From positions 1 to 49,954 of the forward strand of contig JAGVYU010000019.1 of assembly GCA_018303105.1 (NCBI GenBank): 49,954 nucleotides of DNA, given 5' to 3'. Numbering within the stretch: the stretch's first letter is position 1; every line of letters starts with the position of its first letter. Under the pieces are notes generated by a model. It was not told the DNA's origin, did no database searches, and was given only the letters and a program-made list of their open reading frames with translations. The stretch comes from Candidatus Woesearchaeota archaeon. GTDB lineage: Archaea; Nanobdellota; Nanobdellia; Woesearchaeales; JAGVYU01. A program made the translations under genes and the position numbers. Shown here piece after piece: positions 1 to 49,954 of the stretch.

Positions 1-1
1 A

Positions 2-103
2 CCTTCGAATTCCGCTTTGCAAAAAGCAAAAAAAGTTATTGAGTATGAAACGATCGAGGGATTAATTTCGGATATCGAGAAGCTCTTGCCTGAATTCCAG
101 TAA
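2..103 (+). CDS. partial CDS, 3' end of an unidentified protein running off the window start
   Basis: Frame 2 is open from the window edge to TAA at 101-103 (…ETIEGLISDIEKLLPEFQ*). No recognisable motif. Confidence 0.3.
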   Translation, partial: PSNSALQKAKKVIEYETIEGLISDIEKLLPEFQ

Positions 104-629
104 TTACTCCTCTTCCTTCTTCACGCCAACTAACTTCCCTTTAACAGCTTTTTCAGAAATAATCGCGGAGTTTCCTGTCGGGTCTTCAATAATGAGTTTT
201 GCCGACTCCTCACCGGACATAATCCTATTAATTTTTTTCAATAAATTCTTTGCCTTCTTTTTAGCGTCATTCTCTTCCTCAGTTTCCCTGAGCACTTCAA
301 CCTGGTGCTTGATGCGATTAAAAACGCCTTCCACATTCGTCACATACCCGCTCGATCCCGGACCGGGCTCAATTGAGGTGATATAAGGAACTTTCACAGT
401 AGCCTGGCTGCTGCGCACGACTCGAATATGCATGTCCTTTTCAGTTGTGATATCAAGCGTATATTTGCTCAACTGCTTCAACATCCGCTTTGTGATATTT
501 GCATTTATCACAATTCATGGAAAACAGATACATGCGTCCAAAAAAAGGCACTTCGCGCTCATCTTCAGTGAGAGCTAATGATTTCTCGCCGCAGATCGGG
601 CACTTTTGATCCTTGAGAATCTCAGGCAT
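104..629 (-). CDS. ZPR1-type zinc-finger protein (COG1779-like), reading frame broken by an apparent +1 shift near 464-470
   Basis: The N-terminal zinc-ribbon frame 629..453 reads MPEILKDQKCPICGEKS…VPFFGRMYLFSMNCDKCKYHKADVEAVEQIYA*. The tracked ORF 511..104 reads …KYTLDITTEKDMHIRVVRSSQATVKVPYITSIEPGPGSSGYVTNVEGVF…. Together they reproduce the ZPR1 layout, but in two frames. Confidence 0.7.
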
Positions 630-674
630 TACGGATTCAGGTATTCAACGGTTTATATATTTTGCGGATAGGCT

Positions 675-1673
675 TCAGAATTGAAAAGTTCCGTCAACCA
701 TGATCGTTCTTCCATCGACGACAACAGTGGGTTTGCGAATGACCCCGTCAATATGATAATCGCAGACAAGTGGACATCCTGTCGTAGACTGATAGCAATC
801 TCCAAATGCTATATGCACGCCTGGAAATTTCTCGTCTTGCAGCAGGTTACCAATGATTTCAGTGAGAAATATGTTTGTTCCTATTGCAAATTCGCCAACT
901 CGGTTACAATTAGGCGTGTTAGGTCTAAAGATGTAACGATCAAACTCATTTTCCAGAGCGGCGTTACTACATGTCACTGTTCCAGGGACTGCATGACCGT
1001 CTCGAATTTCAACACGAACGGGGTTGCTTGAAAGATCGCCGTATTTCTTGTCAAAATAATCGCCAAGCACACCATCAATTATGGCAACTCCGCTCACGGA
1101 TTCTGGAGACGTGTACACTTCTCCATCGGGAAGATTACTCCATCTACCGGGAGTGATGTGGCCATCGCAAATATCCCATTTCCATTTTCCAATTCGCACA
1201 TCTAAATCAGTTCCAAGTGCAGTCGTAACATGAACGTGTCTTGCTGGTGTAACGATCGCAATAACTTTCTCACAAAGCACTTTGATCTGTTCATAATCCG
1301 CATTCATCCCCTGCTCCATAATCGTTGCTGTGAGCCAAGGCATGCCTGCGTGGCGCAAATGCCCCTGTGCTACGATATCATAGATATGCTGACGGAATAA
1401 AGGCAGCTCCCCTTCAACATACGTGCCCGTATACATGGAAACGTCTGCGTTCAAAAGCGCCTGACGGATGGCGGTAGGCATTGGAAAAGGCCGCTTACCG
1501 AAATCTTCCATGAGAAAATAGGTTATATGCGGTGTGATCGCACGCGCCATGGCACATAGCGATTGTGTTATCGTATCCGTTTCCCCGTCCGCAACAATCA
1601 CCACTCGCTCAAACGGTTGCACAGCAAGGCACGTGTTGATCGCCTGCCACGCTCCAAACTGGATTTTATCCAT
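675..1673 (-). CDS. M29 family aminopeptidase (AmpS / aminopeptidase T-like)
   Basis: 332-aa ORF with family-typical segments PDGEVYTSPESVSGVAIIDGVLG and RVGEFAIGTN. Confidence 0.7.
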   Translation of the reverse strand: MDKIQFGAWQAINTCLAVQPFERVVIVADGETDTITQSLCAMARAITPHITYFLMEDFGKRPFPMPTAIRQALLNADVSMYTGTYVEGELPLFRQHIYDIVAQGHLRHAGMPWLTATIMEQGMNADYEQIKVLCEKVIAIVTPARHVHVTTALGTDLDVRIGKWKWDICDGHITPGRWSNLPDGEVYTSPESVSGVAIIDGVLGDYFDKKYGDLSSNPVRVEIRDGHAVPGTVTCSNAALENEFDRYIFRPNTPNCNRVGEFAIGTNIFLTEIIGNLLQDEKFPGVHIAFGDCYQSTTGCPLVCDYHIDGVIRKPTVVVDGRTIMVDGTFQF

Positions 1674-1727
1674 GAAGAGCGAGTCCTAGCAGGGTTTATA
1701 TGCATTTAGATACAGAAAAAGAACAAA

Positions 1728-2165
1728 CTAAAACCGATCTTCTTCCACTTCAGTTACTGTGCCCTTAAGCTCTTCATTCACAGGCTCCGCTTTGATGTCC
1801 TGCGTTCCTTTCGACCTGTAAATCTGCGCGAAGCTTGGCGTGACAATAATGTAATCCTCGCCAAATCCTGCGATCTCTCCCTCAATGGCATCGCATGTTT
1901 TCTTCAATTTGTTTACGGCTCGTTTCAATTCAACAAGATCCTTCTCTTTCAAGGGCCGCATATTCACAAGACCAATGGTTTTTCCTTCACGAAGAGAATC
2001 AAGAATCGGCTTTACGCCTTCAAAATCCTGCAGAACGAATGGGCGAACGACAACCTTTGCCTTTGGAGACTCAGCGTCTGTGTCCAACTCGACATACCCT
2101 TCCTCATCAACAACTTCTTCTTCAGCTCCCGTGATCATCTCTTTGATTTTGCCGAAAAACCCCAT
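1728..2165 (-). CDS. sepF: cell division protein SepF (archaeal FtsZ anchor, DUF552)
   Basis: MGFFGKIKE… N-terminus and an acidic linker precede the core VVVRPFVLQDFEGVKPILDSLREGKTIGLVNMRPL…IEGEIAGFGEDYIIVTP. The start is moved to the internal ATG at 2165. A TATA (ctttaaatag on the minus strand) lies upstream. Confidence 0.75.
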   Translation of the reverse strand: MGFFGKIKEMITGAEEEVVDEEGYVELDTDAESPKAKVVVRPFVLQDFEGVKPILDSLREGKTIGLVNMRPLKEKDLVELKRAVNKLKKTCDAIEGEIAGFGEDYIIVTPSFAQIYRSKGTQDIKAEPVNEELKGTVTEVEEDRF

Positions 2166-2318
2166 TGTTTCCCTCCACAAGTACAGGTTTGCCTTCTTTC
2201 ATCGTTTATCCTTGAACTATTTAAAGCTTTTGTTTTTCAGTATACACGTATGGGGAAGTGTAGACTACTGAATTATATATATGAAAAACGATATGTTTTT
2301 TTGAACAAATTTCTTGAA

Positions 2319-2410
2319 GCCCGCACCACTGGCGAGGCCGAGGCGGGGGATGTCCCTTACGGGGTGCCGAGGAGGCCGCAGGCCGTCCGCTGCCAGTTGT
2401 GGTGCTGCCA
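2319..2410. ncRNA. candidate structured small RNA of unknown class (GC-rich island)
   Basis: A roughly 90-nt G+C-rich block sits in AT-rich intergenic DNA. GCACCAC (2323-2329) pairs with GTGGTGC (2399-2405), and TGGC (2330-2333) pairs with GCCA (2392-2395). There is an internal CCC-TTAC-GGG hairpin. No credible ORF. Strand undetermined. Confidence 0.3.
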
Positions 2411-2450
2411 GAGAAAAATGCAATAATTATGGTTTACTCCAAAAGCAACG

Positions 2451-2458
2451 TTTAAATA
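2451..2458 (+). promoter_or_regulatory. TATA box for tRNA-Val(CAC)
   Basis: TTTAAATA ends 27 nt upstream of the tRNA 5' end. All five tRNA genes show the same spacing. Confidence 0.5.
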
Positions 2459-2484
2459 AGAACTAAAGATAACACATTTCACAA

Positions 2485-2579
2485 GGGCCCATAGTCTAGT
2501 GGTTATGTGGCAAAACCATACCGCTGATGACATCACATTCACACTGTGAAGGTCGAGGGTTCGAACCCCTCTGGGCCCA
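2485..2579 (+). tRNA. tRNA-Val(CAC) with a 22-nt non-canonical intron in the D-loop (2505-2526)
   Basis: Acceptor stem GGGCCCA/TGGGCCC. Anticodon arm TCACA-TTCACAC-TGTGA. T-arm GAGGG-TTCGAAC-CCCTC. A BHB can be drawn with central helix GTGG (2499-2502) / CCGC (2521-2524), bulges TT|A and TG|A, and intron hairpin TGTGG/CCATA. Splicing restores GTCTAGTGGTTATGAC. No CCA is encoded. Confidence 0.85.
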
Positions 2580-2586
2580 TTCAGTA

Positions 2587-3303
2587 TTAAGATCTAGCCG
2601 CAACCGTATACAAATACATTCTTGCATGCAGCGGAGCATCCTTAGGATGTCTACCGTTGCCTACAATGTAGAATTTATGTGCTTCTCCAAACTCTTCAAG
2701 CAAAATTGAGAATCCTTGACTCTTGAGTTCATCTTGCGTATTGTAGCACCCTTCATCCCGTTCAACTCGCGTAAGCTCATCCGCTCTGCCGGCAATCCCC
2801 GCGAAGGCTTGAGTTTTGAGAAGGGAAAGCGCATATGTAAGCCAGCTCACAGAAACATAATCACCATACAATCCAACGCTAATCAACGCATCATATCGTT
2901 CCCGGACAAGGTCCGCCAGAGGAAGTTGGGCACTCGCGCAGGTTGTTTTGCGATAGCCTCTCGCTCGTGCGAGCTCCAGCTGCTTTCGCGAGAAGTCAAT
3001 TCCATCCACAGTAAATCCGGCATCAATGAACGGCATCCCTGAAAGTCCGCTGCCGCATCCAATATCAATAATTCTCTCATGCCCATCGAGGAACGGAATT
3101 AAATTCTGATACATGACATCTGGAGCGTTCCAGCGGTACTCCCTGCAGGCTTCATCATATGTCCTCCCGTCGTTAAACCTGGGATAATCATTAAACCGGT
3201 GGATGCGCGAGGTTTCGTACCCTAAGCATTCTCCTGATGGCCGCTTATCCGAATCCCGATTGTCCAGCATTACGGCCCCTTCTATGGTTACCCATCCCTT
3301 CAT
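2587..3303 (-). CDS. class I SAM-dependent methyltransferase
   Basis: SAM-binding motif I is present (RIIDIGCGSGLSGMPF…DGIDFS). A TATA (attttaaaaag on the minus strand) lies 20-30 nt upstream of the ATG at 3303. Confidence 0.75.
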   Translation of the reverse strand: MKGWVTIEGAVMLDNRDSDKRPSGECLGYETSRIHRFNDYPRFNDGRTYDEACREYRWNAPDVMYQNLIPFLDGHERIIDIGCGSGLSGMPFIDAGFTVDGIDFSRKQLELARARGYRKTTCASAQLPLADLVRERYDALISVGLYGDYVSVSWLTYALSLLKTQAFAGIAGRADELTRVERDEGCYNTQDELKSQGFSILLEEFGEAHKFYIVGNGRHPKDAPLHARMYLYTVAARS

Positions 3304-3423
3304 GACATTTGAAAGTGCTCAGCGCTTTTTAAAATGTGCACATCCCAATGCCAGTCCTAATCTTTTAGATACAGTCAGCGAGCCAGCGCTCCATAGCACA
3401 CTCATAGGTGTCTTAAAGGCGTG

Positions 3424-3978
3424 CTAGAACATATCTTCGGTGGGCATTCCAAGGACCGTGCCCTGAACAATCCTGCTCGATTCCATGTATCTATAATCCC
3501 CAATAATAGCCTCACTTAACGCTTTCCAAGTTGATATCGGATACAATGAACTATGATATACCGGGGTCATGTCACTCAGGATAGAGTTCCAAAAATCAAA
3601 CATCGCTTTTGCAAACTCCTCGGCAGTCTGAGGTGTTTCAGGTGCTTCCTGGAGCACAAGAGGAATATGCCAGCTAAATCTCAGCGCTGTGTTGAAAAAT
3701 TCTATCGGACTTTCATGCGACCATTTTGAAAAGTGAGGCTTATCCGATGAGCGGAGCTCGTCAATGGACGCAGCGATGTACGGAGAGCGCGTTTCGGGTG
3801 TCCATTCCCCGCAGCTTTCCTGCACCAGTCGTGAAAGCGTTGCTCTGCGGTCACTGTTTCCAAAGCAGGTTCCAACCTGCAGCCTCCCGCCGCTAGCGGT
3901 GGCGGCAAGTTCGTCGGGAACATTCGCCATATTCCAAGCATCGAAATCCTTGAGATCCACATAAACTTCTGTTGCCAT
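3424..3978 (-). CDS. hypothetical protein
   Basis: Long ORF. I prefer the ATG at 3978 (MATEVYV…) because a TATA (gtttaaaaagcg on the minus strand, 3997-4008) lies 19-30 nt upstream. The tracked TTG start at 4029 is less likely. Confidence 0.5.
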   Translation of the reverse strand: MATEVYVDLKDFDAWNMANVPDELAATASGGRLQVGTCFGNSDRRATLSRLVQESCGEWTPETRSPYIAASIDELRSSDKPHFSKWSHESPIEFFNTALRFSWHIPLVLQEAPETPQTAEEFAKAMFDFWNSILSDMTPVYHSSLYPISTWKALSEAIIGDYRYMESSRIVQGTVLGMPTEDMF

Positions 3979-4040
3979 GAGACTCGAAAGTCTTTTGCGC
4001 TTTTTAAACTCTGCCCCTTCCGATTTCAAAATCCCAAACC

Positions 4041-4048
4041 TTTAAATA
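4041..4048 (+). promoter_or_regulatory. TATA box for tRNA-Val(GAC)
   Basis: TTTAAATA ends 29 nt upstream of the tRNA 5' end. Confidence 0.5.
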
Positions 4049-4076
4049 CCATACCTGTGTCCACAATCTGCAGCGT

Positions 4077-4228
4077 GGGCCCATGGTCTAGTTGGTTATG
4101 ACATCACCTCGACATATCCGACGTTTTCGGAGGATATTCCGAAAACCGAAGATTTTCGATACGGTGAAGGTCGCCGGTTCGAATTCGCGCCGAGCGTGTC
4201 TCGCGCATTGAAAGTCCGGCTGGGCCCA
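4077..4228 (+). tRNA. tRNA-Val(GAC) with two introns: canonical 37/38 (4115-4161, 47 nt) and non-canonical 59/60 in the T-loop (4184-4214, 31 nt)
   Basis: The body is nearly identical to tRNA-Val(CAC). Intron 1 BHB: loop TCGA (positions 32-35) pairs with TCGA at the intron 3' end, with bulges CA|T and TA|C. Intron 2 BHB: TTCG (54-57) pairs with TGAA, with bulges AA|T and AG|T, restoring the T-loop TTCGAAT. The spliced anticodon loop TCGACAC has C at position 33. Confidence 0.8.
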
Positions 4229-4240
4229 TTCAATAAAGAG

Positions 4241-5314
4241 GTGGAATGTTTGGCAAGGGAGCTTAAGTACAAGCCGTACTTTTTCCTTACAATTCTTGCT
4301 CTTGTCATAGTGCTTTCGTTCCTCGTTGTAAAGCCATTTCTCGTGAGCATTCTCACCGCGGGCGTGCTCGCGTACATTGCGTATCCGTTGTATCAATTCC
4401 TCGCGCGGAAACTCTCTTCGAAAAACGTTGCAGCCAGCATAGTCATTGTGCTTCTCATCCTGGTCATCCTCTCTCCCATTTTAATTATCCTGGGATCTCT
4501 GCCCACGGCGTTTGACGGCGTTCGGGCGCTTCAGGATGTGCTTCGCGACACGTCTCTGAAGGATACGTGCGATGCAAAAGCATCAATGCTGTGCTCCGTG
4601 TACGAGCATACCCTCTTGCTCCTCAATGATCCTGAGGTGAATGCGGCGATTGGCGCGGTTCCCGAAAAAATCTTTATTGGCATCTTTTCAGCCACAAGCA
4701 ACATCATCACGGCGCTTCCCGTTTTTTTCCTCAATCTTTTCATCATGTTTTTCTTTACGTTTTACCTTCTGAGGGATGGTGACCGATTCATAAAGCACGT
4801 GCTCCCGCTCATTCCCCTGAAAGGAAGCCATAAGAGAAATATTCTGAACAAGTTCTCTGAAGTCACGTATGCGGTATTGTATGGTCATGTGTTCATTGCG
4901 TTGATTCAGGCGATCGTTGCTGTTATCGGCTATTACCTCTTCGGATTCAAAGCGCTCGTACTCTTAGGAGCGCTCACGTTTGTCTGCGCATTGATTCCCG
5001 TCCTAGGGACATTTATTGTCTGGGGGCCTCTCGCGCTTACGCGAATTCTCAGCGGGATGGCTGTTGACAATCAATCCATTGTCGCGCAGGGCATTGGACT
5101 GCTCCTGTGGGGAATGCTTGTGAGTGTCATTGACAACATTCTCAAGCCAAAAATCATCGGTGATCGGACAAATGTGCATCCAGCGGTAATCCTTATAGGA
5201 CTGATTGGGGGCTTAATGTTTTTTGGCATGGCAGGCGTTGTCCTCGGGCCTTTGGTGCTTGCCCTGCTCATCGTTGTATTGGAAATCTACAGGAAGGAGA
5301 AACATGCGCTTTAA
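4241..5314 (+). CDS. AI-2E family transporter (PerM / UPF0118-type permease)
   Basis: Polytopic membrane protein with the family-typical C-terminal half (…LPLIPLKGSHKRNILNKF…PKIIGDRTNVHPAVILIGLIGG…). The tracked start at 4196 lies inside the tRNA. I moved it to GTG 4241 (or TTG 4250), which follows aaagag. Confidence 0.7.
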   Translation: MECLARELKYKPYFFLTILALVIVLSFLVVKPFLVSILTAGVLAYIAYPLYQFLARKLSSKNVAASIVIVLLILVILSPILIILGSLPTAFDGVRALQDVLRDTSLKDTCDAKASMLCSVYEHTLLLLNDPEVNAAIGAVPEKIFIGIFSATSNIITALPVFFLNLFIMFFFTFYLLRDGDRFIKHVLPLIPLKGSHKRNILNKFSEVTYAVLYGHVFIALIQAIVAVIGYYLFGFKALVLLGALTFVCALIPVLGTFIVWGPLALTRILSGMAVDNQSIVAQGIGLLLWGMLVSVIDNILKPKIIGDRTNVHPAVILIGLIGGLMFFGMAGVVLGPLVLALLIVVLEIYRKEKHAL

Positions 5315-6788
5315 ATGCAAAGATTTGAACATTGCAACTGGCGGGACGCAGGTAATTACCCTGCATCACGATGATGCGGCGAAGATGGATCTCTTTGCGC
5401 TTGACAGAGTGAATGCGAGGATTGGCAACAAGGAGACGATCGCGATCGTGAATCTCGCGGAGAATCATCACACCATCCCCGCAGGATATCTTGGGGTGTA
5501 TGAGGAAGTCATCGCCAAGTTAAAACTTAAGCCAGATGATGTTGTTGATGTAAGCCTTGCGGCGAAGCCCGAGTCGCTTAGCTATATCAAAGCTAAACTT
5601 GACGGCAAGCGCTTAAAGGATAAGGAAATGAACGCGATTGTACGAGACATTGTTGATAATAATCTCAGCGAAACCGAGATCACATTCTTCGTTGCTGCTT
5701 GTTATAAGTATGACCTCACGGATGATGAAATATATTATCTGACGAAGGCGATTGCGCAGAACGGTGAACAGCTCAGGCTCAAGAATGGCCCTGTTCTCGA
5801 CAAGCACTGTTCTGGGGGAGTTCCGGGAAACCGGACGACGATGATTGTTGTTCCCATCCTGGCGGCCGCGGGATATACAATGCCCAAGACGAGCTCGCGG
5901 GCGATCACAAGCCCTGCAGGAACCGCTGACACAATGGAAGTGCTCGCTCCCGTATCCCTAAATGTCAAAAAGATCAAGGAGATTGTGGAAAAAACAAAAG
6001 CGTGCATGGTATGGGGAGGGGGCACGGGCATCGCTGGCGCGGATGATAAAATGATCCGCATACGAAATCCGTTGAGCCTTGATCCTTGGGGATTGCTCGT
6101 CTCGAGCATCCTCGCGAAAAAGAAGGCGGTAGGTGCAACACATTTGCTCGCTGATCTTCCCATCGGGCATGACACGAAGATTCGCACGCTTAGGGAGGCG
6201 CGGATTCTCCGGCGCAAATTTACTACGATCGGCCAGCGGCTCGGCATCAGCGTGCGCGTCATTTTTAGTGACGGTGACGAGCCGATCGGCCGCGGTTTAG
6301 GCCCGTTGCTCGAAGCCCGCGATGTACTCTGGGTATTGAAGCGAGATCCGAGAGCTCCTCAGGATCTGAGAAAAAAATCGTTGCACATGGCTTCCGTATT
6401 ATTCGAGATGCTCGGTGAGGAGGAGCCAAAGCGAAAAGCGCTTGACATGCTCGACACGGGGCTCGCATACAAGAAAATGAATGAGATCATCCTTGCGCAG
6501 GGCGGAAAGCTGGTTCATCCCGAGGATCTCAAGCTCGCTGAGCATCATCATCATGTGAAATCAAAGCAGGAAGGCAAAGTCAGGCATATTAACAATCGGA
6601 TTATCAACAAGATTTGCAGGATTGCAGGCGCTCCGAAGAGCAAAAAGGCAGGGATGTACCTCTATAAGCACATGCATGATAATGTAGATAAGAAAGAAAC
6701 CATTTTCACGATCTATGCGGAGAGCACAGAACGCCTGAGGCAGGCTGTCGCAGTTGCCAAAGCAATGAACCCATACACGATTCAATGA
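5304..6788 (+). CDS. deoA: AMP phosphorylase (thymidine phosphorylase family with archaeal N-terminal extension)
   Basis: It begins MRFKCKDLNIATGG… after aggaaggaga. The glycosyltransferase-3 core is present (DKHCSGGVPGNRTT…TSSRAITSPAGTADTME). It overlaps the upstream permease by 11 nt. Confidence 0.8.
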   Translation: MRFKCKDLNIATGGTQVITLHHDDAAKMDLFALDRVNARIGNKETIAIVNLAENHHTIPAGYLGVYEEVIAKLKLKPDDVVDVSLAAKPESLSYIKAKLDGKRLKDKEMNAIVRDIVDNNLSETEITFFVAACYKYDLTDDEIYYLTKAIAQNGEQLRLKNGPVLDKHCSGGVPGNRTTMIVVPILAAAGYTMPKTSSRAITSPAGTADTMEVLAPVSLNVKKIKEIVEKTKACMVWGGGTGIAGADDKMIRIRNPLSLDPWGLLVSSILAKKKAVGATHLLADLPIGHDTKIRTLREARILRRKFTTIGQRLGISVRVIFSDGDEPIGRGLGPLLEARDVLWVLKRDPRAPQDLRKKSLHMASVLFEMLGEEEPKRKALDMLDTGLAYKKMNEIILAQGGKLVHPEDLKLAEHHHHVKSKQEGKVRHINNRIINKICRIAGAPKSKKAGMYLYKHMHDNVDKKETIFTIYAESTERLRQAVAVAKAMNPYTIQ

Positions 6789-7630
6789 ACCTTTCTCAGG
6801 CAGTGATCACCGGATTCTAAGAGAATGCGTTGCATTGCGCGGTAATTGCGCCCTACTTTCCTATGATATTTTGGACGCAGCGGATATTTCATCTTCCATA
6901 CAAATCGCGCGAGGTATGTTCTCCAAAGGATTTCGCGCAGTGAGTCCTGATCAGGAACACTCTCGCTCCAACTCGGATACTCTCGCGCTCGTTCGACGGC
7001 CTGGCTCCAGCTCATGTATTCTGGCACCTCAGAAAGCGAGCGCTCATAGACTTGAGGATTCCAGTCAAGCGGCATGACATCGTGGAGAATGCGGGGCTCA
7101 TGAAGCTCCCCTGATTCAGCGGGCAGGAAAACAGCTTCTTGATATGCTGCCATGAGGGATGTGAGCTCTTCCCGAAGATAATTTCTGAAACGTTTCGATC
7201 TTCCCGACTGCATGGATTGGAAGAGCTTGCGGATCGCCATTCTGTTGCATGTTTTCGGATCAAGCTGCTCGCGGGCGTTGCGATATGTTCTCCCAATGGT
7301 TATGCGTGCACCTTCATGCAAGGAGCGCACAGTCGTTGTTTCTCCATTTCCGAGCATCTCATCGATGCTCAAAACGCCAGAACCCCTAATATGAACCGTT
7401 ATATCATCAATATGGAGTGTGACAGGGCTAGTACAAAAATACCCCCCTGCAAGATCTGCCTGCGCATCTATTCCTGTTCGGTTGAGCGCTTGCAGCACGC
7501 AAGGGAGCACAAAACGCTCATTTAAGGGATAATTCGTTTTTTCCGCAAGCGTATAGAGGCGCTCTCCGAGATATTCTCGTATGCGCGTATGAATAGAACA
7601 TCCTTTATCGTCTTCAGGTCTGAGCGGCAT
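6782..7630 (-). CDS. hypothetical protein
   Basis: 282-aa ORF. A TATA (ccttaaaaacag on the minus strand) lies 23-33 nt upstream of the ATG. It overlaps the convergent deoA end by 7 nt. Confidence 0.5.
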   Translation of the reverse strand: MPLRPEDDKGCSIHTRIREYLGERLYTLAEKTNYPLNERFVLPCVLQALNRTGIDAQADLAGGYFCTSPVTLHIDDITVHIRGSGVLSIDEMLGNGETTTVRSLHEGARITIGRTYRNAREQLDPKTCNRMAIRKLFQSMQSGRSKRFRNYLREELTSLMAAYQEAVFLPAESGELHEPRILHDVMPLDWNPQVYERSLSEVPEYMSWSQAVERAREYPSWSESVPDQDSLREILWRTYLARFVWKMKYPLRPKYHRKVGRNYRAMQRILLESGDHCLRKVH

Positions 7631-7735
7631 GATTTTGAGAGTATCGAACTGTTTTTAAGGATTGTGGAAATCGAAAGAGTGAGCCCACTAGGTCTGTGTA
7701 CTGGTTTTTTAAACGCCCGTGCACTTTCCTCGGCC

Positions 7736-7825
7736 ATGATACTGAAAGGTCCAGACGCTCCATTGCTCTTCGAAAAATGGCAGCCTCTTGAGTTCGAGGA
7801 CTTTGAGTTGGACGAGTCACGATGA
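7736..7825 (+). CDS. 29-aa ORF consisting only of the MI-LKG-x3-PLLF-x-KW-x-P-x2-F module shared with the protein at 31761
   Basis: The TATA ttttttaaa (7705-7713) ends 23 nt upstream of the ATG. The peptide MILKGPDAPLLFEKWQPLEFEDFELDESR matches MIELKGEHCPLLFDKWRPEQFTE at 31761. Its stop overlaps the next ATG (ATGA). Confidence 0.35.
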   Translation: MILKGPDAPLLFEKWQPLEFEDFELDESR

Positions 7826-8115
7826 GAACAACGTTAGCTGAGATGGAGCATCACTATGGAAATCAGGTTGCCCCTGTACTCATTCTTCAATCTAGAGAAC
7901 ATCTGCTAGATAAAGATTATAATGGAATTCGTGAGCAATACTTAGCGGGATTGCGGGATGCTCTGGACTCTCGAGTTGCTGAGGAAGTTTTCACGAATGA
8001 TGATCTCAAGATAATGATTGAAAAGGCAACGTGCGACTGGAATGTTCCCGCGAATGTCCGTGCGATACGCGACACGTATCTCGCTCTTAGAAACCGGCGC
8101 GGTCTTTTAGAATAG
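7822..8115 (+). CDS. hypothetical protein
   Basis: 97-aa ORF coupled by an ATGA overlap to the 29-aa ORF. Confidence 0.45.
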   Translation: MRTTLAEMEHHYGNQVAPVLILQSREHLLDKDYNGIREQYLAGLRDALDSRVAEEVFTNDDLKIMIEKATCDWNVPANVRAIRDTYLALRNRRGLLE

Positions 8116-8150
8116 CCTTCTGCTGATCGTCCATGGGTCATTGAATACAT

Positions 8151-8169
8151 AACGCCACCGCCCGGATTT
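8151..8169. repeat. tRNA-3'-end-like direct repeat S3 (aacgccaccgcccggattt)
   Basis: It matches copy S2 at 8707-8724 with one mismatch. It also resembles the tRNA-Ser 3' end at 8734-8752 (aacgccgcgacccggattt). Confidence 0.6.
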
Positions 8170-8221
8170 GTGCGGTTTAATTGCCATTACATTTATATAT
8201 TCCTGTAGATTCAGAATCCTT

Positions 8222-8356
8222 ATGGAAACCGTAACGATTCCCAAGGAGGAATATGAATACCTGAAGCGCCTCGAGCTAATCGCACAGGAGGATCTGGCAC
8301 TGAGCATCAAGCGGGGGTTAAAGGACGCTGCGGAAGGAAGAATTCGTGAGCGTTAA
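8222..8356 (+). CDS. small antitoxin-like protein (Phd/YefM/StbD-like C-terminal pattern, tentative)
   Basis: The TATA atttatatat (8191-8200) lies 22 nt upstream of the ATG. The 44-aa product is METVTIPKEEYEYLKRLELIAQEDLALSIKRGLKDAAEGRIRER. It is convergent with the RelE-like gene and overlaps it by 4 nt. Confidence 0.45.
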   Translation: METVTIPKEEYEYLKRLELIAQEDLALSIKRGLKDAAEGRIRER

Positions 8357-8658
8357 ATGTTTTTCTTAATAATCTCCTTGTAGAAGTCTAAGTCTTTCTT
8401 AATGCGGTCAATGGTTTCTTGCTGCGCTTTTTTGTCACTGACTGTAATAAGCAGAACAGTATCAATATCCTCGTAGACGAGGTAATAGACACGATATTTT
8501 CCAAGTTTTTTCTCTCTGAAAAAAGGATATCCCAGCGGCTTTCCCACCAGAGGACTTTCTTTCAGCTGCGCAATAATCGCCGCGATCTGTTCCTGATAGT
8601 CTTTTGGAAGAAGCCGTTCCCACGCATCAAACTCTCGAGTGGACAATACTCTTGTCAT
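8353..8658 (-). CDS. RelE/ParE-family type II toxin
   Basis: …LKESPLVGKPLGYPFFREKKLGKYRVYYLVYEDIDTVLLITVSDKK… is the typical RelE/StbE core pattern. Confidence 0.7.
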   Translation of the reverse strand: MTRVLSTREFDAWERLLPKDYQEQIAAIIAQLKESPLVGKPLGYPFFREKKLGKYRVYYLVYEDIDTVLLITVSDKKAQQETIDRIKKDLDFYKEIIKKNI

Positions 8659-8706
8659 ACGGCTTCTTTGAAATTTCTTTCCTTATATACCTATCGATAG
8701 ACAATA

Positions 8707-8724
8707 AACGCCACCGCCAGGATT
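8707..8724. repeat. tRNA-3'-end-like direct repeat S2 (aacgccaccgccaggatt)
   Basis: It lies 10 nt from the tRNA-Ser 3' end and is a direct copy of S3. Confidence 0.6.
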
Positions 8725-8735
8725 ACTCAAAAAAA

Positions 8736-8819
8736 CGCCGCGACCCGGATTTGAACCGGGATATCCTTGCGGAAAGCGGCTCTCAAGGCCGCCGCAATAC
8801 CAGATTATGCGATCGCGGC
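8736..8819 (-). tRNA. tRNA-Ser(UGA), intron-less
   Basis: Acceptor stem GCCGCGA/TCGCGGC with discriminator G. Anticodon arm GCGGC-CTTGAGA-GCCGC. Long variable arm (TCC-GCAA-GGA). T-arm CCCGG-TTCAAAT-CCGGG. Confidence 0.9.
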
Positions 8820-8843
8820 ATATTGTGCCAAAGTTACCGCAAG

Positions 8844-8850
8844 TTTAAAA
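8844..8850 (-). promoter_or_regulatory. TATA box for tRNA-Ser
   Basis: The minus strand reads cTTTTAAAc about 25 nt upstream of the tRNA 5' end. Confidence 0.45.
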
Positions 8851-8967
8851 GATTTGTGTATGCGTTTCATGCGTAGATCATACGAACCACATATCCTCTT
8901 TGATATCCAAGTTCTATCCTATACTTTCCAAAACCACAAACTTTATATATAACCTATTTGCAAATAA

Positions 8968-9015
8968 AATCAACATATTGTATCCATTGACATAAATAGG
9001 TACAAGATGTTGTAT
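8968..9015 (+). promoter_or_regulatory. two NrdR-box-like operators (8968-8983 and 9000-9015) flanking a TATA-like cataaata
   Basis: Box 1 is aatCAACATATTGTAT and box 2 is gtaCAAGATGTTGTAT. Their centres are 32 bp apart. By eye they match the bacterial NrdR consensus acaCwAtATaTwGtgt at 12/16 and 11/16 positions. They sit directly upstream of nrdD. Confidence 0.45.
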
Positions 9016-9100
9016 TGTTTACCACGGCGAAAGAGTACTGTGCATTAACAATCGTTGAGCAAGCGAAGTAGAGAGAGTGCTCAAAAAAAGAGGGAATTCA

Positions 9101-11107
9101 ATGTTGAACGGAGACTACAGCACCCATATAACTAAAATACGCAAGCGCGATGGCAGAATCGTTGAATTCGAAAAAGCACGCATAACGAACGCGATCTTTA
9201 AGGCGGCGCAGGCTGTTGGCGGCCATGACAGGCAGCGCGCGGAAGAATTAGCCCAAAAGGTTGTTGCAATTCTTGAATATCAATACAGCCCCGATAAAAT
9301 CCCCACAGTAGAGCAGGTGCAGGATCTCGTAGAGAGCGTGCTCATGAAGATGGGGCACGCGAAAACCGCGAAAGCCTATATCCTTTACAGGGAGCAGCAC
9401 CAGAAGCTCAGGGAGGACAAAGCAGTCGTTAATTACGTTGAAGGCATGGTCGACGGCTATCTCAAGCAAAAAGACTGGCGAGTGAATGAGAACTCAAATG
9501 TGAATTACTCCTTCTCGGGATTGCTTCTGCACACCGCAGGCTCGCTTACGGCGCATTACACGCTTAATAATGTCTACCCCCCGGAAATAAGCGACGCGCA
9601 TAGGCGGGGGGATTTTCACCTCCATGATTTAAGCATGGGAATCATCGGCTATTGCGCGGGCTGGTCAATTCGCCAGATTGTGCATGAGGGATTTAATGGT
9701 GTGCCCGGAAAAACTGACTCGAGACCCGCGAAGCATCTGAATGCGGTTACGTGGCAGCTCATCAACTTCATTGGAACGCTCCAGAATGAATGGGCAGGCG
9801 CGCAGGCGTTCTCTTCATTTGATACGTACCTCGCGCCTTTCGTTAGAGTAGAGAACCTCTCGTATGATGATGTCAAGCAGGCGATTCAGGGTTTCATTTT
9901 TAATATGAACATTTCGAGCAGGTGGGGTGGGCAAACACCATTCTCAAACATCACGTTAGACTGGATGTGCCCGGAAGATATGAGAAAGCAAAAAGCTGTT
10001 GTAGGCGGTGAAACGCTTGACTTCACGTACGGCGATTGTCAGAAGGAGATGGACATGATCAACCAGGCATTCATTGAAGTGATGACGACGGGGGATGCGA
10101 AGGGCCGCGTGTTTACGTTTCCGATCCCGACATATAACATCACAAAGGATTTTGACTGGGAGCATCCGAACGCAAAATTGCTGTTTGAGATGACGGCAAA
10201 GTACGGCATTCCGTATTTCCAGAATTTTGTAAACAGCTCATTGATTCCTTCGGATGTGAGGTCGATGTGCTGCAGGCTGCGTATGGATCTGCGTGAGCTG
10301 AGAGCGCGAGGAGGGGGATTGTTCGGTTCTGGAGAAATGACGGGCTCCGTAGGAGTTGTAACCATTAATCTTCCTCGCATAGGGTATTTCTCGAAAACAA
10401 AGGAAGAATTTTTTGATCGGCTTGGAAACATCATGGATCTCGGAAAACAGGCGCTTGAGATCAAGCGAAAGCTTGTCCAGCATAACATGGACAACGGATT
10501 GCTGCCGTTCTCGAAGCGCTATCTCGTGAATCTCCATAACCATTTCAACACGATAGGATTGAACGGCATGAATGAGGCGATTATGAACTTCCTAGGGAAG
10601 GATGTTACGATTGCGCAGCCTGAAGGCAAGGCGTTCGGGATTGAAGTGCTTAATTTCATGCGTGACAGGCTTTCAAAATATCAAGAGGAAACAGGACATC
10701 TCTTTAATCTGGAAGCGACTCCTGCTGAAGGTGTGAGCCATAGGTTTGCGAGGATTGACAAGAAGAAATATCCCGACATTATCACGCAAGGTGAGAAAGA
10801 TCCCTATTATACAAACTCAACGCATCTTCCCGTAAGCCATACCGAAGATCTCTTCGAAGCGCTTCAGCACCAGGATGAGCTGCAGGTGTTGTACACGGGC
10901 GGAACTGTCTTGCATGGGTTTTTGGGAGAGCGCATTGATGATTGGCGGGTTGCTCGGGAGCTTGTGAAAAAGGTCGCGTATAATTTCAAGCTTCCCTACT
11001 TCACGCTCACTCCGACATTCAGCGTCTGCCCGGAGCATGGCTATATCGCGGGTGAGCATTTCACGTGTCCTCATCACATTGAGATGGAAAAAGAGGTGAC
11101 CACATGA
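9101..11107 (+). CDS. nrdD: anaerobic ribonucleoside-triphosphate reductase (class III), main body with N-terminal ATP-cone
   Basis: ATP-cone segment (ITKIRKRDGRIVEFEKARITNAIFKA…). NrdD core segments (…NSNVNYSFSGL…, …SMCCRLRMDL…GGGLFGSGEMTGSVGVVTINLPR…). C-terminal PYFTLTPTFSVCPEHGYIAGEHFTCP. I prefer the ATG at 9101, which follows agaggg, over the tracked GTG at 9077. Confidence 0.9.
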   Translation: MLNGDYSTHITKIRKRDGRIVEFEKARITNAIFKAAQAVGGHDRQRAEELAQKVVAILEYQYSPDKIPTVEQVQDLVESVLMKMGHAKTAKAYILYREQHQKLREDKAVVNYVEGMVDGYLKQKDWRVNENSNVNYSFSGLLLHTAGSLTAHYTLNNVYPPEISDAHRRGDFHLHDLSMGIIGYCAGWSIRQIVHEGFNGVPGKTDSRPAKHLNAVTWQLINFIGTLQNEWAGAQAFSSFDTYLAPFVRVENLSYDDVKQAIQGFIFNMNISSRWGGQTPFSNITLDWMCPEDMRKQKAVVGGETLDFTYGDCQKEMDMINQAFIEVMTTGDAKGRVFTFPIPTYNITKDFDWEHPNAKLLFEMTAKYGIPYFQNFVNSSLIPSDVRSMCCRLRMDLRELRARGGGLFGSGEMTGSVGVVTINLPRIGYFSKTKEEFFDRLGNIMDLGKQALEIKRKLVQHNMDNGLLPFSKRYLVNLHNHFNTIGLNGMNEAIMNFLGKDVTIAQPEGKAFGIEVLNFMRDRLSKYQEETGHLFNLEATPAEGVSHRFARIDKKKYPDIITQGEKDPYYTNSTHLPVSHTEDLFEALQHQDELQVLYTGGTVLHGFLGERIDDWRVARELVKKVAYNFKLPYFTLTPTFSVCPEHGYIAGEHFTCPHHIEMEKEVTT

Positions 11108-11229
11108 GCGAATGCAGCAAAGACTGCGAAGTGTACAGCCGAGTCGTGGGCTATTTCAGGCCTGTGCAAAACTGGAACGCTGGAAAACAGCAGGAATTCA
11201 AGGATCGTGTTGAGTATACCAAATTATAA
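11104..11229 (+). CDS. nrdD: 41-codon ORF encoding the NrdD C-terminal glycyl-radical segment
   Basis: MSECSKDCEVYSRVVGYFRPVQNWNAGKQQEFKDRVEYTKL carries the RVVGY glycyl-radical motif. Its ATG overlaps the nrdD stop (ATGA), and its TAA overlaps the nrdG ATG (TAATG). Confidence 0.7.
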   Translation: MSECSKDCEVYSRVVGYFRPVQNWNAGKQQEFKDRVEYTKL

Positions 11230-11918
11230 TGCTACCCATCCGAGGAGTGCAGAAGCTGAGTTTAGTAGATTATCCGGGGCATTTATGCAGCGTCGTGTTT
11301 GTTTCCGGCTGTAATCTGCGCTGCGGCTATTGCCACAATCCAAGTTTGGTGCATCCTGATCCGGCACAGCCGTGCATTCCCGAAGACGAGGTTTTTTCTC
11401 TGCTTCTTGCTCGGAAGCAGTATGTTGAAGGTGTTTGCATTACAGGCGGCGAGCCGTTGCTTTATCCGGAAATCATCGCATTTTTGCAGCGGTTAAAATC
11501 CGCAGGATTTCTTGTCAAACTTGACACGAACGGATTTCATCCCGAGTTGCTGAAACGAATTCTTGACGCAGTGGACTATGTTGCGGTTGATGTGAAGACA
11601 TCGCTGGCAAAATACGTCGAGCTCACGGGAGCCACGGCGCTGCAGAAGTTCAAAGACAGTGTCGCGCTGCTCATGCACTCCGGAGTTGAATATGAATTCA
11701 GGACAACGGCAGTGCCAGAGTTTTTTACGAAGGACGACGCGGAACAGATCGCAAACCTCATCCGCGGAGCGAAGCACTATTACATCCAGCAGTTCTCAAA
11801 CAGAGGTCCATTATTAAATCCGCAGTTTGAGCTCAAAGAGCCGTATTCTAGGGAGCATTTGGAGAGGATGAAGACATTTATGGAAGCATTTGTGCAGCGT
11901 GTTGAGGTGAGGGGGTAA
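11229..11918 (+). CDS. nrdG: anaerobic ribonucleotide reductase activating protein (radical SAM)
   Basis: CNLRCGYCHN cluster motif, GGEPLL motif, and its position directly after nrdD. Confidence 0.85.
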   Translation: MLPIRGVQKLSLVDYPGHLCSVVFVSGCNLRCGYCHNPSLVHPDPAQPCIPEDEVFSLLLARKQYVEGVCITGGEPLLYPEIIAFLQRLKSAGFLVKLDTNGFHPELLKRILDAVDYVAVDVKTSLAKYVELTGATALQKFKDSVALLMHSGVEYEFRTTAVPEFFTKDDAEQIANLIRGAKHYYIQQFSNRGPLLNPQFELKEPYSREHLERMKTFMEAFVQRVEVRG

Positions 11919-11966
11919 TGAGGCGCACCCTGCCGTTTTATAAACTCAGAATTAACTACGATCATC

Positions 11967-12518
11967 ATGGTGTATCTCATCGAAGCACGACGGCCTTTGA
12001 ATTTGGCGTCTTTGGGAGACGTTGTGGTGGATGCTCTTGAAGCGTTGAACCGGGATAGGAGAACCGATTTCAAGAGAATTCCCGGATTCGTTTGGCCAAG
12101 ACTACTTGACTCAAATGAGGACTATGATGAGTATGCAATAGGGAGGTTTGAGCACGGTTATGATCCTGCATTGAAAATGTATAGAAATGTTGACTCTGTG
12201 CTTGCGTATGAATTAAAGTCCATGAGAGGCCCATTCAGTGAGGAATTGGCTTGCCACCTGATTCAAGAGGGGATAAGACCTTCCCTGGCGGTTGTACCCG
12301 GGTTAGGAGATACGTGTCCCGTGCTGGAGCACGGGGATTTGTATGTGAATCCGACTGCTGATAGAAAATTCAACAGCTATGAAGTGGCTAGAATGATGCA
12401 GGCCTTGATTCCCGAGATTGATCAAATATGGTGCTGTTGGACCAGAGGCGAGGCAGGCGTTGAATTGCGGATCGTTCAAAAAGACGATCTGCCTGAATTG
12501 AGTGTTATAGGAGGATAG
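11967..12518 (+). CDS. hypothetical protein
   Basis: 183-aa ORF. The TATA ttttataaa (11935-11943) lies 24 nt upstream of the ATG. Confidence 0.5.
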   Translation: MVYLIEARRPLNLASLGDVVVDALEALNRDRRTDFKRIPGFVWPRLLDSNEDYDEYAIGRFEHGYDPALKMYRNVDSVLAYELKSMRGPFSEELACHLIQEGIRPSLAVVPGLGDTCPVLEHGDLYVNPTADRKFNSYEVARMMQALIPEIDQIWCCWTRGEAGVELRIVQKDDLPELSVIGG

Positions 12519-12570
12519 CATTCATCGCTTCTTATTTGGCTGCTACATCACTATTCAGAAATAAACTAAC

Positions 12571-12876
12571 TCAAGCAACCAACCTTTCAATCCCTTCCTT
12601 TCTCCTCACTTCAGGCATTTCCCTTCGACCACCAAGGAGAGTCATAGACGCTGTCCTCGTTTCGGCAAGCCCTTCCCGTTGCAGGCTTGCGATTCTCCGA
12701 CTGAGCCGGTATTGAGTAACTCCTGGATATTGTAATTGCAAAAGATAGCCCAGCCGCTCCAAAATGCCTATACGTGAATAGCCGAGCGATTCATTCAGGC
12801 GATGCCTGACTATTCTGGGATCCTCTCATTCCGACTGGAGCGCCGAATATACTTGATCCAAGGAGACGTAGACCAT
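12571..12876 (-). pseudogene. small winged-helix DNA-binding protein, frame interrupted by one in-frame TGA
   Basis: The frame reads ATG 12876 MVYVSLDQVYSALQSE-TGA-EDPRIVRHRLNESLGYSRIGILERLGYLLQLQYPGVTQYRLSRRIASLQREGLAETRT… and has an HTH-like pattern. The tracked ORF (12571-12762) starts at a TTG inside the predicted domain. Confidence 0.3.
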
Positions 12877-12983
12877 ACGGCGATTGAATGCATGTATCTT
12901 ATAGGCATTTCCATAAACAACCCAGGTGTTACATCTCTTTCAGTTTAGATATTTTTATAAATCCCAGCACGGCAGGTAAGACT

Positions 12984-13466
12984 ATGCCCTCTTTAGACGA
13001 TCTCGAAACGGTTACCAAATATGTTGTGTACACCTTGCAAGAAAAAGTGGCGATGATGGAGCATGACAGTCCGGCATGTGGAGCAACAGAACTCATAGAA
13101 CTCATATATAGCCGAGGAGGCAGTCCTGTGCTGTTTTTTTCGTCGCCTGAGGAACGAGAGCATGCGATATCCTCAAGGCGCGATGATATTCTGAGAGCAT
13201 TCCCCTGTTTCAAGCCTGGGATGACGTATTACCATGAGGAAGGACTGATTGGACGCTTAGCGGACTATGTCTTCGGGCATGAGCTTACGATCGTCCATGA
13301 ACTGGGCGTCAGGGAATTAAGCTCGGAACAGGCGCAGCACATACTTTCCCGAATCAACCTTGCGGATTTCAGAAACATAGATGATATCATGAACGAAATC
13401 GCCGAAGAGGCTCAGAAGCACTATGATGCTTTTCAGCAGCACTGGGCTTCATTTGGTCGCCATTAA
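12984..13466 (+). CDS. hypothetical protein
   Basis: The TATA tttttataaa (12951-12960) lies 24 nt upstream of ATG 12984 (MPSLDDLETV…). Confidence 0.5.
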   Translation: MPSLDDLETVTKYVVYTLQEKVAMMEHDSPACGATELIELIYSRGGSPVLFFSSPEEREHAISSRRDDILRAFPCFKPGMTYYHEEGLIGRLADYVFGHELTIVHELGVRELSSEQAQHILSRINLADFRNIDDIMNEIAEEAQKHYDAFQQHWASFGRH

Positions 13467-13645
13467 CTCACTAAAATCTGCACGTCTTGAATCTCAATAT
13501 TACTCCTTTTAAACGAAGCAAAATACCAGAGTTTTTCTCCAAAATTTTCGGGAACCCTTCAACTTTGACGTTCTTACTATGCTACACTATGATGGTGGCT
13601 GCAGGATCAACGCAATCCTTAAATACCGACACGCAGCATGCACAT

Positions 13646-15322
13646 ATGATGCTACTGAATAAAAAAAAGACCGGAGTACTCCTCCTGCTTGTTGCCGTGC
13701 TGCTGCTTCTCGCATTTACTGTGCCTGCATTGTCAAAGCCTTTCATGATTGACGAATTCGTATTCACAATACCTGCAGAGCATCTGCTCAATGGTGAACT
13801 GCCCTACCTCGACCTTGGCGTATTAGATCAGGGCAAACTCATGCTCGTTCATCCTCCACTGTACATCTACACATTGGCAGCTCAGTTTTATGTGTTTGGA
13901 GTAAGTGAACTCTCAGCCCGGAGTCTTGGTCTCGTTTTTTCGTTACTCACCATTGGCATGGTTTTCCTGCTGTCATTGACCGTGTTTGCTCAACACGCAA
14001 ACAAATATGCTATCGCGGGAATGGCAAGCCTGCTGTACGCAATAAATCCCTTCGCGATCCAAAGCGCTCTCCTCATTGACATCGATGGGACGGTGCTCAC
14101 ATTTTGCATGGTGCTCTTCCTCTTTCTCTATACGGAACTTGCCCCGGGCATGACACGTACGCTGTGTCTCGGAATCCTATTGGGAGTCGTTTCTTGGATA
14201 AAGTTTCAAGGCGTTTTTTTTCTCGGCGCCGCGATCCTCGTCCATGCGTGCATTGATGGATTCAGGGCGCGCAGGGTTGCCGCAGCAGTTTTTCCCGTCG
14301 TGGCGATGGGAGCGATCGGCATCGCGTCATTTATTGGCACCTGGTATACGTACACGAGCGTGCTTGATGTCTCCTTTTGGCTCCCCTTTGATCATAATCT
14401 CAAATTTTTAAGCGCGGAGAACAGTGCTTCCCTGCTTGCGAATGTTGCATTCTTCCTTTGGAGCATAAAAAATATCATACTGTGGATTATGCCCGCTGCC
14501 GCCGTACTCCTGTGCATCGCCTTATATGATTTTGTGAGGAAAACTGCTAATCAGAAATTCGGCTATGAGCGCCTCCTATGGATTTATTGTATCACAATTA
14601 CAGCATTCTTTGTCCTCATTCAGCATTCCGCGTATGGGTTTCCAAAATATTTCATTCCCATGCTGCCCGTGGCTATGATACTCGTGAGCAGATTATTAGT
14701 ATCATCGCTTCTTCCCATGCGTCGCATTCCATACTCCGCTATCGCCGTTTCCGCGCTTGCCGTCATCGTCCTATCGCTCGTTGTGATTAAGGACCCCTTT
14801 CTGGCCCATAATTTCTTTTTTACGCACACAATCAGTTTTGAGTCGGACCTCTCACGATACCTCTTTGAAAACCTTAAAGGCTTAAGTGTGGCTCTCCCGC
14901 TGATCGTGGCGTTTGGCGTATTCCTCGCGTTTAGGCACGCAACGTACAAAGCCCTGTTGCTCGCATGCTGGGTAGTGCTTATCGTATCAAGCCTAATCCT
15001 GAATGGAATTCAGCTTACAGCCACGTACTCGACAACATACGCGTATGGGCAGCAGGGAGTAATGGACACTGCACGATTTGTCCAGGACATCACATCTCCG
15101 AATGAGATTATTATTGCTCCCCAAAGCATCGCATACTATGCTAATCGGAGCTTTGCAATGTCATACCCTTCGGATCATCGGTTTAAGGATGCGCTTCCAG
15201 CCGTATATGCAAATCCAAGCGTCCGTGTCATCGTGACGTCACCTTCAGATACGTTTAGGATACCTCCCTCTTTTGAGTTACAGCGGCGCATCGGCCATTT
15301 TACCGTGTATAAGAAAGCGTAG
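13646..15322 (+). CDS. polytopic membrane glycosyltransferase, GT-C fold (ArnT / PMT_2-like)
   Basis: At least 12 hydrophobic segments. The N-terminus MMLLNKKKTGVLLLLVA…PFMIDEFVF… is typical of ArnT/PMT-like enzymes. The start is chosen at 13646, 22-25 nt after ccttaaatacc. Confidence 0.55.
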   Translation: MMLLNKKKTGVLLLLVAVLLLLAFTVPALSKPFMIDEFVFTIPAEHLLNGELPYLDLGVLDQGKLMLVHPPLYIYTLAAQFYVFGVSELSARSLGLVFSLLTIGMVFLLSLTVFAQHANKYAIAGMASLLYAINPFAIQSALLIDIDGTVLTFCMVLFLFLYTELAPGMTRTLCLGILLGVVSWIKFQGVFFLGAAILVHACIDGFRARRVAAAVFPVVAMGAIGIASFIGTWYTYTSVLDVSFWLPFDHNLKFLSAENSASLLANVAFFLWSIKNIILWIMPAAAVLLCIALYDFVRKTANQKFGYERLLWIYCITITAFFVLIQHSAYGFPKYFIPMLPVAMILVSRLLVSSLLPMRRIPYSAIAVSALAVIVLSLVVIKDPFLAHNFFFTHTISFESDLSRYLFENLKGLSVALPLIVAFGVFLAFRHATYKALLLACWVVLIVSSLILNGIQLTATYSTTYAYGQQGVMDTARFVQDITSPNEIIIAPQSIAYYANRSFAMSYPSDHRFKDALPAVYANPSVRVIVTSPSDTFRIPPSFELQRRIGHFTVYKKA

Positions 15323-15387
15323 CGCATGCGGATCAGGAAACCTTATAAAGACAAGGAATACCAAATAGGCAGAAAATAGGTGTTGTG

Positions 15388-16101
15388 ATGGAAAAAAAAC
15401 CAAAAGTTGCTGTGATTATTCCCGTATACAATGAAGAAAAGTCAATCGAGAGGGTTGTCCGTGACGCTGACCGACATTTTTCAAAACACTATGACCATTA
15501 TGATATCTTGGTTGTGAACGATGCGAGTACGGACTCTACGCTTAAAATTCTCAACGGCTTGAAGAAAGAAATCAAGAATCTGAAAGTCTACACAAACAAG
15601 AAGAACATGGGAAAAACGCAGACCGTTATGCGCGGCTTCGCACTCACAAATGCGGATATTATATCGTTTATAGACGCAGATTACCAGTATGATCCGAAAG
15701 ATCTCGTCGCGGTCATTGCAAAAGTCCGGGAGGGGTATGATATCTGCAGCGGAAAGCGAAAAAACAGGCATGACACAATCTACCGGAAAATCCTTTCCAA
15801 GGGCTTCAATCTTTTCAACAGAGCTATGTTCGGAATCAAAATCAGCGATGTGAACTGTGGCCTTAAGGCGTTTAAGAGGGGAACCATGGACAAGATTAAA
15901 TTAAAATATCTCAAGGCGCCCTGGTTTATTGACACGGAAACGCTGGCAAAGGCATACAAGCAGCATCTGAAAATAACGGAAGTGGACATCAGCCATTATC
16001 ACCGGACAACAGGAAAATCAAAGATTAAAACGTACGCGCTCGTCACGGAAACGCTTTTCTACGGGCTGTTGCTGAAACGTGACCTGATGCGCAAGAACTA
16101 A
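15388..16101 (+). CDS. GT2 family glycosyltransferase (dolichyl-phosphate sugar synthase-like)
   Basis: VAVIIPVYNEE…ILVVNDASTDST…FIDADYQYDP are GT-A/GT2 motifs. An aggtg Shine-Dalgarno site lies upstream. Confidence 0.75.
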   Translation: MEKKPKVAVIIPVYNEEKSIERVVRDADRHFSKHYDHYDILVVNDASTDSTLKILNGLKKEIKNLKVYTNKKNMGKTQTVMRGFALTNADIISFIDADYQYDPKDLVAVIAKVREGYDICSGKRKNRHDTIYRKILSKGFNLFNRAMFGIKISDVNCGLKAFKRGTMDKIKLKYLKAPWFIDTETLAKAYKQHLKITEVDISHYHRTTGKSKIKTYALVTETLFYGLLLKRDLMRKN

Positions 16102-16156
16102 TATCGTGATCATGCATTCAACACAAGGAGCGGAATGACCTAAGCATGTCTAAATG

Positions 16157-17530
16157 TTAGGCGCTTGTCAGCTCCCGAATTTTCCATCTCAGTGTATTCC
16201 ACACAAACCCTAGACGGAAGTAATACTTGCGGTACGCTTCTGAAAGCAACGCGGTAATCTGCTCCGGAGAAAGGTTTTCATGTCGGTACACCGGATGAAA
16301 CTGCGTGTAGTGCGTGTAATCTTTGGTGAGAAGCCGCCCAGATGCTTCCATCTGGTCATAAAACCGAGTACCGGGATACGGTGTTGAGACTGCAAAGCGC
16401 GCGAGTGGAGTATTCAACCGGACTGCATACTTGATTGTATTTCTAACGGTTTCAACCGTGTCCCCGTCATATCCTATGATGTAAAATGCTGAGACCTTTA
16501 TTCCGAGTTTGTCGCAGAATCGAATGATGTGCTCCTGGTGCTGCTGCTGCACGAGAAGGCGCTTGTTTTGCTTGGCTACTTCAGGATCATTCGTCTCAAT
16601 GCCGACATTAAGGTTACGCAATCCCGCAGCGTACATCATCTTGAGGTTTTCCTCATTGAGGAGATCAAGCCGTGTCTCCATGCCCCATTGAATTTTTACA
16701 TGGCGCTTCATGATCTCATCGCAAAATTCAGGAATGAAATTTCGGTTCAGACCGAACACGGGATCGCGGAATTGAACTCCCTTGATGTTATGCTTTTGCT
16801 GAAGCGACACAATATCATCCACGACTTTTTTTGGCGATCGTTGCCTAATCTTTGCTCCCTGGTATTCTCCATAGACACAATAGTACCTGCAGCTGTATGG
16901 ACAGCCTTTGCTGGCCAGGAGGACCAAAAATGGACGCTTGTTGTTGGCGGGGGAATACCCATAGCGATGCAGCGGGAATCCGTCGTATGAGGGAGTAGGC
17001 AGGTCTTCAATCGTCGTTGCGCTCTTCACAAGAACATTTCCCTTCAATTGGTCCAACGACGTGAAATCATGCATAAAAAAAGGCTCCGGCTCTCCGATCA
17101 AAACGAAATCGCAGCCTCCGAAAAGATCCGGTCGGACAGAGACGAATGGGCCAAAGAATCCAACGGTTGCCTCAGGAAATTTCATTTTTAATTTCTGTCC
17201 TACCTCGTTCTCGTATTTATAATCCACAATGCTTCCATACAGGAGAATGAGATCGCTCGGCTGCTCAGGAAGCGATTCCTCATAATAGGTTACTGTATGG
17301 CCTTTCTCTCGCAAAATGGTCTGCAGAAAGGCGAATGAGATGACGGGGAGTCTCACCCATTTCCCTTTTATACGTTGCAGTATCTTCGAGGTTATCGTCG
17401 TTCCATAATCATCTGCCGTGCCAAACCCGCCGTTTAAGTCTTTGTTCATCGCTCCCTTAACATTCGGGTTGATGACTTGAACGAGTGATATTTTTAATGG
17501 CCTGCTCACGGTTTGCTCAGCGTTTTCCAT
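16157..17530 (-). CDS. B12-binding-domain radical SAM protein
   Basis: An N-terminal Rossmann-like B12 domain is followed by a radical SAM core whose cysteine triad is GCPYSCRYYC. The start is moved to MENAEQ… (17530) because the TATA tttaaata abuts the tracked ATG at 17551. Confidence 0.7.
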   Translation of the reverse strand: MENAEQTVSRPLKISLVQVINPNVKGAMNKDLNGGFGTADDYGTTITSKILQRIKGKWVRLPVISFAFLQTILREKGHTVTYYEESLPEQPSDLILLYGSIVDYKYENEVGQKLKMKFPEATVGFFGPFVSVRPDLFGGCDFVLIGEPEPFFMHDFTSLDQLKGNVLVKSATTIEDLPTPSYDGFPLHRYGYSPANNKRPFLVLLASKGCPYSCRYYCVYGEYQGAKIRQRSPKKVVDDIVSLQQKHNIKGVQFRDPVFGLNRNFIPEFCDEIMKRHVKIQWGMETRLDLLNEENLKMMYAAGLRNLNVGIETNDPEVAKQNKRLLVQQQHQEHIIRFCDKLGIKVSAFYIIGYDGDTVETVRNTIKYAVRLNTPLARFAVSTPYPGTRFYDQMEASGRLLTKDYTHYTQFHPVYRHENLSPEQITALLSEAYRKYYFRLGFVWNTLRWKIRELTSA

Positions 17531-17615
17531 GGGTGTTTGGCGAATGTGCATGGTATTTAAACTTTGTGCAAGGCAAGTTGCCCGGGATTACCGTCAATAA
17601 GCGTCTATTGTCAAC

Positions 17616-18647
17616 TCATCGCGCTGCATACTTGTTGAAGAAATTATTTGTCCACGTTTCCGGAGTCTTCCTATTGTTGATCTCCACAGCGATGTGGTAC
17701 GTGAATGGCTTTGGTTTTCTCTCCTTGATGTACGCAATCATGCTCCTGAGCCCCTCATCAAGGCTCACGTTCGTTTTGTAACCCAGTAACTTCCGAACTT
17801 TGTTTGCGCTGCACGCAGCTAGTTTCACTTCCTGAGGCCTTCCTGGCATGTATGTTGGCTTGAGTTTAAAATCGAGAAGCCCTGCAATCCTGCGCGCCAA
17901 CTCGTTAATCGTAATAAATTCCTCGTCCGGCCCAATATTGATCACTTCCCCAATCACATTGTTCTGGAACGCGACTTTTTTCAGGCAGTCAATATCATCC
18001 TGGACGAACGAGAAACAGCGTTTCTGCTCGCCATCGCCATAAATAATCGGTTGTCTGCCCTGAAGCATGAGGTTAATCATGATTGATGCTACGTTTCTGT
18101 ACGGATCGTCATATTTCTGCCGCGGCCCTATGATATTATGAGGAACAACGATGACATACTCCATGCCATGCACTTCAGCCAGATTTTTAAGGAGCAATTC
18201 AGACGCATATTTCGAGATTCCGTACGGATCCTGGGGCTTGCAGATGAGTTCCTCCGTGAATGGGACAACTTTCTGCGTGCCATATCGGGCCATGCTTGAG
18301 CAATGGACGAAACGTTGTACCTTGTTAGCGATTGAAGCGCTTATCACAGAGGCCGTTATCTGGTACGTATTTTGCGCAACAAGGCTTGGTGAAAATACGC
18401 TCAGCCCTTCATATGCTGTGCATGCGCAATGGTACATAATCTCCGTGCCTTTCGTTGCCTTCCTCATCGCTTCCAGGTCGCCGCAGTCGATCTTATGAAA
18501 CTCAATCCCTTTGGGAACATTATCAGCGTAGCCGCCAATAAGGTTATCACAGCCCGCAACTTCACATCCTTCAGCAAGCATCGCGTCCGCAAGATGGCTT
18601 CCGAGAAATCCAGCTACTCCCGTGATAAACACCTTCTTTTTTGGCAT
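17616..18647 (-). CDS. NAD-dependent epimerase/dehydratase (extended SDR, nucleotide-sugar modifying)
   Basis: KKVFITGVAGFLGSHL Rossmann motif and YGISKYASE catalytic YxxxK. Confidence 0.8.
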   Translation of the reverse strand: MPKKKVFITGVAGFLGSHLADAMLAEGCEVAGCDNLIGGYADNVPKGIEFHKIDCGDLEAMRKATKGTEIMYHCACTAYEGLSVFSPSLVAQNTYQITASVISASIANKVQRFVHCSSMARYGTQKVVPFTEELICKPQDPYGISKYASELLLKNLAEVHGMEYVIVVPHNIIGPRQKYDDPYRNVASIMINLMLQGRQPIIYGDGEQKRCFSFVQDDIDCLKKVAFQNNVIGEVINIGPDEEFITINELARRIAGLLDFKLKPTYMPGRPQEVKLAACSANKVRKLLGYKTNVSLDEGLRSMIAYIKERKPKPFTYHIAVEINNRKTPETWTNNFFNKYAAR

Positions 18648-18689
18648 AGCGTCTATGGGAAGAATTGAGGTTTAAAAATGTTGTTGTCT

Positions 18690-19028
18690 TCAATGCTCAA
18701 GAATAATCTCCTTATCTTTTCGCGCACTTTGAAGCGCTTCTGCGATGAGCGTTTTTTCAAGATCGATGATCCTTTGTGTCACGGGGCTTTTTGCATTGAG
18801 CGTATAGAGTTTAGTCTTTCCGTATCTGTGTGTTACCTTTACAATTCCTCTTTTTTCGAGCTCGCCCCAGTAGTTAAACAGAGACGCTCTTGAAATCTGC
18901 GCGCCTTTTGCAATATCAGTCTTGCTGAAGTCCATGCCTTTGTTCTCAAGGAGAAAATCAATGATGCGAAAGAGCAGGATACCCCTCAGAAACGTAAGTG
19001 AAAGCGGTTTTTCCACACTGTGCCTCAT
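18690..19028 (-). CDS. winged-helix transcriptional regulator
   Basis: FSKTDIAKGAQISRASLFNYWGELEKRGIVKV… is an HTH plus wing pattern. It abuts the upstream ORF with no gap. Confidence 0.55.
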   Translation of the reverse strand: MRHSVEKPLSLTFLRGILLFRIIDFLLENKGMDFSKTDIAKGAQISRASLFNYWGELEKRGIVKVTHRYGKTKLYTLNAKSPVTQRIIDLEKTLIAEALQSARKDKEIILEH

Positions 19029-19283
19029 TCACCCTCTGCAAGTCTGGTCTCTGTAGGGGCTGCCTTCACGGGTGTCAACAATATGCTCATTAGAATATTC
19101 GATCACATTCTGCTCGAACGCAATCCTCAGCACATACACAAGATCCTGTTCAAGTGCGAATGAGCCTTTGTGTGCGCAGCTAATCTCCCCTTTTCCGCAT
19201 ATAGTAAAATACAAATATCCTTCGTCAATCGCTGTGCCCGGGCTGAACACGGGCTCATAATACGAATCCTGGGTTTTTACCAA
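19029..19283 (-). CDS. hypothetical protein (may be the 3' part of the upstream ORF)
   Basis: 84-aa ORF with a TTG start. It overlaps ORF 19255-19665 by 29 nt in another frame. Confidence 0.35.
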   Translation of the reverse strand: MVKTQDSYYEPVFSPGTAIDEGYLYFTICGKGEISCAHKGSFALEQDLVYVLRIAFEQNVIEYSNEHIVDTREGSPYRDQTCRG

Positions 19284-19665
19284 TCGTCATATTTTTTGGC
19301 TTTAGACCCGTCTTGTAGAAAATTGTGCCTCCCGGATATCCGGAGATGCAGGCAGGAGTGACATTAACAGCTACAACATGCGAGTATTTCTCATTTGTCA
19401 TGATCGGATTGATAGCGGGGGGAACATAAACAACGGGTTCGCTCGGAGCTTCCTCAACCGGTGTTGCAACGGGTTCTTCCGGAGGCTGAGCCACAACCGC
19501 AGGCGCTTCTGCGACGGGGCACACGGGGCATTCCTTTGCGAGTTCCGCATAGTAATTCGCTTTGAACAATGTAAGCTCTCCATGCAAGTAAATGATCATG
19601 CCAAAGAGCACAAAAAGTACAAGAAGCATGACAATGGTTACTAAATTCTTTCTTGCGTCCATCAT
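19255..19665 (-). CDS. membrane-anchored protein with a Pro/Glu/Ala-rich linker
   Basis: N-terminal transmembrane helix (LVTIVMLLVLFVLFGMIIYL) followed by AEAPAVVAQPPEEPVATPVEEAPSEP. Confidence 0.45.
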   Translation of the reverse strand: MMDARKNLVTIVMLLVLFVLFGMIIYLHGELTLFKANYYAELAKECPVCPVAEAPAVVAQPPEEPVATPVEEAPSEPVVYVPPAINPIMTNEKYSHVVAVNVTPACISGYPGGTIFYKTGLKPKNMTIGKNPGFVL

Positions 19666-19922
19666 TTCAAGCCGCGCTCAGCGCATTCAGGCGAGCAGAA
19701 CCAGTGGCGCTCTCCTTTAATTTCGCGCTCGACAACCTTTTCCTTGTCATTCGTTAAAGGCTTTCCGCAATGGGAACACACGCCAAAGTTAACCGGGTTC
19801 TTCTCACCCGCCATGAATCCTTCTTCTGTCGGGGATATTTCATCATCATCGAGGAGCTTATCACTGCCCTCTTCATCATAGATGTCTTCGTCCTGATCCC
19901 CATTATCATCATACTTACCCAT
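19662..19922 (-). CDS. acidic protein with C-terminal TRASH / zf-FCS-like zinc ribbon
   Basis: CSHCGKP…WFCSPEC pattern after a highly acidic N-terminus. ATGA overlap with the next gene. Confidence 0.5.
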   Translation of the reverse strand: MGKYDDNGDQDEDIYDEEGSDKLLDDDEISPTEEGFMAGEKNPVNFGVCSHCGKPLTNDKEKVVEREIKGERHWFCSPECAERGLK

Positions 19923-19959
19923 ACCACCACCTAACTCCCTTATAGAAACTGAGGGTTTT

Positions 19960-20703
19960 TTAATGTTTCGCTTTGTGGCGGCTTTTCATCCCCGTTGGAG
20001 TGTGCCGCTTCCAGTGCGTTGGCCTGTTAAACGTGTGAATATGCTCTACTTTCGTGAATTTCCCTTTCTTCCATTCATAAATAATTGGTTTTCCTGTCGG
20101 CAGCTCGAGCTTGGGGATATCCGCATCTGAGATGCGATCCAGATCTTTGATTATTGCGCGTAGACTATTACCGTGCGCAGAGACTAGTACATTCTTTCCA
20201 GCTTTGACTTTTGGAACAATCTCGCGTTTGAAATATGGAAGCGTTCTCTTGAGGGTATCCTTAAGCGATTCGCCTCCGGGAGGTGGAATGTCATAGCTCC
20301 TGCGCCATATGAATACTTTTTCCTTTCCATATTTCTTGCGCGCGTCGTCCTTATTCAGTCCTTGCAATTTACCATAGTATCGTTCATTCAGCGCACTGCT
20401 TTCGAACACCGGTATTTCCTTGCCCTGAAGCTGAATATGGCTCGACCAGTGCTTTTCTTTTCCATCATCGTGCATAAAAACTGCTGTGTAATCCTGCTCT
20501 GCGAGAATGATCATGAGTGTTTCCTGAGCGCGGGTGAGCTTTGAAGTGAATGCGATATCAAACCGCAGTGCTTTCAGATTATTGGCTGCAATCAGAGCCT
20601 CGTAGATCCCGTTCTCGCTCAACGGCACATCCACCCACCCCGTAAATCGATTTGAGAGATTCCATCTTGATTCTCCATGCCGTACGAGAACGAGATAGCT
20701 CAT
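19960..20703 (-). CDS. gpmA: 2,3-bisphosphoglycerate-dependent phosphoglycerate mutase
   Basis: [29 protein letters not shown] histidine-phosphatase signature and …[10 protein letters not shown]…. Confidence 0.85.
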
Positions 20704-21977
20704 GCTCCGCTCCTGAAGTTTTTTCCCGCGTACTTCGCTTTCTTGCCGAGTTGCTCTTCAATGCGCAATAACTGATTATATTTTGCCAATCGTTCTGACC
20801 TGCACGGCGCCCCTGATTTGATCTGGCCTGAGCATATCCCCACTGACAAATCCGCTATGAAACTGTCTTCGGTTTCCCCAGAGCGATGGCTCACCATGAC
20901 GCCCCATGAATTATCACGAGCCAATTGCGCGGCCGCAAGGCTCTCCGTCACGGTTCCAATCTGATTGACTTTCAATAACAATGCGTTGCACGCGTTGTGT
21001 TTCAGGGCGAGCCGGATTCGCTCGACATTCGTGACGAGCAGATCATCTCCAACGATCTGAATGTTTTTTCCGATGCTAGCGTTTATATTTTTGAACGCGT
21101 TGAAATCATCTTCCGCGAACGGGTCTTCTATCGTAACAATGTCATATTTTTTTACAAGCGCTTCATACCGGAGCTGAAGCTGGCCGGGAAGCATAGCCTT
21201 TCCCTCAACATTGTACGTTCCGTTTGCATAAAAAGAGGAAGCAGCCACATCCATCCCAATCTTTATCTTTCCCGAATACCCTGCCTGCTGAATCGCTTGT
21301 GTTAAGACTTCAAGGGGCTGCTCAATCGTGGTTAAAGGAGGAGCAAACCCGCCTTCATCCCCCACGTTCACGGCGTTCACACCATGTTTTTCCCTGAGAA
21401 TCCCTTTGAGCACTTGATACGTCTCAGCGCCCATACGCAGCGCCTGTGAAAAACTTGAAGCGCCAATAGGAAGGAGCATGTATTCCTGAAAGTCAATCTG
21501 GTTTCCTGCGTGTTTTCCTCCATTTATTACGTTAAAACTCGGCACAGGCAAAAGGAATTGTTTTTTCTTCGCGAGTTTTCCAATGTGAGCGTACAATGGC
21601 GCTCCTGACGCGGCAGCGCCTGCCCGCGCAACGGCCATAGAAACCCCTAAAATCGCATTCGCTCCGAGTTTTTTCTTGTTCGGCGTGCCATCAAGCTGGC
21701 AAAGAAGTGTGTCCATAGCATACTGATCAAGAACGCTGTGTCCCTTGATTTTTTTCGCGATAGCCGAATTCACGTTCGCTACCGCTGTGAGCACTCCTTT
21801 TCCGCCATATCTCTTGCCACCGTCGCGTAATTCCCACGCTTCATGAATTCCGGTAGATGCCCCAGAAGGCACCATCGCAGAAAACTGTCCGTCTTTCGTC
21901 ATTAAAGAAACCTCAACCGTAGGATTGCCCCGAGAATCTAAGACTTCCCGGGCTTTGATATCAAGAATCTTTGACAC
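20700..21977 (-). CDS. eno: enolase
   Basis: [23 protein letters not shown]…, …[13 protein letters not shown]…, …[15 protein letters not shown]…. ATGA overlap with gpmA. Confidence 0.95.
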
Positions 21978-22109
21978 ATGAACACCTCTTTATGAATCCT
22001 ATAAGAAACAAGTTTAAAAAGATTTGGATCAATACGCACGGTTTTATAAGTAACTAAAAAGTGGTAACATTGCATAATGTTTTTAAATCAAAGGCGCTTT
22101 TCTTATCTC

Positions 22110-22847
22110 ATGCAACGATCACAATACTTGCGCCCTCTTGACATGCTCGACCTGTACCTTGTTGAAAAAGGCTTAAAGCCTGCTACGCGACTAGCGTTTG
22201 ATGCGACAGATACTCATCTCTCTCCATTTGTTCATCACGATGAACGACAGATGCCTTCGATGGCACACATCCGAGATAGATTTATCTCTGAATTTGTTCT
22301 GGAAGTTGAGAAGATGGTGTATGATACTGGAAGACCATACAGCGTCTTACCCATCCAGCCGCGCGTACTCACGAACAAACAGCCTCCGGTGACGATGGTG
22401 CATGATCTTCTTTGGATTCTTGTTGGGGATTCGCAGCCAAATCTCGAGAGACTCATTCATGCAAAATCTGATGTTGAATTTGGTGCGGCTTTTGGGTACC
22501 CTCCCGATGCGATCGCTGCCTTTGGCAAGGTTATTAACGGTGAGAAGAGAGATGGTCACTCTGTCCTTGTTGCCATGGCTCGGGCAGTGCACGCAGGGAT
22601 TCCTATTCCTCCCTGGCTAGCCTATATCCCCTTCGTTCCTTCTGAGCTTGATATTGTTAACGGTAGATATTCTCCATCGGCGCAGGAGATGGGTGAGAGA
22701 AACAGAGCCTTTGTACTAAAACACAATCCCGTCCTCGCAATGCTTGCGGAGGGGCAATTGTATACAAGAAAAATGCCAGTATCTTGGGTTTTAGGAAGTA
22801 ACGGTTCGTACTCATGCACGTTTACTCCAAAAAAAGTGATCTCTTAG
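22110..22847 (+). CDS. hypothetical protein
   Basis: The start is moved to ATG 22110 (MQRSQYL…), 18 nt after the promoter-like tttttaaatcaa that the tracked ORF translates as MFLNQ. Confidence 0.5.
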   Translation: MQRSQYLRPLDMLDLYLVEKGLKPATRLAFDATDTHLSPFVHHDERQMPSMAHIRDRFISEFVLEVEKMVYDTGRPYSVLPIQPRVLTNKQPPVTMVHDLLWILVGDSQPNLERLIHAKSDVEFGAAFGYPPDAIAAFGKVINGEKRDGHSVLVAMARAVHAGIPIPPWLAYIPFVPSELDIVNGRYSPSAQEMGERNRAFVLKHNPVLAMLAEGQLYTRKMPVSWVLGSNGSYSCTFTPKKVIS

Positions 22848-22880
22848 ACACAATCCGTCGGACAATTGAAAGATCTTGAT

Positions 22881-23843
22881 TTAAGGATACAGATTATACT
22901 TGTGTATCTTCCTCACGATGAGCGTATCATAATCGCGAATGACGTGAGAAAACCTTTTTGTGAGGTCCATCATCACATCTCGAAACTGATCAAAGCTCTC
23001 ACTCTCGATATCCAATTCGAAATTCCATTTTCCCAGCGCTTTGATGATGTACACAACCCGGCTCAGCGATTGGCAGTAATGCAGAAAGTCGCTAATGTGC
23101 GTGGGGTCATAGTCGCTGGCGTAGACGAGAATTTTGCAATGGAGTTGATTCAATGCATCATGATTTAGCACTATCGTGTACTTCGTGATCACCCGGTTTT
23201 GTAAAAGGCGGACCATTCGGTTCCGAATGGTGTCAGGTGCCACATCGCATTCCTTTGCAAGGGCAGCTACGGGTATTCGCGGATATCTGCAGAGAGCGCG
23301 CAGAATGGAGAGATCAAGTGCGTCCAAAGTGACTCCTCCTTTTTCAGCGCTATAGGAAATTTCACGTTGGGGTTTTCGGGAGGTATGTACAAGGTAGTCT
23401 CTCAGCAAGTACTCTCCCTTCAGATTTATGGAGAGGTCATGTTTACTGATGAAGAGATGGTACTGCTGATAGAGGCCTTCCATAAACGCATCGAGCTCGG
23501 TTACATGCTCAACCTTGATAACTAATCCCAGATCATAGCTGCCATCCAACTCGGCAAGCCAGACAAGCAGGGGGTTGCTGATAAGACGCTTGACAATCTC
23601 TTCTCTTTTAGCAGTGTCGGCATTATGAAATCGCAGCAACACCTTGTAAAAAACAGCATGCAGTTTTCCGGGGTCTACAATCGTCAACGCCTGCTGGATG
23701 ACTCCCTTCTTGAAGAGCTGTTCAACCCGGTATCTCGCAGTTTCTTGCGAAATGCCTGCAATGCGTCCAAGCTGCGTATATGTAAGCCGTGAATTTTCAT
23801 CGAGGGCGTGAAGGAGCTTTCTATCTTTTTTATCGACTTTCAT
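22881..23843 (-). CDS. tandem (double-module) Lrp/AsnC-family transcriptional regulator
   Basis: Two HTH_AsnC modules (DRKLLHALDENSRLTYTQLGRIAGISQETARYRV… and LDLSILRALCRYPRIPVAALAKECDVAPDTIRNRM…), each followed by a RAM-like segment. Confidence 0.75.
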   Translation of the reverse strand: MKVDKKDRKLLHALDENSRLTYTQLGRIAGISQETARYRVEQLFKKGVIQQALTIVDPGKLHAVFYKVLLRFHNADTAKREEIVKRLISNPLLVWLAELDGSYDLGLVIKVEHVTELDAFMEGLYQQYHLFISKHDLSINLKGEYLLRDYLVHTSRKPQREISYSAEKGGVTLDALDLSILRALCRYPRIPVAALAKECDVAPDTIRNRMVRLLQNRVITKYTIVLNHDALNQLHCKILVYASDYDPTHISDFLHYCQSLSRVVYIIKALGKWNFELDIESESFDQFRDVMMDLTKRFSHVIRDYDTLIVRKIHKYNLYP

Positions 23844-23954
23844 AAATTTTATGATAATAAATGTTGATATATAAAGCTATCGTCTAAATAGTAAAAACTA
23901 GCTGTAAATCTTTATATATAACCGACATATTACTACTTGTATGGGGGTGCAAAT

Positions 23955-24332
23955 ATGAACATAAAATCAACACTTTTGGCGGCAGTGGGTCTTGCAGCTC
24001 TGGCTTGTGCAGATCCTGGACGCGAAGGTCCGTGGGGACGCAAAGTGGAAGTGGGTAGAACGACAACGACGTATCAGGGATCAGAACATGAGGTTGTGGT
24101 CTATGAAACGCGGCATGGCTTTCATGTGGTGAGCGATTTTGCCAGCGGCATGGACTTTGAAAGGGATGGCCTAGTCGGGGCTTTAGAAGACCAATCTAGT
24201 GGCGATAGGGATACCCGTGAAAGATACCTCCGTATAGTCAACGATAATGAACTCTGGAAAGAAGCCACTTCGGCGCTAAGTGAGGGGCTCGAATCCGGGC
24301 TTAGGAGCGCGGGGTGGACGTGGCAAGAATAA
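23955..24332 (+). CDS. small secreted protein (signal peptide)
   Basis: MNIKSTLLAAVGLAALACA signal-like N-terminus. A GGGGGTG Shine-Dalgarno site lies 5 nt upstream of the ATG. Confidence 0.45.
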   Translation: MNIKSTLLAAVGLAALACADPGREGPWGRKVEVGRTTTTYQGSEHEVVVYETRHGFHVVSDFASGMDFERDGLVGALEDQSSGDRDTRERYLRIVNDNELWKEATSALSEGLESGLRSAGWTWQE

Positions 24333-24338
24333 AAAGAA

Positions 24339-25253
24339 TTATTCACAATCCGTCGGACAATTGAATTGATTCTCTCCGGATGTGCCATCCTTAATAAGAA
24401 GCGCGTCACACACACCATTCCCGCAATGCTCAAGCTCGGGCTGCTGCGCGCATATTCCAATATCTCCAATCTCTTCGCCTTGAAGCCCCCTATACCCCTG
24501 AAGGTCTGACTTCACTCTAACCGTGAAGTTATGCAAACAGAAAGTGTCAGAGGGACATGCGTATTGCCCAAGTCCATCACATATGCAATAGTCCTCAAGT
24601 GTGCATCTCAATCTGAAATACGGCCCTTTGCACACGGGCTGGAATAATCCACCCGCGTTCAAGCATGAAGTCTCCGTGATTGTGAAATTGGAGTAAAAAC
24701 AATTAATAGACGGCCTGCACGACGTTGTGCCGTCAAAATTGCACTCGCACTCTTTGCAGTCCTCAACAAACTGATCTCCGGGGCGATATGCGCCACACGT
24801 AGCATTCGGATACAGAGTATTTCCAACGCACGCAATACCACACCATCTGTAATCCGCCCTCACTGTTTTTTTGCATAGTACCGCTTCACGATTGCATATG
24901 CTTCTGCATCCGGAAAGATCACATTCGTTTCGTTTGTATTCCCTGAATGAGCCCTCGCATTGTCTTGTACAAGATGAAAAGCTGCCGGATGTCAGGTTTT
25001 GTGAAGCACAATCCTGTAAGCATATCTGTCTTGTATCCTCCGCTGTGGCAACGCACGTATCATAAGTTTGAACGCACGCATCTTTACATATGTCCTGGTC
25101 CGCGACACACCCAAGAAACGCAGCTTTCTTAGTCTCCTTGCAATCCAGTTTGCATGCTGAGATTGCGGTTTTCTGCTCAGGTGTAAATGCCGCTGCAAGC
25201 ACTAGTGATGCTACAAGAAGCCCTATGATGATGAATATAAGATATCCCCTCAT
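24339..25253 (-). CDS. cysteine-rich secreted protein
   Basis: Signal or anchor sequence (YLIFIIIGLLVASLVLAAA). I counted 34 Cys in 304 aa. N-glycosylation sequons NLT, NAT and NFT (twice). C-terminal CGNGVCD…GENQFNCPTDCE module. Confidence 0.6.
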   Translation of the reverse strand: MRGYLIFIIIGLLVASLVLAAAFTPEQKTAISACKLDCKETKKAAFLGCVADQDICKDACVQTYDTCVATAEDTRQICLQDCASQNLTSGSFSSCTRQCEGSFREYKRNECDLSGCRSICNREAVLCKKTVRADYRWCGIACVGNTLYPNATCGAYRPGDQFVEDCKECECNFDGTTSCRPSINCFYSNFTITETSCLNAGGLFQPVCKGPYFRLRCTLEDYCICDGLGQYACPSDTFCLHNFTVRVKSDLQGYRGLQGEEIGDIGICAQQPELEHCGNGVCDALLIKDGTSGENQFNCPTDCE

Positions 25254-25319
25254 ACGTACTGGGATTTCCTTAGCTATTAAATGGATTATGCTATTAAAAA
25301 CAATATGTTAGAACCGTGA

Positions 25320-26057
25320 TTACCCAATATACTGCTGCCGATCCTCGTGTGATTCTTCGTCTCCCGCAAGCATGGCTGCATCGTCTTGCTTAGGTTTCTG
25401 CAATTTTTTGGAATCAATTGAAAATCCGAATCGTTTTTGAAGCACTTTGACAAGCTCCGCAGCCCCTTGAGGATCTACGGCCATAGGATGGCCATGCGTT
25501 TCAGCGAGAAGCGCGACTGCAGGAATGTTGTGCTGTCCGGCAATGCCAACAAGCACACCGGTTATTCCAATGATTGGGCCTACAACGCCATACAGCTCTT
25601 CCTTAAGGCCGAGTTTTTTATACGCACTGACAATGCTCGGAATCGACCCTGCGCAATACACTTTGGGATGTTCGGGCGCTTCATGTAGTCCTATTCCTCC
25701 CAGCGTCACGATTTCCTGCACGTTAGCATGCTTCGTCAACGCAATGAGCTCTTCACAAAACGTGTAGCATCCCCGCTCGTCAACGGGCTGCACGTCCCCA
25801 GCGAGAAAGAGAACATCCTTTGACCTCACGCGCACGTGATACAGAGATAGCTCAGGCAGTTTCACGAGATTTTTCGGCTGAACAAAGACAGAATGCGGCA
25901 GTGAATGGGAGAAAAACGTCACAACCTTCTTCGCTTTCAATTCCATGATGAGAAAATCAGCCGCGACCCTTCCCACATTGCCAATCCCGGGAAGCCCCTC
26001 AATAAGCACGGGTTTAGAAAGCTTCGGAAGTTTGCCTTGTATTGTCCATGCCCCCAT
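25320..26057 (-). CDS. PAC2-family proteasome assembly chaperone-like protein
   Basis: KPVLIEGLPGIGNVGRVAADFLI… N-terminal signature of the PAC2/COG1938 family. Confidence 0.7.
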   Translation of the reverse strand: MGAWTIQGKLPKLSKPVLIEGLPGIGNVGRVAADFLIMELKAKKVVTFFSHSLPHSVFVQPKNLVKLPELSLYHVRVRSKDVLFLAGDVQPVDERGCYTFCEELIALTKHANVQEIVTLGGIGLHEAPEHPKVYCAGSIPSIVSAYKKLGLKEELYGVVGPIIGITGVLVGIAGQHNIPAVALLAETHGHPMAVDPQGAAELVKVLQKRFGFSIDSKKLQKPKQDDAAMLAGDEESHEDRQQYIG

Positions 26058-26090
26058 AAAAAACTCGTCATTAAAGAAAGTATATAAACG

Positions 26091-26258
26091 TTATGATTGG
26101 TTTGCTTCAATCTCTTTTTTCGCCTTCCTTCTGTACTCTCCATACTTGTCTTCAGGAGAATACTTCGCGGGGTACGGCTGGACTGCTTCCCCACCGCAAG
26201 AACACGGTTTTTGAAGCGTGTACTGGCCGCAGGTTTTGCATTTGAGCAAGGCTTTCAT
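26091..26258 (-). CDS. nop10: H/ACA ribonucleoprotein component Nop10
   Basis: This 55-aa ORF is absent from the ORF track: MKALLKCKTCGQYTLQKPCSCGGEAVQPYPAKYSPEDKYGEYRRKAKKEIEANQS. ATGA overlap with the aIF2-alpha stop. Confidence 0.8.
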   Translation of the reverse strand: MKALLKCKTCGQYTLQKPCSCGGEAVQPYPAKYSPEDKYGEYRRKAKKEIEANQS

Positions 26259-27028
26259 GTTGCCTCTTTGCGCTCGAAAGCAACAGTCTCTCCCATCATG
26301 TGTTGTGCCGTGTCGATCGCTTTCTTGAGCCTGCGCTCAGCATCTTTAAAATCGAGCGATTTCACTGCAACAAGATATGCACCTGCACCCTTGTATTTGA
26401 GTGTGATCTCTTTATCCTCTGCGATGATCTTTAAGAGCGTTCCCTTGATCCGTTCAATCCCGTCATGGGCAAAACTGGTGATTTTGAGGTCTCCGCGAAT
26501 CTCGACTTCCTGCGGCTTCATGCGCGTCGTGATCATCTCTGTAAGATCATCCGCGGATTTCTTGTCCACTCCTAAATCGACAAGATTCGCAGCCCCATTC
26601 GCGACATCCACAAAGCAAAATCGAAGTTCTCTGTACTCTTTCGAAATCGCAGCCATGACCTGGTCATAGAATTGCTTGGGCTCTTTCTTGTATTTTTTTG
26701 CGACCTGCTCAACAATCTTCTCCGAGGTTTGCTCCATCTTGATTTCGGAGAGTTTTCTGCGCTTCTGGCTCTCGTTCACCCTGCGCAGGCTGAGGTCAAT
26801 ATGCCCCTTTTCCTTGTTAATGCGAAGAATGACGCAGACAATCTTTTTCCCTTCGGCTACGAACTCGCGGAGGTTTCTGATGCGCCCCGGGCTGATCTCA
26901 GAGATATGAATTAATCCGGAGCGCCCATACTCATCCAGATCGACAAATACGGAATGATGATAAATATTCGTGACCGTGCAGAGCACGAGTTCTCCTTCCT
27001 CTGGATATCCTTGTTTTCGGAGAAACAT
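26255..27028 (-). CDS. eif2a: translation initiation factor aIF2 alpha subunit
   Basis: An S1 domain (EEGELVLCTVTNIYHHSVFVDLDEYGRSGLIHISEISPGRIRNLREFV) is followed by the helical and alpha-beta domains. Confidence 0.9.
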   Translation of the reverse strand: MFLRKQGYPEEGELVLCTVTNIYHHSVFVDLDEYGRSGLIHISEISPGRIRNLREFVAEGKKIVCVILRINKEKGHIDLSLRRVNESQKRRKLSEIKMEQTSEKIVEQVAKKYKKEPKQFYDQVMAAISKEYRELRFCFVDVANGAANLVDLGVDKKSADDLTEMITTRMKPQEVEIRGDLKITSFAHDGIERIKGTLLKIIAEDKEITLKYKGAGAYLVAVKSLDFKDAERRLKKAIDTAQHMMGETVAFERKEAT

Positions 27029-27211
27029 TTACTCAAGAACCTCAAGAATCTGAGCCTTGACGTGGCTCTTGCCCCCTGTAGGCTGGCTCAGAACTTTTCC
27101 GCACACCAGACATTTGACTTCAATAGAGCTCTTGCCGAACGTGATCTGCTCGTTCTTGCATTTCGGGCATCTGATCTTGATGAATTTGCTCGATGATTCC
27201 TTTTTTCTCAT
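27029..27211 (-). CDS. rps27e: 30S ribosomal protein S27e
   Basis: MRKKESSSKFIKIRCPKCKNEQITFGKSSIEVKCLVCGKVLSQPTGGK… is a C4 zinc ribbon. A TATA (ctttataaatc on the minus strand) lies 24-31 nt upstream. The tracked 138-aa ORF over-extends. Confidence 0.85.
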   Translation of the reverse strand: MRKKESSSKFIKIRCPKCKNEQITFGKSSIEVKCLVCGKVLSQPTGGKSHVKAQILEVLE

Positions 27212-27412
27212 GTGTCCAAAGAATGGGCGAGGATTTATAAAGCTTGTTGTTGGAGGTATTGCCACAGAGGGGATGAGTGTCGTCATGTATGGGGGCCGTT
27301 GAATCTCGGAACTATCTTCTATGGGTATCTTTTCCCAAAGGGGAACAAGCCCCCCTACAAAAATCAAGAAACAATCGAAACATTTATATATCGTATGGTA
27401 TCTATCGGTATC

Positions 27413-27658
27413 ATGAATACACAAATCAATGTAAGGATACCGCAAAAATTGCTTAGTTCAGTGAGGTCCTATTCTGACGAACATGGATATGGTTCGGTGC
27501 AGGACTTCATTAAAGAAACGATTAGGGAAAAATTGTTTGATGAACCTGAAATAAGCAAGGAAGAGTTGGCGCTTGTAAAGAAACTCGCTGACCTAACCGA
27601 AAAGAAAAAACTCTACGGGACAGAGAGGGAGTTATTTAGCAAGCTCAGGAGAAGATAG
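27413..27658 (+). CDS. ribbon-helix-helix (CopG-like) antitoxin
   Basis: MNTQINVRIPQKLLSSVRSYSDEHGYGSVQDFIKETIREKL is RHH-like. The TATA catttatatat lies 20-30 nt upstream. Confidence 0.55.
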   Translation: MNTQINVRIPQKLLSSVRSYSDEHGYGSVQDFIKETIREKLFDEPEISKEELALVKKLADLTEKKKLYGTERELFSKLRRR

Positions 27659-27660
27659 GA

Positions 27661-27957
27661 ATGGAATATGAGGTTATTCCATCCGAATTTTTTCTAGAGC
27701 AGATTGATGAACTGAGTGATGAGGCCGCCAAACTAATTGAGGATAAATTACGTTTGGCAAAGATAAACCCGTTTAGGTTTAAGCGCATTGAAGGGTATTC
27801 CTTATTTCTTTTTAGGATTAGGTTTGAAGATAACCGAAAAGAAAAAAGAGTAGTCTACCTTGTTGACAAACCAAAAGTCAAAGTTCTTTGCATCTTAGAC
27901 AGAAGCAGCGAATACAAGCAATTAAGGAAATTCCTAAAGGGCCATGGGTATCTCTGA
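27661..27957 (+). CDS. RelE/ParE-like toxin
   Basis: …LAKINPFRFKRIEGYSLFLFRIRFEDNRKEKRVVYLVDKPKVKVLCILDRSSEY. It starts 2 nt after the antitoxin stop. Confidence 0.55.
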   Translation: MEYEVIPSEFFLEQIDELSDEAAKLIEDKLRLAKINPFRFKRIEGYSLFLFRIRFEDNRKEKRVVYLVDKPKVKVLCILDRSSEYKQLRKFLKGHGYL

Positions 27958-28046
27958 GATATGCGAAATTAGGCAATCTGTTTCATTTTTTTTGAAGAAG
28001 GGTATATAAATAGCTTCCCAAGGATACATGTATCGGGGGTGAGCAC

Positions 28047-28754
28047 ATGAACGGCGCATTATATCTAAGAGACCCATACTTAAGAACGTTTGATGCTGAA
28101 GTGATTGAGGTCGTGGGCAATGAGATTGTGCTCTCGCACACCGCGTTTTATCCACAGAGCGGTGGCCAGCCGTCTGATACGGGAGTCCTCACAAAGGGAG
28201 AAGAAACCTATCGAGTTGTTGATGTCAGAAAAAAAGAGGGCAGGATCGTTCACCTTGTGGATCATGAGGGCATTCAGCCAGGCGATGGCGTTGAAGGAAG
28301 CATTGATTGGGATCACAGGTATCTCCTCATGCGCTACCACACCGCAGCGCACGTGCTCTCTGCGGTCATCCACAACGCGACAGGAGCCGAAATAACGGGC
28401 AATCAGCTCGGTGAGGATAAGGCGAGGATTGATTTTAACCTTGAGCAATTCGACCGCGATGCGATGAAAACGTATGAGCAGAAGGCGAATGAGCTCATCA
28501 AGGCAAACAAGCCCGTCACGATCAGATTCATTTCCCGAGAAGAGGCGGAAAAAATCCCCACATTATGCAAACTGGCGAAAGGACTTCCTGGGGATATTCA
28601 GGAAATTCGTGTAATCACTATTGAAGACCTCGACGAACAGGCGTGCGGCGGTTGTCACGTGAAGAACACGTCAGAAGTGGGAAGGATCAGCATCACGGCG
28701 ATGGAAAATAAAGGAAAAAATAATCGCCGGTTGTATTTCATGATAGAAAAGTAA
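28047..28754 (+). CDS. alaX: alanyl-tRNA editing protein AlaX
   Basis: …TAFYPQSGGQPSDTG…, HTAAHVLSAVI, CGGCHV editing-domain zinc motifs. GGGGGTGA Shine-Dalgarno site upstream. Confidence 0.85.
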   Translation: MNGALYLRDPYLRTFDAEVIEVVGNEIVLSHTAFYPQSGGQPSDTGVLTKGEETYRVVDVRKKEGRIVHLVDHEGIQPGDGVEGSIDWDHRYLLMRYHTAAHVLSAVIHNATGAEITGNQLGEDKARIDFNLEQFDRDAMKTYEQKANELIKANKPVTIRFISREEAEKIPTLCKLAKGLPGDIQEIRVITIEDLDEQACGGCHVKNTSEVGRISITAMENKGKNNRRLYFMIEK

Positions 28755-28766
28755 GAAAAGAAGAGT

Positions 28767-28829
28767 TTATCTCTTCTTCTTTTTCTTTGATGATTTCTTA
28801 CCTGACTTCTTTTTCGCTTTCTTTGCCAT
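28767..28829 (-). CDS. 20-aa lysine-rich micro-ORF (speculative)
   Basis: MAKKAKKKSGKKSSKKKKKR is preceded by GAGGTGA 7 nt upstream of the ATG and by atttaaatag further upstream. Confidence 0.2.
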   Translation of the reverse strand: MAKKAKKKSGKKSSKKKKKR

Positions 28830-28908
28830 TTACAATTCACCTCTGATCATGACTCTGATCATTTTTCTATTTAAATGTTTTGTTTTAAATCGTAAAAATC
28901 AGAAATAA

Positions 28909-29109
28909 TTATTCGCTTTTCTCAATTTTAATCGCGGCAACCGGACATACCTCCTCCGCTTCCTTATTCTTCGGCAGGTCACTCTCGTCGATGATTTGCT
29001 TTTTCTCCTTTGCCTTGTCTCCAACCATCTCAAAATTTTCACAGCATGCGGTGCACGCCGCGCAGCCAATGCACGTCTCCTGGTCTACCCGAACGTTGAA
29101 TTTTGTCAT
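28909..29109 (-). CDS. small 4Fe-4S ferredoxin
   Basis: CIGCAACTACC … CPVAAI cluster ligand pattern. ATGA overlap with the alaS stop. Confidence 0.75.
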   Translation of the reverse strand: MTKFNVRVDQETCIGCAACTACCENFEMVGDKAKEKKQIIDESDLPKNKEAEEVCPVAAIKIEKSE

Positions 29110-30887
29110 GATGCGGCCTCAAGCGTCGCTTTAATCCTGCGGACACCTGCGCTCACGGCTTCCTCTTTGAGAATTTTGAAGCGCCCAAGCTCTTTGGTAT
29201 TCGCAACATGGGGGCCTCCGCAGATTTCTTTGCTAAACGACCCGACGGTATATACAGAAACCTGATCGGGATAGCGCGTTCCGAATTCTGACTGCGCTCC
29301 GCTGTGCAATGCTTCATGCAATGTCATCTCATGGCGCTGCACGTCAAGATGCTCCTTGATGTGTTTGTTGACCTCCGCCTCCACACCGCGGATCTCTTCG
29401 GCGGTCAATTTTCGGTCAAAATTAAAATCATACCGCAATCGCTCGGTAGTAATATTGCTTCCCTTCTGTCTTATGCTTGGATTCTTGAGAACTCTGCGCA
29501 GCGCTTCACCAAGGAGATGTGTCGCCGTGTGTAATTTCACCGTCGCATCCGAGGCGTCCGCAAGCCCACCTTTGAAGTGCTGCTCAGCTCCCCTGCGCGA
29601 GAGCTCCTGATGCTTCTCATACTCTTTCTGGAACGCCTCGACATCGACGCGCATGCGTTTTTCCTGAGCGAGCTCCTGGATCACTTCGATCGGGAATCCG
29701 TAGCTTTGGTACAAGAGGAACGCCTGCTGCGCGTCAATCTTTCCGAGTTTTGCGATACGGTCGAACTCCTTGAGGCCCTTGTCCAGCGTCCTTTGGAACT
29801 TCTCTTCCTCTCTCCGCAACTCTTCAATAATGAATGTGCGCCGGTCATGCAGTATGGGATAATCCGCTTGGAAAAGCTCAATGACCACTTTCGCAATTTC
29901 TTCGCACGCGTTCATCTTTGAGAGGTCCATGCCGAGCAATCGCAAATGCCGCAATGATCTGCGGATATACCTTCTCAGTACGTATCCCTGATCGACATTT
30001 GAAGGCGCAACGCCGCGCTCGTCTCCAAGAATAAATGTTGCTGCGCGCATATGATCCACAATAATCCTGAATGAACGGATGTTTTCGGGAGTTGGTTGGG
30101 TATTTGTAATCTCAGCAACTTTAGTTAGGATATTTTTCAATTCCTCAATCTCGAAAATATTTGTTTTTCCCTGCAATACCATCGTGACACGCTCGACTCC
30201 CAATCCCGTATCGACGTTTTTGTGCGCGAGCGGCTCATACTTCCCGCCATTCGTCTTATTGTACTGCATGAATACGTCATTCCAGATTTCAACCCAGCGT
30301 GTATCCTTTGGATCGAATTTTTTCGGAGCGTGATCGTCATTAGGAGCCCAGTAAAACATCTCTGTGTCCGGACCGCAGGGTCCTGTGCTCCCTGCCGGGC
30401 CCCACCAATTATCTGATTTGAGAAGATACGCTATTCTCTCCTTTGGAACTCCAAGGCTCATCCACACGTTCGCGGCGTCATCGTCTCGTGGCGCGTCATC
30501 ATCTCCGGCAAAGCATGAAACCGCAAGCCGTTTCGGATCAAGGCCTAACCAGTGTTTTGACGTGAGGAACTCCCAGCTCCATGCAATCGCGTCCTTTTTG
30601 AAATAATCCCCAAGAGACCAGTTCCCAAGCATCTCAAAGAACGTCGTATGCGTTTCATCACCCACTTCGTCAATATCCTGCGTCCTGATGCATTTCTGAA
30701 CATTTACGAGACGCTTTCCCAGAGGATGTTTTTGCCCCATCAAAAAGGGAACTAACGGATGCATGCCCGCAGTCGTAAACAAAACCGTTGGATCATGCTC
30801 CGGAATGAGAGGAGCGCTATGAATAACCGCATGGCCTTTCTCCTTGAAAAACGCGATATACGTGTCTATAAGCTGTTTCCGGTTCAT
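29106..30887 (-). CDS. alaS: alanine--tRNA ligase, short form (catalytic, tRNA-recognition and editing domains; no C-Ala domain)
   Basis: FFKEKGHAVIHSAPLIPEHDPTVLFTTAGM…, KCIRTQDIDEVGDETHTTFFEMLGNWSLGDYFK, editing motifs HTATHLL and CGGPHV. Only 593 aa. Confidence 0.9.
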   Translation of the reverse strand: MNRKQLIDTYIAFFKEKGHAVIHSAPLIPEHDPTVLFTTAGMHPLVPFLMGQKHPLGKRLVNVQKCIRTQDIDEVGDETHTTFFEMLGNWSLGDYFKKDAIAWSWEFLTSKHWLGLDPKRLAVSCFAGDDDAPRDDDAANVWMSLGVPKERIAYLLKSDNWWGPAGSTGPCGPDTEMFYWAPNDDHAPKKFDPKDTRWVEIWNDVFMQYNKTNGGKYEPLAHKNVDTGLGVERVTMVLQGKTNIFEIEELKNILTKVAEITNTQPTPENIRSFRIIVDHMRAATFILGDERGVAPSNVDQGYVLRRYIRRSLRHLRLLGMDLSKMNACEEIAKVVIELFQADYPILHDRRTFIIEELRREEEKFQRTLDKGLKEFDRIAKLGKIDAQQAFLLYQSYGFPIEVIQELAQEKRMRVDVEAFQKEYEKHQELSRRGAEQHFKGGLADASDATVKLHTATHLLGEALRRVLKNPSIRQKGSNITTERLRYDFNFDRKLTAEEIRGVEAEVNKHIKEHLDVQRHEMTLHEALHSGAQSEFGTRYPDQVSVYTVGSFSKEICGGPHVANTKELGRFKILKEEAVSAGVRRIKATLEAAS

Positions 30888-30911
30888 ATCGGGGAATGAA
30901 TCATAACCCCT

Positions 30912-31694
30912 TTAAAATCTTTGCCGTGACTCCAGCAATGCCCACGCGTATGGAACCCGCTCTGCGAATGGGGTATGAAACAATTGATTCACCAGGCCAG
31001 GAAAATCAACGGTGCGCCTGCAGAGCTGCTGCACAACTTCAAAGCTTTTATGCTCAACTGCGGAGTCGATTTCCTCAAGCAATTGCGCACAGTGTGAAAC
31101 TTTGTAGCGTAAAGTCATCCGAGGGTTCTCATAGTTCTCCGGATGTCCATTTTGATCGAAATACATATCGAGTTTTCGCAAAGCTGCCGCATCATCAGTG
31201 CTCAGAGCCGTTCGTAGCCCCGCTTTGGCCTCTGCAGGAAGCGTGCTGCAGACATGCTTGAGCATATGTTCAATATGCTGTCGGTTGCGATCGAATTCCT
31301 TAAGATGCTCGGGGATGTTATGCTGCTCATGGTAGATGCGCTCGCCATGCTCACGGGCGATCATCCATCCATAGACTTCAGCAACCAGCTCCATACCGTT
31401 TCGCTGAGCCAGCGAGAAAGAGCCCCGTTCCATAATCCAATGCACGCAGTAATCGACAAAGTGCATCATCTCATGTGCAATCTCGTGGCGCGGGAGCTTG
31501 CCATATAAGATAGAAAGATGGACCTTTGTGCGATTCGCGTAGGATTCCCAATCATTGCTCACGTGGAGATCCAGGCGGCCTTGAAGCTCCTGCGCGCGGT
31601 GCGGTATCCCGACGATTCCGCAAATATCCGGTATGAATGTTGGGGCAATTTCAAGCGCGAATTTCGTGAGTTCCTCATTATCTGCCATGGCCAA
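30912..31694 (-). CDS. putative zinc metallopeptidase (HExxH)
   Basis: RHEIAHEMMHF motif. Otherwise unrecognised. Confidence 0.45.
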   Translation of the reverse strand: MAMADNEELTKFALEIAPTFIPDICGIVGIPHRAQELQGRLDLHVSNDWESYANRTKVHLSILYGKLPRHEIAHEMMHFVDYCVHWIMERGSFSLAQRNGMELVAEVYGWMIAREHGERIYHEQHNIPEHLKEFDRNRQHIEHMLKHVCSTLPAEAKAGLRTALSTDDAAALRKLDMYFDQNGHPENYENPRMTLRYKVSHCAQLLEEIDSAVEHKSFEVVQQLCRRTVDFPGLVNQLFHTPFAERVPYAWALLESRQRF

Positions 31695-31760
31695 GCAAAG
31701 TGCGGTTTATGTTTTAAACCTTTGCGAGGGTTTTTAAAGTAAAAAGCACTTTCATCTCCC

Positions 31761-32606
31761 ATGATTGAGCTCAAGGGTGAGCATTGTCCATTATTATTCG
31801 ATAAGTGGAGGCCTGAACAATTTACAGAGATCTCCAGTGAAGGCTCTGAAAAGCTGCGTCAATTCTACCACTTCCCGTTTGCCTGGGTTACGATTACTTC
31901 AGGTGATGTCTATTTTCCCATGCATTTCATTAATGCTACTCAAATGCCTAAACATTATCCTTACCCTATCGATGTGCTCTTCGAGCCGCAAATTCTGGAG
32001 ATGTATCACGATGCAAAAACATACATGGGAGCGGTTTTAAAAACGGCTGCAAGAATTCATCCGGAGTTGGCCGCCGTTGATATTGATCGGCAATCTTTCT
32101 TTGGGAGAAACACCGTATTTTTATTGAGCATGGATTACGCTAATAAACCAGACTTATTCAGGGATGTTTCGGCCAGAACGGCCTTTGCCAATGAGATGTA
32201 TAGCTCTCTTCTCGAAATGCTTGCTCGCGAGTTTACAGCTATTGAAGTCCACGATGAGCAGGGATATGTCCTTGGCTTTCCTCTTGGCGAATGTCGACGC
32301 GCCAAGCTTCCGTGTGATGTTGAGATTTACACAGACGTGCATCCAGACAACGAAATAAATTCCGGAAGTTTGCACATGACTGTCGTTTCAAATGAGCACG
32401 CGACTCCTCAAAATCATGGGCAAGTGCTTGAGAGCATTATGCGTCACATCCGGGAGAATTTCGCCGATAGATTGCATAAATACAATGGTCTCCATGTATG
32501 CTTTAGCCAGAAGGGAAATGGCACTGACTGGATTATTGATCTCTCAAAGGTTAGGCCGGCAAAAAAACTTGAAGGAAGGCTTGCTCGGCAGCAGATTCCT
32601 GCTTAG
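31761..32606 (+). CDS. hypothetical protein with the N-terminal MI-LKG…PLLF-KW module
   Basis: The TATA tttttaaa (31731-31738) ends 23 nt upstream of the ATG, the same spacing as at 7736. The N-terminus is MIELKGEHCPLLFDKWRPEQF. Confidence 0.5.
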   Translation: MIELKGEHCPLLFDKWRPEQFTEISSEGSEKLRQFYHFPFAWVTITSGDVYFPMHFINATQMPKHYPYPIDVLFEPQILEMYHDAKTYMGAVLKTAARIHPELAAVDIDRQSFFGRNTVFLLSMDYANKPDLFRDVSARTAFANEMYSSLLEMLAREFTAIEVHDEQGYVLGFPLGECRRAKLPCDVEIYTDVHPDNEINSGSLHMTVVSNEHATPQNHGQVLESIMRHIRENFADRLHKYNGLHVCFSQKGNGTDWIIDLSKVRPAKKLEGRLARQQIPA

Positions 32607-32681
32607 TTTGAATTCTCAAGGAACCCCGCCTGCAAAAGGGTGGACTCCTATTAATTAAACTCAAGGCAATGGTTTTATGTC

Positions 32682-33440
32682 TCACTTGCTAAACACTTTC
32701 TCCAGAACATCGCTCGTGAACAGCGCAATTGCTCTCGCCTGCGCGTCATTTGGAGAAAACGCGCTCTGCTTCGTGTGCACGGAAGAAATCCTGACTTGGT
32801 TGATGAGATGAATCTGTTCAGACAATCCAGGATCAAGCGCAATGTTTTTCTCAGAGAGCTTCGCAACGAGTTTTCCCAATCCGATGCCTGGGCTCGTCTC
32901 TAAGAGGTCCTTTCCTGCAGACTCAAAGTATTTACGGTGCAGCGCAGTCTCAAGAATCCTCCCACAGAGAATGACCGCGCTCCGATAACATTGATGCTCC
33001 ATGCACTTGTTGAGCTCATGGATGTCAGCGAGCACTTCTTCTTTTATCTCCGCCGGTATATGTTCAGGTACTTTGAAAACCCGCAGCGTTTCCTGGTTGT
33101 CCTGAATCTCCGCGACAAGCGATGCGAGTTTTTCCGTGCTCGCCATTAGGTTCTTCATATCGTTCCCGCCTGAATACAGCTCAAGCTCGTTCACGAGCTG
33201 AAGCACTTGAGACAATCCCCTTCCAGTAATTTCCATCTTGAGCTTTTCAGATTTTTCCGAGAGCGTCTTGATATGCCTTGGAATAGAACGCTGCAGCGTC
33301 TCGATACGTGCGCGTTCATAATCAAACACACCAGAAGGACTCGGTTTTACGCGCAGATCAATCTTTTTTCCGGAGAGCGTCTTCACGTCCTGATGCAACG
33401 TGTGCACTTCCCGCGCGAAGTCTGTGAGGAACATTAGCAT
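32682..33440 (-). CDS. coiled-coil protein with a DUF4145-like C-terminal domain (tentative)
   Basis: C-terminus …CYRSAVILCGRILETALHRKYF…QVRISSVHTK…. The start is moved to ATG 33440, 20-29 nt after ctataaatac. Confidence 0.4.
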   Translation of the reverse strand: MLMFLTDFAREVHTLHQDVKTLSGKKIDLRVKPSPSGVFDYERARIETLQRSIPRHIKTLSEKSEKLKMEITGRGLSQVLQLVNELELYSGGNDMKNLMASTEKLASLVAEIQDNQETLRVFKVPEHIPAEIKEEVLADIHELNKCMEHQCYRSAVILCGRILETALHRKYFESAGKDLLETSPGIGLGKLVAKLSEKNIALDPGLSEQIHLINQVRISSVHTKQSAFSPNDAQARAIALFTSDVLEKVFSK

Positions 33441-33494
33441 CTCATGAATATCCGAAGTATTTATAGTTTGTGTTCGATAAATGTTTATAAAGGC

Positions 33495-33926
33495 ATGGAA
33501 GACTTCAATGGTATGAAGCCATTTACTCGGGTGGAGACCCATGCAACCTACCCCTATTCAATGCCCTGTGTGAACATGAGCTTTTATCACGATGATCTGC
33601 GCACGCTGGTTGTGCTCTCAGGCTTTTATAATGATTTCAAAATTGAAAGCCTTGAAGCCCCTGATGTTTGGATAAACGCAGATGGTGCTGAGGAACATAC
33701 GAGAACGCATGGGAGTATCGATGACGTTATCGCTTTATATGAACCGAGTTTATCTCCAGACATGATTGAACAGTTGAAGCTTATCCTTCCGTACCTGCGC
33801 GACCATGCAAAACCGCATCCTTCGTGGATTGTTGAGGAGTTTTGGCCGAAGTCTGAGCCAAAACGTCCAGAACGTCGCAACATTTTGCAGTGGATTAGGT
33901 CTAGACGCGGTGTTCCCGGGTATTAA
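33495..33926 (+). CDS. hypothetical protein
   Basis: ORF divergent from the preceding gene. The start is ambiguous (33495 MEDF… or 33513 MKPF…) relative to two TATA-like boxes. Confidence 0.4.
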   Translation: MEDFNGMKPFTRVETHATYPYSMPCVNMSFYHDDLRTLVVLSGFYNDFKIESLEAPDVWINADGAEEHTRTHGSIDDVIALYEPSLSPDMIEQLKLILPYLRDHAKPHPSWIVEEFWPKSEPKRPERRNILQWIRSRRGVPGY

Positions 33927-33946
33927 CCCCAAGACGCTTATCAGCT

Positions 33947-35143
33947 TTAAAACGCGCTCAACGTCCTCTGCTCCTGTCCTTTCAGCAATCTGCTTTCTTT
34001 GAGAATCTGAGTGATGTCATAATTAAACTTCCTCCGCGCAAGACTATCGGCATATTTTAGCATCAATTCCTTTGACGCGAACACAATCGGTTTTAAACCC
34101 ACAGACTTTCGCGTCGCCTCCCTCACAACCCACACACCTAACGGCGCGATATATTCATTCGTAATAAACCGCAGGACAAGAATCCCGGCTTGCCGCTTCT
34201 CCCGCTGCAGCATTTCAAGAACCCCAAGCCTGCACGCGTAATAGCCTCCTGCCGTCTCTTCCACATACGTCGCCCTCCCAAAAACCGATTCATAATCTGT
34301 CGTCCACTGCCCGGGTTTTGGGGTGTACATTTCAAAGAGCTCATAGCTCCACGGCTGCGGAAAACAGAGGACGAGAAAATTATTCCCAAGATACCCTCCA
34401 AAATAAGCTGCGTACTCATGCTGTGCGTAATCTTTAATCTCTTCAATAATGCTCAGGCCCAGCGTGTCATCCGTCGCCGTAATCGACCAGCGCGTGGGCA
34501 CGAGTTTCCTGTTCTTCCCTATGCCAAAATTCCCAATCGAGAGCGCTCGTGAAAGAAAGTTCTCATCAAATCCAGACTCATACAGCGATACGAGCGCATC
34601 TTTCGCCTTCAAGTCCGTATCGCTCACCGCCCGATCCACTTTAGTATGGATTTTCGGGTTTGACGTGATGTCAACATCTTTGAGCGAGGCGCTTTGGCCC
34701 AACGGTGCCGCGTGCGGATCAATATTCAAGTGGAACACTGGCGTCTGCTCAAGGTGAAGCTCAACATCAACAGGCTGTGACGCCATTCCAATCTCCTGAG
34801 CGGCGTCGAGAAATCGACTTGTATCCTTCACATGGGCGGAAAACCGAGAGTTAATCAGCGCGGTGCGAAGCTGCACTACGTCCGGAATCTGATAATTCTC
34901 CTGCGCCCAGAACCTTGGCGAATCATACTTCCAGACGTCCTCCTTGATCTCTCCTGGAGCGAGGATGCCCACGTTGACTTTGGGATACCCATACCTGCCA
35001 ACAAACGGCGCTGGACTCAATCCCGAGAAGTCCTGCTTGCCCTCCATGTTGACGATCTTGAACAGCGCTTCTGCTTTCGCAAGCACGGGGCAGTTCATAT
35101 GCTGATGCCCTTCCTCGTTGCAGATGATGCAGGTGATTCTCAT
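33947..35143 (-). CDS. nreA: Nre-family DNA repair protein (DUF650/DUF651) with N-terminal CCHC knuckle and C-terminal PIP-like box
   Basis: CIICNEEGHQHMNC (C-x2-C-x4-H-x4-C), …FVGRYGYPKVNVGILAP…, …LVPTRWSITATDD…, C-terminal QRTLSAF. Confidence 0.6.
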   Translation of the reverse strand: MRITCIICNEEGHQHMNCPVLAKAEALFKIVNMEGKQDFSGLSPAPFVGRYGYPKVNVGILAPGEIKEDVWKYDSPRFWAQENYQIPDVVQLRTALINSRFSAHVKDTSRFLDAAQEIGMASQPVDVELHLEQTPVFHLNIDPHAAPLGQSASLKDVDITSNPKIHTKVDRAVSDTDLKAKDALVSLYESGFDENFLSRALSIGNFGIGKNRKLVPTRWSITATDDTLGLSIIEEIKDYAQHEYAAYFGGYLGNNFLVLCFPQPWSYELFEMYTPKPGQWTTDYESVFGRATYVEETAGGYYACRLGVLEMLQREKRQAGILVLRFITNEYIAPLGVWVVREATRKSVGLKPIVFASKELMLKYADSLARRKFNYDITQILKESRLLKGQEQRTLSAF

Positions 35144-35421
35144 GAAAGCTGTTTTTCGTAATGATACATGAGTGGTCGAGTGCCGATTGTACTGATGTCG
35201 ACTGTGGCTCTTTTTAGATGATCGTCAATAAGCACATTAACGCTATACCAAGGATTGCTTTGTATTATGACTTGGAGCTTTATCCCGCGATGCAATACCC
35301 CGTCGACCTCTATCATCTCTTCTCTACCATGGTCGCGCGCGTACGTGATTATATCCTCCCGTATCTTTTCATCCTTGTCGCCGTGAAAGATGCGATCGCA
35401 GAGGCTTCTGAGAGTATTCAT
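35140..35421 (-). CDS. hypothetical protein
   Basis: 93-aa ORF. Its stop overlaps the nreA ATG (ATGA). Confidence 0.4.
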   Translation of the reverse strand: MNTLRSLCDRIFHGDKDEKIREDIITYARDHGREEMIEVDGVLHRGIKLQVIIQSNPWYSVNVLIDDHLKRATVDISTIGTRPLMYHYEKQLS

Positions 35422-35456
35422 CTTGAGAGGGAAGTGAGCAATCTATAAATAATTTC

Positions 35457-36170
35457 TCAGTCTGTAAGCATGAATGAGATCGCAGGGAGTCCTGGATAAG
35501 TTCCCCGCGCTTCCGTTTTTCTGTATATCTTGGGAAGGCTCTCGATCTTTGAAGCTTGCAATCCGGCAAGGATGCTCACAGCTGTGGGGGTCATCATTTC
35601 ACGGTTATACTGGGATGACTTTTGCCACACGAATCCCTGCTCTTTGAGAATGTGCTCCGTTGCGGGAGCCGGCACGGGAAACGTACCGTGCGAAAATGTC
35701 ACGGTCCCATTGCCCACATTAAGATATCCAAGGTATAAGACTTCCGTTATGCCCATCTCCTCTAATCCGGATATGACTCCCATCGTATCTATGAGTATAT
35801 CCTGCGCTTCATGCAGCACGGCTTCGCCGTGGTTTTTCAGGAGAGGATGATGCGCGTGCACATAACGCTCCGCTTTGCATAGCACGGTGAGAATCGCTCT
35901 TGCTTTTTCCTGGTAGTGAGGCGAATGCCCTTGCAGCGCGCTTGTTAATAGCCTAAATGCCTCATGTTCGTGCAAGTGCGGGTCATTTTTCGTCAATTGG
36001 ATGCTCATCCTCCAGACATTGTCTTCGCGCATAGCGTCAACAGTCGCTTTTCCTAAAAGTCCCGCAGCCCTGCGCATGGACGGCACGACGGATGCCGCTC
36101 CTAATCCGATAAGTCCGGCGCAGAAGATATCCCCCGCAAGCCCGTTCCGCGTATCGATAATAAGCCTCAT
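35457..36170 (-). CDS. larC: LarC-like (DUF111) nickel-insertion protein, N-terminal LarC1-type domain only
   Basis: IIDTRNGLAGDIFCAGLIGLG…, …VLHEAQDILIDTMGV…, …HGTFPVPAPATEHIL…MMTPTAVSILAGL follow the DUF111 pattern. 237 aa. Confidence 0.6.
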   Translation of the reverse strand: MRLIIDTRNGLAGDIFCAGLIGLGAASVVPSMRRAAGLLGKATVDAMREDNVWRMSIQLTKNDPHLHEHEAFRLLTSALQGHSPHYQEKARAILTVLCKAERYVHAHHPLLKNHGEAVLHEAQDILIDTMGVISGLEEMGITEVLYLGYLNVGNGTVTFSHGTFPVPAPATEHILKEQGFVWQKSSQYNREMMTPTAVSILAGLQASKIESLPKIYRKTEARGTYPGLPAISFMLTD

Positions 36171-37163
36171 TTAAGAGCCGACGGAGCGGAAATATAATAA
36201 AATTTCGAAAATGATGAGCAAAACGATCATAAGCTCTAGGAGGATGTTATAATCCTCCGATATTTTTGCGGAGACCATGTTGTAGATGTCCTCAATGACC
36301 GCAAGCCGTTTTTCAATAGAAGTTCTCCATTTGTCGAGATATAATTTCTGGCTGATGAGGCCATAGAGTTTTCCCGTATACCAATCTCCGAATAATCTGA
36401 GGCTTTTGTCAATTGCCTCAAGGTCGCCGTAGCGCTCCGTTCTGATTTGGATGATGCGATTGAGCAACTGCTTTGACCGCATAAACCTTCGAATGCCGCG
36501 AATATCCACAAATCCGCTCACTTCCTCAACTTCCTGCGCGATTTGCCCATCGAGAATTCTCAGGTTCAGTAATTGAATGTTCGCGATTTCAATAATTGCT
36601 TTGCTTTCCGTGTAATTGCCCTCTTTATCAAGCACAAATGCTCCGTCCCAATCAACCACCACAAGGTCTTCATTCGTGTATCGTATCTGGTTTTTCATGC
36701 TTTCCTGGACTTCGGTCTCCGTAAACGTGTACGGCTCATTCTTCATGAGCGAGACCATCTTCTCCCTGTTTTTCTCTATGAAGGAGTCCACGGTTTTGAA
36801 GTCTTTCACGCAAAAAAACACGTATTCCTCTATTGCATCTGCGGGATCATACGCTTTTGCAATCTTGATGCATTCATCATCGAGCTCATCGCGCAGCTTC
36901 GAGACAAATCCCAAATCAAATTCAGTGTCTTCCACTCGTGCCTCAATAACGATATTCTTGTCTGAGAACGATTTCACCTTAAACTCAACATCATTTCCAG
37001 AGATTTGCTTGGTTACCTTTTGCAGCAGGTCATATTTGGGAAAGTACTCCTCATAATTCGGAGCTCGTTTCTTCGGGACTATGGCCTCATCCTTTCTCCT
37101 TCGCTTCTTCTCAATCGCTTTTTTGTATGCGATCGTATACGTATAGATGAGTGTTCCGCGCAT
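36171..37163 (-). CDS. hypothetical protein with C-terminal transmembrane anchor
   Basis: 330-aa ORF ending in LLELMIVLLIIFEILLYF. It abuts the larC-like start with no gap. Confidence 0.5.
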   Translation of the reverse strand: MRGTLIYTYTIAYKKAIEKKRRRKDEAIVPKKRAPNYEEYFPKYDLLQKVTKQISGNDVEFKVKSFSDKNIVIEARVEDTEFDLGFVSKLRDELDDECIKIAKAYDPADAIEEYVFFCVKDFKTVDSFIEKNREKMVSLMKNEPYTFTETEVQESMKNQIRYTNEDLVVVDWDGAFVLDKEGNYTESKAIIEIANIQLLNLRILDGQIAQEVEEVSGFVDIRGIRRFMRSKQLLNRIIQIRTERYGDLEAIDKSLRLFGDWYTGKLYGLISQKLYLDKWRTSIEKRLAVIEDIYNMVSAKISEDYNILLELMIVLLIIFEILLYFRSVGS

Positions 37164-37315
37164 GCACTTTTAGAAGGGTGTAGCCTTAATATAGCTTCCG
37201 AAGTGGCTACTTGGAGCTCAATAGCGCCCATATGTATGGAATTATGAGTCAATAAGCCTTATTCTCAGAACATAAAACGAGGCAGTTTATAAAGCATTAT
37301 ACACTCTCATTTAGT

Positions 37316-37729
37316 ATGACAAACCCACGATTAGAGTGTGCTGTATCCCATTGTCATAGCTTTGCTGAAACGGGTATGCTCGATGAAGCCCGTGTTGAAT
37401 TAGAAACTGCTCAAGATCTGCTCCAGGATGAAATTGAACGAACGGGAAAGGAGAACCTTGAAACTCATCTTTTGATGCCCGAGCTTAATCTGCCAAGAGT
37501 TACCCCTGATGAATCTTTTGCAGCATTTGAGACAGCAGCATATCGTCTAGGTGTGGAAAATGCATTTGGATATGCCCAGCACTTTTATGAGCGAGGCGAT
37601 AATAAAGCGGCTCGCGGCTGGCTTTCGTATGCGAAAACGCTTGCAAAGAAGAATGGAATGAATATTGGATCAAGAGTCAGGGAAATAAAAGCGCAGTATG
37701 GAGACAAAACGCGGTTTCTGGGATTTTAA
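37316..37729 (+). CDS. hypothetical protein
   Basis: 137-aa ORF. The TATA gtttataaag lies upstream. Confidence 0.45.
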   Translation: MTNPRLECAVSHCHSFAETGMLDEARVELETAQDLLQDEIERTGKENLETHLLMPELNLPRVTPDESFAAFETAAYRLGVENAFGYAQHFYERGDNKAARGWLSYAKTLAKKNGMNIGSRVREIKAQYGDKTRFLGF

Positions 37730-37733
37730 CGCA

Positions 37734-38213
37734 TCAATGACAAACCTTTAACCCCTTCTTCGCCAAATATTGCTGATGATATTCTTCAGCCCGATAAAAT
37801 GGGGCTTCTAGCACAATTCCTGTAGCAACTGGCTTTGAGATTGTTTTCTGCACTTCCGCTTTTACTTTTTCAGCAATCTTTTTCTGCTCGACAGAATGAT
37901 AGAAGACTGCGGAGCGATATTGCGTTCCGTGATCCGGACCTTGCCTGTTCATTTGCGTCGGATCATGCATCTTGAAAAAATGCTGCACAAGTATCTCATA
38001 TGCAATGATTTGTGGATCAAACGTAACTTCAACAGCTTCCGCATGCCCCGTTGTATCTGTACAGACTTCATGATACGAAGGATCTTTTGTTTCTCCGCCC
38101 GTGTAACCCACACGAGTTGAAATCACGCCTTTCATCTGTCTAAACGAGTCTTCTACACCCCAGAAGCAGCCTGCGGCGAACGTCGCTTTTTCGTGTTTTT
38201 TTGTTTCTTTCAT
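37734..38213 (-). CDS. msrA: peptide-methionine (S)-S-oxide reductase
   Basis: ATFAAGCFWGVE active-site motif and …GYTGG…YHEVC…. Confidence 0.9.
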   Translation of the reverse strand: MKETKKHEKATFAAGCFWGVEDSFRQMKGVISTRVGYTGGETKDPSYHEVCTDTTGHAEAVEVTFDPQIIAYEILVQHFFKMHDPTQMNRQGPDHGTQYRSAVFYHSVEQKKIAEKVKAEVQKTISKPVATGIVLEAPFYRAEEYHQQYLAKKGLKVCH

Positions 38214-38308
38214 ATCCCACCGTAAAAGCCAGGCATATAAATACGTTTTCCCAAATTAAGCCGGAATTTAGGAAACACATAAATACTGCCATTTTTTGCT
38301 GTTTAATA

Positions 38309-38821
38309 ATGCCTGCCAAAGAAATCTCTCTCGACAACGCCAAACAAGACAAACTCTTCTACTTCGTCGCGAATGTCGTCGTATATCGCGAAAGCGATGG
38401 CCGTTGTTTAATCCTTAAAAGAGACCCGCGCGAGAAAGTCCATCCGGGAAAATATGCAGTCCCGGGAGGAAAGCTCGAATGGTCGAATCTTGATCTCAGA
38501 AAACCGACGCGCATGAACGGAGAAGTGTTTGACTTTGAAGACGCGGTCGAAGGTTTATTGGCAAGGGAAGTGCACGAGGAAGCAGGCATAACAATTCATC
38601 CTGCATTGCAGTATATCAACAGCATCGCGTTTGTGAGACCTGACGGCATCCCCGTCATCATGGTCAAATTTGCCGCGAAGTACAATTCAGGATCCGTCAT
38701 TCTGGAAGAAGGCGGCTTCACAGATTATGCCTGGGTGAATGCTGAAGAAGTCAAGAAATACGATTGCATTCTTGGTGTGAAGGAAGAAGTGAAGAAGACA
38801 ATAACCTTGTTTTTCACATAG
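38309..38821 (+). CDS. NUDIX hydrolase
   Basis: Nudix box GGKLEW…LAREVHEEAGI. The start is moved to ATG 38309, about 24 nt after cataaatac. Confidence 0.75.
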   Translation: MPAKEISLDNAKQDKLFYFVANVVVYRESDGRCLILKRDPREKVHPGKYAVPGGKLEWSNLDLRKPTRMNGEVFDFEDAVEGLLAREVHEEAGITIHPALQYINSIAFVRPDGIPVIMVKFAAKYNSGSVILEEGGFTDYAWVNAEEVKKYDCILGVKEEVKKTITLFFT

Positions 38822-38932
38822 GCAGATATCCTGTCCTTTACCTGTTGACTTTGTTTGTCTGCAATTTATACATCCTAATTACTTATATTATACACGCTAA
38901 ACCATTATAAACGCCCGAGCAAGTGCCAGAAC

Positions 38933-40036
38933 ATGAATGTTCTGCTTCCAAAAGCTCCCTCTCTGGGCATTTCAACCATCCAAACCAGGGTGAGAGAGAC
39001 GCTTTCGCGTTATTCCTTTCACAGGAAGAGAGTCCTTCTACTGTGCGAAGACCAGACTCGAAACGCTCCCGCTAATGTTGTCTATCCCCTGATTGAAGAG
39101 GCAGTGCACGCTGACTCCCCGCTTGAGTTCCGCGTTCTGTTCGCTACGGGAATGCACCGGCCGCTGACGGGAAGCGAAGTCAGTCGCAAGCTCTCCATAC
39201 TTCCTGCTAGTTGGCAATCGCATGATCCTCGCTTGACAAGAAATGACGTTAATCCACTCGTGGAGCGTGCCGATGTTATCATCGGTATTAGTACCACGGC
39301 CCCCCATGCGGTAGCGGGGTTTAGCGGGGGTGCAAAGTTATTGTGTCCTGGTGTCAGTAGCAGGAGACTTGTGATGTACACGCATCAGAGTGCGAGCTCA
39401 ACATCCATTGGCAAATCGAGTAATGGGGCGCGCCAATTCATTGACAACTTGGAAGCAGAACTCGATCGCGAAAAAATATCGTTAAATTTTGTAATGAATG
39501 ACGGCGAGCCGATTGCGCTGTGCGCGGGGACTTTCCCGGATGCGCACAAGGGAGCTGTGTCCTATAGTTGTTTATACCACATTCAGCGCTTACCCCGCTT
39601 AGACGGTGTGATTGCGCATGTTCCCCCCCGGTATAGTGATGTTTGGCAGGCGATTAAAGCAGTTTATCACACGCAAAGTGTCGTGCGCGACCATGGAACC
39701 CTCGTAATCACAGGAAAGTTCAGTGAGGGGCTAGGGCCGCTGCGGCAATATTTAGTGAGCGGATATGCCAAGATCATGGCGCCCCTATTGCCCTATATCC
39801 CGTCATGGGTGCATCCTTCCCTCGCAGCCAGTCAAAGGATGATACGCGGCGTGACAGACAGAATTAATGTATATATTTGCTCAGATGAGCTGCATGGATG
39901 CGAATGGAAGTTTCTCAGGCGCTTTCACGTTTACCGCATGTGTGCCGGAGAGATTGAGCAAATGAGGACACAACCGCACTATGAGCTTCATGATGCAATC
40001 AACCGGGCGCTCCTCGCCAAAGAGAATGCACAATAA
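38933..40036 (+). CDS. larA: LarA-family protein (DUF2088, nickel-pincer-dependent racemase/epimerase-like)
   Basis: LLCEDQTRNAP, FATGMHRP and HAVAGFSGGAKLLCPG correspond to the LarA DxTR / ATGxHR / GfSGG motifs. Confidence 0.6.
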   Translation: MNVLLPKAPSLGISTIQTRVRETLSRYSFHRKRVLLLCEDQTRNAPANVVYPLIEEAVHADSPLEFRVLFATGMHRPLTGSEVSRKLSILPASWQSHDPRLTRNDVNPLVERADVIIGISTTAPHAVAGFSGGAKLLCPGVSSRRLVMYTHQSASSTSIGKSSNGARQFIDNLEAELDREKISLNFVMNDGEPIALCAGTFPDAHKGAVSYSCLYHIQRLPRLDGVIAHVPPRYSDVWQAIKAVYHTQSVVRDHGTLVITGKFSEGLGPLRQYLVSGYAKIMAPLLPYIPSWVHPSLAASQRMIRGVTDRINVYICSDELHGCEWKFLRRFHVYRMCAGEIEQMRTQPHYELHDAINRALLAKENAQ

Positions 40037-40103
40037 ATCAATTGTGCTGTAGAATCAAGGATTTCTGAAACCCTCTGCTAACTTTGTGTGTCTTTTTGAT
40101 TCC

Positions 40104-40184
40104 AGAAGCTAACTGAAAGTAGATTGCATCCTTGGCGTGAAGGAAGAAATTGAGAAGACGATAAAGTTATTCTCACGCGATTAG
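40104..40184 (+). pseudogene. remnant copy of the NUDIX gene 3' end
   Basis: 40122-40175 matches 38762-38816 at about 44 of 54 positions by eye. It translates to …EAN*K*DCILGVKEEIEKTIKLFSRD*, compared with AEEVKKYDCILGVKEEVKKTITLFFT* in the intact gene. Confidence 0.6.
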
Positions 40185-40898
40185 TTTTTGTTCAATGGGA
40201 AGCGAGAGTTGGTAGGGAGCAAGCGCAACTTCTGGGACATTTGTATAATTAGTAATAATCAATTGGGAAAGTGTGCGGAGTGGTCTTTCAGGATGGATCT
40301 CAGCAATCCCCATCAATACAGAGAGCGCGGTGACACACCCAATTCCAAAATTCATGGCGGGGTGAGGATTCATGAATACTTCAGACGCTATTCCTGCAAT
40401 ACAACCCGTCATAGTCGCAAGGCCCAGATATATTGGGCCGAAAACCGGCTCAAGAAGTATGGAGAGCACTGAATCATGTTCGTCTGGATCAAGAGGGTCA
40501 ACGGTGCCTTTGTGCCGTCTCCGCAGGATATCGAATGATCGATACATGCGTCCCAGATATCTTGGTAGTACAAGCTTCTCTACGAATTTAATTTCGCTTA
40601 TTTGTTTCGTTGTGAAATGATCCGAAGCATGAAAAACAGACCAACGAGTCCCGTTGCACGTCCTCTCGATATCCGTCACATAGCTGTATACTCTCTGCAG
40701 GAGATCTTGGTAGTCTTGCGCAATCTCCCGGATCTCTCCTGAAGCGTATTCGACCGACCATCCTGCGCAGATTTCCTCAATCTGCTCTGCGTAATGTATC
40801 TTATCCGTTTCGGTTCTCATTTTTTTTCTGTAATCCTCCAATTCATCTACCCTTGAGAAGTCTGTGTGAAATCGTGCGATTGTTTCTAGCGATGCCAT
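40173..40898 (-). CDS. hypothetical membrane protein
   Basis: The start is moved to ATG 40898 (MASLETI…), 18 nt after tttttaaatcaa. The C-terminal half has hydrophobic segments. Confidence 0.5.
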   Translation of the reverse strand: MASLETIARFHTDFSRVDELEDYRKKMRTETDKIHYAEQIEEICAGWSVEYASGEIREIAQDYQDLLQRVYSYVTDIERTCNGTRWSVFHASDHFTTKQISEIKFVEKLVLPRYLGRMYRSFDILRRRHKGTVDPLDPDEHDSVLSILLEPVFGPIYLGLATMTGCIAGIASEVFMNPHPAMNFGIGCVTALSVLMGIAEIHPERPLRTLSQLIITNYTNVPEVALAPYQLSLPIEQKLIA

Positions 40899-41011
40899 GT
40901 TTAACCTAAGTCTGCGTTGATTTAAAAATACCAACTATGCTCAGTTTCTCCTTGGGATACATATATCCTCACCATAACCTTTATATAGTTTATAATGTTT
41001 ATAACATTTAT

Positions 41012-41218
41012 ATGAACACCACCATAGCCATCTCCGGCGAATTGAAAGAGAAACTGCGCAACCTAGGGCGAGCAGGGGAATCATACGAGGACATCCTTCA
41101 ACGCATGTATGAAGCCACGAAAGGCCAGCTCCTCATGAAGTATTTATACGATGAATCCGACGCTGTTCCCATTGACAAGGCCATAGCGGAAGCTCGCAAA
41201 CGATGGCCAAAGTCGTAA
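41012..41218 (+). CDS. small antitoxin-like protein
   Basis: MNTTIAISGELKEKLRNLGRAGESYEDILQRMYE… resembles archaeal antitoxins. It overlaps the downstream toxin-like ORF by 16 nt. Confidence 0.5.
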   Translation: MNTTIAISGELKEKLRNLGRAGESYEDILQRMYEATKGQLLMKYLYDESDAVPIDKAIAEARKRWPKS

Positions 41219-41550
41219 TCACGAGAGCGCTCCAGGAAGAAGTGCTGAGTCGCTTCAAAGCTCTCGCGCAAGATATCTTTCTGAGCATGAAATCATTAGA
41301 AGAGAATCCCCATAAAGGAAAGGCTATTGGTCACGTAGGCGGGATTGTCATCAAGGAAATCAAATATGAAAAATACAGATTCTATTGTATCACGGATGGT
41401 CATGTGCTTAAGTTTGGATCGGCAGACGAACTCGCGGTCTTGCTCATTAAGTTCGTGCGCATGTCAGAGAAAAAGGATCAGCAGAAAATCATTGGAGAAA
41501 TCAAAAATATCTTAAGATCAATGGGTTTTGAAAAGTTTGGTGACAGATAA
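41203..41550 (+). CDS. RelE/ParE-like toxin (tentative)
   Basis: …LEENPHKGKAIGHVGGIVIKEIKYEKYRFYCITDGHVLKF… is a RelE-like core pattern, and the gene is positioned after an antitoxin-like ORF. Confidence 0.45.
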   Translation: MAKVVITRALQEEVLSRFKALAQDIFLSMKSLEENPHKGKAIGHVGGIVIKEIKYEKYRFYCITDGHVLKFGSADELAVLLIKFVRMSEKKDQQKIIGEIKNILRSMGFEKFGDR

Positions 41551-41598
41551 GTCTGCTTGTAATAAAAATAAAAACCCTTGCCATACATTGCTTAGTTG

Positions 41599-42252
41599 TC
41601 ACATCAGCAGTTCCTCTAATACCGGTTTCTCAACAGACCCATCTTGTGGGAAAGCGTCATTCAAAAATTCTTCAACTTCACGAGATAAAGGAGTTCCCCC
41701 ATGATCTTCACCAAATCCCCCATCTCTGTCTAAATGAAGATGGGTTATATCCAGGCAAGGTTCAAAGTACCTTCTTACAAATGGATATGTTCTTGTGTCA
41801 ATAAAGTCAAAATAAAAATGAACTGCTTTAATGTCCGAATCACTTTCCTTAAAATGTTTTGTGACCTCTCTGCTGTTCGTTACTGCTACTCTGCCCGTGT
41901 AATCTTCAACATAAAACCCTCCACCTTCAGAAACGCTTCCCTTCACCCTTGTTATTCTACAACTGGAACCAAATAAACCGAAAGCATTGCGCACTTCCCA
42001 AGGGGGACCAAAAGAGCGCATAAATGAATTAACAATCCCTCTTGTTTCATTTTCAACCACGGTTTGATAATTCTCCACGACATCTGCAACAGTATTAAAC
42101 TCATAAACTCTAAAACCATTCAGTTGTCTCTTTACGTAACCTAAAAAACGAGAAGGCCTGCCATGATAACCATTTAACCTCATCATTTCCTCAGGGCCGT
42201 TCACGCATGCTTCGATATACTCTCTTCTGTATTCCTCGGTTATGTCTCTCAT
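41599..42252 (-). CDS. hypothetical protein
   Basis: 217-aa ORF. A TATA (gattaaaatac on the minus strand) lies 24-34 nt upstream. Confidence 0.5.
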   Translation of the reverse strand: MRDITEEYRREYIEACVNGPEEMMRLNGYHGRPSRFLGYVKRQLNGFRVYEFNTVADVVENYQTVVENETRGIVNSFMRSFGPPWEVRNAFGLFGSSCRITRVKGSVSEGGGFYVEDYTGRVAVTNSREVTKHFKESDSDIKAVHFYFDFIDTRTYPFVRRYFEPCLDITHLHLDRDGGFGEDHGGTPLSREVEEFLNDAFPQDGSVEKPVLEELLM

Positions 42253-42309
42253 AAATGGATTTAATTCCTTGTTTGTATTTTAATCTTTGGCTTATGAAGA
42301 ATATAAACT

Positions 42310-42367
42310 ATGCCCCCGCCGATGTCAAAAATCAGAGATTTTAACTGTCGGTGACATTACTTCGCAA
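42310..42367. repeat. repeat A: copy of the tRNA-Glu 3' end (atgcccccgccg) plus a roughly 47-nt hairpin/T-run trailer
   Basis: atgcccccgccga + aaaatc-aga-gatttt hairpin + cattacttcgcaa. It is homologous to repeat B (about 75% identity by eye). Confidence 0.6.
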
Positions 42368-42402
42368 CGCCGTGTAAGATACTGGAACGGCATTCGAAAC
42401 CT

Positions 42403-42990
42403 CTAACGTTTCACCTTAAACATTTTTCCGTGACCGGGAATGACATAATCTGCCATTTCTAAAATTCTTTTACGAGACTCGATTAATTTGTCCATGTCCA
42501 TTCCTTTTGCTTGTGAATGGTCTTTTTGACTAATGTTGAATACTTGTTTTTCTCCGTCAAGCCACCAGATAACATCACCAGCAATTGCGATCTTGCCTTT
42601 CGGAGTATTTACAATGAGTGAGAGGTGCTCCTCCACATGTCCAGGAGTCTCAATAATCTCTATGTCCTTTCCCAATGCATGCTTGTCAAATTCCAGCAAT
42701 AGATCCTTGTCATAGATCAAGTTAGTATCAAATGTAATGAACTTTGCGTTCTCAAATATCCCCGCTAGTAAAACGTGATCGGGATGGCGATGGGATAAGA
42801 AAACATAGTTAATCTCTGTGGTGGTTAAGCCTTCTTTGTTTAGTGCTGCTAATAATCTTTCACGATTGCAACCGGGGTCAGTAATTATTTTTTTATCTTC
42901 CGTTGTAATCAAACAGGCAGTAGAGCTTGCCACCCAACCCTTCGCAAGTTGCTTTGCATATCCTTCGACTAAAACTTTTACTTCAGCCAT
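42403..42990 (-). CDS. MBL-fold metallo-hydrolase
   Basis: HRHPDH (HxHxDH) motif and the downstream TPGH and GH motifs. Confidence 0.8.
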   Translation of the reverse strand: MAEVKVLVEGYAKQLAKGWVASSTACLITTEDKKIITDPGCNRERLLAALNKEGLTTTEINYVFLSHRHPDHVLLAGIFENAKFITFDTNLIYDKDLLLEFDKHALGKDIEIIETPGHVEEHLSLIVNTPKGKIAIAGDVIWWLDGEKQVFNISQKDHSQAKGMDMDKLIESRKRILEMADYVIPGHGKMFKVKR

Positions 42991-43038
42991 AAATAACGAC
43001 CTTAATTGTACTTGTTTCTTTTACTTATTTAACAGGTA

Positions 43039-43099
43039 ATGCCCCCGCCGACAATAAAAATCTCACGATTTTTAAGCCGTCGGGTTCATTGCTACGCAA
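43039..43099. repeat. repeat B: second copy of the tRNA-Glu 3' end plus trailer, abutting the tRNA-Glu gene
   Basis: atgcccccgccga + ccgac…aaaaatc-tcac-gattttt…gtcgg + cattgctacgcaa. It is followed immediately by the genuine tRNA 3' end tgcccccgccg at 43100. Confidence 0.6.
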
Positions 43100-43277
43100 T
43101 GCCCCCGCCGGGATTTGAACCCGGGTCAAAGCCTCTCTCCACTGGGAGCTTGAGCGCGAAGCGCGAAACTCCCGAATTTTGGTCAAGCTTTTGCGAACGC
43201 AAAAGATTGTGCGAGAGGGCTTTATGATTGTTCCCGTTGGAGATGCAATCCCCAATGCCGGACTACACTACAGGGGC
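43100..43277 (-). tRNA. tRNA-Glu(CUC) with two introns: D-loop (43231-43256, 26 nt) and canonical 37/38 (43135-43211, 77 nt)
   Basis: Acceptor stem GCCCCTG/CGGGGGC. D region GTGTAGTCCGGC|CAATCAT is typical of archaeal tRNA-Glu. Anticodon arm AAGCC-CTCTCG|A-GGCTT. T-arm CCGGG-TTCAAAT-CCCGG. Both introns fit a BHB. For the D-loop intron, TCCG pairs with CGGG, with bulges GC|A and AA|C. For the 37/38 intron, CTCT pairs with GGAG, with bulges CG|C and AG|A. Confidence 0.8.
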
Positions 43278-43291
43278 ATTTTTGAATTTGA

Positions 43292-43675
43292 TTATGCCGT
43301 TCTTTTTAAAGGTGATTGATATCCCGGATCGAGGCGTTCAATCTCCACATCCACATGCCTGCCACTTGGAGCATGCGCTTCAATAATGATAGTGTGAAGG
43401 TCAACCTCTGTTTTCAAATGCGATGGCAGCATATGCGCCTGCACGGGGTGTGTTTCTGTGTGGAACGGAAATAATCCTTCGATCCTCTGGGAACTAAAGA
43501 AAATTCCTCCCGTGAGATTGTCTAATCCCGTTCTTGATGTTGCGACGACAAACCGCGGCTTCCCGTTGTCATATTGCACAGTATACGGGCCGACAGGCGC
43601 GTGCATCGCTCGCATGTACGCGATAAATCGGTCCGTTGCTTCGTCTGATGTCATGGGCATTGTTCTCACCTTCAT
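43292..43675 (-). CDS. hypothetical protein located between two tRNA genes
   Basis: The tracked ORF start at 43717 lies inside tRNA-Met. I moved it to MKVRTMPMTSDE… (43675, or alternatively 43660). Confidence 0.4.
   Translation of the reverse strand: MKVRTMPMTSDEATDRFIAYMRAMHAPVGPYTVQYDNGKPRFVVATSRTGLDNLTGGIFFSSQRIEGLFPFHTETHPVQAHMLPSHLKTEVDLHTIIIEAHAPSGRHVDVEIERLDPGYQSPLKRTA
43303..43310 (-). promoter_or_regulatory. TATA box for tRNA-Glu (inside the 3' end of the upstream ORF)
   Basis: The minus strand reads TTTAAAAA 26 nt upstream of the tRNA 5' end. Confidence 0.45.
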
Positions 43676-43684
43676 TAGTGTGAA

Positions 43685-43836
43685 TGCCGGAGGGGTGATT
43701 TGAACTCCCGACCTCATGATTATGAGTCATGCGCTCTAGATTTCCCGATTGGGGGCTTGACCGATGGTCAACCCCCGAATTTTTGGTTGAGCTTTTTTGC
43801 TCGCCAAAAAAGATCACCAGGCTGAGCTACTCCGGC
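43685..43836 (-). tRNA. tRNA with CAU anticodon (elongator Met, or Ile2 if modified) carrying a 74-78-nt D-loop intron (about 43738-43815)
   Basis: Acceptor stem GCCGGAG/CTCCGGC. D-stem GCTC…GAGC. Anticodon arm CATGA-CTCATAA-TCATG. T-arm GGGAG-TTCAAAT-CACCC has one A-A mismatch. It is not initiator-like. The 3' intron junction is ambiguous by about 4 nt. Confidence 0.75.
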
Positions 43837-43862
43837 GCGATCCTTTGCAGATTGCGAGGGCT

Positions 43863-43870
43863 TTTATAAA
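43863..43870 (-). promoter_or_regulatory. TATA box for tRNA-Met
   Basis: TTTATAAA lies 27 nt upstream of the tRNA 5' end. Confidence 0.45.
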
Positions 43871-43970
43871 GGTTTTTATAGCGCAACGGGGATCGAAAAC
43901 ACTATTGTAGTAACTGTATAGTAGTGTCAAAAAGGAAAGGTTTATATATGGGTCGTAAATGCTTGAACGT

Positions 43971-45149
43971 ATGGCTAAATCTCGTCACAAATCACCTAAA
44001 TGTGAAGGGAGATTCTCAGAGCTCCGCACAGCACTTTTTCAGGTTGCTGATGATGTCAAAGACTTTGAAGAGGATCCACTATGGTCTGTAAGAAATCGTC
44101 GTGGGCTTGAGAAATTCAGGGAAATCATGGAAGCCGGAGATTATCTTCCTCCATCTCAGTACGACCGCAGAGACCCATATTTTGGCAATATGCGCGACAC
44201 TTTGCGGGGAGACCCCTTAGTGGGAAATCAAGCTAACCACGCATTAAGTCTCGCACCGTTAATTTTTGAAGCACTTCGTAGTAGCCTGAAAATGGATGTA
44301 GAGCGCGCGAGGAGCATGGTCCAGGAGATCGATGTGGGTACACTTGAGCTTGAGCTTGGAATTATTGAAGCTTCGGAAATTACACGAGCAAATTTAGATC
44401 TTCTCAGTCGACTCAACGCTGGAGAGTTGAGGGATATTCTCGGCATGATTGCCGAAAGGGACTGGACGATTACTGCGAACTCGGTCGAGACAGCGGTTAT
44501 CGATGACTATGCACAGTTGTATGTAACTCATCCAAAATTATTGGATGCACTGCGCCTTTTTCATAAGGGAGTGTATCGCCTGGATAAAGAGCTGGGTATT
44601 GACATGGCAAATGTCGTGTTGCCAAGGACGGTTCCCCTTCCAAACGATCATAAGGACAGAAAAAACGGTACTCATTTGTGTGATCTCAAGGGATATGTAC
44701 TCCGCGCTGAATTCGGTCCAGGCATGAACACGGAAGGCACATTGGTAGCCTCAGCGCCATACAGGATTGAGGTGTATAAGGAAGATCGAGAAGCCAGTGG
44801 GCATGGTAATTATATCCCCGTTTTTGGAATGAGTTTTTTCATCAGGCATCCTGACATTATGGTGGTTGCTCAAATTCAAGATATCCGCGGGGCCAGAGTG
44901 CCGGAATGCACAACGCTTGGCTTGGCAGCACTCACGATCGCTGAGAGACTTGGAAGTGTTATGGGATTTAAGCAAATCGAGACATATAGCCGCCACAATC
45001 ATCCTTTGCTTTTGTTGTATCCTGGAGATGAAGAGAGAATGCATCCCATTATTAAAATGAATTTTGAGGAACCAGCCCATATTTTAAAATGGGAACCGCT
45101 TCAGGATAGGGAAAAGGGACCAATTCTAGGTTATAGGAAGCGATTGTAA
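43971..45149 (+). CDS. hypothetical protein
   Basis: Long ORF. I prefer ATG 43971 (MAKSRHK…), 22-30 nt after gtttatatat. Confidence 0.5.
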   Translation: MAKSRHKSPKCEGRFSELRTALFQVADDVKDFEEDPLWSVRNRRGLEKFREIMEAGDYLPPSQYDRRDPYFGNMRDTLRGDPLVGNQANHALSLAPLIFEALRSSLKMDVERARSMVQEIDVGTLELELGIIEASEITRANLDLLSRLNAGELRDILGMIAERDWTITANSVETAVIDDYAQLYVTHPKLLDALRLFHKGVYRLDKELGIDMANVVLPRTVPLPNDHKDRKNGTHLCDLKGYVLRAEFGPGMNTEGTLVASAPYRIEVYKEDREASGHGNYIPVFGMSFFIRHPDIMVVAQIQDIRGARVPECTTLGLAALTIAERLGSVMGFKQIETYSRHNHPLLLLYPGDEERMHPIIKMNFEEPAHILKWEPLQDREKGPILGYRKRL

Positions 45150-45200
45150 CCAGATTTTTCCGCCGTTACCTTTAAAAACCGGACAATACCCCGCAGGGTT

Positions 45201-46496
45201 ATGGCCATAAATCCTCAGGCAGCGGAGCTCAATAATGTCTTGGGGCACAATAACCCAGCAGTCCTCAGGCTGTTATCAGATCGAGGTAAGGCGATTTACT
45301 TTCCTAAAGAGGGCATTGTCGCGCAAAGCGCGGAAGCTAAAGGAAAACGCATAAACGCGACCGCAGGCATCGCGGTTGAGGATGACGGAAGCCCTATGCA
45401 CTTGAAGCCGATCGCCGAAAAGATCCTTCTAGATCCTAAAGACGTTTTTACATACGCCTCAAGCTTTGGAAAGCAGGAGCTCAGGGAGGATTGGAAGCAG
45501 CATATCAAGGATGAAAATCCGAGTGTTACAGAAAGGATGAGCATGCCCGTTGCAACGGGAGCGTTAACGCATGGCCTCAGTGTGGCAGGCTATCTATTTG
45601 TAAACCCTGGCGATCGCATTTACATCTGCGATAAATTCTGGGGAAACTACAGGCTGATCTTTGAGGCAACGTATGGCGCGCAGCTCGAAACATATAATAC
45701 GTTTGCGGAAGGGCATCTTGACATTCAGAGTTTGCGTGAAAAACTGAAGAGGCCCGGGAAAAAAATACTGCTGCTGAATTTTCCAAATAATCCGGCAGGG
45801 TACTCACCAACCATTGACGAGGCGGACAGTATCTTAGATGCTGTTCGTGAATCTGCCGATGAGGGCAATGACATCGCTGTACTCGTTGATGATGCCTACT
45901 TCGGACTGACGTATGAGCCGGGAATATTACGGGAGAGTCTCTTTGGACGGCTGGCGCGTCTGCATAAAAATGTAATAGCCGTGAAAATTGACGGCCCCAC
46001 AAAAGAGGCGTATGTCTGGGGACTGCGTGTCGGCTTTCTGACATTTTCGTATCAAGGCATCAGTGAGGAAGCATGCAAAGCATTGGAGGCTAAAACAGCC
46101 GGAGCAGTAAGAGGCACGATCTCCAATGTAGCACATCTTTCCCAAAGCCTCATCCTTCACGCGCTTCGCTCGGCTGAGTATGCCACTGAAAAAAAGAGGA
46201 CATACGCGATCCTCAAGGCAAGATACGATGAGGTGAAGCGGGTATTGTCTGATCCAAGATTTGCAGATGAGTTCATGGCCTTACCGTTTAATGCAGGATA
46301 CTTTATGTGCGTGCAGCTCAGTCATGCCGACGCGGAAACAGTAAGAAACACGCTGCTGGCTCGATATGACACGGGCGTCATCTCACAGAAAAACCTATTG
46401 CGCATAGCGTTCAGTAGCGTGAAAAAGCAGGACATCCCTGAGCTCTTTGATAATATTTATCGCGCCTGCAATGAGGTTCATTATGGAAGTAAATGA
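45201..46496 (+). CDS. class I/II PLP-dependent aminotransferase
   Basis: LLNFPNNPAGYSPT and …DGPTKEAYVWGLRVGF… motifs. Confidence 0.8.
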   Translation: MAINPQAAELNNVLGHNNPAVLRLLSDRGKAIYFPKEGIVAQSAEAKGKRINATAGIAVEDDGSPMHLKPIAEKILLDPKDVFTYASSFGKQELREDWKQHIKDENPSVTERMSMPVATGALTHGLSVAGYLFVNPGDRIYICDKFWGNYRLIFEATYGAQLETYNTFAEGHLDIQSLREKLKRPGKKILLLNFPNNPAGYSPTIDEADSILDAVRESADEGNDIAVLVDDAYFGLTYEPGILRESLFGRLARLHKNVIAVKIDGPTKEAYVWGLRVGFLTFSYQGISEEACKALEAKTAGAVRGTISNVAHLSQSLILHALRSAEYATEKKRTYAILKARYDEVKRVLSDPRFADEFMALPFNAGYFMCVQLSHADAETVRNTLLARYDTGVISQKNLLRIAFSSVKKQDIPELFDNIYRACNEVHYGSK

Positions 46497-48315
46497 GCGA
46501 AAAAAGCTCGAGGCATTGGGAAATCCATATGTACTTGAGGTTGTTGATACGTATGTGAACCTTTGCAAGCCCGCAAGTGTGAGGGTGCTTACGGATTCGA
46601 AAGAGGATACTGAATATGTGCGGACGCGCGCCCTTCAGCTCGGCGAGGAAAAACCGCTTGCGCTCAAAGGCCACACCGTCCATTTTGACAGCATCCACGA
46701 TCAGGGAAGGGATTCTAAAAACACCCGGGTCCTATTGCCCAAGGGCAAGATCATGAGCAAGAGCATTCTCACTGTCGACAAAGAGGAAGGATTAGGGGAA
46801 ATCATGCAGAGTCTCGACGGTATCATGGCGGGGAGAGAAATGCTCATTTCGTTCTTCTGCCTTGGCCCTGAACATTCAAAATTCTCCATTCCCGCCCTGC
46901 AAATCACAGACTCCGCATACGTTACCCACAGTGAAAGCATTCTGTACAGGTTCGGGTATGATCAATTCAAGCGCTTGAAAGGATCTAAGGAGTTTTTTTA
47001 TTTTATCCATGCGTCTGGAGAGCTCGATGAGCGCGGGAACTCAAAAAACGTTAACAAACGCCGCATATATATCGACCTCGAGGGTGAGAGAGTATTCACA
47101 ATAAATAATCAATACGCGGGAAACAGCGTTGGATTGAAAAAGCTCGCATTGAGGCTTGCGATCAGCAAAGCGAACAATGAAGACTGGCTCTGCGAGCACA
47201 TGTTTCTCATGGGCGTTCACAACAACGGAAGAACAACCTATTTTACAGGTGCGTTCCCAAGCGCGTGCGGCAAAACTAGTACTGCGATGATCCCTGGACA
47301 GACGATCATCGGAGATGATATCGCATATCTCAGACCGGGCGAGAACGGCATTGCATATGGCGTCAATGTCGAGCAGGGTATTTTTGGCATTGCGCAGGAC
47401 GTTAATGTGATTGATGATCCCGTCATTTACAAAGCCCTCACGACTCCCCGAGAGCTCATATTCTCAAACGTCCTCGTCGTCGATGGAAAACCACACTGGC
47501 TCGGTATGGGCCAAGAGCTTCCAGTCAAGGGAGAGAACTTCAGCGGCACCTGGCATAAAGGAAAACTCGGGCCTGATGGAAAAGAAATCCTGCCTGCGCA
47601 TAAGAATGCGAGATACACGATGCGCATCACTGAGCTCGATAACGCTGATCCCCATCTGAATGATCCAAAAGGAGTTCCTGTCAGCGGATTTATTTATGGT
47701 GGCCGGGATTCAGACACTTCTCCTCCTGTCATTGAAAGCTTGAGTTGGAGCCACGGCGTTTTTATGGCGGCTGCTCTTGAATCCGAAGTCGGTTTTGCCA
47801 AGCTCGCAGGTGAGGGAGACCGCATGCATGATCCTATGGCAAACATGGATTTTCTTGTCGTTCCCCTCGGGGTCTATATTAAGAATCATCTGGCGTTCGG
47901 AAAGCGCCTCGGCAAACCGCCCAGAATCTTCGCGACGAATTACTTCCTCAAACGTGATGGAAAATTCGTGAACGCAAAAACGGACAAAAAAATCTGGTTA
48001 TTGTGGATGGAGGGAAGGATTCATGGGGAGTATGGGGCGATTGAAACCCCGATTGGATTCATACCCATGTATGACGACTTGAAAAAACTCTTCAAGGACA
48101 TTTTCAATAAGGACTTCACGAAGGAAGAATATGAATACGCATTTTCAATCAGGATCGCGAAGATTCTTGATGGGCTTAAGAGGATTGAGAAAATCTATGC
48201 AGAAGAGCATGACATCCCTGAACTCTTTCACGAACATTTGAAGCAGCAGAGGCAGCGTCTTCTTGAAGCGCAGAAGAAGCATGGAGATATTATTAGCCCA
48301 TTTAAGCTGCAGTAA
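46483..48315 (+). CDS. pckG: phosphoenolpyruvate carboxykinase (GTP)
   Basis: …FPSACGKTSTAM… kinase-1a/P-loop and …NARYTMRI…GGRDSD… segments. It starts at MEVNERKK and overlaps the aminotransferase end by 14 nt. Confidence 0.9.
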   Translation: MEVNERKKLEALGNPYVLEVVDTYVNLCKPASVRVLTDSKEDTEYVRTRALQLGEEKPLALKGHTVHFDSIHDQGRDSKNTRVLLPKGKIMSKSILTVDKEEGLGEIMQSLDGIMAGREMLISFFCLGPEHSKFSIPALQITDSAYVTHSESILYRFGYDQFKRLKGSKEFFYFIHASGELDERGNSKNVNKRRIYIDLEGERVFTINNQYAGNSVGLKKLALRLAISKANNEDWLCEHMFLMGVHNNGRTTYFTGAFPSACGKTSTAMIPGQTIIGDDIAYLRPGENGIAYGVNVEQGIFGIAQDVNVIDDPVIYKALTTPRELIFSNVLVVDGKPHWLGMGQELPVKGENFSGTWHKGKLGPDGKEILPAHKNARYTMRITELDNADPHLNDPKGVPVSGFIYGGRDSDTSPPVIESLSWSHGVFMAAALESEVGFAKLAGEGDRMHDPMANMDFLVVPLGVYIKNHLAFGKRLGKPPRIFATNYFLKRDGKFVNAKTDKKIWLLWMEGRIHGEYGAIETPIGFIPMYDDLKKLFKDIFNKDFTKEEYEYAFSIRIAKILDGLKRIEKIYAEEHDIPELFHEHLKQQRQRLLEAQKKHGDIISPFKLQ

Positions 48316-48359
48316 AGTTTTCTTCATCTATATCCTTATGTAAATAAATGCTTATAAAC

Positions 48360-49907
48360 ATGAGCGAAAGACGGAGTTCTGGGGTTGATATCATGCCAGG
48401 ACTCGGAGCAGCATTAACACAGCTTGGAATTGAGGATAAGTTTCTTCAGAATGGCGCGTTGGCGCAGTTTCCATTGGCTCAGCGCGGGGCCATCGCTCAG
48501 GAAATCATTGATGAGAAGTTGCGTACGGGAGATTGGCAGACAGTCATCCGAATGATTTATGGTGGTTTTGGGAAGGCAGATGCATTATATGACGGAGATC
48601 ATGCTGCTTTAAGAGATCGCATTATGGAGTCTGCGCTAGCACATCCTCAAAGTTTCCTTGAAGCGTCAAACTTTGATGCATTGGCACACCGCGGTCAAAA
48701 TGAACTGCTTTATCGTTTAGCAACCGAGCTTCCAGATCTCACGTATACAGATATTCACGACATTTCATCAAGAATAACCGAGGAATTTTATGCTGATGAG
48801 CAACACGGGACAGAAAGAAGTCATACGATCCATACCTTGCTAGCCCGAAAGGCGCTGGATAATGGAAATTATCGTGATGCATTTACAAATTTCGCTATCA
48901 TCCATGACCTTGACGGAATTTCATTAGTCTTTGACACGTGGATAAAAGGGAGCAGAAGCTCAGGTGACATCTCGCTTCTTGAGCATATAGCCAAAGCCGA
49001 TCCTGCGCACACGGAAGAGCGAATCAAACAATTGATTTTTCGCGTCGATCTAAGCTATGGCAGTGCGAGCAGCGTATTCCAATTATATCAAAGACACAAG
49101 CCGCAATTTACTCAGGACGAGCAAAAGAGGTTTATGGATATGATGGCTAAAAATTTGTCTTACTATGATATTGATAAGCAGGGTGTCGATCCTGATCTTC
49201 AGCTGCGATGGGCGAAGGAACACGCAAGAAGCGATCCAAAGGCTGCATATCAGATCATGAAACAATTAAACCATCGGGGAAAGAAGATAATCGACGCTGT
49301 CAATGCAGCAATCGCACTTCATGTTAAAGATCCAAGGGGGGGCATGCATGTTTTTGAAATTGATCCTGACCTCTGCCGGGCTGTGTATGACGGCCAGCCT
49401 GAAAGCATACAGATTGACATAGCAAGGCATCTTAAAGATAGCACACTCCTCCGGAAACACAGTTTTACCAAACTTGAGCAAGGGGATTATTATATGGCAT
49501 ATCGCCTCTGGATTGAAAGCGGAGGCAGCATGTCTTCCGATGAGCTGCATGTGATACGAGCAAAGCTGATAACGGAGTCGATGGGTAGACACTCAAGACC
49601 CCCCTTGGAGCGCAATGATATACCCGGCCATATCCAGGCATACGATGCGTTCATGGAAGTTGCACAGGGAAAACCATCGCTTGCTGAAGAGGCGTACAAG
49701 ATCGCCTTGAATATGAACGATGATGAACGCATGCAAAGAGCTCGCGATATGCTCGTGGCCAGCAGCCCCACATGGGCACTGAATACTTTCAGGGAAAAGC
49801 ATGATACAAAAGGAGCACAAATGGCTTTAAATAAAGTCGCAGCCGATACGGGCGCGGATCCTGGAAAACTCATGGAGCTTGTTGAGCTCTATGCTGTTAA
49901 ACACTAG
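48360..49907 (+). CDS. hypothetical protein (large, predicted helical)
   Basis: About 515-aa ORF. I prefer ATG 48360, about 20 nt after tgtaaataaatg. Confidence 0.5.
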   Translation: MSERRSSGVDIMPGLGAALTQLGIEDKFLQNGALAQFPLAQRGAIAQEIIDEKLRTGDWQTVIRMIYGGFGKADALYDGDHAALRDRIMESALAHPQSFLEASNFDALAHRGQNELLYRLATELPDLTYTDIHDISSRITEEFYADEQHGTERSHTIHTLLARKALDNGNYRDAFTNFAIIHDLDGISLVFDTWIKGSRSSGDISLLEHIAKADPAHTEERIKQLIFRVDLSYGSASSVFQLYQRHKPQFTQDEQKRFMDMMAKNLSYYDIDKQGVDPDLQLRWAKEHARSDPKAAYQIMKQLNHRGKKIIDAVNAAIALHVKDPRGGMHVFEIDPDLCRAVYDGQPESIQIDIARHLKDSTLLRKHSFTKLEQGDYYMAYRLWIESGGSMSSDELHVIRAKLITESMGRHSRPPLERNDIPGHIQAYDAFMEVAQGKPSLAEEAYKIALNMNDDERMQRARDMLVASSPTWALNTFREKHDTKGAQMALNKVAADTGADPGKLMELVELYAVKH

Positions 49908-49954
49908 TTTGTTTTTTATTGGTGTATCCTAACTCAGAATTAACTCTCAATCAT

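Follow-up and report, generated by a model that had tools for sequence, protein, structure and literature searches.

The DNA analyzed in this work, a stretch of 49,954 nucleotides from a contig of Candidatus Woesearchaeota archaeon (hereafter the window), holds four tRNA genes, and ARAGORN and Rfam failed on three of them. A tRNA-Glu gene and the gene of a tRNA with a CAU anticodon were missed or mis-called by both tools in their unspliced form; they lie on the minus strand (Table 1), at the positions given in an earlier note made from the sequence alone, which had proposed that structured introns interrupt these neighboring genes at different sites. When spliced in silico, the tRNA-Glu gene yielded a 75-nt tRNA-Glu(ctc), and the CAU gene, cut at the junctions proposed in that note, yielded a tRNA-Met(cat). 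ARAGORN called both spliced genes as clean cloverleaves, in support of the view in the note that these tRNA genes bear introns. The CAU tRNA is the elongator tRNA-Met or possibly tRNA-Ile2, and its T stem contains one A-A mismatch. Intron removal in silico also restored a canonical cloverleaf for the tRNA-Val of the window, and canonical tRNAs were likewise recovered from seven relatives (Val, three Ala, Ile, Met and Ser). The flanking proteins, together with the locus titles, point to Candidatus Woesearchaeota/Nanoarchaeota.

Table 1. Intron-bearing tRNA-Glu and CAU-anticodon tRNA genes of the window and their elements
Feature	Position	Strand	Remarks
tRNA-Glu(CUC) gene	43100..43277	(-)	178 nt, two introns; found by T-arm/acceptor scan
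Glu D-loop intron ATTGGGGATTGCATCTCCAACGGGAA	43231..43256	(-)	26 nt; read from sequence
Glu 37/38 family intron	43135..43211	(-)	77 nt
Glu intron hairpin 1, CTTTTGC-GTTC-GCAAAAG	43188..43205	(-)	
Glu intron conserved unpaired linker CTTGACCAAAATTC	43174..43187	(-)	
Glu intron hairpin 2	43144..43173	(-)	base GGGAG(TT)/(AAG)CTCCC, inner GCGC-TTC-GCGC stem
Glu intron 3' tail AGTGGAGAG	43135..43143	(-)	read from sequence, MFE fold
TATA-like box TTTAAAAA	43304..43311	(-)	about 27-34 nt upstream of tRNA-Glu; read from sequence
tRNA gene with CAU anticodon	43685..43836	(-)	152 nt, one D-loop intron; found by T-arm/acceptor scan
CAU-tRNA (Met) family intron, D-loop after position 20	43738..43815	(-)	78 nt by the junction of the earlier note
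Met intron hairpin 1, CTTTTTTG-GCGAG-CAAAAAAG	43792..43812	(-)	
Met intron conserved linker CTCAACCAAAAATTC	43777..43791	(-)	
Met intron hairpin 2, GGGGGTTGACC-ATC-GGTCAAGCCCCC	43751..43776	(-)	
Met intron 3' tail AATCGGGAAATCT	43738..43750	(-)	its CGGG pairs with D-loop CCUG
TATA-like box TTTATAAAAG	43861..43870	(-)	about 25-34 nt upstream of CAU tRNA; read from sequence

The failure of both programs on the unspliced genes, the T-stem mismatch in the CAU tRNA and the runs of T inside the insertions could be taken as signs of decaying tRNA pseudogenes that have been disrupted by insertions and are not spliced. Nevertheless, such a decay is very improbable, because the exons are intact and rebuild canonical cloverleaves, TATA-like boxes are found at the right upstream distance, the complementarity between intron tail and exon that splicing requires is kept at every site, and the arrangement is kept in the orthologous tRNAs of several species. 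The promoter role of the TATA-like boxes would be that expected from archaeal promoter architecture.

Inspection of the intron ends revealed candidate bulge-helix-bulge (BHB) splice motifs. In the tRNA-Glu D-loop, assigned by hand, exon TCCG pairs with CGGG, the bulges are GC^A and AA^C, and the intron contains an 8-bp inner hairpin. In the Glu 37/38 intron, exon nucleotides C32-U35 (CUCU) pair with GGAG between the bulges CG^C and AG^A (by hand and from folds), so that the intron tail AGTGGAGAG and exon CUCU make up the central helix of the motif, as read from the sequence and from the MFE fold. In the D-loop of the CAU tRNA, the strict motif pairs exon CCUG with CGGG and has the bulges GU^G and AA^A, and the strict BHB rule then ends the intron at 43742 (74 nt), i.e. 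4 nt upstream of the junction at 43738 placed by the earlier note. The first junction leaves a 13-nt D-loop that is still accepted by ARAGORN, whereas the second gives a standard 9-nt D-loop without a canonical bulge; therefore, either this tRNA-Met has a 13-nt D-loop or its splice motif is relaxed. The 22-nt D-loop intron of the window tRNA-Val has, by hand, a GUGG/CCGC helix with the bulges UU^A and UG^A. For all introns with assigned junctions, the tail can base-pair with the exon next to it, whatever that exon is.

The two long introns had been described in the earlier note as paralogues sharing a hairpin 1, a linker and a hairpin 2, and the intron sequences and elements quoted there are present exactly as written. 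Both introns consist of an A/U-rich hairpin 1, a 14-15-nt unpaired linker (GCTYNACCAAAA(A)TTC) and a variable hairpin 2. Their local alignment score was 36, as compared with 15.0 +/- 2.5 for dinucleotide shuffles, none of which reached 36 in 2000 trials (z-score of about 8), and this result, together with the covariation among 15 copies described below, bore out the paralogy. By chance, the linker pattern would not be expected to occur in the window. When searched for in 185,579 species genomes, it gave nine matches, all of them within tRNA genes of archaeal MAGs, and in metagenomes 5 of the 12 matches were true; the other seven (loci L009, L010, L013, L015, L016, L017 and L020) were discarded as chance matches in coding or GC-rich DNA. 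Across 596 Gb of genomes, the 20-nt linker pattern matched only tRNA introns of one archaeal clade. In total, 13 further distinct copies were identified on 12 fetched contigs from Woesearchaeota/Nanoarchaeota-type MAGs and metagenomes, located in the D-loop of tRNA-Ala, tRNA-Met, tRNA-Ile and one unassigned tRNA, and in the T-loop (53/54) of tRNA-Ser. A covariance model recovered all family copies with scores of 37-94 bits, the Glu 37/38 intron scoring 37.1 bits (R1) and 48.2 bits (R2) and the Met D-loop intron 40.8 bits (R1) and 60.1 bits (R2).

Outside this set of copies, the searches were negative. The portion of the own genome that was covered (about 58 kb) contains only the two family copies, and locus L036, which extends the window contig by 7.9 kb beyond the window start, adds neither tRNAs nor copies; for the protein encoded at the opposite end, no record was found. 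About 140 kb of other Woesearchaeota loci contained none, and viral contigs gave one chance match in coding DNA and no family copy. No matching family was found in Rfam at the gathering threshold or with E up to 10 or E up to 1; the matches to mascRNA, Plastid-ycf2 and His_leader were rejected as sub-threshold matches to tRNA-like or A/T-rich sequence. In agreement with the earlier note, which had seen neither C/D nor H/ACA boxes, the C (RUGAUGA), D (CUGA) and H/ACA boxes are absent from the intron sequences, as is a K-turn. No Rfam intron family of group I/II self-splicing type was matched, and the introns are 77-78 nt long as against >200 nt for such elements.

Part of the resemblance between the introns is, however, convergent. 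The earlier note had regarded the 26-nt D-loop intron of tRNA-Glu as a hairpin 2 followed by the tail of the Met intron, but its similarity to the long introns was matched by 263 of 2000 and 698 of 2000 shuffles and is therefore not significant. This intron and the 22-nt D-loop intron of tRNA-Val were not accepted as family members, neither being matched by the models even with the filters off. The shared CGGGAA tail, which had been taken as a sign of kinship, has a better explanation in splicing, since the tail must pair with the upstream exon, here the conserved D-loop CCYG, to form the BHB motif. The chance level of the short intron and the convergence of the tail would fit the view that any two hairpin-bearing BHB introns in A/T-rich archaeal genomes look alike. 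For the long introns, this view is refuted for practical purposes by the shuffling results and by the restriction of the 596-Gb matches to tRNA introns of one clade. Moreover, introns that occupy these positions in relatives without belonging to the family (tRNA-Val and tRNA-Ser anticodon-loop introns) show no such similarity.

The structure of the family was analyzed on 15 aligned copies. Pairing in hairpins 1 and 2 reached 97.6%, both partners had changed in 5 pairs, and the covariation score of 0.225 exceeded that of shuffles (0.074; 0 of 500 reached it) and that of slid controls (at most 0.033). RNAalifold independently predicted both hairpins and left the linker unpaired in all copies. 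A longer hairpin, in which the T-run would pair with the CCAAAA of the linker and the loop AAGC with GCTT, is possible in most copies (92.5% paired); it was rejected, since its covariation does not rise above that of shuffles (76 of 500) and it is disrupted at the very positions at which hairpin 1 varies. The conserved core of the family consists of hairpin 1 and the linker, whereas hairpin 2 varies freely and is missing from the intron of the L005 tRNA-Val, where the core is present; the loop of hairpin 1 shows no conservation. Hence, the modularity noticed in the earlier note is real, but the part held there to be an insert module, hairpin 1 plus linker, turns out to be the core, and it is hairpin 2 that is dispensable.

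The distribution of the copies strongly reinforced the suggestion of the earlier note that these introns have transposed, since near-identical copies occur in different genomes in the D-loop of tRNA-Ala, tRNA-Met and tRNA-Ile, in the T-loop of tRNA-Ser and in the anticodon loop of tRNA-Glu. The core of the Ser T-loop copies (L003, L005 and L011) is 100% identical to that of the Ala D-loop copy of L014, and over 55 nt the Glu 37/38 intron shares 85% identity with the Ser T-loop intron of L008. Transposition is also backed by the presence or absence of the element in orthologous tRNAs: the tRNA-Ser adjoining the AMP phosphorylase gene carries it in L003, L005, L008 and L011, but its counterparts in the window, L031 and L033 are without it. 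The tRNA-Val orthologues contain entirely different sets of introns. The loci that encode homologues of the 396-aa protein beside the CAU tRNA (43-47% identical, labelled Woesearchaeota and not adjoining Met or Glu tRNAs) have intron-less tRNAs and no family copy. The flanking proteins of the species-level genomes that bear the family are only 51-85% identical. The Glu and Met copies of the window are not each other's closest relatives, and a recent transposition between the two genes within this genome is therefore unsupported.

Where it is retained, the core is almost invariant, probably under constraint. The family introns of L003 and L005 are identical at 62 of 63 positions, only about 20 of which are fixed by the search pattern, whereas identity amounts to 55% at the third codon positions of the neighboring gene and, with gaps, to about 60% in another intron of that tRNA. 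The constraint on hairpin 1 and the linker may stem from mobility or homogenization, from splicing or from a function of the core itself. The Haloferax tRNA-Trp intron, which carries a C/D box guide RNA, sets a precedent for the last of these, and we consider it possible, although on balance doubtful, that the core is a functional RNA for which the intron is the vehicle. After excision, it would probably form a stable circle and either bind a protein or base-pair with a target through ACCAAAAUUCGG, a role that would be compatible with mobility. The conservation of the core in situ far above neighboring neutral sequence, its retention where hairpin 2 varies or is missing, the strong orientation bias (about 16 sense copies vs one antisense lineage) and the linker that is predicted to be unpaired in every copy are all consistent with such a function. 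Nevertheless, neither a known RNA family nor a box motif was matched, the loop of hairpin 1 is not conserved, and the invariance of the linker is partly a matter of ascertainment, as the copies were found by the linker pattern or by a model that weights the linker heavily. The search for linker targets proposed in the earlier note gave, within the window, the opposite strand of the introns themselves plus two near-chance matches with three mismatches. Moreover, in many related genomes the corresponding tRNAs are free of the element, which indicates that it is not essential. As in the tRNA-Trp intron of Haloferax and other Euryarchaeota, a conserved structured RNA resides in a BHB intron from which its release by splicing is predicted, but the present family lacks C, D, C' and D' boxes as well as a K-turn, and it is found in a range of tRNAs and positions instead of a single one.

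Some BHB-spliced introns of archaeal rRNA genes, e.g. the I-DmoI intron, are associated with LAGLIDADG homing endonucleases and move as DNA. The family shares with them its predicted BHB splicing, and the L007 tRNA-Ala locus, which carries a family element, also contains an I-DmoI-like LAGLIDADG gene; the introns of the window, unlike those of the I-DmoI type, are 77-78 nt long and encode nothing, and no endonuclease gene was found among the scanned window ORFs. That archaeal tRNA introns are gained at the DNA level has been proposed (PMC4090602, PMC3293823), and the family could be a small mobile DNA element, either MITE-like or mobilized in trans by a homing endonuclease or recombinase, which would insert widely and survive only where its ends form a spliceable BHB motif, the core being the recognition site of the enzyme. 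Besides the LAGLIDADG gene, this origin would account for the short inverted repeats at the termini, AACC(TTTT)...(AAAA)GGTT (4-8 bp), for an apparently inverted copy within the T-loop intron of tRNA-Val at two orthologous loci (L003 and L031; 17-20 bits each, E about 0.01-0.02) and for diverged copies outside tRNA genes, of which two or three weak matches were seen, among them one preceding a histone gene in L014 (20.6 bits) and one in the EF-1alpha/S10 intergenic region of L034 (about 16 bits). We regard it as unlikely, since the antisense and non-tRNA copies are weak matches (E 0.01-0.2), the overwhelming majority of the copies are sense-oriented and sit exactly at BHB-competent sites, no target-site duplications were seen around the copies, viral contigs hold no copy, and the scanned ORFs of the window link no transposase or endonuclease gene to its two copies. 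Like MITEs, the family consists of small structured elements in several copies, which end in short inverted repeats and may occur in both orientations, and it differs from them in lacking target-site duplications and in that almost all copies lie in sense within tRNA genes, where they complete a BHB motif.

We therefore favor, as the probable explanation, that these are genuine archaeal BHB tRNA introns forming one dispersed family specific to Woesearchaeota/Nanoarchaeota-type (DPANN) archaea, which has transposed between tRNA genes and whose core is constrained. Each copy comprises short mutually pairing terminal segments (AACC/GGTT, GATC/GATC, GAU/AUC), the A/U-rich hairpin 1, the unpaired A-rich linker of 14-15 nt (GCUYNACCAAAA(A)UUC), a hairpin 2 of variable length, and a 3' tail (YGGGAA, GGGAAA, GGAGAG) that pairs with four nucleotides of the upstream exon, i.e. 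CCYG or YCCC in the D-loop or T-stem and CUCU in the Glu anticodon loop. According to the mechanism that we propose, the helix formed by tail and exon, with its two flanking 3-nt bulges, would be the substrate of the tRNA splicing endonuclease, and we infer that actual splicing proceeds by cleavage and ligation of the exons, with release of an intron that is probably circular. A point against this reading is that the scanned ORFs of the window include neither an EndA splicing endonuclease gene nor an RtcB ligase gene. The family has reached sites that are not homologous to one another (the D-loop at about 20/21, the anticodon loop at 37/38 and the T-loop at 53/54) in at least six tRNA species, favoring sites with a CCYGG sequence able to pair with the tail, and it is gained and lost rapidly among related genomes. 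More speculatively, and with a low probability in our view, the core may be the active portion of an intron that propagates itself, its RNA, once excised and probably circular, being recognized through the linker by a factor of the host or of the element and then either reinserted at CCYGG-type sites, by reverse splicing at the RNA level or by homing in trans at the DNA level, or acting in trans as a small RNA in DPANN cells. If true, no archaeal tRNA intron family before this one would have had a defined cis-element that serves mobility or function.

On the best reading, what is new here is an example in DPANN of tRNA introns that have moved between genes, a kind of event already known from the transposed tRNA intron clusters of Thermoproteales (Fujishima et al. 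2010, Mol Biol Evol 27:2233, as summarized in PMC4090602). In both cases, introns of non-orthologous tRNAs are significantly similar despite their different positions, tRNAs with several introns occur commonly, introns are rapidly gained and lost, and the splice motif is considered to set which targets are permissible. In contrast to the Thermoproteales clusters, the host is of the DPANN Woesearchaeota/Nanoarchaeota type rather than crenarchaeal, the core is conserved across several species-level genomes despite the divergence of their flanking proteins, the architecture has three parts with a long invariant unpaired linker, and antisense and non-tRNA copies may exist. In DPANN lineages, Woesearchaeota among them, disruption of tRNA genes is increased, and the EndA variants found there have an extra loop (PMC5829648). 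The family shares its superphylum, its D- and T-loop positions and its relaxed BHB motifs with the multiple and non-canonical introns reported by Kaneta et al. 2018 (PMC5829648) and Fujishima et al. 2011 (PMC3239211), papers that, in the passages covered here, count disrupted tRNA genes and characterize broad-specificity splicing endonucleases. No conserved intron sequence family in DPANN was found in the literature searched, as far as its accessible text goes, or in Rfam.

Reviews state that the mechanism by which archaeal tRNA introns move to new positions is unknown (PMC4090602), and the family would provide, after Thermoproteales, a second and independent system with an unusually clear anatomy. 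Its assets include the conserved core, the swappable hairpin, the tail that adapts to its site, the CCYGG preference, the presence/absence polymorphism between close relatives and the possible inverted and non-tRNA copies. With them, the competing models of RNA-level reverse splicing, DNA-level homing or transposition, and gene conversion become testable in Woesearchaeota MAGs and in vitro. A covariance model of the family would also improve the tRNA annotation and the completeness estimates of DPANN genomes. A further point against the favored reading is that T5-T6 runs occur on the sense strand of hairpin 1, where they could act as termination signals for archaeal RNA polymerase within essential genes.

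Four tRNA genes were detected in the window by scanning for T-arm plus acceptor pairing, and two of them lie within the region 43100-43836. Neither of these, the tRNA-Glu gene and the CAU-anticodon tRNA gene, was reported by ARAGORN in unspliced form, and both stayed below the threshold of the Rfam tRNA model; with its intron option, ARAGORN called the Glu gene tRNA-Leu. The claim of the earlier note that these are intron-bearing tRNA-Glu and tRNA-Met genes was borne out when its introns were removed in silico, since the products were accepted by ARAGORN as canonical cloverleaves of tRNA-Glu(CUC) and tRNA-Met(CAU). TATA-like boxes can be read from the sequence about 25-34 nt upstream of both genes, the distance expected for archaeal promoters. 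The window tRNA-Val gene appears as 'tRNA-???' in ARAGORN when unspliced, and as tRNA-Val(CAC) once a 22-nt D-loop intron (2505-2526, ATGTGGCAAAACCATACCGCTG) is removed. The 3' end of the CAU tRNA is overlapped by a listed 141-aa ORF (43292-43717, minus strand), the true start of which is probably an ATG near 43657, giving 121 aa; no Pfam match was obtained for its protein, nor for the neighboring products of 396 aa (43959-45149), 217 aa (41599-42252), and 253 aa (40173-40934).

Coordinates, loci, and basis of the tRNA genes, family introns, and reverse-complement matches
Feature	Location	Strand	Length	Basis
tRNA-Val	window 2485-2579	+	95 nt	T-arm plus acceptor pairing scan
tRNA-Ser	window 8736-8819	-	84 nt	T-arm plus acceptor pairing scan
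tRNA-Glu	window 43100-43277	-	178 nt	T-arm plus acceptor pairing scan
CAU-anticodon tRNA	window 43685-43836	-	152 nt	T-arm plus acceptor pairing scan
Ala(GGC), D-loop intron	L002a, L006 (=L012), L014, L019			in-silico splicing
Ala(GGC) 5' fragment, D-loop intron	L007, L018			in-silico splicing
Met(CAU), D-loop intron	L002b			in-silico splicing
Ile(GAU), D-loop intron	L001			in-silico splicing
tRNA type unassigned, D-loop intron	L004			in-silico splicing
Ser(UGA), T-loop 53/54 intron	L003, L005, L008, L011			in-silico splicing
Apparent reverse-complement hairpin 1 + linker (CAACCTTTTGANAAAAGCTTGACTAAAACC)	L003 3146-3203; L031 8821-8865	- (tRNA-Val genes +)		model match

In an archaeal bulge-helix-bulge (BHB) motif, both strands have the same layout: four nucleotides of helix and then a bulge of three, with the cut falling between the second and third bulge nucleotides. 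This rule is fitted by the intron at position 37/38 of tRNA-Glu (exon CUCU/GGAG, bulges CG^C and AG^A), by the D-loop intron of the same gene (UCCG/CGGG, bulges GC^A and AA^C), and cleanly by the D-loop intron of the window tRNA-Val (GUGG/CCGC, bulges UU^A and UG^A). For the Met D-loop intron, the motif CCUG/CGGG with bulges GU^G and AA^A, whose pairing is also present in the MFE fold, leaves a 13-nt D-loop in a product still accepted by ARAGORN, whereas the junction of the earlier note gives the usual 9-nt D-loop but lacks a canonical bulge; the 3' junction of this intron is therefore uncertain by 4 nt. Splicing would be carried out by EndA and RtcB, and the introns may be released as circles.

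The Glu 37/38 and Met D-loop introns aligned with a local score of 36, compared with 15.0 +/- 2.5 for shuffled sequences, and none of 2000 dinucleotide shuffles reached it. These data show that the two long introns are paralogous, as had been proposed. The 26-nt Glu D-loop intron, previously read as hairpin 2 plus tail, showed no significant similarity to either long intron (263/2000 and 698/2000 shuffles were as good). It is through their 3' tails that the introns pair with the exon, and the "CGGGAA" common to two D-loop introns is explained by the need of both to pair with the conserved D-loop CCKG. Similarity of the 22-nt Val intron of the window to the long introns was likewise not significant in the shuffle test; it occupies the same D-loop position as a family mini-intron in the tRNA-Val of the related locus L005, with no detectable kinship to the family.

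When 185,579 species, each represented by one genome, were scanned with the pattern AAAGCTNNACCAAAA(N)TTCGGG, nine matches in eight loci were obtained, all within tRNA genes of archaeal MAGs, and metagenome contigs yielded five further true copies; seven other metagenome matches, located in coding DNA, were rejected as chance. Counting the Glu 37/38 copy of the window, family members are located at three or more positions in six or more tRNA species. Some of the matched MAGs are titled Woesearchaeota or Nanoarchaeota and others "uncultured Methanosarcinales", the flanking genes of the latter matching proteins named Woesearchaeota/Nanoarchaeota by their sources. In L001, L003, L005, and L008, titled 'uncultured Methanosarcinales archaeon', AMP phosphorylase and other proteins are 85-100% identical to proteins so named, and judging from these matches the titles are probably wrong. 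The proteins beside the window tRNAs have homologues annotated Candidatus Woesearchaeota, and the gene order Val/AI-2E transporter/AMP phosphorylase/Ser is the same in the window, L003, and L005 (about 51% protein identity), which places the window in the same broad clade as the family-bearing MAGs. These results show a clade-wide spread of the family over several tRNA positions.

All copies were recovered at 37-94 bits by a covariance model trained on six of them, which found in the window only the two known ones; a second model gave the same result when its filters were off. In an alignment of 15 copies, hairpins 1 and 2 were 97.6% paired, five pairs had changed on both sides, and the covariation score was 0.225, versus 0.074 +/- 0.019 in shuffled alignments (0/500) and at most 0.033 in slid controls. 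RNAalifold independently returned the same two hairpins and left the linker unpaired. An alternative long hairpin taking up the linker is feasible in most copies, but without covariation, and its pairing fails wherever hairpin 1 is variable. The loop and upper stem of hairpin 1 vary freely (GCAAG, AAA, GTTC), and L004 has a wholly different, GC-rich stem. Hairpin 2 occurs in short forms (GGGGCATAAAGCCCC, GGGGGACAAGCCCCC) and in long forms (GGGGGTTTC-stem-TTC-stem-TCAAGCCCCC), and the intron termini pair mutually and co-vary (AACC/GGTT, GATC/GATC, GAT/ATC). The copies are shown to have two covarying hairpins, a conserved linker that is left unpaired, and a tail matched to the exon. In the L005 tRNA-Val D-loop intron, hairpin 2 is missing, and the terminal helix and tail follow immediately on hairpin 1 and the linker. 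The conserved core therefore comprises hairpin 1 and the linker, with hairpin 2 as an optional module, the reverse of the suggestion that hairpin 1 plus linker is an insert module. The finding itself is real and the earlier reading largely right; the kinship of the short intron was not supported, and the module proved to run the other way. In hairpin 1, the sense strand has stretches of 4-6 T within the tRNA genes (window 43803-43808 and 43198-43201, and the corresponding position of all family copies); stretches of at least 5 T typically act as termination signals for archaeal RNA polymerase.

No difference separates the cores of Ser T-loop copies from that of an Ala D-loop copy (100% identity), and the core of the window Met copy matches that of the L001 Ile copy at 97% identity. 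The introns of L011 (Ser T-loop) and L014 (Ala D-loop) share their first 54 nt, hairpin 2 variant included, and differ only in the tail, which must match the local exon; the closest relative of the window Glu 37/38 intron is the L008 Ser T-loop intron (85% over 55 nt). In the tRNA-Ser beside the AMP phosphorylase gene, the element is present in L003, L005, L008, and L011 and absent from the window, L031, and L033, and tRNA-Val orthologues have completely different intron sets, which shows rapid gain and loss. The L003 and L005 family introns are identical at 62 of 63 positions, only about 20 of which were fixed by the search pattern, versus about 60% identity with gaps in another intron of the same tRNA-Ser and 55% at third codon positions of the neighboring gene; this comparison indicates purifying selection on the intron or its repeated homogenization. 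The absolute invariance of the linker is partly an ascertainment effect, because strong copies were all found by the linker pattern and weaker ones by models weighting the linker.

Among closely related Woesearchaeota, tRNA-Val(GAC) and tRNA-Ser(UGA) orthologues carry 1-3 introns each, at positions and with sequences almost entirely different between genomes (L003, L005, and L031-L034, where tRNA-Val adjoins an AI-2E transporter gene; L032 11486-12010). Another recurring intron type, TGYGG...ATGCAAGT, was observed at T-loop 60/61 in L008 and L032. Spliced tRNA-Val(GAC) has C at position 33, where U is almost universal in tRNA, within the anticodon loop UCGACAC (L005 1200-1332; orthologues in L003 and L031-L034).

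That BHB introns can be non-canonical and multiple is well established for Crenarchaeota and Nanoarchaeota. According to PMC4090602, which cites Fujishima 2010, the occurrence in Thermoproteales of closely similar introns at different sites in unrelated tRNAs was read as large-scale intron transposition, the mechanism of which is described there as still unknown. For DPANN lineages including Woesearchaeota, PMC5829648 describes more disruption of tRNA genes and EndA variants bearing an additional loop. No description of this intron sequence family was found in the literature searched, no Rfam family matched the introns, and they lack C/D and H/ACA boxes, as had been noted; the family was therefore filed under transposed archaeal BHB tRNA introns, from which it is distinguished by a core conserved across species whose proteins are 51-85% identical.

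Three weaker model matches suggest that the element is not strictly a sense-orientation intron. An apparent reverse-complement copy lies in a T-loop intron of tRNA-Val(GAC) and is kept in L003 and L031 (17-20 bits, E ~0.01-0.02). Diverged copies outside tRNA genes were found in L014 (632-748, minus strand, 20.6 bits), upstream of a histone-like gene, with hairpin 1 expanded by a ~60-nt insertion and a different hairpin 2, and in L034 (13867-13935, plus strand, ~16 bits), between the EF-1alpha and S10 genes. In L007 (486-1500, minus strand), as also in L018, a 5' tRNA-Ala(GGC) fragment bearing the family intron is broken right after position 37. Between this fragment and a complete tRNA-Ala(GGC) without a D-loop intron (486-580) lies a gene (567-1211) for a LAGLIDADG homing endonuclease of 214 aa, matched by Pfam at E = 8.8e-14 and weakly similar to I-DmoI; the last codons of this gene overlap the complete tRNA. 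The locus is explained either by a giant intron at 37/38 that carries the endonuclease or by the insertion of a mobile element accompanied by 5'-exon duplication, and it is reminiscent of the tRNA-Thr locus of Caldiarchaeum, in which intron gain and fragmentation of the tRNA were connected with a mobile element (PMC3293823). The weaker copies and the L007 locus favor some DNA-level mobility and are too weak to settle the route by which the family would move. A second short intergenic repeat, GAGGAATTGCTTCGCAATTCA, occurs beside hairpin-rich DNA in L034 (7523-7621) and L014 (about 605-625), the L034 copy being accompanied by a ~35-nt duplication of a gene's 3' end.
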